Shown: positions 1 to 33,316 of the stretch, one piece after another
How the letters are laid out: the number at the start of each line of letters is the position of its first letter
Numbering within the stretch: position 1 is the first letter of the stretch
Assembly: GCA_964356875.1 (NCBI GenBank)
Contig: CAYHIX010000005.1
Location: 1 to 33,316 of the forward strand
Direction of reading: 5' to 3'
DNA: 33,316 nt
Source: an uncultured Candidatus Saccharibacteria bacterium
GTDB lineage: Bacteria > Patescibacteriota > Minisyncoccia > Phycocordibacterales > UBA9973
The notes under the pieces: generated by a model
What the model was told of the DNA's origin: nothing
The model's input: the letters and a program-made list of their open reading frames with translations, nothing else
The model's database searches: none
Translations under genes and position numbers: made by a program

Positions 1-53
1 TAAAGAGGCAGGGGCTTCAAAACCCCTCGACGGTTCGAATCCGTCCGGCTCCG
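1..53 (+). tRNA. tRNA-Ser, probably anticodon GCT; 3' part only, cut by window edge
   Basis: T-AA-AGAGG (anticodon loop end and stem), long variable arm AGGGG/CCCCT, T arm GACGG-TTCGAAT-CCGTC (29-45), acceptor strand CGGCTCC, discriminator G53. Long arm plus G73 indicates Ser; register puts T as last anticodon base. No encoded CCA. Confidence 0.85.
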
Positions 54-200
54 CAGGTGAAAAGCCATGATATGGCTTTTCCAGGATTCGAACGACGGAG
101 TATAATTTTTTCAGTAGAAAAAATTACGAGTCGGTGCCCAGACAAATTTTTTGCGACGGCAAAAAATTTAGTTGAGGGAGAAATTCCGTCCGGCTCCGCA
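40..200 (+). repeat. 16-bp direct repeat of the tRNA 3' end flanking a hairpin-rich insert
   Basis: TCCGTCCGGCTCCGCA at 40-55 and 185-200; perfect hairpins at 59-81, 103-126 and 144-169. Confidence 0.85.
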
Positions 201-211
201 CTGAGTTTTAT

Positions 212-610
212 TTACTGGTGTTTAAATATTTTCCCACCAATCCAGATTAAAAACGGGGAAGACACTAACATAAATATAGGAAAGTTATAATTACCTGGAT
301 ATGTATACCAATCATAAAAATTGTAAGTCAAAGTTAATAAATATATAAAATAAAGAGCCGCAAGTATTAAAACATTCATTTTGTAATTTTCTGGTGCCAA
401 TCTTGCAGTAATATATCCACCTATTATGGAGCATAATGCTACAAGGAGAGTTGAAATAATTAAAATGAACAAGAAATCAATTCCTGGGCTTGTATCTGAC
501 GAGAAAATACCAAATAATTCTAATATATATATAATAATTGGTGGGGTGATGATAATAACTATAAATCCAAATATTATAGCCCCTATGTTTTTTAGTGTAG
601 ACTTAATCAT
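212..610 (-). CDS. hypothetical membrane protein, about 4 TM helices
   Basis: 132-aa ORF with four hydrophobic segments and a GGYITARLAP loop; no family recognised with certainty. Confidence 0.75.
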   Translation of the reverse strand: MIKSTLKNIGAIIFGFIVIIITPPIIIYILELFGIFSSDTSPGIDFLFILIISTLLVALCSIIGGYITARLAPENYKMNVLILAALYFIYLLTLTYNFYDWYTYPGNYNFPIFMLVSSPFLIWIGGKIFKHQ

Positions 611-630
611 ATCTTTGATATAATATTACA

Positions 631-768
631 ATGGCTAAAGAAGATAATCAAGAAGATGAAAATAGAACCAATAATCAAAACAACACGAGTGCTAGTAATA
701 ATAAAAATTCTGGCACGGGAAATTACGGGGACGATGACACTGAAGAAGTTAGAGATAATGTAAGATAA
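631..768 (+). CDS. small N/D/E-rich protein, 45 aa, probably leaderless; not in ORF track
   Basis: MAKEDNQEDENRTNNQNNTSASNNKNSGTGNYGDDDTEEVRDNVR; TGa-TATAAT (616-624) lies 6 nt before the ATG; stop is 8 nt before the next gene. Confidence 0.6.
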   Translation: MAKEDNQEDENRTNNQNNTSASNNKNSGTGNYGDDDTEEVRDNVR

Positions 769-776
769 TTAAAGAC

Positions 777-1262
777 ATGACATTTTTAGATAGAGTAAAA
801 CAAAAAATCTGGCATTTTATTTATAAATTTTTTCCGACAGTGCAGAGTTTTTTCTTGAGCTTTCATGAGAAGGGTAGGCAGAGGTATCATATAGGCTGGC
901 TAGCACCAGATAAGAGCCTAGAAGACTTAAAGCACTATCTTCATGATAAATGGGGTTTTGGGAATCATTTCGTAGCATGGCCAGACGATGGGCAAGTCTT
1001 AAGCTGGAGAAAGCTAGCGGATTTTAATGATCAATATCATATTCGTGTTTTTAAAGATGGAGAAATACGAGGGCATTATGAATATACCCCGGAAGCCCAC
1101 CCGATTGCGCACTTTGATGAAAAAGATGAACAATTCAAGAAAGAAGATTTCTTAAAATTTTTAGATGGATATATTGTAGATAAAAAATTCCCAAGACATC
1201 TAGAACAAGATCCAGATGCTTATAATCCTGACTCCGAAGTTTCTTTTGAGAATAAAAGCTAA
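777..1262 (+). CDS. hypothetical protein
   Basis: 161-aa ORF rich in His and aromatics (QYHIRVF...GHYEYTPEAHPIAH); function not recognised. Confidence 0.75.
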   Translation: MTFLDRVKQKIWHFIYKFFPTVQSFFLSFHEKGRQRYHIGWLAPDKSLEDLKHYLHDKWGFGNHFVAWPDDGQVLSWRKLADFNDQYHIRVFKDGEIRGHYEYTPEAHPIAHFDEKDEQFKKEDFLKFLDGYIVDKKFPRHLEQDPDAYNPDSEVSFENKS

Positions 1263-2443
1263 ATTTTAGATTCTAGCATTACCAAGTCCCAAAGTTTACC
1301 AGCTACGTTTTGTGGTTTACCGAAAAGGGGATAGTGGTGAAGATCTATAAAAGGTAAACTATTACATTCTATTATTCCAGAGTGCTGTTCTTCTTTCCAT
1401 GATTTTGTAATATCTTCCATTATAAAATCTACTCCTACAAGTGGATCACCCAAAAATTTACCTACATGCTCGAGCATAGCTATGTTGTCAGGGTGAGTGA
1501 TATCTGTGACTTCTGTGGTAGTCCCTCCTACTCCTCGACTTGTCTTTTGAGAAAAAGTTACTATCCTTCCTTTTTCTGGGATGTCTCTCATTTTTATCTT
1601 CTGTCTCTCTAGTTCTTCGTTTGCTTCTTTATCTATTTTTATCTGGTGAAAGATAGGTCCGCCGCGCTCTGGTCTTTTGTTCTCTTGATCAAGAAGGTAT
1701 TGAAGTGTATTTATCCCATCTCCAGTGACTTCTGGCTGATCTCTTTTGACTACACCGACTAGTTTCTGGTTTACCAAGGTACCCCTAAAAAGATACCCCT
1801 TTAATTCTTCTTCGATGATAACCAGCGGCGAAAGCTTTCTAGCTTTTTTGAAACCAATCATAAGTAGTTCAGGTGTGTCTATGTGTATCATCGTATGCCT
1901 ACTTCTGGAGCCCAAGTTTGGCTTGGTTATCACTGGCTTGTCTACACTATTAAATATTTTAAGAGCGCCAGCTTTTGTGAAAGCCGTGCCACCCCTAGCT
2001 ACGGGGATGCCTTCTTTTTGAAATTTCTTTTTCATGATGCCTTTATTATCCATCCATCTGAGGGCGGCAGATTGCTTTATATCTGGGCGAGGTAGACCAT
2101 CGAATAAAATGGTCTTGCCTTTGAATTCGGCCACAAAAGCATTATCTACAGGACCCAAGTGAAACTCTTTCATCTTTATTCCTCTTCTTGTAGCTTCATC
2201 CCAGAAACACTTTGTCCTGTATGTATCTTTATTGTCTGGTTTGTATGAATAATATCCTAGCCTCAAAAAGACCATTAGATTAAAGAATGGCAGAGATGCT
2301 GCATCCGCGAGTCTGTCGGCTGTATTTTTGAAAATCATTTCCATGAAATCAAAAAATGGCTCATCTATCCAGCCTAATACTACAGATGTATAAGCTACAA
2401 AATGATTTTCTTGTGCCGGTTCACAATCTTTACAATGCTTCAT
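1259..2443 (-). CDS. ATP-grasp ligase, cyanophycin synthetase/GshAB ATP-grasp-like
   Basis: PVITKPNLGSRS, IIEEEL, VTGDG..T, GGTTTEVTD, GVDFI and IIECNSLP motifs; no Mur-ligase domain. Confidence 0.8.
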   Translation of the reverse strand: MKHCKDCEPAQENHFVAYTSVVLGWIDEPFFDFMEMIFKNTADRLADAASLPFFNLMVFLRLGYYSYKPDNKDTYRTKCFWDEATRRGIKMKEFHLGPVDNAFVAEFKGKTILFDGLPRPDIKQSAALRWMDNKGIMKKKFQKEGIPVARGGTAFTKAGALKIFNSVDKPVITKPNLGSRSRHTMIHIDTPELLMIGFKKARKLSPLVIIEEELKGYLFRGTLVNQKLVGVVKRDQPEVTGDGINTLQYLLDQENKRPERGGPIFHQIKIDKEANEELERQKIKMRDIPEKGRIVTFSQKTSRGVGGTTTEVTDITHPDNIAMLEHVGKFLGDPLVGVDFIMEDITKSWKEEQHSGIIECNSLPFIDLHHYPLFGKPQNVAGKLWDLVMLESKI

Positions 2444-2483
2444 GTCTTTAGTATACCAGTTTTATTTTTTTATTAGAAATCAA

Positions 2484-3152
2484 TTAGTGTGCTACGGTAA
2501 AGGCGATGACTTTACGCGCGCCGGATTTTTTCAAAATCCGGCGCGCCTCACCTAGTGTTGCCCCTGTAGTAAGTATGTCATCTACTAAAATGATATTCTT
2601 TTTCTTTAATACATCCTCCTTTCCATTTTGTATAGAAAACGACCCGACTATGTTTCTCAAGCGTTCGCTCCTGTTTTTGATTCTTGCTTGATGTTCGGTA
2701 TCTTTTGGTTTTATAAGTACGTTGGTTACTAACTTAAAATTCTCATTCCTATCTATTTTCACTAGTTCTTTGCAGATTAGTTCGGCTTGATTATAGCCTC
2801 GCTCTTTTTGTCTAATCTTGGAGAGGGGGATAGGTAGGAGTATTGCTTCACGGAAGTTTTCCATGGTATTCAGTTCGGATAATTCTTCTAACATCCTTTC
2901 ATGTATAATTTCAGCAAAAATTTTTGCAAAAGCTTTTTTATTATTGTATTTCAATAACCAGAGAGCTTTTTTAATAGGAGGGTGTCTGTAATCAAAAATA
3001 GGGAATATCCAGGATTCGCTTTCTCTCTCTGCTTGTCTGGATTCATGGATGCAGTTTAGGCAAAAGTATGTACCATTTGTGCCACAGCCTACACAGCTTG
3101 ATGGAAAAACAAGCTCGAGAATGCTGTTTTTGATGGTGTTTAAAAAACTCAT
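2484..3152 (-). CDS. comF: ComF family competence protein (zinc finger plus PRTase fold)
   Basis: CxxC...CxxC N-terminus, LKY, PIPL, RGYNQAELI, LVDDILTTGATL; start moved to the ATG at 3152. Confidence 0.9.
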   Translation of the reverse strand: MSFLNTIKNSILELVFPSSCVGCGTNGTYFCLNCIHESRQAERESESWIFPIFDYRHPPIKKALWLLKYNNKKAFAKIFAEIIHERMLEELSELNTMENFREAILLPIPLSKIRQKERGYNQAELICKELVKIDRNENFKLVTNVLIKPKDTEHQARIKNRSERLRNIVGSFSIQNGKEDVLKKKNIILVDDILTTGATLGEARRILKKSGARKVIAFTVAH

Positions 3153-3197
3153 ATATGATATACTTACAAGGTATTTTAACATAACTAGAAGATATAA

Positions 3198-4325
3198 ATG
3201 GATAATCCTTTCGCAAAAATTTTAAATAGTATACAAGGCATGGTGAGCGGTTCTCCTGATAGTGCTGTAGGTATTGATATCGGCTCTTCATCTATTAAAG
3301 TAGTTGAAATAAAGAAAAAAGGGGGTAAGGCGATCCTCGAGACTTACGGCTCTATCGCTCTTGGGCCATATGCTGGACTCGATGCTGGACGTGTGTCTAA
3401 TTTGCCAGTTGAACAGATCACAGATGCACTAAAGGAAGTTTTGAAGCAGTCTAGTGTCAGCGCACGTTCAGTGGCGATGTCTATACCTATCCAATCTAGT
3501 TTAATTTTTACAATAGATCTCCCTGCCCAAGTAAAAGATAATGAAATGTCCACTATAGTTTCTACAGAAGCCAGAAGGTATATACCTGTGCCTATATCCG
3601 AGGTGGCTATAGATTATTTTATGTTACCTAAAAAAGAACCTTCATTTCAAGAAATGAATAATACTACACCAGATGCTCACCCTGAAGATAAAGTAAGCGT
3701 ACTGGTGGTAGCAACTCAAAATGATGCTGTAGCAAAGTACAGATCCATAGTTTCTAGTGCTGGTCTATCCTCATCTTTTTTTGAAATAGAGATTTTTTCT
3801 TCTATTCGATCAAACTTTGAACACGAGCTTTCTCCTGTACTTCTGATAGATTTCGGTGCAGCTCGCACCAAGGTTTCCGTAGTTGAGTTTGGTATGGTCA
3901 AGAGTTACCACACCATAGACAGGGGAGGTGCAGATATCACAGACTCTATATCAAAATCACTTAGCATCCCTTTCCCTGAAGCAGAAAAAATGAAGAAAGA
4001 ATTTGGCCTTTTTGGTAATCCTTCAGAAAAGGCCCTCGCCGATGTGATCAGGATTCATACAGATTATATATTCGCTGAAACAAACAATGTCTTGATATCT
4101 TATGAGAAAAAATACGACAGGATCATAAGTAAAGTCATATTTACTGGAGGTGGATCTCTACTAAAAGGTCTTACAGAAGTAGCTACAAATAATTTCAGAG
4201 CTGAGATAGAACTCGGCCACCCTTTCTCAAAAGTAAATGCTCCAGCATTCCTTGATAAAGTTTTAGCGACCATGGGTCCGGAATTCGCGGTAGCACTCGG
4301 ACTTGCTTTGCGAAAGTTGCAGTAA
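3198..4325 (+). CDS. pilM: type IV pilus assembly protein PilM
   Basis: Actin-like motifs GIDIGSSSIK, IDFGA, TGGGS, AVALGLALR; first gene of the pilus cluster. Confidence 0.93.
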   Translation: MDNPFAKILNSIQGMVSGSPDSAVGIDIGSSSIKVVEIKKKGGKAILETYGSIALGPYAGLDAGRVSNLPVEQITDALKEVLKQSSVSARSVAMSIPIQSSLIFTIDLPAQVKDNEMSTIVSTEARRYIPVPISEVAIDYFMLPKKEPSFQEMNNTTPDAHPEDKVSVLVVATQNDAVAKYRSIVSSAGLSSSFFEIEIFSSIRSNFEHELSPVLLIDFGAARTKVSVVEFGMVKSYHTIDRGGADITDSISKSLSIPFPEAEKMKKEFGLFGNPSEKALADVIRIHTDYIFAETNNVLISYEKKYDRIISKVIFTGGGSLLKGLTEVATNNFRAEIELGHPFSKVNAPAFLDKVLATMGPEFAVALGLALRKLQ

Positions 4326-4326
4326 G

Positions 4327-4370
4327 TTATACACAATTTACTTCATTTAAATTTTCTTTTGTAATATAAT
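4327..4370 (+). promoter_or_regulatory. DnaA-box-like site plus -10 upstream of pilN-like gene
   Basis: TTATACACA 4327-4335; TATAAT 4365-4370. Confidence 0.5.
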
Positions 4371-4381
4371 ACATACTGAGC

Positions 4382-5008
4382 ATGGATCAAAATTTTCAAA
4401 CATCCTTCATACCAAAAAAGCCAATGGTCAGAGAAACTTATACACCTCCTCGGTCTATAGGTTTATTAACTATCATTGCTCTTTTTATCTTGTTTACTAT
4501 TCTTCTGGCTTCAGGTGGTCTTTATTTTTATAAAGGAGTTCTTGCGAAGAATCTAGAGAATATGAAAAATAATTTAGTCTTGGCTCAGAACCGTTTTGAA
4601 CCATCAAAGATTAAAGAATTACAGGTACTAGATAAACGCTTAAATGCAGCAAACCAAATTTTATCTAAACACATAGCTATTTCACCAATTTTCCAAGGCT
4701 TACAAGCAGTCACTATGAAAAGTGTGAGGTATACAAAATTCAGTTATGATTTTGGTCAGGAAAAAGACGCAAAAATAAGTGTGAAAATGTCTGGCGTTAC
4801 TTTGGGGTACAGTTTTCTAGCATTACAGTCTGATCTCTTTGCTAAAAACAAAAACTTTATCGATCCCGTTTTCTCTAATCTTGCTTTAAGTGAAAACGGC
4901 AACGTTTCTTTTGACTTAGATTTTTACATCGACCCTTCTTTTGTTGATTATAAATTAATGCTTCTTACGAATAGTAAACAAACTGAAGATCCCTTAAATA
5001 TGCAATAA
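4382..5008 (+). CDS. PilN-like alignment protein
   Basis: Short cytoplasmic N-terminus, single TM helix, coiled coil, C-terminal domain; sits between pilM and pilO. Confidence 0.7.
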   Translation: MDQNFQTSFIPKKPMVRETYTPPRSIGLLTIIALFILFTILLASGGLYFYKGVLAKNLENMKNNLVLAQNRFEPSKIKELQVLDKRLNAANQILSKHIAISPIFQGLQAVTMKSVRYTKFSYDFGQEKDAKISVKMSGVTLGYSFLALQSDLFAKNKNFIDPVFSNLALSENGNVSFDLDFYIDPSFVDYKLMLLTNSKQTEDPLNMQ

Positions 5009-5012
5009 TATT

Positions 5013-5606
5013 ATGACCAGATTTATTTTACCAACAATTTTGATAGCATTAGCAGCAGCGGGGTTTTTCATGTTTACTATCCCGCTCTACGAAGAGATAA
5101 CTGTATTAAAAGCAGATGCAGATTCTTACGACGCAGCCTTGAACAATTCTAAAGCATTAGAAAATGAAAGAGACAAGCTAACTTCTAAATACAACTCGAT
5201 TGATAAGGAGGACATAAGTAAATTACAGAAACTTTTACCAGATAATATAGACAACATCCGTTTAATCTTAGAGATAGAAAAGATAGCTTCTCCATATGGT
5301 ATGGCTTTAAAGGATGTGAAATACAATGCAGACGAATCAGACAAGGTAAACACTACACTATCGAGCGGAGTTCAAGGTGGAGTCTCAGAAGGTGCCCTTG
5401 CCAGGGATTATAGGATTTTGAATATGGAATTTTCTGTAACTGGTAATTATAATAACTTTATTAATTTCACCAAAGATCTAGAGAGTAATCTTCGCATCAT
5501 CGACATATCTTCAGTCGCATTTGCTGCAAATCCAGACTTCAAGCTTGGTCCTGCTGGAATTTATACATACAAATTCAATATTAAAACTTACTGGCTAAAA
5601 AATTAA
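5013..5606 (+). CDS. pilO: type IV pilus protein PilO
   Basis: N-terminal TM, coiled coil, KLLP, GNYNNFINFTKDLESNLRIIDI signature. Confidence 0.85.
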   Translation: MTRFILPTILIALAAAGFFMFTIPLYEEITVLKADADSYDAALNNSKALENERDKLTSKYNSIDKEDISKLQKLLPDNIDNIRLILEIEKIASPYGMALKDVKYNADESDKVNTTLSSGVQGGVSEGALARDYRILNMEFSVTGNYNNFINFTKDLESNLRIIDISSVAFAANPDFKLGPAGIYTYKFNIKTYWLKN

Positions 5607-5607
5607 C

Positions 5608-6081
5608 ATGTCACAATTTAAAAATATAATTATATTCATAGTCGCTGCAGTCATCCTGGTATTGGTATATATTTTTTTGATTAAAAAAGGTCCAGAACAA
5701 GATGCATTAGTTTCAACTTCGTCTAATTCTACGGACTCTTCTTTGGGTGCCTTAAGCCAAGGGTCCGTCGAATCTAGTGAATTCCTGAACGTACTTTTAA
5801 GTATAAAAAGTATTAAGTTAGATGATTCTATCTTTGCAGATGTTGCTTTTGATACATTGCGTGACTCAAGTATTACTCTTACAGCAGATGGTAATGAAGG
5901 TAGGCCGAACCCATTTGCGCCTATAGGTACTGATGTTTCAGCCCCAGCTCCAACTACACCAACACCTGCAACCACACCTACAAGTACATCTACAGGTAGT
6001 ACTGTAGGAGGTAGTATTTTTGCCCCTTCTGCTACTCCTGCTTCATCATTACCATCAACACCGACTTCACCAACCAACTAA
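5608..6081 (+). CDS. membrane-anchored protein in the PilP position, with P/T/S-rich tail
   Basis: N-terminal TM, GRPNPFAP motif, low-complexity C-terminus; follows pilO. Confidence 0.6.
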   Translation: MSQFKNIIIFIVAAVILVLVYIFLIKKGPEQDALVSTSSNSTDSSLGALSQGSVESSEFLNVLLSIKSIKLDDSIFADVAFDTLRDSSITLTADGNEGRPNPFAPIGTDVSAPAPTTPTPATTPTSTSTGSTVGGSIFAPSATPASSLPSTPTSPTN

Positions 6082-6087
6082 CATAAT

Positions 6088-7845
6088 ATGAGTTTTTTAG
6101 AAGCATTAGTAAAAAAATCTTTAATTACGGACACACAAATAGCCGATCTTAAAACTGCGGCTAAGGATAAGTATAATGGCGACATCTACCAAGCTTTAGT
6201 TGAAAGCGGCCTTTCAGAAGAAAGAATCATAGAAGAAAAAGGTGAGTATTTGGGAATACCAGTAGAAAAAATAAATATGAAAGAAATGTCTTTTGATCTA
6301 CTCAAATACATTTCTGAAGATTCCGCGATTCACTATCGTTTTGTACCTATTGGATTACAAGACGGTGTTTTACATGTCGGTATGATAGATCCAGAAAATG
6401 TGCAAGCGATGGATGCTCTGCAGTTTATTTCCGCTAAAGTTGGTATGCCTTTTAAAATTTTCTTAATTTCAAAATCAGATTATGAAAATGTGCTTGAAGC
6501 TTATAAAGGTCTATCTAGTCAGGTGTCCGAAGCCCTAGATGCTTTAAATAAAGAGGAATTAGAAGAAACAAAAGGCCTCACAGAAGAAAATTTGAGCAAA
6601 GAAATCAAAAATGTTAAACCTGGGGAAGACAAAAAAATAGTAGAAGATGCTCCAGTTATTAAGATCGTTGCGGTGATACTGAGAAATGCGATAGAAGGGA
6701 ATGCCTCTGACATACACATAGAACACACTGGAGAAAAAATAAAAGTTCGTTTTCGTGTGGATGGTGCTTTATATACTTCCATTATTTTACCTATAAATAT
6801 TTACAATGGTATCATTGCCCGCATAAAGATATTGGCCAAGCTGAGACTAGACGAAAAAAGAAAGCCCCAAGATGGGTCATTTAGTGCTAATATTGATAGC
6901 CATAAGATTGATTTCCGCGTATCTACAATGCCTGCTTACTATGGAGAGAAGGTGGTTATCAGAATACTTGATCCAGGAAAAGGAGTAAAAACGCTAGATC
7001 AATTAAATATGTCTGAAGCTAATTTGAAGATGATCAGGGAGGCATTAGCCAAACCTTACGGAATGATACTCATCACTGGTCCGACTGGTTCTGGTAAATC
7101 CACTACATTATATTCAATGATGAACGAACTTGATAACGAAAAAAACAACGTCGTTTCCCTGGAAGATCCGGTAGAGTATCACATGCCTAATGTGAACCAG
7201 TCCCAAGTGATGCCAGAGATAGGGTATACGTTTGCCTCAGGACTTCGCTCTATAGTCAGACAAGACCCAGACATTATCATGGTTGGAGAAATTCGTGATA
7301 AGGAAACAGCGCAGCTTGCTATACAAGCTGCGCTGACAGGGCACTTGGTTTTATCAACCTTACACACAAACAATGCAGTAGGTACCATCCCTCGTCTGGT
7401 GGACATGGGCGTCGATCCTTATCTTATCGCTCCGACACTTATCATATCTATAGCGCAGAGACTTGCTCTCATGACTTGTGAATCTTCTCGTAAACTAGTA
7501 CCATTAGACCCGAGCGTGAAGATACAAATAGAAGAGCTGACGAAAGACTTACCAGACGAATTTAAAAAAGACTTGAAAGATATTCAGGAAAAAAACCAAA
7601 TGTACGAGACAGTGCCATCGGCCGATTGCCCATCGGGGACCCGAGGGCGTATCGCTGTATTTGAGATGTTTAATGTAGATAAAGAAATACAAAGTGCGAT
7701 ACTAAAGAATCCTACTAATGAAGAAATATATAAAATAGCCCGTAGGAAAGGGATGCTAACAATGAGAGAAGATGCAATGTTAAAATCCTTACAGGGCTTA
7801 ATACCATTTAAAGAAGTATATAATTTCAGTAATGAAAGTGAATAA
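6088..7845 (+). CDS. pilB: type IV pilus assembly ATPase PilB (GspE family)
   Basis: ASDIHIE, PQDG, Walker A GPTGSGKST, EDPVEY, RQDPDIIMVGEIRD, TGHLVLSTLHTN. Confidence 0.95.
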   Translation: MSFLEALVKKSLITDTQIADLKTAAKDKYNGDIYQALVESGLSEERIIEEKGEYLGIPVEKINMKEMSFDLLKYISEDSAIHYRFVPIGLQDGVLHVGMIDPENVQAMDALQFISAKVGMPFKIFLISKSDYENVLEAYKGLSSQVSEALDALNKEELEETKGLTEENLSKEIKNVKPGEDKKIVEDAPVIKIVAVILRNAIEGNASDIHIEHTGEKIKVRFRVDGALYTSIILPINIYNGIIARIKILAKLRLDEKRKPQDGSFSANIDSHKIDFRVSTMPAYYGEKVVIRILDPGKGVKTLDQLNMSEANLKMIREALAKPYGMILITGPTGSGKSTTLYSMMNELDNEKNNVVSLEDPVEYHMPNVNQSQVMPEIGYTFASGLRSIVRQDPDIIMVGEIRDKETAQLAIQAALTGHLVLSTLHTNNAVGTIPRLVDMGVDPYLIAPTLIISIAQRLALMTCESSRKLVPLDPSVKIQIEELTKDLPDEFKKDLKDIQEKNQMYETVPSADCPSGTRGRIAVFEMFNVDKEIQSAILKNPTNEEIYKIARRKGMLTMREDAMLKSLQGLIPFKEVYNFSNESE

Positions 7846-7848
7846 TAC

Positions 7849-7885
7849 AAAAATACCTCACCAGGATGTCCTGTGAGGTATTTTT
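7849..7885 (+). terminator. intrinsic terminator after pilB
   Basis: AAAAATACCTCA...TGAGGTATTTTT inverted repeat. Confidence 0.75.
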
Positions 7886-7897
7886 ATTTATTAGAAG

Positions 7898-7940
7898 TTA
7901 TCCACAGGTCGCAATTTTATAAGTTAATCTATAGTACAAT
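7898..7940 (+). promoter_or_regulatory. DnaA box plus -10 upstream of the receiver gene
   Basis: TTATCCACA 7898-7906; TACAAT 7935-7940. Confidence 0.55.
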
Positions 7941-7955
7941 TAATTAAACACATAT

Positions 7956-8360
7956 ATGGAAGGAGAAAAGAAGAAAATTTTAATAGTAGACGACGATAAT
8001 TTCCTACTGGATATGTATGCTTTGAAGTTTAGCCAGAATAACTACGAAGTCTATACTGCTCCCGGTGCCAAAGAAGCTTTAGAGAAAATAAAGGGTGGAC
8101 TAAGTCCAAGTGTTATTTTGACAGATATTATAATGCCAGATATGGATGGTTTCGAAATGTTGGAACTGATCAACAACGAAAAGCTTTCACCAGACTCTAC
8201 AAAGATTATTTTATCTAACAAGAGTGAGCAACAAGACATAGACAGGGGGAACGAACTAGGCGCATCAGGATATATAGTTAAAGCAAACTCTACTCCTCGT
8301 GAAGTTATCGAGCAAGTCAATGCTATTTTAGCAGAAAAGGTTGCCACACCTACTGTGTAG
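7956..8360 (+). CDS. single-domain response regulator (CheY-like receiver)
   Basis: ILIVDDD, phosphoacceptor TDIIMPDMDG, LSN, GASGYIVK; no output domain. Confidence 0.92.
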   Translation: MEGEKKKILIVDDDNFLLDMYALKFSQNNYEVYTAPGAKEALEKIKGGLSPSVILTDIIMPDMDGFEMLELINNEKLSPDSTKIILSNKSEQQDIDRGNELGASGYIVKANSTPREVIEQVNAILAEKVATPTV

Positions 8361-8450
8361 TAAATTAAAATGCGAGTTATGAATAGCGTAAACGCGACAA
8401 GCGGGTTATACTATATGTATTAGTATTTTATAAATAAATTTTTAAAAGGA

Positions 8451-9509
8451 ATGGATTATAAAAAAGTATTTGAAGAACTTATTCAAACTATCATTCAAGA
8501 AGGTGGGTCTGACTTGCATTTAGGTGTGGGTCGTGTACCTGTAGTTCGTGTGGCCGGGGAATTAATATCTTTAGTCAAACATCCAGTTATTTCCGCTGAT
8601 GATATGATAGGGATTTTAACTGAAGCAATTACAAAACCAAAAGTTGATAAGTTTCTAGAAGAACAAGAAATAGATTTCTCATATGATTTTCGTGGAGAGG
8701 CAAGACTGAGAGGTAATGGCTTTTTCCAGAAAGGTCTTATCAATGTCGTATTCAGATTAGTGCCAAAAGTAAAAACTATCAAGGAGCTACACTTACCTCC
8801 AATACTAGAAGAGATCACCAGGAAGAAACAAGGTTTTTTCTTAGTTGTTGGTCCAGTTGGGCAAGGTAAGTCTACCACTCTTTCAGCTATGGTAAATCTA
8901 ATAAACAACGAACAAGCGAGACACATAGTCACTATCGAAGATCCGATCGAATATGTGTATGCTCAAAATAAATCTATAATAAATCAAAGAGAGGTAGGTA
9001 TAGATACCAAAGACTCACAATCTGCCCTAAAGTCAGTTTTTAGAGAAGATGTAAATGTAATATTAATCGGTGAGATGCGTACTCCAGAGACCATAGCTAC
9101 TGCAGTGACTGCAGCCGAGACAGGACACTTGGTTTTCTCAACTTTACATACTAACAATGCTGCGCAGACTATAGACAGAATCATCGACTCATTCCCAGGT
9201 TCTCAACAAGATCAGATCCGTACTCAGCTTTCTTCTAGTTTGCTCGGGATATTTTCTCAAAGACTAATCCCAAGGATTACTGGAGGTTTAGTACCTGCAT
9301 ATGAACTTCTATTAAATAACAACGCAGTTTCAAATCTAATCCGTGAAAAGAGAACTCATGAGATAGACGTGGTTATAGAGACTGGGATGGAGGGTGGTAT
9401 GGTAGACTTAAACCATTCTTTGCTTGAGCTTGTTCGATCAGGAGAAATTTCAATAGAAAACGCAAGACAGTTTTCTCTAAATCCAAAAGGATTAGAACGA
9501 ATGATGTAG
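8451..9509 (+). CDS. pilT: type IV pilus retraction ATPase PilT
   Basis: SDLHL, GPVGQGKSTT, EDPIEY, GEMR, AETGHLVFSTLHT, AVSNLIRE (AIRNLIRE-like). Confidence 0.95.
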   Translation: MDYKKVFEELIQTIIQEGGSDLHLGVGRVPVVRVAGELISLVKHPVISADDMIGILTEAITKPKVDKFLEEQEIDFSYDFRGEARLRGNGFFQKGLINVVFRLVPKVKTIKELHLPPILEEITRKKQGFFLVVGPVGQGKSTTLSAMVNLINNEQARHIVTIEDPIEYVYAQNKSIINQREVGIDTKDSQSALKSVFREDVNVILIGEMRTPETIATAVTAAETGHLVFSTLHTNNAAQTIDRIIDSFPGSQQDQIRTQLSSSLLGIFSQRLIPRITGGLVPAYELLLNNNAVSNLIREKRTHEIDVVIETGMEGGMVDLNHSLLELVRSGEISIENARQFSLNPKGLERMM

Positions 9510-9520
9510 TAAATAAAAAT

Positions 9521-10729
9521 ATGCTATTTAAATATAATGCGGTAGATGAAAATGGAGTAAATAAAGAAGGAGAAATCGATGCACCTAATAAAGATATGGC
9601 CATCAGTGGTCTTCAGCATCGTGGTTTTGTCGTTATTTCCATAAAAGATGAACATGAGAAAAAATCTTTCCTCGACATATCTTTCTTTGAGAAAGTTTCA
9701 AATAAAGATGTAGTGATATTGTCTAGGCAGATTTCTACTTTGTTCGAAGCTCAAGTCTCTGCTCTGAAGGCATTTACTATGCTTGCGGCAAATACCGAGA
9801 AAAAGCTTTTAAGAAGTAAATTAAATGAAATAGGGGATGACCTTCAGGCCGGAGTTTCTATATCAGGTTCGCTCGCGCGTCACCCAGATGTGTTTTCTGA
9901 TTTTTATATAAACATGGTTAAGGTGGGGGAGGAAACAGGTAAACTCAATCAAGTCTTCCTACATCTTGCAGAGTACTTAGACCGTCAATATTCTCTAACT
10001 TCTAAGACTCGTAATGCCCTTATTTATCCGGTATTCGTGATATTTACTTTCTTTGTGGTGATGACGTTGATGTTTGTCGTAGTTATCCCAAAGCTGTCTT
10101 CGATCATTCTAGATTCTGGGCAAGAAATACCTTTCTATACAAAAATCATAATCTGGATCTCAGATATGTTCGTAAACTATGGTTTTCTAGCAGTTATATT
10201 TTTGGTATTTTTTAGTATTTGGGTTTGGCGTCTTTCTGCGACAGAAAAAGGCAAGATATATTTAGACAGTACTAGGTTGTCTATACCTGCAATTGGGGAT
10301 CTGTATAAAAAATTATATTTGTCTAGAATAGCGGACAACATGGATACGATGCTTTCTGCGGGGGTTCCTATCCTTCGGGTTATAGAAATTACATCAAAAG
10401 TTGTAGGAAGTCGTGTGTATCAAAATGTGTTGCAAGATGTTTCTGAGAATGTGAAGGCCGGGCTATCTATCTCAGCGGCTTTTGATAAACATCATGAAGA
10501 GATACCAGGCATCATGGTGCAGATGATAAAAGTGGGAGAAGAGACAGGATCTCTCGGGTCTATTTTGAAAACTTTAGCTGAATTTTACAAAAGGGAAGTT
10601 GACGGCGCAGTGGATACTCTTGTCGGCCTTATTGAACCTATCATGATAGTGGTTTTGGGTCTTGGGGTGGGAGTGCTTTTGGTGTCTGTGCTTGTTCCTA
10701 TTTACAACTTAGCAGGTGGAATAAGCTAA
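9521..10729 (+). CDS. pilC: type IV pilus platform protein PilC (GspF family)
   Basis: Two GspF repeats with MVKVGEETG and MIKVGEETG, ALIYP, LIEP. Confidence 0.95.
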   Translation: MLFKYNAVDENGVNKEGEIDAPNKDMAISGLQHRGFVVISIKDEHEKKSFLDISFFEKVSNKDVVILSRQISTLFEAQVSALKAFTMLAANTEKKLLRSKLNEIGDDLQAGVSISGSLARHPDVFSDFYINMVKVGEETGKLNQVFLHLAEYLDRQYSLTSKTRNALIYPVFVIFTFFVVMTLMFVVVIPKLSSIILDSGQEIPFYTKIIIWISDMFVNYGFLAVIFLVFFSIWVWRLSATEKGKIYLDSTRLSIPAIGDLYKKLYLSRIADNMDTMLSAGVPILRVIEITSKVVGSRVYQNVLQDVSENVKAGLSISAAFDKHHEEIPGIMVQMIKVGEETGSLGSILKTLAEFYKREVDGAVDTLVGLIEPIMIVVLGLGVGVLLVSVLVPIYNLAGGIS

Positions 10730-10740
10730 ATTCGCTTTTA

Positions 10741-10795
10741 GTTATCCACTGTGGATAACTTGTTTGCTTTTGAGTCTCAGTCTGTATGCTATAAT
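10741..10795 (+). promoter_or_regulatory. inverted DnaA-box pair plus extended -10 of the major pilin promoter
   Basis: GTTATCCAC-T-GTGGATAAC palindrome 10741-10759; TGc-TATAAT 10787-10795. Confidence 0.6.
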
Positions 10796-10890
10796 TAAGA
10801 CATTAAAAAACAAGTCGATTATAAATTATAAATTTCCGCCCGAGGCGGAGAAAATTATTAATAAATTTAGCCTTAGGCTGAAAAAATATT

Positions 10891-11397
10891 ATGAAAAAAT
10901 TGAATTTTAAAAGAGGTTTCACTTTGATCGAACTTTTAGTTGTCGTTGCGATCATCGGTATCTTAGCTTCTGTAGTTTTAGCATCACTTAACACTGCTCG
11001 TTCAAAGGGTGCTGATGCGGCTGTAAAAGCTAACCTAGCAAACGCTCGTGCACAAGCAGAACTTTTCTATGATGCAAACGCAAATTCTTACTACGGTGGT
11101 ACAGCTGCCACAGATGTATGTAATACTGCAGGCCTTGCGTCTGGCGTAAAGAGTATATACTCTTCTGTTGCTGCTGCACATACTGCGTATGGTGCTTCTG
11201 GTACTCCAGGTACTACTCTAGCTACTGCTGGAGCTTGGAACATAGCTACTTGTCACTCTAGTGCTACTGCGTGGGCTGCTGAAGCTCCCCTAAAGGCTAG
11301 TGCTTCAGGTACTCCTGTTATGTACTGTGTTGATAGTACAGGTGTTTCTAAGCAAACTGCTGCTGCATTAGGTGCAAGTGCTGTTGTTTGTCCTTAG
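10891..11397 (+). CDS. type IV major pilin (PilA-like)
   Basis: Class III signal KRG|FTLIELLVVVAIIGILA, Ala/Gly/Thr-rich body, 4 Cys, own promoter and terminator. Confidence 0.9.
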   Translation: MKKLNFKRGFTLIELLVVVAIIGILASVVLASLNTARSKGADAAVKANLANARAQAELFYDANANSYYGGTAATDVCNTAGLASGVKSIYSSVAAAHTAYGASGTPGTTLATAGAWNIATCHSSATAWAAEAPLKASASGTPVMYCVDSTGVSKQTAAALGASAVVCP

Positions 11398-11418
11398 TTT
11401 AAATCTCTAGATTTGTAA

Positions 11419-11450
11419 ACAAAAACCACCCTAAAAGGGGTGGTTTTTGT
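11419..11450 (+). terminator. intrinsic terminator after first pilin
   Basis: ACAAAAACCACCC...GGGTGGTTTTTGT followed by further T residues. Confidence 0.85.
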
Positions 11451-11505
11451 TTTGTATGTGTTATAATTATTCTTAGATATATTATAACTTTTTAGTAAAA
11501 TTACT

Positions 11506-12000
11506 ATGAACAATAAAAAAATATTTAAAAGAGGTTTCACTTTGATCGAACTTTTAGTTGTTGTTGCCATCATCGGCTTACTTGCCACTGTAGTTGTCGC
11601 CGCGTTAAACAATGCTCGCAATAAAGGAGGTGATGCTGGGGTACAGACTAATCTTAGAAGTGTTTCAAATGGAGCTGAGCTATTTTTTGTTAACAACACA
11701 AATTCTTACTTACCATCTGGGGGATCTACTTTTACTATTGCTACTTGTCCCGCATACAATGTCGCTGGGACCAATATGCTCTCTCGGGATAAGAATATTT
11801 CTGGAGCCATCGCTCAGGCGGTAAGCAATGGCGGCAACAACGGTAGTTCTTGTTATAACTCTGCTAATGTCTGGGCTGTAGCTGTTGGACTAAAAACAAG
11901 CGCTACTACTTCTTGGTGTGTGGACAGCACAGGAGCGGCAAGACAAGTCGCCTCTGCCCCAGGGTCAGCTATTAATGCCTCTACATTTATCTGTAATTAG
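11506..12000 (+). CDS. type IV pilin, paralog of the preceding pilin
   Basis: KRG|FTLIELLVVVAIIGLLA, WAVAVGLK, CVDSTG shared with pilin 1. Confidence 0.9.
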   Translation: MNNKKIFKRGFTLIELLVVVAIIGLLATVVVAALNNARNKGGDAGVQTNLRSVSNGAELFFVNNTNSYLPSGGSTFTIATCPAYNVAGTNMLSRDKNISGAIAQAVSNGGNNGSSCYNSANVWAVAVGLKTSATTSWCVDSTGAARQVASAPGSAINASTFICN

Positions 12001-12008
12001 TTTTTAAA

Positions 12009-12800
12009 ATGTATATTTTTTTTACAATAATTTTTTTTGCCCTTGGTTTAATTATAGGTAGTTTCTTGAATGTGGTTATCTATAGGATAAACACATCTAA
12101 ATCACTAGGGGGTAGGAGTGCATGCATGTCTTGTAGGAATCAATTGTGTTGGTTTGAGCTTATACCCTTTTTTAGTTTCTTAGGTTTAAAAGGTAGATGT
12201 AGAAATTGTAAAACTAAAATCTCCCTCCAATACCCATTAGTTGAGTTTTTGACTGGAATGCTCTTTGTGTTTATTTTTCTGAAATTCCAAAGTTTATTAC
12301 TCATAGATCCTTTTGTATTTTTAATTACATTCCTATACTACGTAGCCATGTTTTCTATATTAATGGTTATCGTGATATACGACTTAAAACATAAAATCAT
12401 TCCTGACATCTTGTCATTTACGTTCGGATTTTTGGCGTTTGTTGGATTATTCTTTTTTACATACGATGGGCTTTATGTCCATATGCCCACTATGCTTGAT
12501 TTATTGTCTGGTGTTTTGACTGCTCTGCCATTCTTTTTATTATGGCTTTTATCAAAGGGAGCTTGGATGGGGCTCGGAGATGCCAAGCTTGCTCTCGGCC
12601 TCGGGTGGTTTGTAGGCATAGCCCTTGCTTTGTCTGCTCTTGCGCTCTCTTTTTGGATTGGAACCATAGTAGGACTCTATCTTATATTTTTCAAAAAAGG
12701 ATATGGTATGAAAAGTGAAATACCTTTTGCTCCGTACCTAGTACTGGGCACATTTCTTGCTTTTATTTTTAATCTTAATATTTTTCATGTTTATTTTTAA
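12009..12800 (+). CDS. pilD: prepilin peptidase PilD (A24A)
   Basis: GSFLNVVIYR, two CxxC, YD..HKIIPD, MGLGDAKL, IPFAPYL. Confidence 0.95.
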   Translation: MYIFFTIIFFALGLIIGSFLNVVIYRINTSKSLGGRSACMSCRNQLCWFELIPFFSFLGLKGRCRNCKTKISLQYPLVEFLTGMLFVFIFLKFQSLLLIDPFVFLITFLYYVAMFSILMVIVIYDLKHKIIPDILSFTFGFLAFVGLFFFTYDGLYVHMPTMLDLLSGVLTALPFFLLWLLSKGAWMGLGDAKLALGLGWFVGIALALSALALSFWIGTIVGLYLIFFKKGYGMKSEIPFAPYLVLGTFLAFIFNLNIFHVYF

Positions 12801-12803
12801 TAT

Positions 12804-13412
12804 ATGTTAATTAAAAAAAATAAACCATTAAAGAGAAATAAAGGCATGAGCTATGTAGAGATCATAGTCGTCTTGAGTATATTTTCAGTACTTTCCTCTG
12901 TGGTTATATATAACTATAGTCAATTCCAAGCAAAGGTGGATATAAAGAGCTTGGCTAGTGACATAGCACTTAAGGTGATAGAAGCACAGAAATCCGCTCT
13001 TTCTGGGTTGCTACCACAATCTGGTATTCCCTTGAATTGGAAGCCAGCTTACGGGGTGTATTTTAATATAGGGAGTAATCCAGTGACCGACAATAAGAGC
13101 TTTGTGTATTTTGTAGACCTAGACCAGGATACTTTTTTTGATGGCAGTGCTTGTACGCTAGAGTGTTTGAATAAAGTTTCCATCACTGCTGGTAACACGA
13201 TTTCTAACTTAACTGTGTTTTATCAAAACGGGCAGAGTGCTTCTTTGAATGATTTGACTGTTTCATTTACTAGACCAAATTCTGGAGCAACTATAAAATC
13301 ATCTACAAATTTCACATCTGATATTTCTTATGTCGAGATAAAAGTACTTTCACCAAAGTTACCAAGTGCTACAATAAGAGTATATCCATCTGGGCGAATT
13401 CAAGTTAAATAA
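12804..13412 (+). CDS. minor pilin (FimT/GspH-like)
   Basis: KG|MSYVEIIVVL cleavage motif with E5; first of four minor pilins. Confidence 0.75.
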   Translation: MLIKKNKPLKRNKGMSYVEIIVVLSIFSVLSSVVIYNYSQFQAKVDIKSLASDIALKVIEAQKSALSGLLPQSGIPLNWKPAYGVYFNIGSNPVTDNKSFVYFVDLDQDTFFDGSACTLECLNKVSITAGNTISNLTVFYQNGQSASLNDLTVSFTRPNSGATIKSSTNFTSDISYVEIKVLSPKLPSATIRVYPSGRIQVK

Positions 13413-13417
13413 ACACC

Positions 13418-14053
13418 ATGAACACTTTTCTAGATATCAACATAAAAAAGATAGGAGATAAGGGTGGTTACACTATCATCGAAACTATGATCGCAGTATC
13501 TTTACTATTGGTAGTCACCATCACCGGCATGGGGGCGTTACTAAATGCAAACTTAATACATCAAAAATCCGAAAGCTCCAGGGAGATCATGGATAGTTTG
13601 AGCTTTATTATGGAAGATATGTCTAAAAACCTTAGAACTGGTACAAATTATCATTGCGTTAACGATGGGAACTTTACTTTGAATAATATAAATACACCAA
13701 AAAGCTGTGCGACTGGGGGAGCGATAGCTTTTGAAAATGGTCTTGGTGATCCAAGTATTAACAATGATCAATGGATTTATAAAATAGAATCCGTTGATGG
13801 TATTCAGCCTTTTAATATTTTTAAATCTGTTGATAGTGGAGCTACATGGGTTCAATTAAATCCGAATGAAGTCGAGATAGATTCACTATCTAGTTTTTCA
13901 GTCGTAGGAGCTGAACCACCTGATGAGAATGGAGGCGGGGACAATAAACAGCCTTTTGTTACGATGAAACTGATAGGTGAAATAAAGGTTAAAAATACTA
14001 CTACACCATTTACCTTACAAACTTCAGTCTCTCAGAGATCAATAGATATTTAA
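13418..14053 (+). CDS. minor pilin (PilW/GspJ-like)
   Basis: GG|YTIIETMIAV motif; C-terminal LQTSVSQR. Confidence 0.75.
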   Translation: MNTFLDINIKKIGDKGGYTIIETMIAVSLLLVVTITGMGALLNANLIHQKSESSREIMDSLSFIMEDMSKNLRTGTNYHCVNDGNFTLNNINTPKSCATGGAIAFENGLGDPSINNDQWIYKIESVDGIQPFNIFKSVDSGATWVQLNPNEVEIDSLSSFSVVGAEPPDENGGGDNKQPFVTMKLIGEIKVKNTTTPFTLQTSVSQRSIDI

Positions 14054-14059
14054 TTTCAT

Positions 14060-14500
14060 ATGAAGAACATATTATTAAAATTAAATAAAAAAAACACAGG
14101 CTTTACTTTAGTGGAGACCTTAGTTTCTTTATCTATTTTTAGCGTCTCCGTTATATTGTTTATGTCTGTTTTGGGTTCTGGGATTACGGATACAAACTAC
14201 GCAAAGCAGAAAATCGTCGCTGGGTATTTAGCTCAAGAGGGAATCGAATACATGAGAAATATGCGCGACAACAATGTCTTGTATGACCCCATGGGGCCTC
14301 AGCATGGCTGGGATACATTTAAGACATTAAGTATGAACTATCCAGTTACTAATCCTGATCTGTCTAATTTTACCAGGACAACCAGTATAGATATTTCAAA
14401 TTTTGGGACCAATGAAGTCAAGATCACTTCCACTGTTTCTTGGCGCCAAGGGTCTGGAGTATACAGTGTAGTTTTTTCAGAGAATTTATTTAATTGGTAA
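14060..14500 (+). CDS. minor pilin (PilV/GspI-like)
   Basis: TG|FTLVETLVSL, LAQEGIEYMRNMRD, VKITSTVSW. Confidence 0.78.
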   Translation: MKNILLKLNKKNTGFTLVETLVSLSIFSVSVILFMSVLGSGITDTNYAKQKIVAGYLAQEGIEYMRNMRDNNVLYDPMGPQHGWDTFKTLSMNYPVTNPDLSNFTRTTSIDISNFGTNEVKITSTVSWRQGSGVYSVVFSENLFNW

Positions 14501-14509
14501 TTTGTAATA

Positions 14510-14998
14510 ATGATTAAAAATAATAAAAATAATAAAAAAGGTTTCGCGATACTCTTTGCAGTTACACTTTCTAGTATCCTTCTATCTATAGCTCTTGGAG
14601 TTACTAACATAGCTTTGAAAGAATTAAAGTTTAGTACATCTGCTAAAGCCACCAACGACGCCTTTTTTGCAGCCGATACCGGTATTGAATGTGCGCTCTT
14701 TAATGATAAATCTCCTACGACTTCTTTCCCTCAGACCGGGGGCTCTGGGATAGTAAATTGCCTCGGTGCGACTATTCCACTTAATGGCTCTTACCCAGAC
14801 TGGTCTTTTACTCTTAGTGAATTTGGCGGTACGGGAAGGTCTTGCGCTAAAGTCACTCTATCTAGATCTCTTGATAACAGCACAAATCCTCCATCTATCG
14901 CGACTCTTATTGTCTCTAAAGGTTATAACAATGGTGATAGCTCATGTAATTCTACTAACGCAGATCGCATAGAGCGCGAACTCAGGGTTATGTACTAA
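14510..14998 (+). CDS. minor pilin (PilX/GspK-like)
   Basis: KG|FAILFAV without E5 (typical of PilX), AFFAADTGIECAL. Confidence 0.78.
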   Translation: MIKNNKNNKKGFAILFAVTLSSILLSIALGVTNIALKELKFSTSAKATNDAFFAADTGIECALFNDKSPTTSFPQTGGSGIVNCLGATIPLNGSYPDWSFTLSEFGGTGRSCAKVTLSRSLDNSTNPPSIATLIVSKGYNNGDSSCNSTNADRIERELRVMY

Positions 14999-15048
14999 AT
15001 TTCTAATGAATTTATGGATATATTATAATCTGCCAAAATAGATTATAA

Positions 15049-17088
<2,040 letters not shown>

Positions 17089-17129
17089 TTATAAAACGTT
17101 TATTTATAAATTAATTTAATTAAAATAAT

Positions 17130-17315
17130 ATGAAAACATTAAAATGTGATTTGTGCGAAGCCACAGTACAGGGTGAAACATTCGAACAATGGATGAAGGC
17201 ACTTATGCCACACTATATGGAAGCTCATTCTGATGTAATGAGTAATCCTAACAAAACAAAAGAAGATCAAGAGAAGTGGATGATGGAAAACAAAGCAAGA
17301 TTTGAGATTGCATAA
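17130..17315 (+). CDS. small putative metal-binding protein (DUF1059-like pattern)
   Basis: 61 aa with CDLC...HYMEAH (C2H2-type ligand set). Confidence 0.65.
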   Translation: MKTLKCDLCEATVQGETFEQWMKALMPHYMEAHSDVMSNPNKTKEDQEKWMMENKARFEIA

Positions 17316-17328
17316 AAGTGTGTATCTG

Positions 17329-17413
17329 CGGAGGCTGGGAGATTCGAACTCCCGATACCTTTCGGTATGCCACCTTTCCAAGGTGGTGGAATAAACCGCT
17401 ATCCGACGCCTCC
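17329..17413 (-). tRNA. tRNA-Ser(GGA)
   Basis: Minus strand GGAGGCG..., anticodon arm CCACC-TTGGAAA-GGTGG, variable arm ATACC-GAAA-GGTAT, T arm GGGAG-TTCGAAT-CTCCC, G73; G7:A66 mismatch; no encoded CCA. Confidence 0.93.
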
Positions 17414-17473
17414 AGTACATATACAATCTACACTATTTTATTAAAAACAAAAGGCTTGTGTTATAATTCATTT

Positions 17474-17920
17474 ATGTTATTTAGAAAAATAGATGTTACT
17501 CTTATACACTTTTTTAGGAGAATCTCTGTGCCCGTGGCTAGGTTTGGGCTGTTTGTTGTTTTCTTTTGGTTTGGACTTTTGAAAGTTATTGGGCTGTCGC
17601 CCGCGAGTGGACTTGTCCAAGATCTATTCCACCAGACTGTACCCTTTATGCAATTCTCTTTGTTTCTAGTTTTATTTGGTTTATTTGAATGTTTGATAGG
17701 TATTTTGTTTTTATTTAAAGGTTATGAAAGAATAGTAATACCACTCCTCTTTATACATATGGTGACTACATTCATGCCTTTATTCCTTTTACCTGCCGTT
17801 ACCTGGACGCAGTTTATGGTACCTACCTTAGAAGGTCAGTACATCATCAAGAACTTAGTCATCATCGCGGCTGCGATAGGTATAGCTGCACACCTACATC
17901 CATATTCTAGGAATAGCTAG
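17474..17920 (+). CDS. DoxX/DUF417-like membrane protein
   Basis: RFGL.VVFFWFGLLK...SPA and PTLEGQYIIKNLV; start moved to 17474 because the upstream extension overlaps the tRNA; TGt-TATAAT 6 nt upstream. Confidence 0.8.
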   Translation: MLFRKIDVTLIHFFRRISVPVARFGLFVVFFWFGLLKVIGLSPASGLVQDLFHQTVPFMQFSLFLVLFGLFECLIGILFLFKGYERIVIPLLFIHMVTTFMPLFLLPAVTWTQFMVPTLEGQYIIKNLVIIAAAIGIAAHLHPYSRNS

Positions 17921-17938
17921 CAAAGCAAAATAAACAAT

Positions 17939-18706
17939 ATGAGAAAATTTATAATTCTAAATAAAAAAGAAGGTGAGACTCCGCTCGAAACGCTGGAGGA
18001 TTTTAGATTGAAAAATAAATCATATAAAGATGCAAAGATGACATATGCTGGCCGGCTTGACCCTATGGCTTCTGGGTTACTCATTATCTTAGCAGGGGAG
18101 GAAACAAAAAATAAAGAAAAATATTTAGATCTTGATAAAGAGTATGAGTTTGAAGTACTTTTTGGTTTTCAGACGGATACATATGATATTTTAGGTCAGA
18201 TCACTAAATCTGCGAGGCAAGATCTCGCGCACAAGGATTTGGAAAAATTAATAAAACAAAATTTGAAACATTTTACAGGTAAGTTTATGCAGAGCTATCC
18301 TATGTATTCCTCAAAGACCGTAAAAGGTAAACAGCTATTTGAGTATGCGAGAGGGGGAGTTGAAGTGGAGACTCCCAGCCACGAGGTAAATGTTAAAAAA
18401 TTACAATTTATAAAATTACGAAAGATAAATAACAAAAAGCTTTTAGAAAATATTGCAAAGAGGGTAAGTAGAGTAAAAGGGGACTTTCGACAAAAAGAGA
18501 TTTTAAAAATTTGGCAAAAAGAATTAGAGAAATTAAATGCAAAAGCGCTCGAGCAGTTTTTCATTGGGAGTTTTAAGGTAAAATGCACCAGTGGTACATA
18601 TGTGAGGGGGATCGCAAACAGCTTAGGTGAAAAGATGCATATGCCAGCTCTCGCCTTTTCGATAAAGAGGACAAAGATAGGAAAATGGGGTAAGATATTA
18701 AGATGA
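17939..18706 (+). CDS. truB: tRNA pseudouridine(55) synthase TruB, no PUA domain apparent
   Basis: YAGRLDPMASGLL (catalytic Asp), TDTYDILG, PMYSS, CTSGTYVR. Confidence 0.9.
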   Translation: MRKFIILNKKEGETPLETLEDFRLKNKSYKDAKMTYAGRLDPMASGLLIILAGEETKNKEKYLDLDKEYEFEVLFGFQTDTYDILGQITKSARQDLAHKDLEKLIKQNLKHFTGKFMQSYPMYSSKTVKGKQLFEYARGGVEVETPSHEVNVKKLQFIKLRKINNKKLLENIAKRVSRVKGDFRQKEILKIWQKELEKLNAKALEQFFIGSFKVKCTSGTYVRGIANSLGEKMHMPALAFSIKRTKIGKWGKILR

Positions 18707-19623
18707 TAGCTCAAGATTTTCTAACTATAATATTTGGAGTTTTGGTAGTCGGATTTTTGATTGCCGACCTTGGATTCTTAAATAGAACCAGCCATAAGAT
18801 AGGTTTTCGCCCGGCTCTGTACCAATCGATTTTTTGGATAGTTATATCTCTTGTTTTTGGTTTGCTTATTTATATATACATGGGGCAAGTGCTAGCCGTT
18901 GAGTTTATCAGTGCTTATGTCACAGAAAAGATGCTTTCAGTAGATAATCTTTTTGTGATAATGCTCATATTCAGTTATTTTAAACTCGAAGAAAAGTATC
19001 ATCACCGTGTTCTTTTTTGGGGTATATTAGGAGCGATAGTTTTTCGAGCGATTTTCATTTTAGCTGGTGCGTATCTCATAGGTCAGTTCCACTTCATTCT
19101 ATATATTTTCGGCGCCATATTGCTTTATACTGGGGTAAAGTTACTAGCAGACAAAAAAGAAGAACACATTGATTTCAAGAACAGTAAAGTCATGAAGCTG
19201 GCACACAGGGTTTTTCCTTTCACTGACAGTCACCATGGGGGCAAGTTCTTTTTGGGGGAAAATGGTAAGTTCTTCTTCACTTCACTTTTTATGATAGTGC
19301 TTTTAGTAGAAGCCACAGATATCGTTTTTGCTGTCGACTCCATACCAGCAGTTTTTGCTATTTCTCAAAATTCTTTTATTGTCTTCACTTCAAACATTTT
19401 TGCTATCTTGGGTTTGCGAGCCCTGTTTTTTCTTTTGGAAAATGTCCTACACAGGTTTCATCATTTACAGAAAGGTTTAGCTGTCGTACTTATTTTTATA
19501 GGGCTTAAAATGCTTGTGGGGATATTTGGAGTACATATCTCTTCACTTGTTTCTTTTTCAGTTATCATGTTTGCTTTGATTTTCTCAATAGTTCTCTCCT
19601 ATATTTTTCCTAAAAAGATTTAA
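18703..19623 (+). CDS. TerC/Alx family metal-homeostasis membrane protein
   Basis: EKMLSVDNLFV, VLFWGILGAIVFR, DIVFAVDSIPA, TSNIFAILGLRALFF. Confidence 0.92.
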   Translation: MIAQDFLTIIFGVLVVGFLIADLGFLNRTSHKIGFRPALYQSIFWIVISLVFGLLIYIYMGQVLAVEFISAYVTEKMLSVDNLFVIMLIFSYFKLEEKYHHRVLFWGILGAIVFRAIFILAGAYLIGQFHFILYIFGAILLYTGVKLLADKKEEHIDFKNSKVMKLAHRVFPFTDSHHGGKFFLGENGKFFFTSLFMIVLLVEATDIVFAVDSIPAVFAISQNSFIVFTSNIFAILGLRALFFLLENVLHRFHHLQKGLAVVLIFIGLKMLVGIFGVHISSLVSFSVIMFALIFSIVLSYIFPKKI

Positions 19624-19646
19624 ATAATTGGTATATAATAGGAAAT

Positions 19647-22646
19647 ATGACCGCACTTAAGAAGACGGAAAAATCCTTTGAAGAAGAGTATAAAAGGCTA
19701 AATAAAGAGCAAAAGGAGGCTGTAGATACCCTAGAAGGGCCTGTCATGGTGGTGGCTGGTCCTGGAACCGGCAAGACTCAGATCTTAGCACTACGGATAG
19801 GTAATATCCTCAAAAAGGGAGCTTCTTCACCTGATGGTATTTTATGTCTTACATTTACTCGTTCGGGGGTGAGAGCCATGAAGCATAGACTCGAAGACTA
19901 TATAGGGGCCGACGCAAACAAGGTCCAGATATCTACCTTTCACTCTTTTGCAAATGAGCTTGTAGAAAAACATTATAATCTTTTAGATTTTAAAACCACC
20001 CCAAAGCTCCTCGAGGAGGATGAAGCTGTGTTTTTGGTAGATGAAATAATGCAAAAAAATGAGTGGGAACACTTGCGTCCTCGCTCAAACCCGACAATGT
20101 ATTTCAATGATTTAAAGCAGCTCATCTCTGTGTTAAAGAGAGAAAGGTTGACCCCGGAAGTATTTTTATCTTTCGTAGAAGAAGATATTAAAAATTTAAA
20201 GACTGATCCAGATAGTGTCTCCACACGAGGCGAGAGTAAGGGTAAACTCAAAAAAGAAATTGAGAAAAAAATAGAGTCACTTGAGCGCACGCGAGAGGTG
20301 GTTTCTTTTTACAGACTATACGAAGAAAAGAAAAAAGAAGAGGGATTCATGGATTACGATGATGTTTTAGAATACGCAGTCAAGCTCGTTGAAGAATACG
20401 AAAACGTCAGGGCAGATATTTATGAAAATTTTTTATATGTGTTGGTCGACGAGCATCAAGACAGTAGTGGAGTACAGAATAATTTTATAAAAGGTGTATG
20501 GAAAGATACAGAGAAACCAAACATCTTTGTGGTGGGGGATGATAGGCAGCTCATATATGCATTTTCTGGAGCCAAACTTTCATATTTTGAAGAATTTAAA
20601 AATTTTTTTGGTAAAGCCAAGCTCATCACACTAGTTGAAAATTATCGCTCTACGGCAAACATCCTCAGCCTTGCAGATGATTTACTTTCAAGCTCGCTCA
20701 CTATAGATAAACTTCACTCTAATACGAAAGGACAAGAAAAAATATTATTGCAAGAATATACATATCCCCGAGATGAAATGCTCGGTGCTGCGCTGTATTT
20801 TAAACAAAAAATACAAAATGGAGCAAAGGCAGAAGACTGCGCGATATTAGTGCCAAAGAATTTCCATGTACGTAGCTCTATGCAGATATTGCTCGACATG
20901 GGTTTACCAGTATCTACAGGGAAGAGCACTTCGCTTTTTAATACCAAGGAAGCTCGGGCGTTTGTGCGAGTTCTAAATATCGTAAATGATCCTTTTAACC
21001 CCATACTACTCACCGAGTCGCTACTCGACAGTACTAGCAATACAAAGTCTTTTGAGGCGCATAAATTTTTAAAAAACATAAAGCCGAACTTTTTAACTAT
21101 CGAAGATTTTATAAAGCACGGATCTGGTGATGGACTTTTTGCCACAGAGAATACGATATCTACTTGGGGTAAATTATTAAAAGAGTGGGTAGAATTATCA
21201 AGTGAAAAGCTGTCTTATGTTATAAGTAAAATAGGTAATGAGTTATTGATAGATAATTCCAAAAATCATGAAGACTTACTTACTCGAGTCGAAGTCGTGC
21301 GTAGCTTTATTCATCTTGCACTCGTTTTTGAACAAAAAAATCCGAATAGAGACCTGAAGAATTTTTTAGAATATTTAAGTAGGCTCCAGAGTTATGGGAA
21401 TCACATCAGCATTGCTACTTTTGGATCCGAAGAGGGTATCGCCGTCATGACTCTCCATAAAGCAAAAGGATTAGAATACAAACATGTATGGGTAGGGCAT
21501 ATGAATGAAGAGGTTTTGATGAGTGGTAAAAAGTCGGGGTTTTCATTACCAGAAAAAGTAAAGATGCATCTGCACGAAAGAGACATAGAAAATGCCAAGA
21601 GAGAGCTGTATGTGGCTATTACTCGAGCCAAAGAGTCCTGTGTCATTTCATATGCAGGTGAGAATTATAATGGTGGAGAGATGACGCTGGCAGAAATAAT
21701 ACGAGAATTACCAGACACGCATTTTATTAAAAAGAACAAAGAGGAGACAGAAAGGGAGATAATGAGTGACAAGCTAGGTGTGAAGATCTTCACTAGTTTT
21801 ATCGAAGGGCACCACGGAGACACCTTAGATGAAATTAAAAGTTTTGTAAAAGAAAATTACAAAGATAGCAAAGTGTCTGTTTCTCTACTCAATAATTTCT
21901 TCGAATGTCCTTGGAAGTGGTATTTTAGGAATTTCTTAAAGTTGCCAGAAGTCAAAGGCACATCTCTGGCTCTCGGATCCGCTGTGCACTCTACACTAGA
22001 ATTTATATTGAAAAATAAATCCCTACCAAAAGACAAAGAGATAAAAGAAAGAATAAAATACGAACTATCCAAAGAGGGCATACAAGATGAGAAAGAAATA
22101 AATAGAATCTTCAAAGATGCCAAGTCTGCAGTGGATAATTGGGTAGAATTTTACTATAAAAAATTATTAAAAGATCATGAATCCGAGAGATCTATCCAAT
22201 TTAGAGATCCAAAATACAAAGACTTACTTATGTATGGCAAGCTAGACCTAACAGAAAGGGATGAGGAAGGGAATGTTATTATCACGGATTTCAAAACAGG
22301 TAAACCTAAAACTAAATCTGAAATAGAGAAACTAGATACGGAAGGTAGACTCTTATCATACATGCGCCAGCTGGCGATGTATTCGTATTTAGTAGCGGGG
22401 GCAGAAAAAGGTAGACAAGTCGCTGAGTCTAAGCTTTTGTTCCTCGAAGGAAAGCCCGAAGATAAAAATTCCGTGTATTCTACTTTTATTGATAATGAAA
22501 AAATAGATCTACTAAAGCGAGATGTAGAGGACTATATAAACGATATCGAAACCGGTGAGTGGGTAAACAAGAAATGCCACTTTAAATCCTGGGGTAGCGG
22601 AAAAGACGAATGTGAATATTCAGCATTAGCTAAGAGGATTATCTAG
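19647..22646 (+). CDS. UvrD/Rep superfamily 1 helicase with C-terminal PD-(D/E)XK nuclease
   Basis: AGPGTGKT, DEHQD, VGDDRQLIY, ENYRS, TLHKAKGLE, YVAITRAK; GKLD...DFKTG and QLAMY nuclease motifs. Confidence 0.9.
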   Translation: MTALKKTEKSFEEEYKRLNKEQKEAVDTLEGPVMVVAGPGTGKTQILALRIGNILKKGASSPDGILCLTFTRSGVRAMKHRLEDYIGADANKVQISTFHSFANELVEKHYNLLDFKTTPKLLEEDEAVFLVDEIMQKNEWEHLRPRSNPTMYFNDLKQLISVLKRERLTPEVFLSFVEEDIKNLKTDPDSVSTRGESKGKLKKEIEKKIESLERTREVVSFYRLYEEKKKEEGFMDYDDVLEYAVKLVEEYENVRADIYENFLYVLVDEHQDSSGVQNNFIKGVWKDTEKPNIFVVGDDRQLIYAFSGAKLSYFEEFKNFFGKAKLITLVENYRSTANILSLADDLLSSSLTIDKLHSNTKGQEKILLQEYTYPRDEMLGAALYFKQKIQNGAKAEDCAILVPKNFHVRSSMQILLDMGLPVSTGKSTSLFNTKEARAFVRVLNIVNDPFNPILLTESLLDSTSNTKSFEAHKFLKNIKPNFLTIEDFIKHGSGDGLFATENTISTWGKLLKEWVELSSEKLSYVISKIGNELLIDNSKNHEDLLTRVEVVRSFIHLALVFEQKNPNRDLKNFLEYLSRLQSYGNHISIATFGSEEGIAVMTLHKAKGLEYKHVWVGHMNEEVLMSGKKSGFSLPEKVKMHLHERDIENAKRELYVAITRAKESCVISYAGENYNGGEMTLAEIIRELPDTHFIKKNKEETEREIMSDKLGVKIFTSFIEGHHGDTLDEIKSFVKENYKDSKVSVSLLNNFFECPWKWYFRNFLKLPEVKGTSLALGSAVHSTLEFILKNKSLPKDKEIKERIKYELSKEGIQDEKEINRIFKDAKSAVDNWVEFYYKKLLKDHESERSIQFRDPKYKDLLMYGKLDLTERDEEGNVIITDFKTGKPKTKSEIEKLDTEGRLLSYMRQLAMYSYLVAGAEKGRQVAESKLLFLEGKPEDKNSVYSTFIDNEKIDLLKRDVEDYINDIETGEWVNKKCHFKSWGSGKDECEYSALAKRII

Positions 22647-22669
22647 AGAGTCCTACATCCCATAAATAA

Positions 22670-22697
22670 TTGCACTAATTTTAATACATGTTATAGT
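22670..22697 (+). promoter_or_regulatory. sigma70-type promoter of the proC leader
   Basis: TTGCAC-16 nt-TATAGT with TG extension; predicted +1 at about 22704. Confidence 0.7.
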
Positions 22698-22703
22698 AAA
22701 ATT

Positions 22704-22778
22704 ATGTTTAAAAAGCGACAAATCAATAGCTCACCGGTACCTCCATCCACAAATTGGGTGGTTGGTTTTTGCTTTTAA
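22704..22778 (+). CDS. putative proline leader peptide, 24 aa, leaderless
   Basis: MFKKRQINSSPVPPSTNWVVGFCF; CCG-GTA-CCT-CCA codons; ATG 6 nt after the -10; upstream of proC. Confidence 0.65.
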   Translation: MFKKRQINSSPVPPSTNWVVGFCF

Positions 22779-22811
22779 AATTCTCTAAAAAATATATTGA
22801 TAGCAAGAAGG

Positions 22812-22836
22812 AACCACTCAATGGAGTGGTTTTTTT
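22812..22836 (+). terminator. attenuator terminator in proC leader
   Basis: AACCACTC-AATG-GAGTGGTT then T tract. Confidence 0.8.
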
Positions 22837-22894
22837 GTTCTTTAATGAAAGAATGTTCTTTAACAACTAAATAGCCTTAAGGAGGGCAAGTAAA

Positions 22895-23695
22895 ATGGAA
22901 AAATTCGCAGTCCTAGGTGCCGGTCATGGCATAGGATTATCAATCGCCGAAGGTATTAGATCAGCAGGTATAACAAAAGAAAAAATTGTTATAACACGAA
23001 AAAGTAGCCCTTTTTCGGATGAGGAAAAAGTATTTGAATGCACTTACGACAATAAAAAAGCCGTAGCTAGTTCAAATATTATAATCATAGCTGTTCAGCC
23101 AGGTCAGGTAGATGAATTGCTTAAAGAAGTTAAAAGCGTTCTTACAGAACAACATCTTTTGATTTCTGTCGTTTCTGGTTTGGAGATTAAGCAGATTCAA
23201 GCAGTGGTCGGTAAAATACCGATCGCAAGAGCAATGCCTAATATTGCAATAAAAGTTAAGGAATCTATGACATCTTTAACTCTAAGTAAAGAAGGAGAAA
23301 AACATAACGCATTAGTGAAAAGCATCTTTGATTCAGTAGGGCTGACACTTGTAATACCTGAAAACAAGTTCCCTGAAGCAACAGGGTTATTTGGATCAGG
23401 ACCAGCATTCGGATTGAAATACATCCGTGCATATATGCAAGCGTGCATCCAAAATGGATTCAATGAAAAAGATTCATTAATGATTGCAATCCAAGTTATC
23501 AAAGGAGCAGTAATGCTTCTAGAGACTACAGGTAGCCACCCCGAAGTTGAGATAGACAGAGTCACTACTCCAGGTGGCTGCACTATTAGGGGTATTGTGG
23601 GAATGGCTCATGCCGGTTTTGATTCAGCTTTAATAAAAGGAACCGAAGTGTGCATAGAAAGAGCACGAGAACTTTATCAAAAAAAGAACAAGTGA
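22895..23695 (+). CDS. proC: pyrroline-5-carboxylate reductase
   Basis: GAGHGIG Rossmann motif, AVQP, RAMPN, GSGPA, VTTPGGCT; strong SD TAAGGAGG. Confidence 0.95.
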   Translation: MEKFAVLGAGHGIGLSIAEGIRSAGITKEKIVITRKSSPFSDEEKVFECTYDNKKAVASSNIIIIAVQPGQVDELLKEVKSVLTEQHLLISVVSGLEIKQIQAVVGKIPIARAMPNIAIKVKESMTSLTLSKEGEKHNALVKSIFDSVGLTLVIPENKFPEATGLFGSGPAFGLKYIRAYMQACIQNGFNEKDSLMIAIQVIKGAVMLLETTGSHPEVEIDRVTTPGGCTIRGIVGMAHAGFDSALIKGTEVCIERARELYQKKNK

Positions 23696-23709
23696 CTTTT
23701 TCATCAAAA

Positions 23710-23744
23710 AAAAGCTCAGATGGATTTATTTCATCTGAGCTTTT
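23710..23744. terminator. bidirectional intrinsic terminator after proC
   Basis: AAAAGCTCAGATG...CATCTGAGCTTTT. Confidence 0.85.
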
Positions 23745-23843
23745 CTATATTAATTTAGGTCCATTGTCGAGCCAGCCTAAATAAAAACCGATGGATATAA
23801 AGATGATTATGAGGATTACCAGCATCCAGTATGTCTTGTTCAT
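23745..23843 (-). CDS. 32-aa single-TM small protein, probably leaderless; not in ORF track
   Basis: MNKTYWMLVILIIIFISIGFYLGWLDNGPKLI; TGg-TACAAT 6 nt before the ATG; stop abuts the terminator. Confidence 0.6.
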   Translation of the reverse strand: MNKTYWMLVILIIIFISIGFYLGWLDNGPKLI

Positions 23844-23909
23844 ATGTTTATTGTACCACAGTGTTTCTAGCTTGTAATTTTGTGTTTTTGGCTATAAGAT
23901 GGTTTATAT

Positions 23910-25022
23910 ATGTTCAAGAAGGTAAACACCAAATCTAAAGAAGATCTTTTAAAGATTCTACAAAACGAGACTTTCGCGAGGAAAACTCTATCTTTTTATC
24001 GTTATGTAAAGATAAAAGACCCAAAGGCGATGAGGGATATGTTGTTTGATAAATTTTCCGAGCTTGGATGCTTAGGGAGAATTTATATTGCTTCTGAAGG
24101 AATAAATGCACAGATGAATGTACCTGAGCACAACTGGACTGCTTTTGATCAATTTATTCAAAGCACTGAAGAATTTTCTGGTGTACCTTATAAATTTGCA
24201 GTAGAGGAAAAACCTGCCCGCAGTGCCTTCAGCACAGCTGATGCAGGCGGGGGCAAAGGAGTATTGTCTAGTTTTATAAAATTAATAGTGAAGGTTCGCC
24301 CAAAGATCGTGGCTGATGGGCTTGATGATGCAACCTTTGATCCGTCTGATACCGGAGATTATGCTACCGCCATAGATGTGAATAACATGATTGATCGTGG
24401 AGTGACAGTGATAGATATGCGCAATTTTTACGAAGCCATGATAGGGCATTTTAAGGGTGCAAAGATAATGGAGGTTGATACATTTCGAGAACAATTAAAA
24501 AAAGTGCATGATATGTTTCGTGATAAAAAAGATGAAGAAGTCTTATTATATTGTACTGGCGGCATCCGCTGCGAGAAGGCCTCTGCCTGGATGAAGCACA
24601 ATGGTTTTAAAAATGTGAAACATATCAAGGGAGGAATCATAGAATATGCTCACCAGGTTAAAGAGAAGGGTCTACAAAACAAATTCCTCGGCAAGAATTT
24701 TGTTTTTGATGAACGAATGGGAGAGAAAGTCGGAGGTGAAACAATTTCTTTCTGTCAGGTGTGTGAAAAGGAAAAATGCGATAACTATATTCATTGTAAA
24801 AATAAATCTTGCCATATATTGTTTCTCTGCTGTGAAGCGTGTCAGAGTAAATTGAGAGGTTATTGTTCACGAGTGTGCAATATTTGTGATAAATTTCCTA
24901 GGAAAATCAATAAATTCTTTATGGGGGCTGATGGGCAAAAGAATAAAAATCATTATAAGAAAAATTATAAAAGGGCAAGAGTTAATACCCAGATTAGCCC
25001 AGTTGCAGAAGATTTGGTATAG
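23910..25022 (+). CDS. trhO: rhodanese-domain tRNA uridine(34) hydroxylase TrhO/YceA (UPF0176)
   Basis: SFYRY, GRIYIASEGINAQ, DMRNFYE..IGHF, YCTGGIRCEKAS, GKNFVFDER, Cys-rich C-terminus. Confidence 0.9.
   Translation: MFKKVNTKSKEDLLKILQNETFARKTLSFYRYVKIKDPKAMRDMLFDKFSELGCLGRIYIASEGINAQMNVPEHNWTAFDQFIQSTEEFSGVPYKFAVEEKPARSAFSTADAGGGKGVLSSFIKLIVKVRPKIVADGLDDATFDPSDTGDYATAIDVNNMIDRGVTVIDMRNFYEAMIGHFKGAKIMEVDTFREQLKKVHDMFRDKKDEEVLLYCTGGIRCEKASAWMKHNGFKNVKHIKGGIIEYAHQVKEKGLQNKFLGKNFVFDERMGEKVGGETISFCQVCEKEKCDNYIHCKNKSCHILFLCCEACQSKLRGYCSRVCNICDKFPRKINKFFMGADGQKNKNHYKKNYKRARVNTQISPVAEDLV
24213..24251. repeat. 39-nt GC-rich palindrome in frame within trhO
   Basis: CCTGCCCGCA-GTGC-CTTCA-GCAC-AGCTGA-TGCAGGCGGG, encoding PARSAFSTADAGG. 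Confidence 0.65.
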
Positions 25023-25054
25023 TTATTTACATATTATAAATTAATTAATAATTT

Positions 25055-25321
25055 ATGTCAGACGAAAAACACGAAGAAGAAGAAAAAGAATTAATACATG
25101 GTTTTGATATCCACGCGGGGGAACACACAAGAGCTTTAGAGTATATGATAAAAAATATGAATGAGAAACAAGTCAAAGATATGGTTCACATAGCAAAAGG
25201 AGGACATGGTGCGGATTTTAAGGTTGTTATGCATGGACAAGAGAACAAAGGACATCATGAAGATTACAAATTAGTTCACGAGGGTGGAAAATTGCGTATA
25301 AGTCGAGCTCATCATAATTAA
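25055..25321 (+). CDS. His-rich hypothetical protein
   Basis: 88 aa with 12 His; stop 3 nt before pheS. Confidence 0.7.
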   Translation: MSDEKHEEEEKELIHGFDIHAGEHTRALEYMIKNMNEKQVKDMVHIAKGGHGADFKVVMHGQENKGHHEDYKLVHEGGKLRISRAHHN

Positions 25322-25324
25322 TTA

Positions 25325-26032
25325 ATGATTGAAGAAAAGCAAAAGGGCACGATGCACCCACTTAATATTTTAGCTGACGAAGCCTACCAGGCTTTTTCAG
25401 AAATGGGTTTTGAGATTGCGACTGGCCCTGAGCTAGAGAGTGAGTGGTATAATTTTGATGTTTTAAATGTTCCAAAGGATCATCCAGCTCGGGATATGCA
25501 AGATACTTTTGTTATAAAAAACGAAAAAGAAAAAGTATTACGAACACATACTACAAGTGTCACTGCACGAGCCATAGAGCAAGCAAACAAAGAGGGTATA
25601 AAAAATTGTGCATTTATTTCCATTGGAAAAGTTTTCAGGAATGAAGCAACTGATTTTTCACATGAGATGCAATTCTTCCAGATAGATGGCTCTATGGTCG
25701 GGGAGAATATTTCAATTGCTGATCTAAAGGGTGTACTTACTCATTTTTATAAAAAGATGCTTGGCCCTGATGTAGAAATAGAATTCCGCCCAAGCTTCTT
25801 CCCGTTCACAGAGCCTTCGCTCGAAGTTTTTGCAAAGTTTAAAGGTAACTGGCTCGAGATGATGGGTGCGGGGATGCTGCATCCAAATGTTTTGCGTAAT
25901 ATCGGGCTTGATCCTGAAAAAGTGCAAGGCTTTGCTTTTGGTGGTGGGCTCGACCGTATTGCTATGATCAAATGGGGTATCCCAGATGTTCGACTTTTTT
26001 ATCAAGGAGATCTAAGGCTCAATCAGTTTTAA
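25325..26032 (+). CDS. pheS: phenylalanine-tRNA ligase alpha subunit, lacking the N-terminal coiled coil
   Basis: HP, NFDVLN.PKDHPARDMQDTF, LRTHT, FFPFTEPS, GFAFGGGLDR. Confidence 0.95.
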   Translation: MIEEKQKGTMHPLNILADEAYQAFSEMGFEIATGPELESEWYNFDVLNVPKDHPARDMQDTFVIKNEKEKVLRTHTTSVTARAIEQANKEGIKNCAFISIGKVFRNEATDFSHEMQFFQIDGSMVGENISIADLKGVLTHFYKKMLGPDVEIEFRPSFFPFTEPSLEVFAKFKGNWLEMMGAGMLHPNVLRNIGLDPEKVQGFAFGGGLDRIAMIKWGIPDVRLFYQGDLRLNQF

Positions 26033-26041
26033 TTTTTTAGT

Positions 26042-27844
26042 ATGAAAGTATCTTATAATTGGCTCAAATGGTACATACCAGAAGCTCCAGAAGCAGAAAA
26101 GCTTGCTGATCTTTTTACATATCATGTGGCTGAAGTGGAAAGTTTTGAAAAATTACCCAATGGAGATTTTATATATGATATTAAAATTTTACCAAATAGA
26201 GCTCATGATCTACTCTCACACCAAGGCATAGCTCGTGAAGTCGCTTCGCTTTTAAATATAAATTTTGTTGACCCTACTCCTAAATATAAAATTCCCGAAT
26301 CAAAACCAACAAATTTAAAAATAAATATTTTAACAGACAAGGACCGTAGGCATGTCGGGCGGGTAGTTCGCGGTGTTACAGTAGGGCCGTCGCCCGAGTG
26401 GGTGGTGGATCATCTCACTGCAATAGGGCAGAGAAGTATAAACAACATAGTGGATGCGACAAACATCGTTATGTTTGATTGCGGGCAACCGACCCACGCT
26501 TTTGATTTAAGTAAGGTTGAAGGTGCAGAGCTAAACATAAGAGATGCAAAAGATGGTGAGAAAGTAGTACTGCTCACAGGTGAAGAGAAAACCTTAAAAG
26601 AAGGAATGCTCGCTATTTGTGATAGAGAGGGGAACATTTTAGATACAGGGATAAAGGGGTGCAAACCTGCAGAAATCACAAGCATCACTACAGATCTTAT
26701 CCTCGAAGCTGACAATTTTGACCCAGTGTTTGCAAGGAAAACAGGGCAAGCCTTAAACATAGTCACTGATGCTAGGAAAAGATTTGAGAATGATCTTTCT
26801 CCTACGCTTGCCCCTTATGCCATGCGCGAGCTCTCTGCATTGATTGCTGAGATGTGCCCCGAGGCAACATTTGAAGACATAGTAGATACATATCCACAAG
26901 AACAAGAAGAGCGTAAACTTTCTTTTTCTATATCGAAAATTTCTAAAATTTTAGGAGTAGAAGTGTCGCTGATTGAAGTGGGTAATATTCTCGAGAGATA
27001 TCATATTGGATACAAGAACGACGGAGATATGTTTGAGATAGTCGTGCCACCTATGCGCCTTGACTTAAATATCGAAGAAGACATGGCCGAAGAAATAGGA
27101 AGAATAATAGGCTATGACAGGGTATTGGGCTCTGTGCCTCAGATAGAATTTAAAACAAAGGGAAATGAAACTTATGCAAAGATATCTTTAGCGAGGAATA
27201 AACTTTTAGATGATGGGTATAGCGAAGTCATGACTTATGTATTTTGTGACAAGGGTGAAGTAGAGGTGATGCAGAGTGCATCTGACAAGAAATTCTTAAG
27301 GACAAACCTCACTGACGGTGTAAAAGAAAGTTTAAAATTAAATAAAACAAATGCGCCGCTTCTCGGACTCGCTGATGTGAAAATTTTTGAAATTGGAACT
27401 GTATTTTTAAAAGATCACGAAGAAATCCGTGTGTGTTATGGAGACAAGAAAGAGATAAAAGAATTATCCTTAGATGAATTTGTGAAAAATAATCCTTCAA
27501 ATCCAGCGAATCCAGCTCGGACATCAGATGCGTCTCCTGAAGAAAATTCTTTGCAAAAATTCCGCATGTGGTCACTCTTTCCATTCATCGCTCGCGACGT
27601 GGCTGTGTGGGCTACAAGTGAAGCTGAAAGTCAGCAAATTCATGAAGTCATAAAAGAATCCATGGGAGATATGGTGGTCAAAGGGCCAGATTTATTTGAT
27701 ACATTTACCAAAGAAGGCAAGACTTCTTATGCTTTCAAGCTGATCTTTCAATCTTATGAGCGGACACTCACAGACGTGGAGGTGAATGAAGTTATGGCTA
27801 AAATAGCTGATAATATAAAGGCAAAAGGCTGGGAAGTCAGATAG
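26042..27844 (+). CDS. pheT: phenylalanine-tRNA ligase beta subunit, shortened
   Basis: MKVSYNWL, PNRAHDLLSHQGIARE, SINNIVDATN, GQPTHAFD, RLDL.IEEDMAEEIGRI.GY, C-terminal FDX-ACB domain. Confidence 0.95.
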   Translation: MKVSYNWLKWYIPEAPEAEKLADLFTYHVAEVESFEKLPNGDFIYDIKILPNRAHDLLSHQGIAREVASLLNINFVDPTPKYKIPESKPTNLKINILTDKDRRHVGRVVRGVTVGPSPEWVVDHLTAIGQRSINNIVDATNIVMFDCGQPTHAFDLSKVEGAELNIRDAKDGEKVVLLTGEEKTLKEGMLAICDREGNILDTGIKGCKPAEITSITTDLILEADNFDPVFARKTGQALNIVTDARKRFENDLSPTLAPYAMRELSALIAEMCPEATFEDIVDTYPQEQEERKLSFSISKISKILGVEVSLIEVGNILERYHIGYKNDGDMFEIVVPPMRLDLNIEEDMAEEIGRIIGYDRVLGSVPQIEFKTKGNETYAKISLARNKLLDDGYSEVMTYVFCDKGEVEVMQSASDKKFLRTNLTDGVKESLKLNKTNAPLLGLADVKIFEIGTVFLKDHEEIRVCYGDKKEIKELSLDEFVKNNPSNPANPARTSDASPEENSLQKFRMWSLFPFIARDVAVWATSEAESQQIHEVIKESMGDMVVKGPDLFDTFTKEGKTSYAFKLIFQSYERTLTDVEVNEVMAKIADNIKAKGWEVR

Positions 27845-27846
27845 GC

Positions 27847-27874
27847 TTTACATATATCTAAAATAGGTTATAAT
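27847..27874 (+). promoter_or_regulatory. sigma70-type promoter
   Basis: TTTACA-16 nt-TATAAT. Confidence 0.7.
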
Positions 27875-27991
27875 GCATAGGAAATAAATAAAGCAAGTAA
27901 TTCTTTACTCTATAAAGAGTTACAAGACCTTCAACCGAAGGCCTGTTTTATTTATAATTAGTTATTTTTATTTTAAGGAGAAAAAAAAGTT

Positions 27992-28066
27992 ATGAAAATC
28001 ATAGATGAGGAGTTCTCTCCGAATCCCTTTAATCCTCAAAGGGAGGGTAAGAATTTTGCCGCATGA
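27992..28066 (+). CDS. possible 24-aa peptide
   Basis: AAGGAG at 27975-27980; MKIIDEEFSPNPFNPQREGKNFAA; TGA-T-ATG junction to next ORF. Confidence 0.3.
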   Translation: MKIIDEEFSPNPFNPQREGKNFAA

Positions 28067-28067
28067 T

Positions 28068-28280
28068 ATGATGAAACGTGGTGCTACCGCTACTGCAGTA
28101 GCACCACAGAAAAAAGTAAAAATGCGTGTCATGTTTGAAAATGCGCATAATCTTGTTGATGGTATGCCTGTAAGGGAAACCACTTTGGGCGATAAGGTTA
28201 TTTATCGAGTTTTTTTGAAAACTGGTAAGCCTACTTATCGTAGTAGTTATATTAATTATTTTGGGATATTTATTTTTTAA
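28068..28280 (+). CDS. hypothetical protein, 70 aa
   Basis: Part of ORF 28005-28280, between a promoter and a terminator; start uncertain; no family recognised. Confidence 0.35.
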   Translation: MMKRGATATAVAPQKKVKMRVMFENAHNLVDGMPVRETTLGDKVIYRVFLKTGKPTYRSSYINYFGIFIF

Positions 28281-28323
28281 TGTCCCAATAAGCGATCCCA
28301 GGAAGGTTCGATCAAAGGGAAGT

Positions 28324-28365
28324 AAAGGTCAATGCGAGACATATCGCGTTGACCTTTTTTATTTT
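28324..28365 (+). terminator. intrinsic terminator
   Basis: AAAGGTCAATGCGA...TCGCGTTGACCTTT followed by T-rich tract. Confidence 0.8.
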
Positions 28366-28377
28366 CTCGAGAGCTTG

Positions 28378-28457
28378 CCCGGCAGTAAGCTGTGCTTTAC
28401 TGCCGGGTTTTCCACAGGTGTAAATTTGCTTTACATTGATAAAATATGTGCTATATT
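28378..28457 (+). promoter_or_regulatory. 11-bp inverted repeat, DnaA-box-like site and promoter
   Basis: CCCGGCAGTAA/TTACTGCCGGG 28378-28407; TTTTCCACA 28408-28416; TTTACA-16-TATATT (28430-28457) with TG extension. Confidence 0.6.
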
Positions 28458-28464
28458 AAAAGTA

Positions 28465-28551
28465 ATGAAAGCAACAGTCCGAAAAAATTATAACCTCTTT
28501 AAGCAAATTATTTGCCCTTCAAACCTTAGAAGGCTGATATTTGCGCTGTAA
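28465..28551 (+). CDS. putative leader peptide, 28 aa, leaderless
   Basis: MKATVRKNYNLFKQIICPSNLRRLIFAL; ATG 7 nt after the -10; contains a candidate antiterminator strand. Confidence 0.5.
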   Translation: MKATVRKNYNLFKQIICPSNLRRLIFAL

Positions 28552-28584
28552 AAATCTCAAAACCAAACTTACAACCCAAACACT

Positions 28585-28623
28585 AGCTTTCTAAGAAAAA
28601 CTTGGGAAGCTTTTGTTCTTTTT
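28585..28623 (+). terminator. putative attenuator terminator
   Basis: AGCTTTCTAAG-AAAAA-CTTGGGAAGCT (11 bp, two G-U) then TTTGTTCTTTTT. Confidence 0.6.
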
Positions 28624-28726
28624 ATAGGGGTTTTGATCTTTTTAAACCTCTTAATATAAAACGTCTTGGAACTTGTTCCAAGCCTTAACGCTACCAGAGC
28701 TCAATCTGGCACAGGAGAATAAAAAT

Positions 28727-28966
28727 ATGGATTTACATCCCGCAGGTGAGTCTGCATATCAAAAAGTTCATAATAAATTAAATTATGAATCTGGATTACA
28801 ACGGTTCTTTGAAAAAGAAGAAAGAAGAAAAGCAGAAGAGCAAAAAACCAGAGAAGCTCTTCAGCAAAAACTCGTTTCTTTTAAAGAAGAAAAAACTCAC
28901 ACCACGTCGCCGCCTAAGTCGGCAAAATATGACCTCGATCAGTGTCGGGGTTATGGTGAGAAGTAA
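28727..28966 (+). CDS. hypothetical charged helical protein, 79 aa
   Basis: SD AGGAG 28713-28717 before ATG 28727; E/K-rich helix. Confidence 0.6.
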   Translation: MDLHPAGESAYQKVHNKLNYESGLQRFFEKEERRKAEEQKTREALQQKLVSFKEEKTHTTSPPKSAKYDLDQCRGYGEK

Positions 28967-29035
28967 TTCTCACAAAAAAAAGATCAAGCAGGGAAAAAGC
29001 TGGAATAATACAAACCAGCTAAAATATCAAAAAAA

Positions 29036-29063
29036 GGGTTGTCGCGATACGTCGTGGCAACCC
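29036..29063. terminator. terminator-like hairpin
   Basis: GGGTTGTCGCGA-TACG-TCGTGGCAACCC flanked by A- and T-rich tracts. Confidence 0.65.
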
Positions 29064-29137
29064 AATTTTACTTTAAAACCCCTGAAAATTAAGGATTATT
29101 TTGACTAGCAAAATATTAAAATTCTGATATAATATAA

Positions 29138-31232
<2,095 letters not shown>

Positions 31233-31234
<2 letters not shown>

Positions 31235-31266
31235 ATAAAAATCCCTCTCGTGAGGGATTTTTATTT
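31233..31266. terminator. bidirectional terminator between gyrB and thrS
   Basis: AAATAAAAATCCCTC-TCGT-GAGGGATTTTTATTT. Confidence 0.88.
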
Positions 31267-31275
31267 TGCACTATT

Positions 31276-33003
31276 TTATTTTTTATTTTTTATTTCTTCT
31301 AAGAGTTTTTTGAGAGTTTCTTCAGTAGGCATTTGCCCTAGGTTGCCACTGTCTCGTGATTCTAGGGTGACTGCGCTTGCTTCTATTTCTTTATCTCCGA
31401 TCACTATCCAATAGGGGATCTTATTATTTTTTGCATCACGGACTTTTTTACCGAGGTTCTCGTCTCCATCGTCCAACTCTACCCGGATATTATTCTCTTT
31501 GAGAAGATCAGATACTTTCTTTGCATGTTCATTATGATTCTCTCGCACGGGGATGACTTTTACTTGCACAGGTGAAAGCCAGAGAGGGAAGGCACCAGCA
31601 TAATGCTCGATCAAAACACCGATAAAACGTTCGAGGGAGCCGTATATTACTCTGTGAATAACAACCGGTCTTTTCTTTGTTCCATCTTTGTCTGTGTATC
31701 CAAGATCAAATCTTTCTGGTAATTGGAAATCAAGTTGCATGGTACCCATTTGCCAATCACGACCGAGCGCATCTTTCATAACGATATCAATTTTTGGTCC
31801 ATAAAATGCACCATCACCTTCAGCTATTGAATACTCCTTACCAGAATTTTCTAACACTCTCTTAAGGGCTGATTCTGCTTTATCCCAAGTCGCCACTTCT
31901 CCAAGATGGCTTTCAGGTCTGGTTCCTAAGCGAAAACTATATTCTAGATTAAAGACCTCATAAAACTCTTTACAAATTTCCATGATGCTTTCATATTCAG
32001 TTTCGATCATGTCTTCTGTTATAAAGTTATGAGAATCATCTTGTTGAAATGAACGGCAGCGTAATAATCCGTTCAAAGTTCCTGAGCGTTCATACCTATG
32101 TAGTCTATCTGTATCAGAAAGCCGAAGAGGTAAATTTTTGTAACTTACTTGCATAGATTGAAAGACAATCATTGCATTTGGGCAGTTCATTGGCTTGATT
32201 CCATATACTTCATTTTCACCCATGTCTGCTATAAACATATCATCTTTATAGTGGTCCCAATGACCGGAAATTTTCCAAAGCTCTGATTTATTTACGAGAG
32301 GACTCGCGATTTCTAAATATCCTAAATCCGCATGTCTTTTCCTCCAATAATTTTCTAGTTCTTTATATAATATAAGTCCTTTTGGTAGCCAGTAAGGCAT
32401 ACCTGGGGCAGTTTCATGGAACATAAGTAATCCAAGCTCCTTACCTAATTTCTTATGATCTCTTTTTTCTGCTTCTTCTCTTTGAATTATATACGCATCA
32501 AGTTCTTCTTTTGTTTCAAATGCGAGTCCGTAGATACGAGTGAGCATTTTATTTTTCTCATCTCCACGCCAGTATGCTCCAGCTAGTCGGTCGAGCTTAA
32601 ATGAATCAGGCTTAACTTCGCTCATATTTTCCACATGTCCACCTTTGCAAAGGTCCCAGTAATCACCTGATTTATAAAAAGTTACCTTTTCGCCATTTTT
32701 AGTAAATTCTTCTATTAGCTCGTGCTTGTATTCATTACCTGGGTATTCTTTCTTGGCTTCGTCGCCGGATAATTCTGATTTCTCAAAAGTGCTCCATGTA
32801 GGCAGTATTTTTCGCATAGTTTTTTCTATCTTTGGAAAGTCTGAATCAGATATAGGTGTAGAAAATTCAAAATCAAAATAAAATCCATTATCTATCGCAG
32901 GACCTATAGTTCTCTTTGTGTCTGGATAAAGTTCCATTATCGCTGCTGCGAGTAGGTGAGCAAGTGAGTGTCTAATATTGTTTAATTTTTGTTCTTTATC
33001 CAT
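31276..33003 (-). CDS. thrS: threonine-tRNA ligase, lacking the N-terminal TGS domain
   Basis: RHSLAH, DLCKGGH, RDHKKLG, KPMNCP, AFYGPKID, HR...GSLERF. Confidence 0.97.
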   Translation of the reverse strand: MDKEQKLNNIRHSLAHLLAAAIMELYPDTKRTIGPAIDNGFYFDFEFSTPISDSDFPKIEKTMRKILPTWSTFEKSELSGDEAKKEYPGNEYKHELIEEFTKNGEKVTFYKSGDYWDLCKGGHVENMSEVKPDSFKLDRLAGAYWRGDEKNKMLTRIYGLAFETKEELDAYIIQREEAEKRDHKKLGKELGLLMFHETAPGMPYWLPKGLILYKELENYWRKRHADLGYLEIASPLVNKSELWKISGHWDHYKDDMFIADMGENEVYGIKPMNCPNAMIVFQSMQVSYKNLPLRLSDTDRLHRYERSGTLNGLLRCRSFQQDDSHNFITEDMIETEYESIMEICKEFYEVFNLEYSFRLGTRPESHLGEVATWDKAESALKRVLENSGKEYSIAEGDGAFYGPKIDIVMKDALGRDWQMGTMQLDFQLPERFDLGYTDKDGTKKRPVVIHRVIYGSLERFIGVLIEHYAGAFPLWLSPVQVKVIPVRENHNEHAKKVSDLLKENNIRVELDDGDENLGKKVRDAKNNKIPYWIVIGDKEIEASAVTLESRDSGNLGQMPTEETLKKLLEEIKNKK

Positions 33004-33025
33004 ATTTTTGTTTGTTTAGAATAAT

Positions 33026-33177
33026 AAAAAATCGCCCCGACAAAAAACGATTTGATCATTTTTTGTCGGGGCGAGTCATTTCGCGGTTCCACCCAACTTT
33101 GTTCTTTTATATGTATAGATTAGCCCGAAGGTCTTGCGTGCAAGATTGTGGTTGGTAGCCACAACAATCTCTATGTA
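33026..33177 (-). promoter_or_regulatory. compact T-box riboswitch, transcriptional, candidate Thr specifier ACC
   Basis: Minus strand GGG-TGGAACC-GCGA (33094-33081), antiterminator partner TCGCCCC, 16-bp terminator plus T6; ACC in hairpin loop at 33156-33154. Confidence 0.85.
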
Positions 33178-33183
33178 TCTAAA

Positions 33184-33211
33184 ATAGTACCAAATACAGC
33201 TTTTTTGTCAA
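33184..33211 (-). promoter_or_regulatory. thrS promoter
   Basis: TTGACA-16 nt-TACTAT with TG extension on the minus strand. Confidence 0.8.
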
Positions 33212-33264
33212 AGCCCAAACGGGAGAATTGCTTTTTAGCCCAAGTATGCTAGTATATAGGGATT

Positions 33265-33316
33265 ATGGTAGTACGAATGAGACATACAAAATCGCATACA
33301 AAGAACCGCCGTTCTC
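33265..33316 (+). CDS. rpmF: 50S ribosomal protein L32, 5' part, cut by window edge
   Basis: MVVRMRHTKSHTKNRRS matches the basic L32 N-terminal pattern; only 17 codons visible. Confidence 0.7.
   Translation, partial: MVVRMRHTKSHTKNRRS

Follow-up and report, generated by a model that had tools for sequence, protein, structure and literature searches.

A conserved leader with proline codons and two competing RNA folds upstream of proC in Saccharibacteria is a probable proline-sensing attenuator

A conserved leader of 135 bases, which carries a tiny reading frame with proline codons and two competing RNA folds, is located in front of proline biosynthesis genes in a group of ultra-small Saccharibacteria and most likely switches these genes on when proline runs short. 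We consider it probable (about 0.65) that the leader is a proline-sensing, ribosome-mediated transcription attenuator, whereby this reading is supported by comparison only, as there are no expression data. An earlier note, made from the DNA sequence alone, had described a promoter that feeds directly into a 24-codon reading frame with three Pro codons in four positions, a pairing of segments 1 and 2, a 9-nt pairing of segments 2 and 3 as well as a terminator formed by segments 3 and 4 in front of proC. This observation was confirmed, since every one of these elements is present in the sequence at the positions listed in Table 1. The note's interpretation, namely that stalling on Pro codons frees segment 2 and allows read-through into proC, is supported by our analysis. 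However, four points had to be corrected: the small open reading frame (sORF) is leaderless and has no SD, the antiterminator comprises about 20 bp instead of 9, the 5' half of the sORF pairs with its 3' half in a long hairpin, and the element is not unique but one subfamily of a larger leader family.

Layout of the leader upstream of proC

The window, i.e., the whole analysed stretch of 33,316 nucleotides, is contig CAYHIX010000005.1 (forward strand) of the Candidatus Saccharibacteria assembly GCA_964356875.1, which comprises 674 kb in 38 contigs and is 96% complete (genome G000 in the following). The GC content is 35-43%. The leader lies between a gene for an AddA-like helicase-nuclease and proC, which is followed by a gene for a UPF0176/rhodanese protein (trhO-like), pheS and pheT, and then gyrB. 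ProC was identified by the Pfam domain P5CR_dimer (6.7e-27) and passes the NCBIfam proC equivalog TIGR00112 narrowly (197.7 bits against a cut-off of 196.75).

Table 1. Positions of the leader elements and neighbouring features in the window
Feature	Position	Strand	Description
AddA-like gene	19647-22646		UvrD/PD-(D/E)XK helicase-nuclease
Promoter	22670-22697	+	-35 TTGCAC (22670-75), 16-nt spacer, TG (22689-90), -10 TATAGT (22692-97)
Leaderless sORF	22704-22778	+	24 codons, MFKKRQINSSPVPPSTNWVVGFCF; no SD; TAA at 22776-78; predicted transcription start at the A of the ATG (22704)
Putative sensor codons	22734-22745	+	Pro11 (CCG, 22734-36), Val12, Pro13 (CCT, 22740-42), Pro14 (CCA, 22743-45)
Segment 1	22711-22749	+	5' half of the sORF; 22711-18 and 22720-26 pair with 22762-76; CCATCCA (22743-49) pairs with TGGGTGG (22755-61), 7 pairs, one of them G-U
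Hairpin 1:2	22743-22761		followed by TTGGTTTTTG; listed as terminator-like
Segment 2	22753-22776	+	ATTGGGTGGTTGGTTTTTGC...; 3' arm of the sORF hairpin, followed by a U tract (pause- or terminator-like); 5' strand of the antiterminator
Antiterminator (2:3)	22753-22822		helix of about 20 bp; includes TGGGTGGTT (22755-63), complementary to AACCACTCA (22812-20)
Segment 3	22802-22822	+	AGCAAGAAGGAACCACTCAAT; 3' strand of the antiterminator and 5' arm of the terminator
Intrinsic terminator (3:4)	22807-22836	+	13 pairs, loop of 4; core stem 22811-19 with 22824-32, loop AATG, U7 at 22830-36
Spacer	22837-22894	+	two GTTCTTT copies (22837-43, 22855-61), SD AAGGAGG (22879-85); no promoter-like site found
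proC	22895-23695	+	pyrroline-5-carboxylate reductase
UPF0176/rhodanese gene	23910-25022
Sister leader sORF	28465-28551		MKATVRKNYNLFKQIICPSNLRRLIFAL; preceded by a promoter
Sister leader terminator	28585-28611

The -10 box ends exactly 6 nt before the ATG, which implies a leaderless mRNA. Such starts are usual in this genome, as a -10-like hexamer (TANNNT) ends exactly 6 nt before the first ATG of 113 of 586 long ORFs, whereas the counts at the other spacings from 0 to 30 nt are 15-58. By a cruder count, 162 of 589 ORFs have no SD but have such a box 5-8 nt upstream. A consensus scan of the window listed the terminator and the terminator-like 1:2 hairpin, whereby 5 terminator-like sites were found in total against 1.9 in shuffled sequences. 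The scan did not list the promoter because its -35 box matches only 3 of 6 positions, and it detected no promoter-like site on the + strand between the terminator and proC. The A-rich 5' part of the sORF (22711-26) pairs with the U-rich stretch that follows the 1:2 hairpin, so that the whole sORF folds into one long hairpin. RNA 22700-22845 folds at -35.9 kcal/mol against -24.8 +/- 3.4 kcal/mol for shuffles (z -3.26), and 2 of 200 shuffles fold as well.

Distribution and conservation of the leader

In order to find relatives of the leader, a blastn search with the 248-nt intergenic DNA was carried out against 201 genomes of the genus, which identified the whole promoter-to-terminator stretch at 70-86% DNA identity in 9 other genomes. 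The neighbouring ProC proteins of some of these are only 24-29% identical. An exact 15-nt motif occurs in 11 of 212 genomes of the genus against 0 for the control pattern, although one of the 11 (genome G117) is an ordinary terminator. In the order, the same approach matched 3 of 400 other genomes, all by chance, where the control pattern gave 8 hits. A degenerate 22-nt pattern yielded 13 metagenome stretches (designated L), of which nine are true copies, 5 of them new and distinct, and 4 are chance matches. Reading upstream of the P5CR genes of the genus added two diverged copies (genomes G190 and G098) and one decayed remnant (G608). In total, 17 full distinct leaders were obtained, plus one in G048 that is cut by a contig end; the ProC of the G048 contig is 72% identical to that of the window. 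The tallies over the genus, among them those of the blastn, 15-nt motif, P5CR and covariance model searches, include three unpublished genomes whose sequences were not read: G076 contributes one P5CR hit and model hits, one of them strong, G146 one weak model hit, and G138 none. The copies are related, and therefore the counts given below are not independent events.

Every copy has a -35 box of the TTGCAC or TTTACA type, a TG-extended -10 box and a terminator. The start codon is ATG in 16 copies and GTG in G190, and it lies 6 nt after the -10 box in 15 of 17 copies, 7 nt in G190 and 9 nt in G108, whereas the bases on either side of it vary freely. The sORF has 24 codons in 14 copies and 26 in G108 and G098, while in G083 a 1-nt deletion shifts the frame.

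The earlier note had named two comparisons by which its reading could be examined, namely whether the Pro codons and whether the 2:3 and 3:4 stems are kept among relatives, and had counted a lack of conserved Pro codons or of the 2:3 pairing as evidence against it. Both the codons and the stems are kept. The first Pro is present in 17 of 17 leaders, and all 17 have at least two Pro codons within five codons. Among the 13 copies of equal length, Met1, Asn8 (AAT 8, AAC 5), Pro11 (CCC 9, CCG 4) and Val12 (GTA 13) are invariant, and Pro13 is present in 12 of 13 (CCT 5, CCA 4, CCG 2, CCC 1). CCC and CCG are the two rarest Pro codons of the genome (415 and 594, against 1717 CCT and 2121 CCA), and ARAGORN found one tRNA-Pro (UGG) among 29 tRNAs. 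The diverged copies keep the Pro codons while their neighbours change by whole codons (LPVPP in G190, TPVFPP in G098, SPFTP in G108). However, there are only 2-3 Pro codons, these are not consecutive, and they lie in or beside the C-rich strand that must pair with GGGTGG, so that they could be a by-product. Codon periodicity over codons 2-17 is weak (0.33/0.29/0.39) and does not serve as proof of translation; the peptide as such is therefore not conserved. Codons 18-25 are fixed at the nucleotide level, with no synonymous change except one TGC to TGT, whereas the peptide is allowed to change there (W18 is K in G158, and the last residue is A, F, V or I). We read this as a constraint on the RNA, as expected for a strand that must pair with two partners. 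Within segment 2, GGTGGTTGGTTTTTG is invariant in 15 of 17 copies.

Competing folds of the leader RNA

In order to find out whether the position of a ribosome would decide the fold, constrained folding was performed. With nt 1 to the second Pro codon + 12 masked, the minimum-energy fold is the antiterminator in 15 of 15 leaders, and with a ribosome on the stop codon it is the terminator in 14 of 14. The free RNA shows the sORF hairpin plus terminator in 11 of 15 leaders, but is already the antiterminator in 4 of 15. The two diverged copies have much stronger terminators, and in full-length folds the terminator persists under three of three maskings in G190 and two of three in G098. In nascent RNA that ends at the terminator loop, which is the kinetically relevant state, all 17 leaders pair at least 78% of the terminator's 5' arm with segment 2 (-13.5 to -27.1 kcal/mol), and shuffled versions of segment 2 do as well in 0-6 of 200 trials.

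On the alignment of 15 sequences, 95.5% of cells of the antiterminator are paired against 37-49% when the partner is slid, whereby ten pairs change on one side and 4 on both. For the sORF hairpin, 89.5% are paired against 34-55%. In both cases the structures were derived from these same sequences. Compensating changes run through segments 1 to 4 in G190, G108 and G098. G190 turns GGTTGG into GGCTGG in segment 2 and matches it in segments 1 (CCAGC), 3 (AACCAGCTAC) and 4 (GTAGCTGGTT), and G108 keeps the pairing by shifting register. As a control, 130 terminator-like sites of the genome were examined for upstream structure that sequesters the 5' arm. Here, the leader is second strongest (-23.3 kcal/mol against a mean of -9.3, sd 5.3), and only 2 of the 130 have at least 80% of the arm sequestered at -20 kcal/mol or lower. 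Segment 2 is not uniquely complementary to its own terminator, since terminators of the form AAAACCACCC...GGGTGGTTTT are common in the genome and the cognate pair ranks only 2nd of 130.

Genes downstream of the leader

In 13 of 18 loci the next gene is a proline biosynthesis gene or related to one. It is a proC like that of the window in 9 loci (G000, G048, G210, G120, G158, G190, G098, L031 and L035), proB-proC in 3 (G007, where proA follows, G114 and G055), and a P5CR-related ORF of 353 aa in G108 (54.8 bits with the proC model, below the cut-off). The other five have no pro gene downstream, and four of these leaders are intact. They comprise G213 and L034 (a shared 70-aa ORF), L040 (a 51-aa ORF, then pheST), L038 (a small ORF, then a cyanophycin-synthetase-like ORF) and G083 (the only frameshifted sORF, then a thioredoxin-like ORF). 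Most of the copies share the upstream addA-like gene, so the counts overstate independence. P5CR was found in 40 of 212 genomes of the genus, of which 39 were read and three had too little upstream DNA to judge. Only 10 of the 36 evaluable genomes have the leader, and most proB-proC-proA operons have only a promoter upstream. All 7 genomes of the genus whose proC is like that of the window carry the leader. In G000 proC is an orphan, as tblastn found no proA or proB, and neither Aminotran_3 nor an arginine deiminase was found, so that the source of P5C was not identified.

A wider family of leaders

A covariance model (R1) built from the 15 leaders and the antiterminator hit 43 of 151 genomes of the genus at E up to 0.001, with up to 4 hits per genome. 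Pro-type copies score above 85 bits, except G190 (67) and G098 (54), whereas the remaining hits score 28-58 bits and mostly match over the full model length. One of these sister leaders is located in the window itself (Table 1). The model alignment shows clear homology and compensating changes in the 2:3 helix, with TTGGGT...ACTCAA in the Pro type against TTAGAA...TTCTAA in the sister type. Both types share the motif TTTGCGCT(G)TAAAA..TCTC around the stop codon, read in different frames. Sister sORFs start with GTG or ATG 6 nt after a -10 box, and at the position of P-V-P they carry FFF(F) in at least 11 copies, LLL in 5 (with different Leu codons), IISIIS in 1, or other residues. Each sister leader is followed by a small SD-led ORF of varied sequence, and the next larger gene is non-discriminating AspRS, gyrB, murB, rpiB, prs, prephenate dehydratase (G062b, downstream of an FFF leader) or a class IV aminotransferase (G058b, likewise FFF). 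Most of these genes do not match the residue run, which counts against a simple amino acid reading for them.

Outside the genus, R1 hit 3 of 150 other genomes searched. In G307, a genome of another genus, the full-length hit (E 4.8e-4) is a leaderless sORF of 24 codons, MKFFGNNFGHHHTNLFQGLVFVML, which carries His10-His11-His12, shows the same three fold states and lies 27 nt before hisG (Pfam HisG 4.1e-18, HisG_C 7.4e-9). This pair was found by a model that knows nothing of codons or genes and is the best independent support that this leader family senses specific amino acids. hisG was detected in only 5 of 351 genomes of the order. The four other than G307 were uninformative, since two lie inside operons after what appears by eye to be a hisE-like ORF, one follows another ORF, and one is cut off. 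The other two R1 hits, G225 (sORF with THHNAN) and G254 (sORF with two Trp), precede unknown small ORFs.

Proposed mechanism and alternative readings

We suggest that the leader is a transcription attenuator of the trp/his type, which senses proline through the Pro codons of a leaderless leader peptide. In this view, transcription would start at the A of the ATG and a 70S ribosome would load on the 5' end. Segment 1 would pair with the G/U-rich segment 2, and the U tract that follows would make this hairpin pause- or terminator-like. When Pro-tRNA is plentiful, the ribosome would run to the stop codon and cover segment 2, so that segment 3 pairs with segment 4 and RNA polymerase terminates at the U7 tract. 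When Pro-tRNA is scarce, the ribosome would stall at codon 11, 13 or 14, hold segment 1 and leave segment 2 free to pair with segment 3, whereby the terminator cannot form and transcription reads into the SD-led proC. Our analysis demonstrates the sequence parts, their conservation, the mutually exclusive pairings and the gene context, whereas the transcription start, translation of the sORF, stalling at Pro codons and any response to proline are inferred; no transcription start, 3' end near 22836 or response to proline was measured, and no RNA data were available for the locus. As the question concerns RNA, no structure prediction, protein-homologue search or complex prediction was carried out. 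The leader has the short ORF with codons of the amino acid made by the downstream genes, the 1:2, 2:3 and 3:4 pairings (with the exceptions of the full-length folds of G190 and G098) and, by the consensus scan, the terminator without a promoter behind it that belong to a leader-peptide attenuator. Such an attenuator also requires that the leader ORF is translated and that read-through rises when the cognate charged tRNA is scarce, for which there is only indirect support from the -10 box + 6 nt + ATG architecture shared with 113 of 586 ORFs.

It could also be, although this is unlikely, that the leader is translated and switches between the 2:3 and 3:4 folds without being specific for proline, and instead reports overall ribosome progress or EF-P-dependent slowness at P-V-P-P. 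In this case the Pro codons would be a by-product of the C-rich strand. The presence of EF-P in G000, the sister leaders in front of unrelated genes, the four intact Pro-type leaders without a pro gene, the Val12 codon that is invariant at the nucleotide level and the weak periodicity would fit this reading. However, Pro codons persist where they are not needed for pairing, as in G098, where CCC CCT lies 5' of the arm ACCAGC. Furthermore, pro genes of three different kinds follow in 13 of 18 loci, the HHH leader precedes hisG, and FFF leaders lie upstream of prephenate dehydratase and a class IV aminotransferase.

Less likely still, the element might be an independent small gene, for a small RNA or a 24-residue peptide, that lies next to proC only through inherited gene order (addA-like, element, proC, trhO-like). 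It is a self-contained unit of promoter, about 134 nt and a strong terminator, its family is multi-copy, and most Pro-type copies share the addA-like gene. Against this, the consensus scan found no promoter-like site between the terminator and the SD-led proC, the gap is only 58 nt, and the leader also occurs after other upstream genes (a comF-like gene in L038 and G083, others in G158, G098 and G190). In addition, the 3' half of the sORF is fixed at the nucleotide and not at the peptide level, and the two mutually exclusive helices are conserved.

A choice set by a protein, a tRNA as in a T-box or a small ligand, with a coincidental ORF, is very unlikely: segment 2 (AAUUGGGUGGUU) resembles the T-box motif and Firmicute proline genes use T-boxes, but no T-box (RF00230) or other Rfam family matched the region, the roughly 50 nt upstream of segment 2 are too short for a Stem I, and the start codon at its distance from the -10 box (with the exceptions given above), the invariant stop and the whole-codon indels would not be explained.

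It is tentatively possible that the proC leader is one member of a homologous family of leaderless-sORF attenuators in Saccharibacteria, in which amino acid specificity has been re-programmed by swapping the sensor codons, with compensating changes running through segments 1 to 4. Pro is seen before proC/proB and His before hisG, whereas Phe (before pheA and an aminotransferase) and Leu are possible further cases. This would make it a main amino acid-sensing device in a lineage with almost no classical regulators.

Comparison with known leaders

Enterobacterial leader-peptide attenuators (trpL, hisL, leuL, thrL, pheL, ilv leaders; for pheL and hisL see PMC3082878 and PMC4046918) share with the proC leader a short ORF with codons of the end-product amino acid in or next to segment 1, the alternative 1:2, 2:3 and 3:4 pairings, an intrinsic terminator just before the biosynthetic gene and a fold decided by the ribosome's position. 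Here, by contrast, the leader ORF has no SD and transcription is predicted to start at the ATG, the amino acid is proline, there are only 2-3 non-adjacent sensor codons, the host is a CPR genome of 674 kb, and the leaders for different amino acids appear to be homologous to each other. In the mycobacterial polycysteine leaders (Canestrari et al., bioRxiv 10.1101/834739), a leaderless sORF is likewise the first gene of the transcript, and ribosomes stalled on codons of the sensed amino acid remodel the downstream RNA and turn on genes for that amino acid. Those leaders act on the ribosome-binding site and sense by a polycysteine run rather than P-V-P, whereas the competing structure here is a hairpin plus U7 terminator that ends 43 nt before the SD; a small hairpin around the SD was seen by eye only and was not examined. 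In the Salmonella mgtL and mgtP leaders (PMC3641672), Pro codons in a short leader ORF couple proline or Pro-tRNA availability to the choice of RNA structure. The mgtL and mgtP leaders control Mg2+ transport and virulence genes, are SD-led and sit in long multi-signal leaders, whereas the target here is proline biosynthesis itself. The proline T-box leaders of Firmicute proBA/proI follow the same physiological logic, in that low charged tRNA-Pro leads to antitermination before proline genes, but a T-box binds uncharged tRNA directly and needs no translation.

Leader-peptide attenuation is a textbook mechanism, but literature searches, in which only listings and abstracts were seen, revealed no case for proline biosynthesis and no paper on attenuation or leaderless mRNAs in Saccharibacteria or CPR/Patescibacteria. 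Regulation in these ultra-small epibionts is almost unexplored, and here the whole device is readable from sequence. If our reading is right, it shows how transcription-translation coupling can be set up with no 5' UTR at all, and it suggests that these epibionts sense the supply of single amino acids, presumably from the host. As the leaders for different amino acids look homologous, they offer a rare chance to see how an attenuator changes specificity.

Additional sequence searches

Rfam searches gave no match at gathering score over the window, including the T-box model with its Stem I, specifier loop and antiterminator bulge that binds the tRNA 3' end. At E up to 10 only chance-level hits and no T-box appeared within 22600-22950, where Phe_leader scored 19.6 bits against its gathering score of 55, and no relevant match was obtained at E up to 0.01 in 11 loci with sister leaders. 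DNA contigs of four runs compared with the locus gave only fragmentary pieces and two neighbouring letter changes at 22729-30, which was uninformative. The GTTCTTT repeat of the spacer is not a genome-wide motif, since it occurs 208 times and thus no more often than permuted words (234-426).

Leaders of Related Architecture Inside and Outside the Genus

Besides the proline-codon (Pro-type) leader of proC, we found a second leader of the same architecture in the window. It consists of a promoter (TTTACA...TGCTATATT), a leaderless sORF encoding MKATVRKNYNLFKQIICPSNLRRLIFAL, and a terminator, whereby the 5' arm and loop of the terminator are complementary to TTAGAAGGCTG inside the sORF. This leader belongs to a multi-copy sister family. 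A blastn search identified the core in 20 of 61 genus genomes, whereas hits of R1, the covariance model built from the Pro-type leaders, occur in 43 of 151 genomes, Pro type included. No Rfam family matches. Each sister leader is followed by an SD-led small ORF of 20-150 aa with varied sequence, for example the Cys-rich pair in genomes G147 and G158b (..CCEGK..CLRD.CP.Y.KAK). Only after that come larger genes, namely AspRS-ND, gyrB, murB, rpiB, prs, pheA, and a class IV aminotransferase. The gyrB gene downstream of the sister leader in genome G124 carries weak intein-splicing and HNH matches, both of which score below the Pfam cut-offs (32.6 against 35.8 bits and 21.2 against 24.8, respectively).

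In another genus of the order, a homologous leader is present in genome G307. Its 24-codon leaderless sORF encodes MKFFGNNFGHHHTNLFQGLVFVML, with His codons at positions 10-12. The leader lies 27 nt upstream of hisG and shows the same three fold states as the Pro leader. Two more model hits outside the genus, in genomes G225 and G254, are weak. Their leaderless sORFs are MIFELQNLTHHNANLFKGWCL and MKQRSNNFAWHDTNNLWVGASSR, respectively, and each precedes a small ORF with no Pfam match.

Coordinates of the leaders and of the associated features
Feature	Location	Strand
Second leader	window 28430-28611; also G000:C3:23725-23858 (G000, genome of the window)	+ (window copy)
sORF of the second leader	window 28465-28551	+
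Terminator of the second leader	window 28585-28611	+
Small ORFs just after the sister-family terminators	loci L096-L100 and L112-L134
gyrB with weak intein-splicing and HNH matches (G124)	L118 672-2900
Leader upstream of hisG (G307)	L136 1501-1630 (G307:C11:8987-9116)
Weak model hit (G225)	L135 1501-1622
Weak model hit (G254)	L137 1501-1637	minus
Stretch from the Pro-leader terminator to the SD of proC	window 22837-22885
GTTCTTT copies in this stretch	window 22837-43 and 22855-61
Decayed Pro leader upstream of proB (G608)	L063
Terminators of the shared form, examples	G000 C7:19372, C5:11419, C8:24968

Surroundings of the Pro Leader and Features of the G000 Genome

Downstream of the terminator of the Pro leader, the motif GTTCTTT occurs twice and recurs 2-3 times at this place in most Pro-type loci. 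However, it is absent from the three proB-type loci and is not enriched genome-wide. The SD of proC sits in a possible small hairpin, GCCUU-AAGG-AGGGC, which was seen by eye only, as was the corresponding GCCCU-AAGG-AGGGGC of locus L031. Upstream of proB in genome G608, a decayed remnant of the Pro leader was found, in which a terminator-like stretch (ACGGGGCCGCTCAAAGGTCC, as in genome G055) remains behind a new promoter, whereas the sORF is gone.

In the G000 genome, proC is an orphan. A tblastn search of this genome found no proA or proB, and likewise no class III aminotransferase or arginine deiminase was found; a source of P5C was thus far not identified. EF-P is present. Leaderless gene starts appear to be very common in G000, since a TANNNT hexamer ends exactly 6 nt before the first ATG of 113 of 586 long ORFs, against a background of about 25. 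Furthermore, many intrinsic terminators of this genome share the form AAAAACCACCC-loop-GGGTGGTTTTT. Segment 2 of the Pro leader, the 3' arm of its sORF hairpin, therefore resembles a generic terminator 3' arm.

Follow-up and report, generated by a model that had tools for sequence, protein, structure and literature searches.

A candidate tRNA-Thr-responsive T-box with a non-canonical four-helix decoding domain upstream of thrS in Patescibacteria

Transcriptional T-boxes generally need a long Stem I that binds the tRNA elbow, according to the accessible parts of a review (PMC7583486). The leader of thrS in an uncultured Candidatus Saccharibacteria bacterium, a member of the Patescibacteria with a small genome, raises the question of how a canonical T-box discriminator could be coupled to its tRNA where there is no space for such a stem. 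The leader lies at 33026-33211 on the minus strand of the window, by which we mean the whole 33,316-nucleotide stretch of DNA that was analysed. From 5' to 3' it comprises a promoter, ~7 nt, a 60-nt four-helix domain, a 17-nt A-rich linker, an antiterminator and a terminator, which ends 22 nt before the thrS start codon. The regulated gene (31276-33003, minus strand) encodes a threonyl-tRNA synthetase of 575 aa with the Pfam domains tRNA_SAD, tRNA-synt_2b and HGTP_anticodon. On the basis of sequence comparison, the leader is very probably a tRNA-Thr-responsive T-box that controls thrS by transcription attenuation through a non-canonical decoding half, and its decoding domain is best read as new within the known T-box family.

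The 3' half is familiar. As the initial annotation of this DNA had claimed, it holds a canonical T-box, GGG-UGGAACC-GCGA (33094..33081, minus strand), and a two-helix antiterminator (33065-33097, minus strand), which the Rfam alignment resolves into helix A1 GUUGGG/CCCGAC, the bulge UGGAACC (33085-33091) and helix A2 GCGA/UCGC. The segment GGGUGGAACCGCGA aligns to positions 183-219 of the Rfam T-box model RF00230 with posterior '*'. An intrinsic terminator follows (33026-33074, minus strand), made up of a stem at 33032-33074 and a U-run, TTTTTT in the DNA, at 33026-33031; the terminator and its U-run were annotated correctly, but the stem counts 20 bp and not 16. Terminator and antiterminator overlap at 33065-33074, so that the two structures are mutually exclusive (-31.6 versus -10.2 kcal/mol). 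A script flagged a terminator hairpin with a T-run in 28 of 29 relatives, and in the remaining one (L037) both are visible by eye.

The 5' half is not what the Rfam model describes. RF00230 is the sole family with E<0.01 in the leader region and scores 29.9 bits against a gathering cut-off of 93, which leaves the thrS leader with zero Rfam matches at the gathering score. The alignment covers the 3' half, as had been predicted, whereas the 5' domain is taken as an insertion and 12 nt span 90 Stem I model positions; the AG bulge, K-turn and S-turn had likewise been noted as missing. A long Stem I with K-turn, S-turn Specifier Loop, AG bulge and distal loop is absent, judging from this alignment and from the only ~83 nt between the inferred transcription start and the T-box. 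Such leaders escape the Rfam model (30 bits for the thrS leader, 60 bits for the ileS leader of the same genome; cut-off 93), and T-boxes are therefore under-annotated in Patescibacteria, a large phylum.

The short start-to-T-box distance follows from a near-consensus promoter, TTGACA-16-TACTAT with a TG extension (33211..33184, minus strand), which is present as annotated: the -35 hexamer TTGACA occupies 33206-33211 and the -10 hexamer TACTAT, with TG upstream, 33184-33189. Transcription would then start at ~33176-33180, a few nucleotides 5' of the helix P1 that closes the 5' domain. A -10-type hexamer TANNNT lies 3-11 nt upstream of P1 in all 29 related leaders, and 18 of them match the -35 hexamer in at least four of six positions, 11 of these 18 with a perfect TTGACA. 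Upstream, the divergent gene rpmF (ribosomal protein L32; start at 33265-33316, plus strand; an open reading frame with a 58-bit Pfam match to Ribosomal_L32p) has its start codon 91 nt from P1. Given the -10 box so near to P1 and rpmF so near upstream, there is no space for a canonical Stem I, in agreement with the initial annotation. An ordinary class I T-box, with its true start further upstream and a long canonical Stem I hidden there, is accordingly extremely improbable. It could draw on a global Rfam alignment that reaches 33237 and on the fact that the start is placed from promoter position, but upstream of 33180 that alignment covers the promoter hexamers with the 90 Stem I positions deleted, and the first transcribed bases are already used by the covarying P1. 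The upstream sequences are, moreover, unrelated between relatives, and in one of them (L012) they are the terminator of the preceding gene.

We assembled 45 distinct leaders from Patescibacteria (Paceibacterota-type), 29 from protein-anchored and covariance-model searches and 16 more from a pattern that left both the loop and the UGGN open. All 45 have a ThrRS gene (thrS) downstream, all carry UGGAACC in the T-box bulge, and all have an apical loop of 7 nt with ACC as bases 3-5, while positions 1, 2, 6 and 7 of that loop vary. The pattern with the free loop matched 23 of 401 genomes, against 0 for a reversed control, and ACC was found in each of the 23. In the source genome this loop, CUACCAA (33152-33158), caps the 6-bp hairpin P2 (UUGUGG/CCACAA; 33146-33164, minus strand), the equivalent of Stem I; the specifier ACC, invariant in the homologues, lies at 33154-33156 and is followed by A33153. 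The proposal that a Thr codon sits at the centre of the first loop is thus borne out by its conservation in every leader, each upstream of thrS. P2 amounts to a short Stem I without an elbow platform, with the specifier in its loop.

A covariance model of the domain alone (R2) gave a single match in the source genome, at thrS. In 151 genomes of the order there were 14 matches at thrS and three weak ones (E 0.0017-0.042), the latter with no T-box downstream and two of them apparently inside coding sequence; in the class it matched 2 of 151 genomes. No four-helix domain with another codon or gene was found in the source genome, the 151 order and 151 class genomes or the 401 genomes searched by pattern. 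The domain recurs in many of the order's families, and one genome from beyond the order has it too. The distribution is patchy: 17 of the 151 genomes sampled from the order have the element, as do 8 of 30 thrS loci of near relatives, and the two ThrRS relatives closest in sequence (82% and 81% identity) lack it, which indicates that the element is dispensable.

The three hairpins originally proposed for the 5' domain, UUGUGG-CUACCAA-CCACAA, UCUUG-CACG-CAAGA and CC-UUCG-GG, are all present in the sequence, and it is the closing helix that we revise. Pairing was assessed on a MAFFT alignment of 15 leaders (A4), which provides an unbiased check, and on an alignment of 26 leaders fitted to the model structure (A6), whose pair counts are inflated for that reason. 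P1 pairs AUAGA (33170-33174) with UCUAU (33115-33119), both on the minus strand, and covaries in 5 of 6 pairs on A4 and 6 of 6 on A6; in P2 all six pairs covary on A6, where 96.8% are paired. Taken together, P1 and P2 show double changes in 11 of 12 pairs on A4, with 91.7% of cells paired versus 28-45% when the partners are slid, and covariation in 12 of 12 pairs on A6, with 92.9% paired versus 30-43%. The register first proposed for the closing helix, AGAUUG/UAAUCU, was rejected as a covarying helix: on A4, none of its 6 pairs has a compensatory change and 6 of the 15 leaders cannot form its outer pair; the covarying register lies two bases upstream. Nearest-neighbour energies slightly favour AGAUUG/UAAUCU (-12.3 versus -10.6 kcal/mol for AUAGA/UCUAU). 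The 86-nt 5' part is no more stable than shuffled sequence (z = -0.32), and folding energy is therefore no evidence either way for this domain.

Inside P1, two further hairpins adjoin P2. P3 (UCUUG-CACG-CAAGA; 33132-33145, minus strand) follows P2 without a linker; 24 of 26 leaders likewise have a hairpin of at least 3 bp, variable in length and sequence, that begins where P2 ends. P4 (CC-UUCG-GG; 33124-33131, minus strand) adjoins P3 and the junction strand CUAA; a stem of at least 2 bp stands directly 5' of CUAA in 22 of 26 leaders, with the pair types CC/GG, UC/GA, GUU/AAC, GCA/UGC, GGC/GCC, GGA/UCC and GGACA/UGUCC, and in the source genome it has 2 bp only. P3 and/or P4 are missing in L039 and L145, and L014 is ambiguous, so the four-way junction is not universal.

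Such gaps could be read as signs of a decaying or partial T-box, in which the 3' discriminator alone works, as a generic uncharged-tRNA or constitutive attenuator, and the 5' hairpins are leftovers. The patchy distribution, the loss of the element in close relatives and the weak 5' fold fit that explanation, yet it would leave unaccounted for a domain kept across many families and beyond the order, compensatory changes in all 12 P1 and P2 pairs (A6), an ACC that stays fixed among varying loop bases, and junction strands that are invariant in most leaders. These features point to purifying selection and make decay very unlikely.

The junction strands are GAUUG (33165-33169), between P1 and P2, and CUAA (33120-33123), between P4 and P1, both on the minus strand. 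GAUUG occurs in 25 of 29 leaders, which were recovered without fixing this motif, and AAUUG or AAUUA in the other four; CUAA occurs in 26 of 29, and the remaining three have AAUU, GAUU and CCAA. The accessible parts of PMC2615604 describe the UAA/GAN internal loop, with the consensus ccUAAg/uGAagg, as a module for tertiary contacts. By eye, CUAA can be taken as the UAA side and GAUUG as the GAN side: 5'-C-UAA-U-3' and 5'-A-GA-UU-G-3', with A-U and G-C pairs on their flanks, agree with this signature, although the thrS leader has UU at a place where the consensus holds a single base. We infer that GAUUG/CUAA, as a tertiary module of the UAA/GAN type, may set how the helices are arranged and take the place of an elbow platform and a Stem II S-turn. 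The inner U-A, U-A and G-U pairs of AGAUUG/UAAUCU are invariant and could form in place of a UAA/GAN-type loop. A pair between G33165 and C33123 is also possible. In one genus (L021, L039), Watson-Crick pairs stand in place of the GAUUG/CUAA loop.

Between the four-helix domain and the antiterminator lies a single-stranded A-rich linker (33098-33114, minus strand) that, in the comparison of leaders, has a conserved ...AAAGAACAAAG. The segment from P1 to the antiterminator measures 20-22 nt in the ten nearest relatives, or 13-16 nt by a narrower count. The linker lacks a Stem III hairpin in the source clade; more distant leaders have one.

The tRNA expected from the leader is encoded in the same genome. 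From UGGA, the initial annotation had predicted a tRNA-Thr(GGU) with U73, and the gene found there ends in ...CAACGGC-U-CCA, which gives U73, as does the tRNA-Thr(GGU) of another genome (G002). UGGA in the T-box bulge, invariant across the 45 leaders, is complementary to U73. Among the tRNAs for the triplets that can be read in the loop (UAC, ACC, CCA and CAA), only tRNA-Thr has U73; those for Tyr and Pro have A73 and that for Gln has G73. The anticodon loop of the tRNA-Thr(GGU) of the source genome, UUGGUAA, is by eye complementary to 6 of the 7 bases of the P2 loop.

In E. coli, thrS is autoregulated by ThrRS through an operator, and a ThrRS operator of the E. coli kind would require an NGU anticodon mimic. 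By analogy, the four-helix domain might recognise another ligand, as an aptamer or operator for ThrRS, threonine or some other small molecule, and stand in tandem with the T-box discriminator; its invariant unpaired junction bases recall ligand-binding junctions, and it occurs only with thrS. We consider this improbable, since the conserved loop bears the codon ACC and not an NGU anticodon mimic, the discriminator needs a specifier for which the 113-nt sensing part holds no other conserved candidate triplet, and the sister aspS and ileS T-boxes display their codons in a similar NU-codon-A apical loop.

For the tRNA-Thr-responsive T-box, the elements suggest the following course. Once transcription has begun just 5' of P1, the first ~60 nt would fold into a four-helix junction in which P1 is followed by GAUUG opposite CUAA, and P2, P3 and P4 abut without linkers. 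The anticodon-loop-like loop of P2, CUACCAA, would hold ACC and the purine after it towards the GGU anticodon of tRNA-Thr, and the ~17-nt A-rich linker would join this decoding domain to the canonical discriminator. If the tRNA is uncharged, its 3' UCCA could pair with UGGA and stabilise the antiterminator, a weak structure (-10 kcal/mol) that competes with a strong terminator (-32 kcal/mol); with the antiterminator held, RNA polymerase would read into thrS. Charged tRNA-Thr would make no UGGA pairing, and transcription would stop at the U-run. As a counterpoint, the contact between codon and anticodon is one of 3 bp and would have to be stabilised fast enough with neither of the known devices.

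The distinct minimal transcriptional T-box of the initial annotation, with an apical ACC and a tRNA-Thr(GGU) bearing U73, gains support from the invariant ACC, from UGGA and from the linkage to thrS. A bolder version, which we regard as evenly poised between right and wrong, is a third T-box class with a ~113-nt core. In it, a stand-alone anticodon-loop-like hairpin would form up to six bases of loop-loop pairing with the anticodon loop of tRNA-Thr(GGU) co-transcriptionally. Its frame would be a perfect four-helix junction that the UAA/GAN-type loop organises, and neither an elbow contact nor an S-turn 'third strand' would be involved. If true, no natural transcriptional T-box would be smaller, and the structural problem of stabilising the codon-anticodon contact would have been solved independently here.

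More generally, neither known tRNA-gripping device, the elbow platform of a long Stem I or the S-turn and pseudoknot of Stem II, is present, and yet the leader clearly shows purifying selection and has a terminator at its 3' end. This calls into question the general rule that a T-box acting on transcription requires a long Stem I, and it suggests that the T-box mechanism tolerates full replacement of its decoding half. The thrS leader widens the known design range of the T-box RNA family, offers a very small natural tRNA sensor useful for structural work and engineering, and indicates that genome-reduced Patescibacteria retain RNA-based control of aminoacyl-tRNA synthetases.

With the class I T-boxes of RF00230 (for example B. 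subtilis tyrS, thrS and glyQS) the leader shares a 14-nt T-box with a UGGN bulge whose N complements the tRNA discriminator, a two-helix antiterminator opposed to an intrinsic terminator, and a specifier that encodes the amino acid used by the regulated synthetase and has a purine on its 3' side. It differs in lacking the ~100-nt Stem I with its K-turn, S-turn Specifier Loop, AG bulge and elbow platform, as well as Stem II, Stem IIA/B and, in the source clade, Stem III; the specifier sits instead in an apical 7-nt loop within a four-helix junction that is closed using the 5' end of the transcript. The actinobacterial ileS T-boxes with an ultrashort Stem I (class II), as far as the accessible parts of PMC7583486 present them, likewise use a short hairpin without an elbow platform to present the specifier. 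They sequester the Shine-Dalgarno sequence, however, whereas the thrS leader ends in a terminator and U-run, and their S-turn and pseudoknot are replaced by P3, P4 and the enclosing P1. Neither the Rfam alignment nor inspection by eye reveals a Stem II with S-turn and IIA/B pseudoknot in the thrS leader, P3 and P4 being plain variable hairpins. In the accessible literature on T-boxes in Patescibacteria, CPR or Parcubacteria and on ultrashort or truncated Stem I, this architecture is undescribed, the class II/'truncated Stem I' set of TBDB (PMC7778990) lying outside the comparison.

A further comparison is with the T-boxes that precede aspS and ileS in the same order (L001, L043-L059), which carry an apical N-U-codon-A specifier on a 4-6-bp hairpin, have a terminator as output, often lack Stem III and share with the thrS leaders a AGAGNNCAAAG linker 5' of the T-box. 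Unlike the thrS leaders, they have a Stem II (GAAGAAAGAAC...AGUAGAA) and IIA/B (CGGGUAAGCCCG) and no enclosing P1. In this lineage, thrS therefore shares the combination of apical-loop specifier and terminator with aspS and ileS; the four-helix decoding domain is what sets it apart. The expectation that the loop codon tracks the amino acid holds across these architectures, with aspS and ileS, and within the four-helix domain only the pairing of ACC with thrS was found. The 12 aspS leaders have 4-bp hairpins, the loop NUGACA and UGGC, with GAC as the codon in nine, AAC in two and an unclear one in the last, and the tRNA-Asp of the source genome has G73. The ileS leader of that genome has the specifier AUC and UGGU, and its tRNA-Ile(UAU) has A73.

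The leader of thrS (33026-33211, minus strand) is predicted to be a T-box by its mechanism and its 3' half, while its 5' half would place it outside both described architectural classes of T-box. It lies in a 261-nt intergenic region between the thrS ORF (31276-33003, minus strand; ThrRS domains tRNA_SAD, tRNA-synt_2b and HGTP_anticodon) and a divergent rpmF (ORF start at 33265, plus strand; Pfam Ribosomal_L32p, 58 bits), on contig C5 of a 674-kb assembly with 37% GC and 96% completeness. The closest ThrRS proteins among named records come from Patescibacteria MAGs labelled Paceibacterota, Parcubacteria or Nomurabacteria. A run of approximately 100 N directly follows the window on this contig, and about 55 nt of the rpmF start are duplicated on either side of it (window 33262-33316; 1753-1853 of the fetched locus L002), which looks like a scaffolding overlap artefact rather than biology.

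On the minus strand, a TTGACA-16-TACTAT promoter with a TG extension (33211..33184) is followed by a T-box antiterminator of textbook form (GUUGGG-UGGAACC-GCGA-AAUGAC-UCGC-CCCGAC) and, just downstream of it, by a 20-bp terminator ending in TTTTTT (33074..33032). The computed energies are -10.2 kcal/mol for the antiterminator and -31.6 kcal/mol for the terminator, and 33065-33074 are common to both. No Rfam family matched anywhere in the window at curated thresholds. In permissive mode the T-box family was the sole credible match (29.9 bits, E 5.5e-5, cut-off 93) and, as the initial annotation had predicted, it fits the 3' half only: the antiterminator alone is well aligned, 12 nt bridge 90 positions of the Stem I model, and the actual 5' domain is placed as an insertion. 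Stem III is absent here and in the nearest relatives, both of which have just an A-rich linker ending AAAGAACAAAG; a Stem III hairpin is present in more distant thrS leaders. Our script flagged a hairpin with a T-run in 28 of 29 relatives' leaders, although in 6 of those 28 it chose an inner T-run, so that its energies for these six do not describe the complete stem; in the remaining one (L037) a stem and U-run are visible by eye. This indicates transcription termination as the predicted output throughout the thrS leaders.

Homologous leaders were collected in several ways. Anchoring on the ThrRS N-terminus gave matches in 56 of 61 related genomes, and of the best 30 loci, which were fetched, 8 carry the same leader (for one of the 30, the upstream sequence is just 66 nt long). 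The two closest relatives (L004 and L005, with ThrRS 82% and 81% identical) keep the divergent rpmF-thrS pair with a short spacer, and no T-box is present in that spacer; the leader is thus gained or lost within one genus and can be dispensed with in close relatives. R1, a covariance model covering the entire sensing part, was run on 151 sampled genomes of the order and returned 27 matches in 26 of them: 15 with 5' domain and T-box, all upstream of thrS, and 12 with the T-box half only, preceding aspS. Another model, R2, is restricted to the 5' domain and was applied at three scales. In those 151 genomes it recovered 14 thrS leaders, together with three weak matches without a downstream T-box (two apparently inside coding sequence); among 151 genomes of the class it found only this genome's copy and one other thrS leader, and from 80 thrS loci in named genomes it recovered six. 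Both models combined place the thrS leader in 17 of the 151 genomes of the order. A search of 401 genomes from the order with the pattern GATTG-N33-63-CTAAT-N20-50-GGTGGNACCNCG, which leaves the loop and the last UGGN base free, hit 23 of them, and its reversed control hit none. With identical sequences removed, 45 distinct leaders (29 + 16) were obtained.

The initial annotation had drawn the 5' domain as a helix AGAUUG/UAAUCU closing three adjacent hairpins. The MFE fold reproduces this drawing with a stability no better than that of shuffled sequences (z = -0.32), and such a weak predicted fold counts against a strong claim. When 15 domains were aligned with MAFFT (A4), no pair of AGAUUG/UAAUCU showed compensatory change and 6 of the 15 could not form its outer pair; this helix was rejected as the covarying closing helix. 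The topology stands, with helices that abut without linkers; the register does not. The covarying helix, P1, pairs the 5 nt that immediately precede GAUUG with the 5 nt that immediately follow CUAA; it is AUAGA/UCUAU in this genome and GUAGA/UCUAC, AUGGA/UCCAU, GCGGA/UCCGC, ACGAA/UUCGU, UCGAU/AUCGA and others in relatives. Covariation on A4 is seen in 5/6 pairs of P1 and 6/6 pairs of P2, the hairpin with the specifier loop. When 26 leaders were aligned to R2, double changes appeared in all 12 pairs, and 92.9% of P1/P2 cells pair compared with 30-43% when the partners are slid; this alignment is biased towards its model, and A4 serves as the unbiased control. These comparative data are decisive for the predicted register of P1. 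P3, a hairpin with 3 bp or more, directly follows P2 in 24 of 26 leaders, and P4, a stem of at least 2 bp (2 bp in this genome), directly precedes CUAA in 22 of 26 with varying pairs (CC/GG, UC/GA, GUU/AAC, GCA/UGC, GGC/GCC, GGA/UCC and longer ones); a few leaders have no P3 or no P4. Like the weak fold, the 2-bp P4, these exceptions and the loss of the leader in close relatives speak against a strong claim.

The junction strands are also conserved, with GAUUG in 25 of 29 leaders, which were found without fixing that strand, and CUAA in 26 of 29; in L021 and L039, both from one genus, a continuous Watson-Crick helix AAUU/AAUU takes their place. The UAA/GAN motif is a tertiary-contact module. 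Bounded by A33170-U33119 below and G33165-C33123 above, the loop has 5'-UAA-3' opposite 5'-GA(UU)-3', which, judged by eye from the sequence, matches the UAA/GAN signature as quoted in PMC2615604. On this reading the leader has a putative perfect four-helix junction, and we infer a role for the junction and the UAA/GAN-like loop in the proposed mechanism.

The proposed match of the loop codon to thrS holds in all 45 leaders: ACC occupies positions 3-5 of a 7-nt loop and is the only invariant one of the four triplets readable there. The loops are CUACCAA (31), CCACCAA (4), UCACCAA (3), UUACCAA (2), CUACCAC (2) and, once each, CUACCGA, CAACCAA and CGACCAA. UGGAACC is likewise present in 45/45, as is a downstream ThrRS, which is N-terminally shorter in several. 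In two leaders (L035 and L139) an extra ORF lies between the terminator and thrS, encoding approximately 199 aa (membrane-like) and 204 aa, respectively, and here the leader would control a two-gene operon. The U73 anticipated from UGGA was confirmed in tRNA-Thr(GGU) of this genome, which ends CAACGGC-U-CCA, and in that of a relative (G002). Among tRNAs for the loop's triplets only tRNA-Thr has it, the others being A73 (tRNA-Tyr, tRNA-Pro) or G73 (tRNA-Gln). In another genome with a thrS T-box (G122), two tandem tRNA-Thr(GGU) 5' halves (L159 1501-1538 and 1661-1698) each give way to unrelated sequence immediately past the anticodon loop, and ARAGORN reports no tRNA at this place; they may represent tRNA genes that are split or contain an intron.

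All of 29 leaders have a TANNNT hexamer 3-11 nt 5' of P1, and 18 of these have a -35 element with at least 4/6 matches (perfect in 11). Sequences farther upstream are unrelated among relatives; in L012 they form the preceding gene's terminator, and the distance from P1 back to the rpmF start is 91 nt in this genome. We predict no hidden Stem I upstream of P1.

Most likely the leader works by the usual T-box logic, through a new decoding module. ACC and the following A would pair with the GGU anticodon of tRNA-Thr, UGGA would pair with its free UCCA end, and the tRNA-bound antiterminator would then win over the terminator. In this genome, six of the seven leader loop bases can pair with the tRNA-Thr(GGU) anticodon loop UUGGUAA, so extended loop-loop pairing could compensate for the missing stabilisers; it cannot be a strict requirement, because 10 of the 45 leaders have a base other than U at loop position 2. 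A 2020 review (PMC7583486) assigns ultrashort Stem I to translational actinobacterial T-boxes and states that transcriptional T-boxes 'generally require' a long, elbow-binding Stem I. A full-text literature search found no published description of a four-way-junction decoding domain, nor of T-boxes in the Candidate Phyla Radiation, Patescibacteria or Parcubacteria.

The only other T-box in this genome (C30:401-530, minus strand; L001 401-530; 60 bits in Rfam, cut-off 93) lies upstream of an IleRS-like ORF. Its ultrashort Stem I, AGAGG-UUAUCG-CCUCU, presents AUC in an apical loop. The leader also has UGGU, a terminator and elements resembling Stem II and IIA/B, and would combine an actinobacterial-type decoding domain with transcriptional output. 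The twelve T-box-only R1 matches (L043, L044, L048-L053, L055-L057 and L059) precede AspRS genes, confirmed in 10/10 checked (L057 and L059 left out), seven of bacterial aspS type and three of aspartate-tRNA(Asn) ligase type. Read by eye, these leaders, all weak matches to the Rfam T-box, carry a 4-bp Stem I capped by a 6-nt loop (N-U-GAC-A in 9/12, AAC in 2/12, one unclear), recognisable Stem II and IIA/B, UGGC and a terminator. The AAC specifiers would fit non-discriminating AspRS charging tRNA-Asn. In this genome tRNA-Asp has G73 and tRNA-Ile(UAU) A73. The apical codon thus does follow the amino acid in this lineage, and ultrashort Stem I together with termination is common there. The thrS leader departs further from the known designs than its aspS and ileS counterparts, as it lacks Stem II and IIA/B as well and has P3, P4 and the enclosing P1 instead. 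T-boxes of the order are often without Stem III, with a purine-rich AGAG-NN-CAAAG directly 5' of the antiterminator (window 33098-33114; L043, L049 and L050), a segment common to both thrS and aspS leaders.
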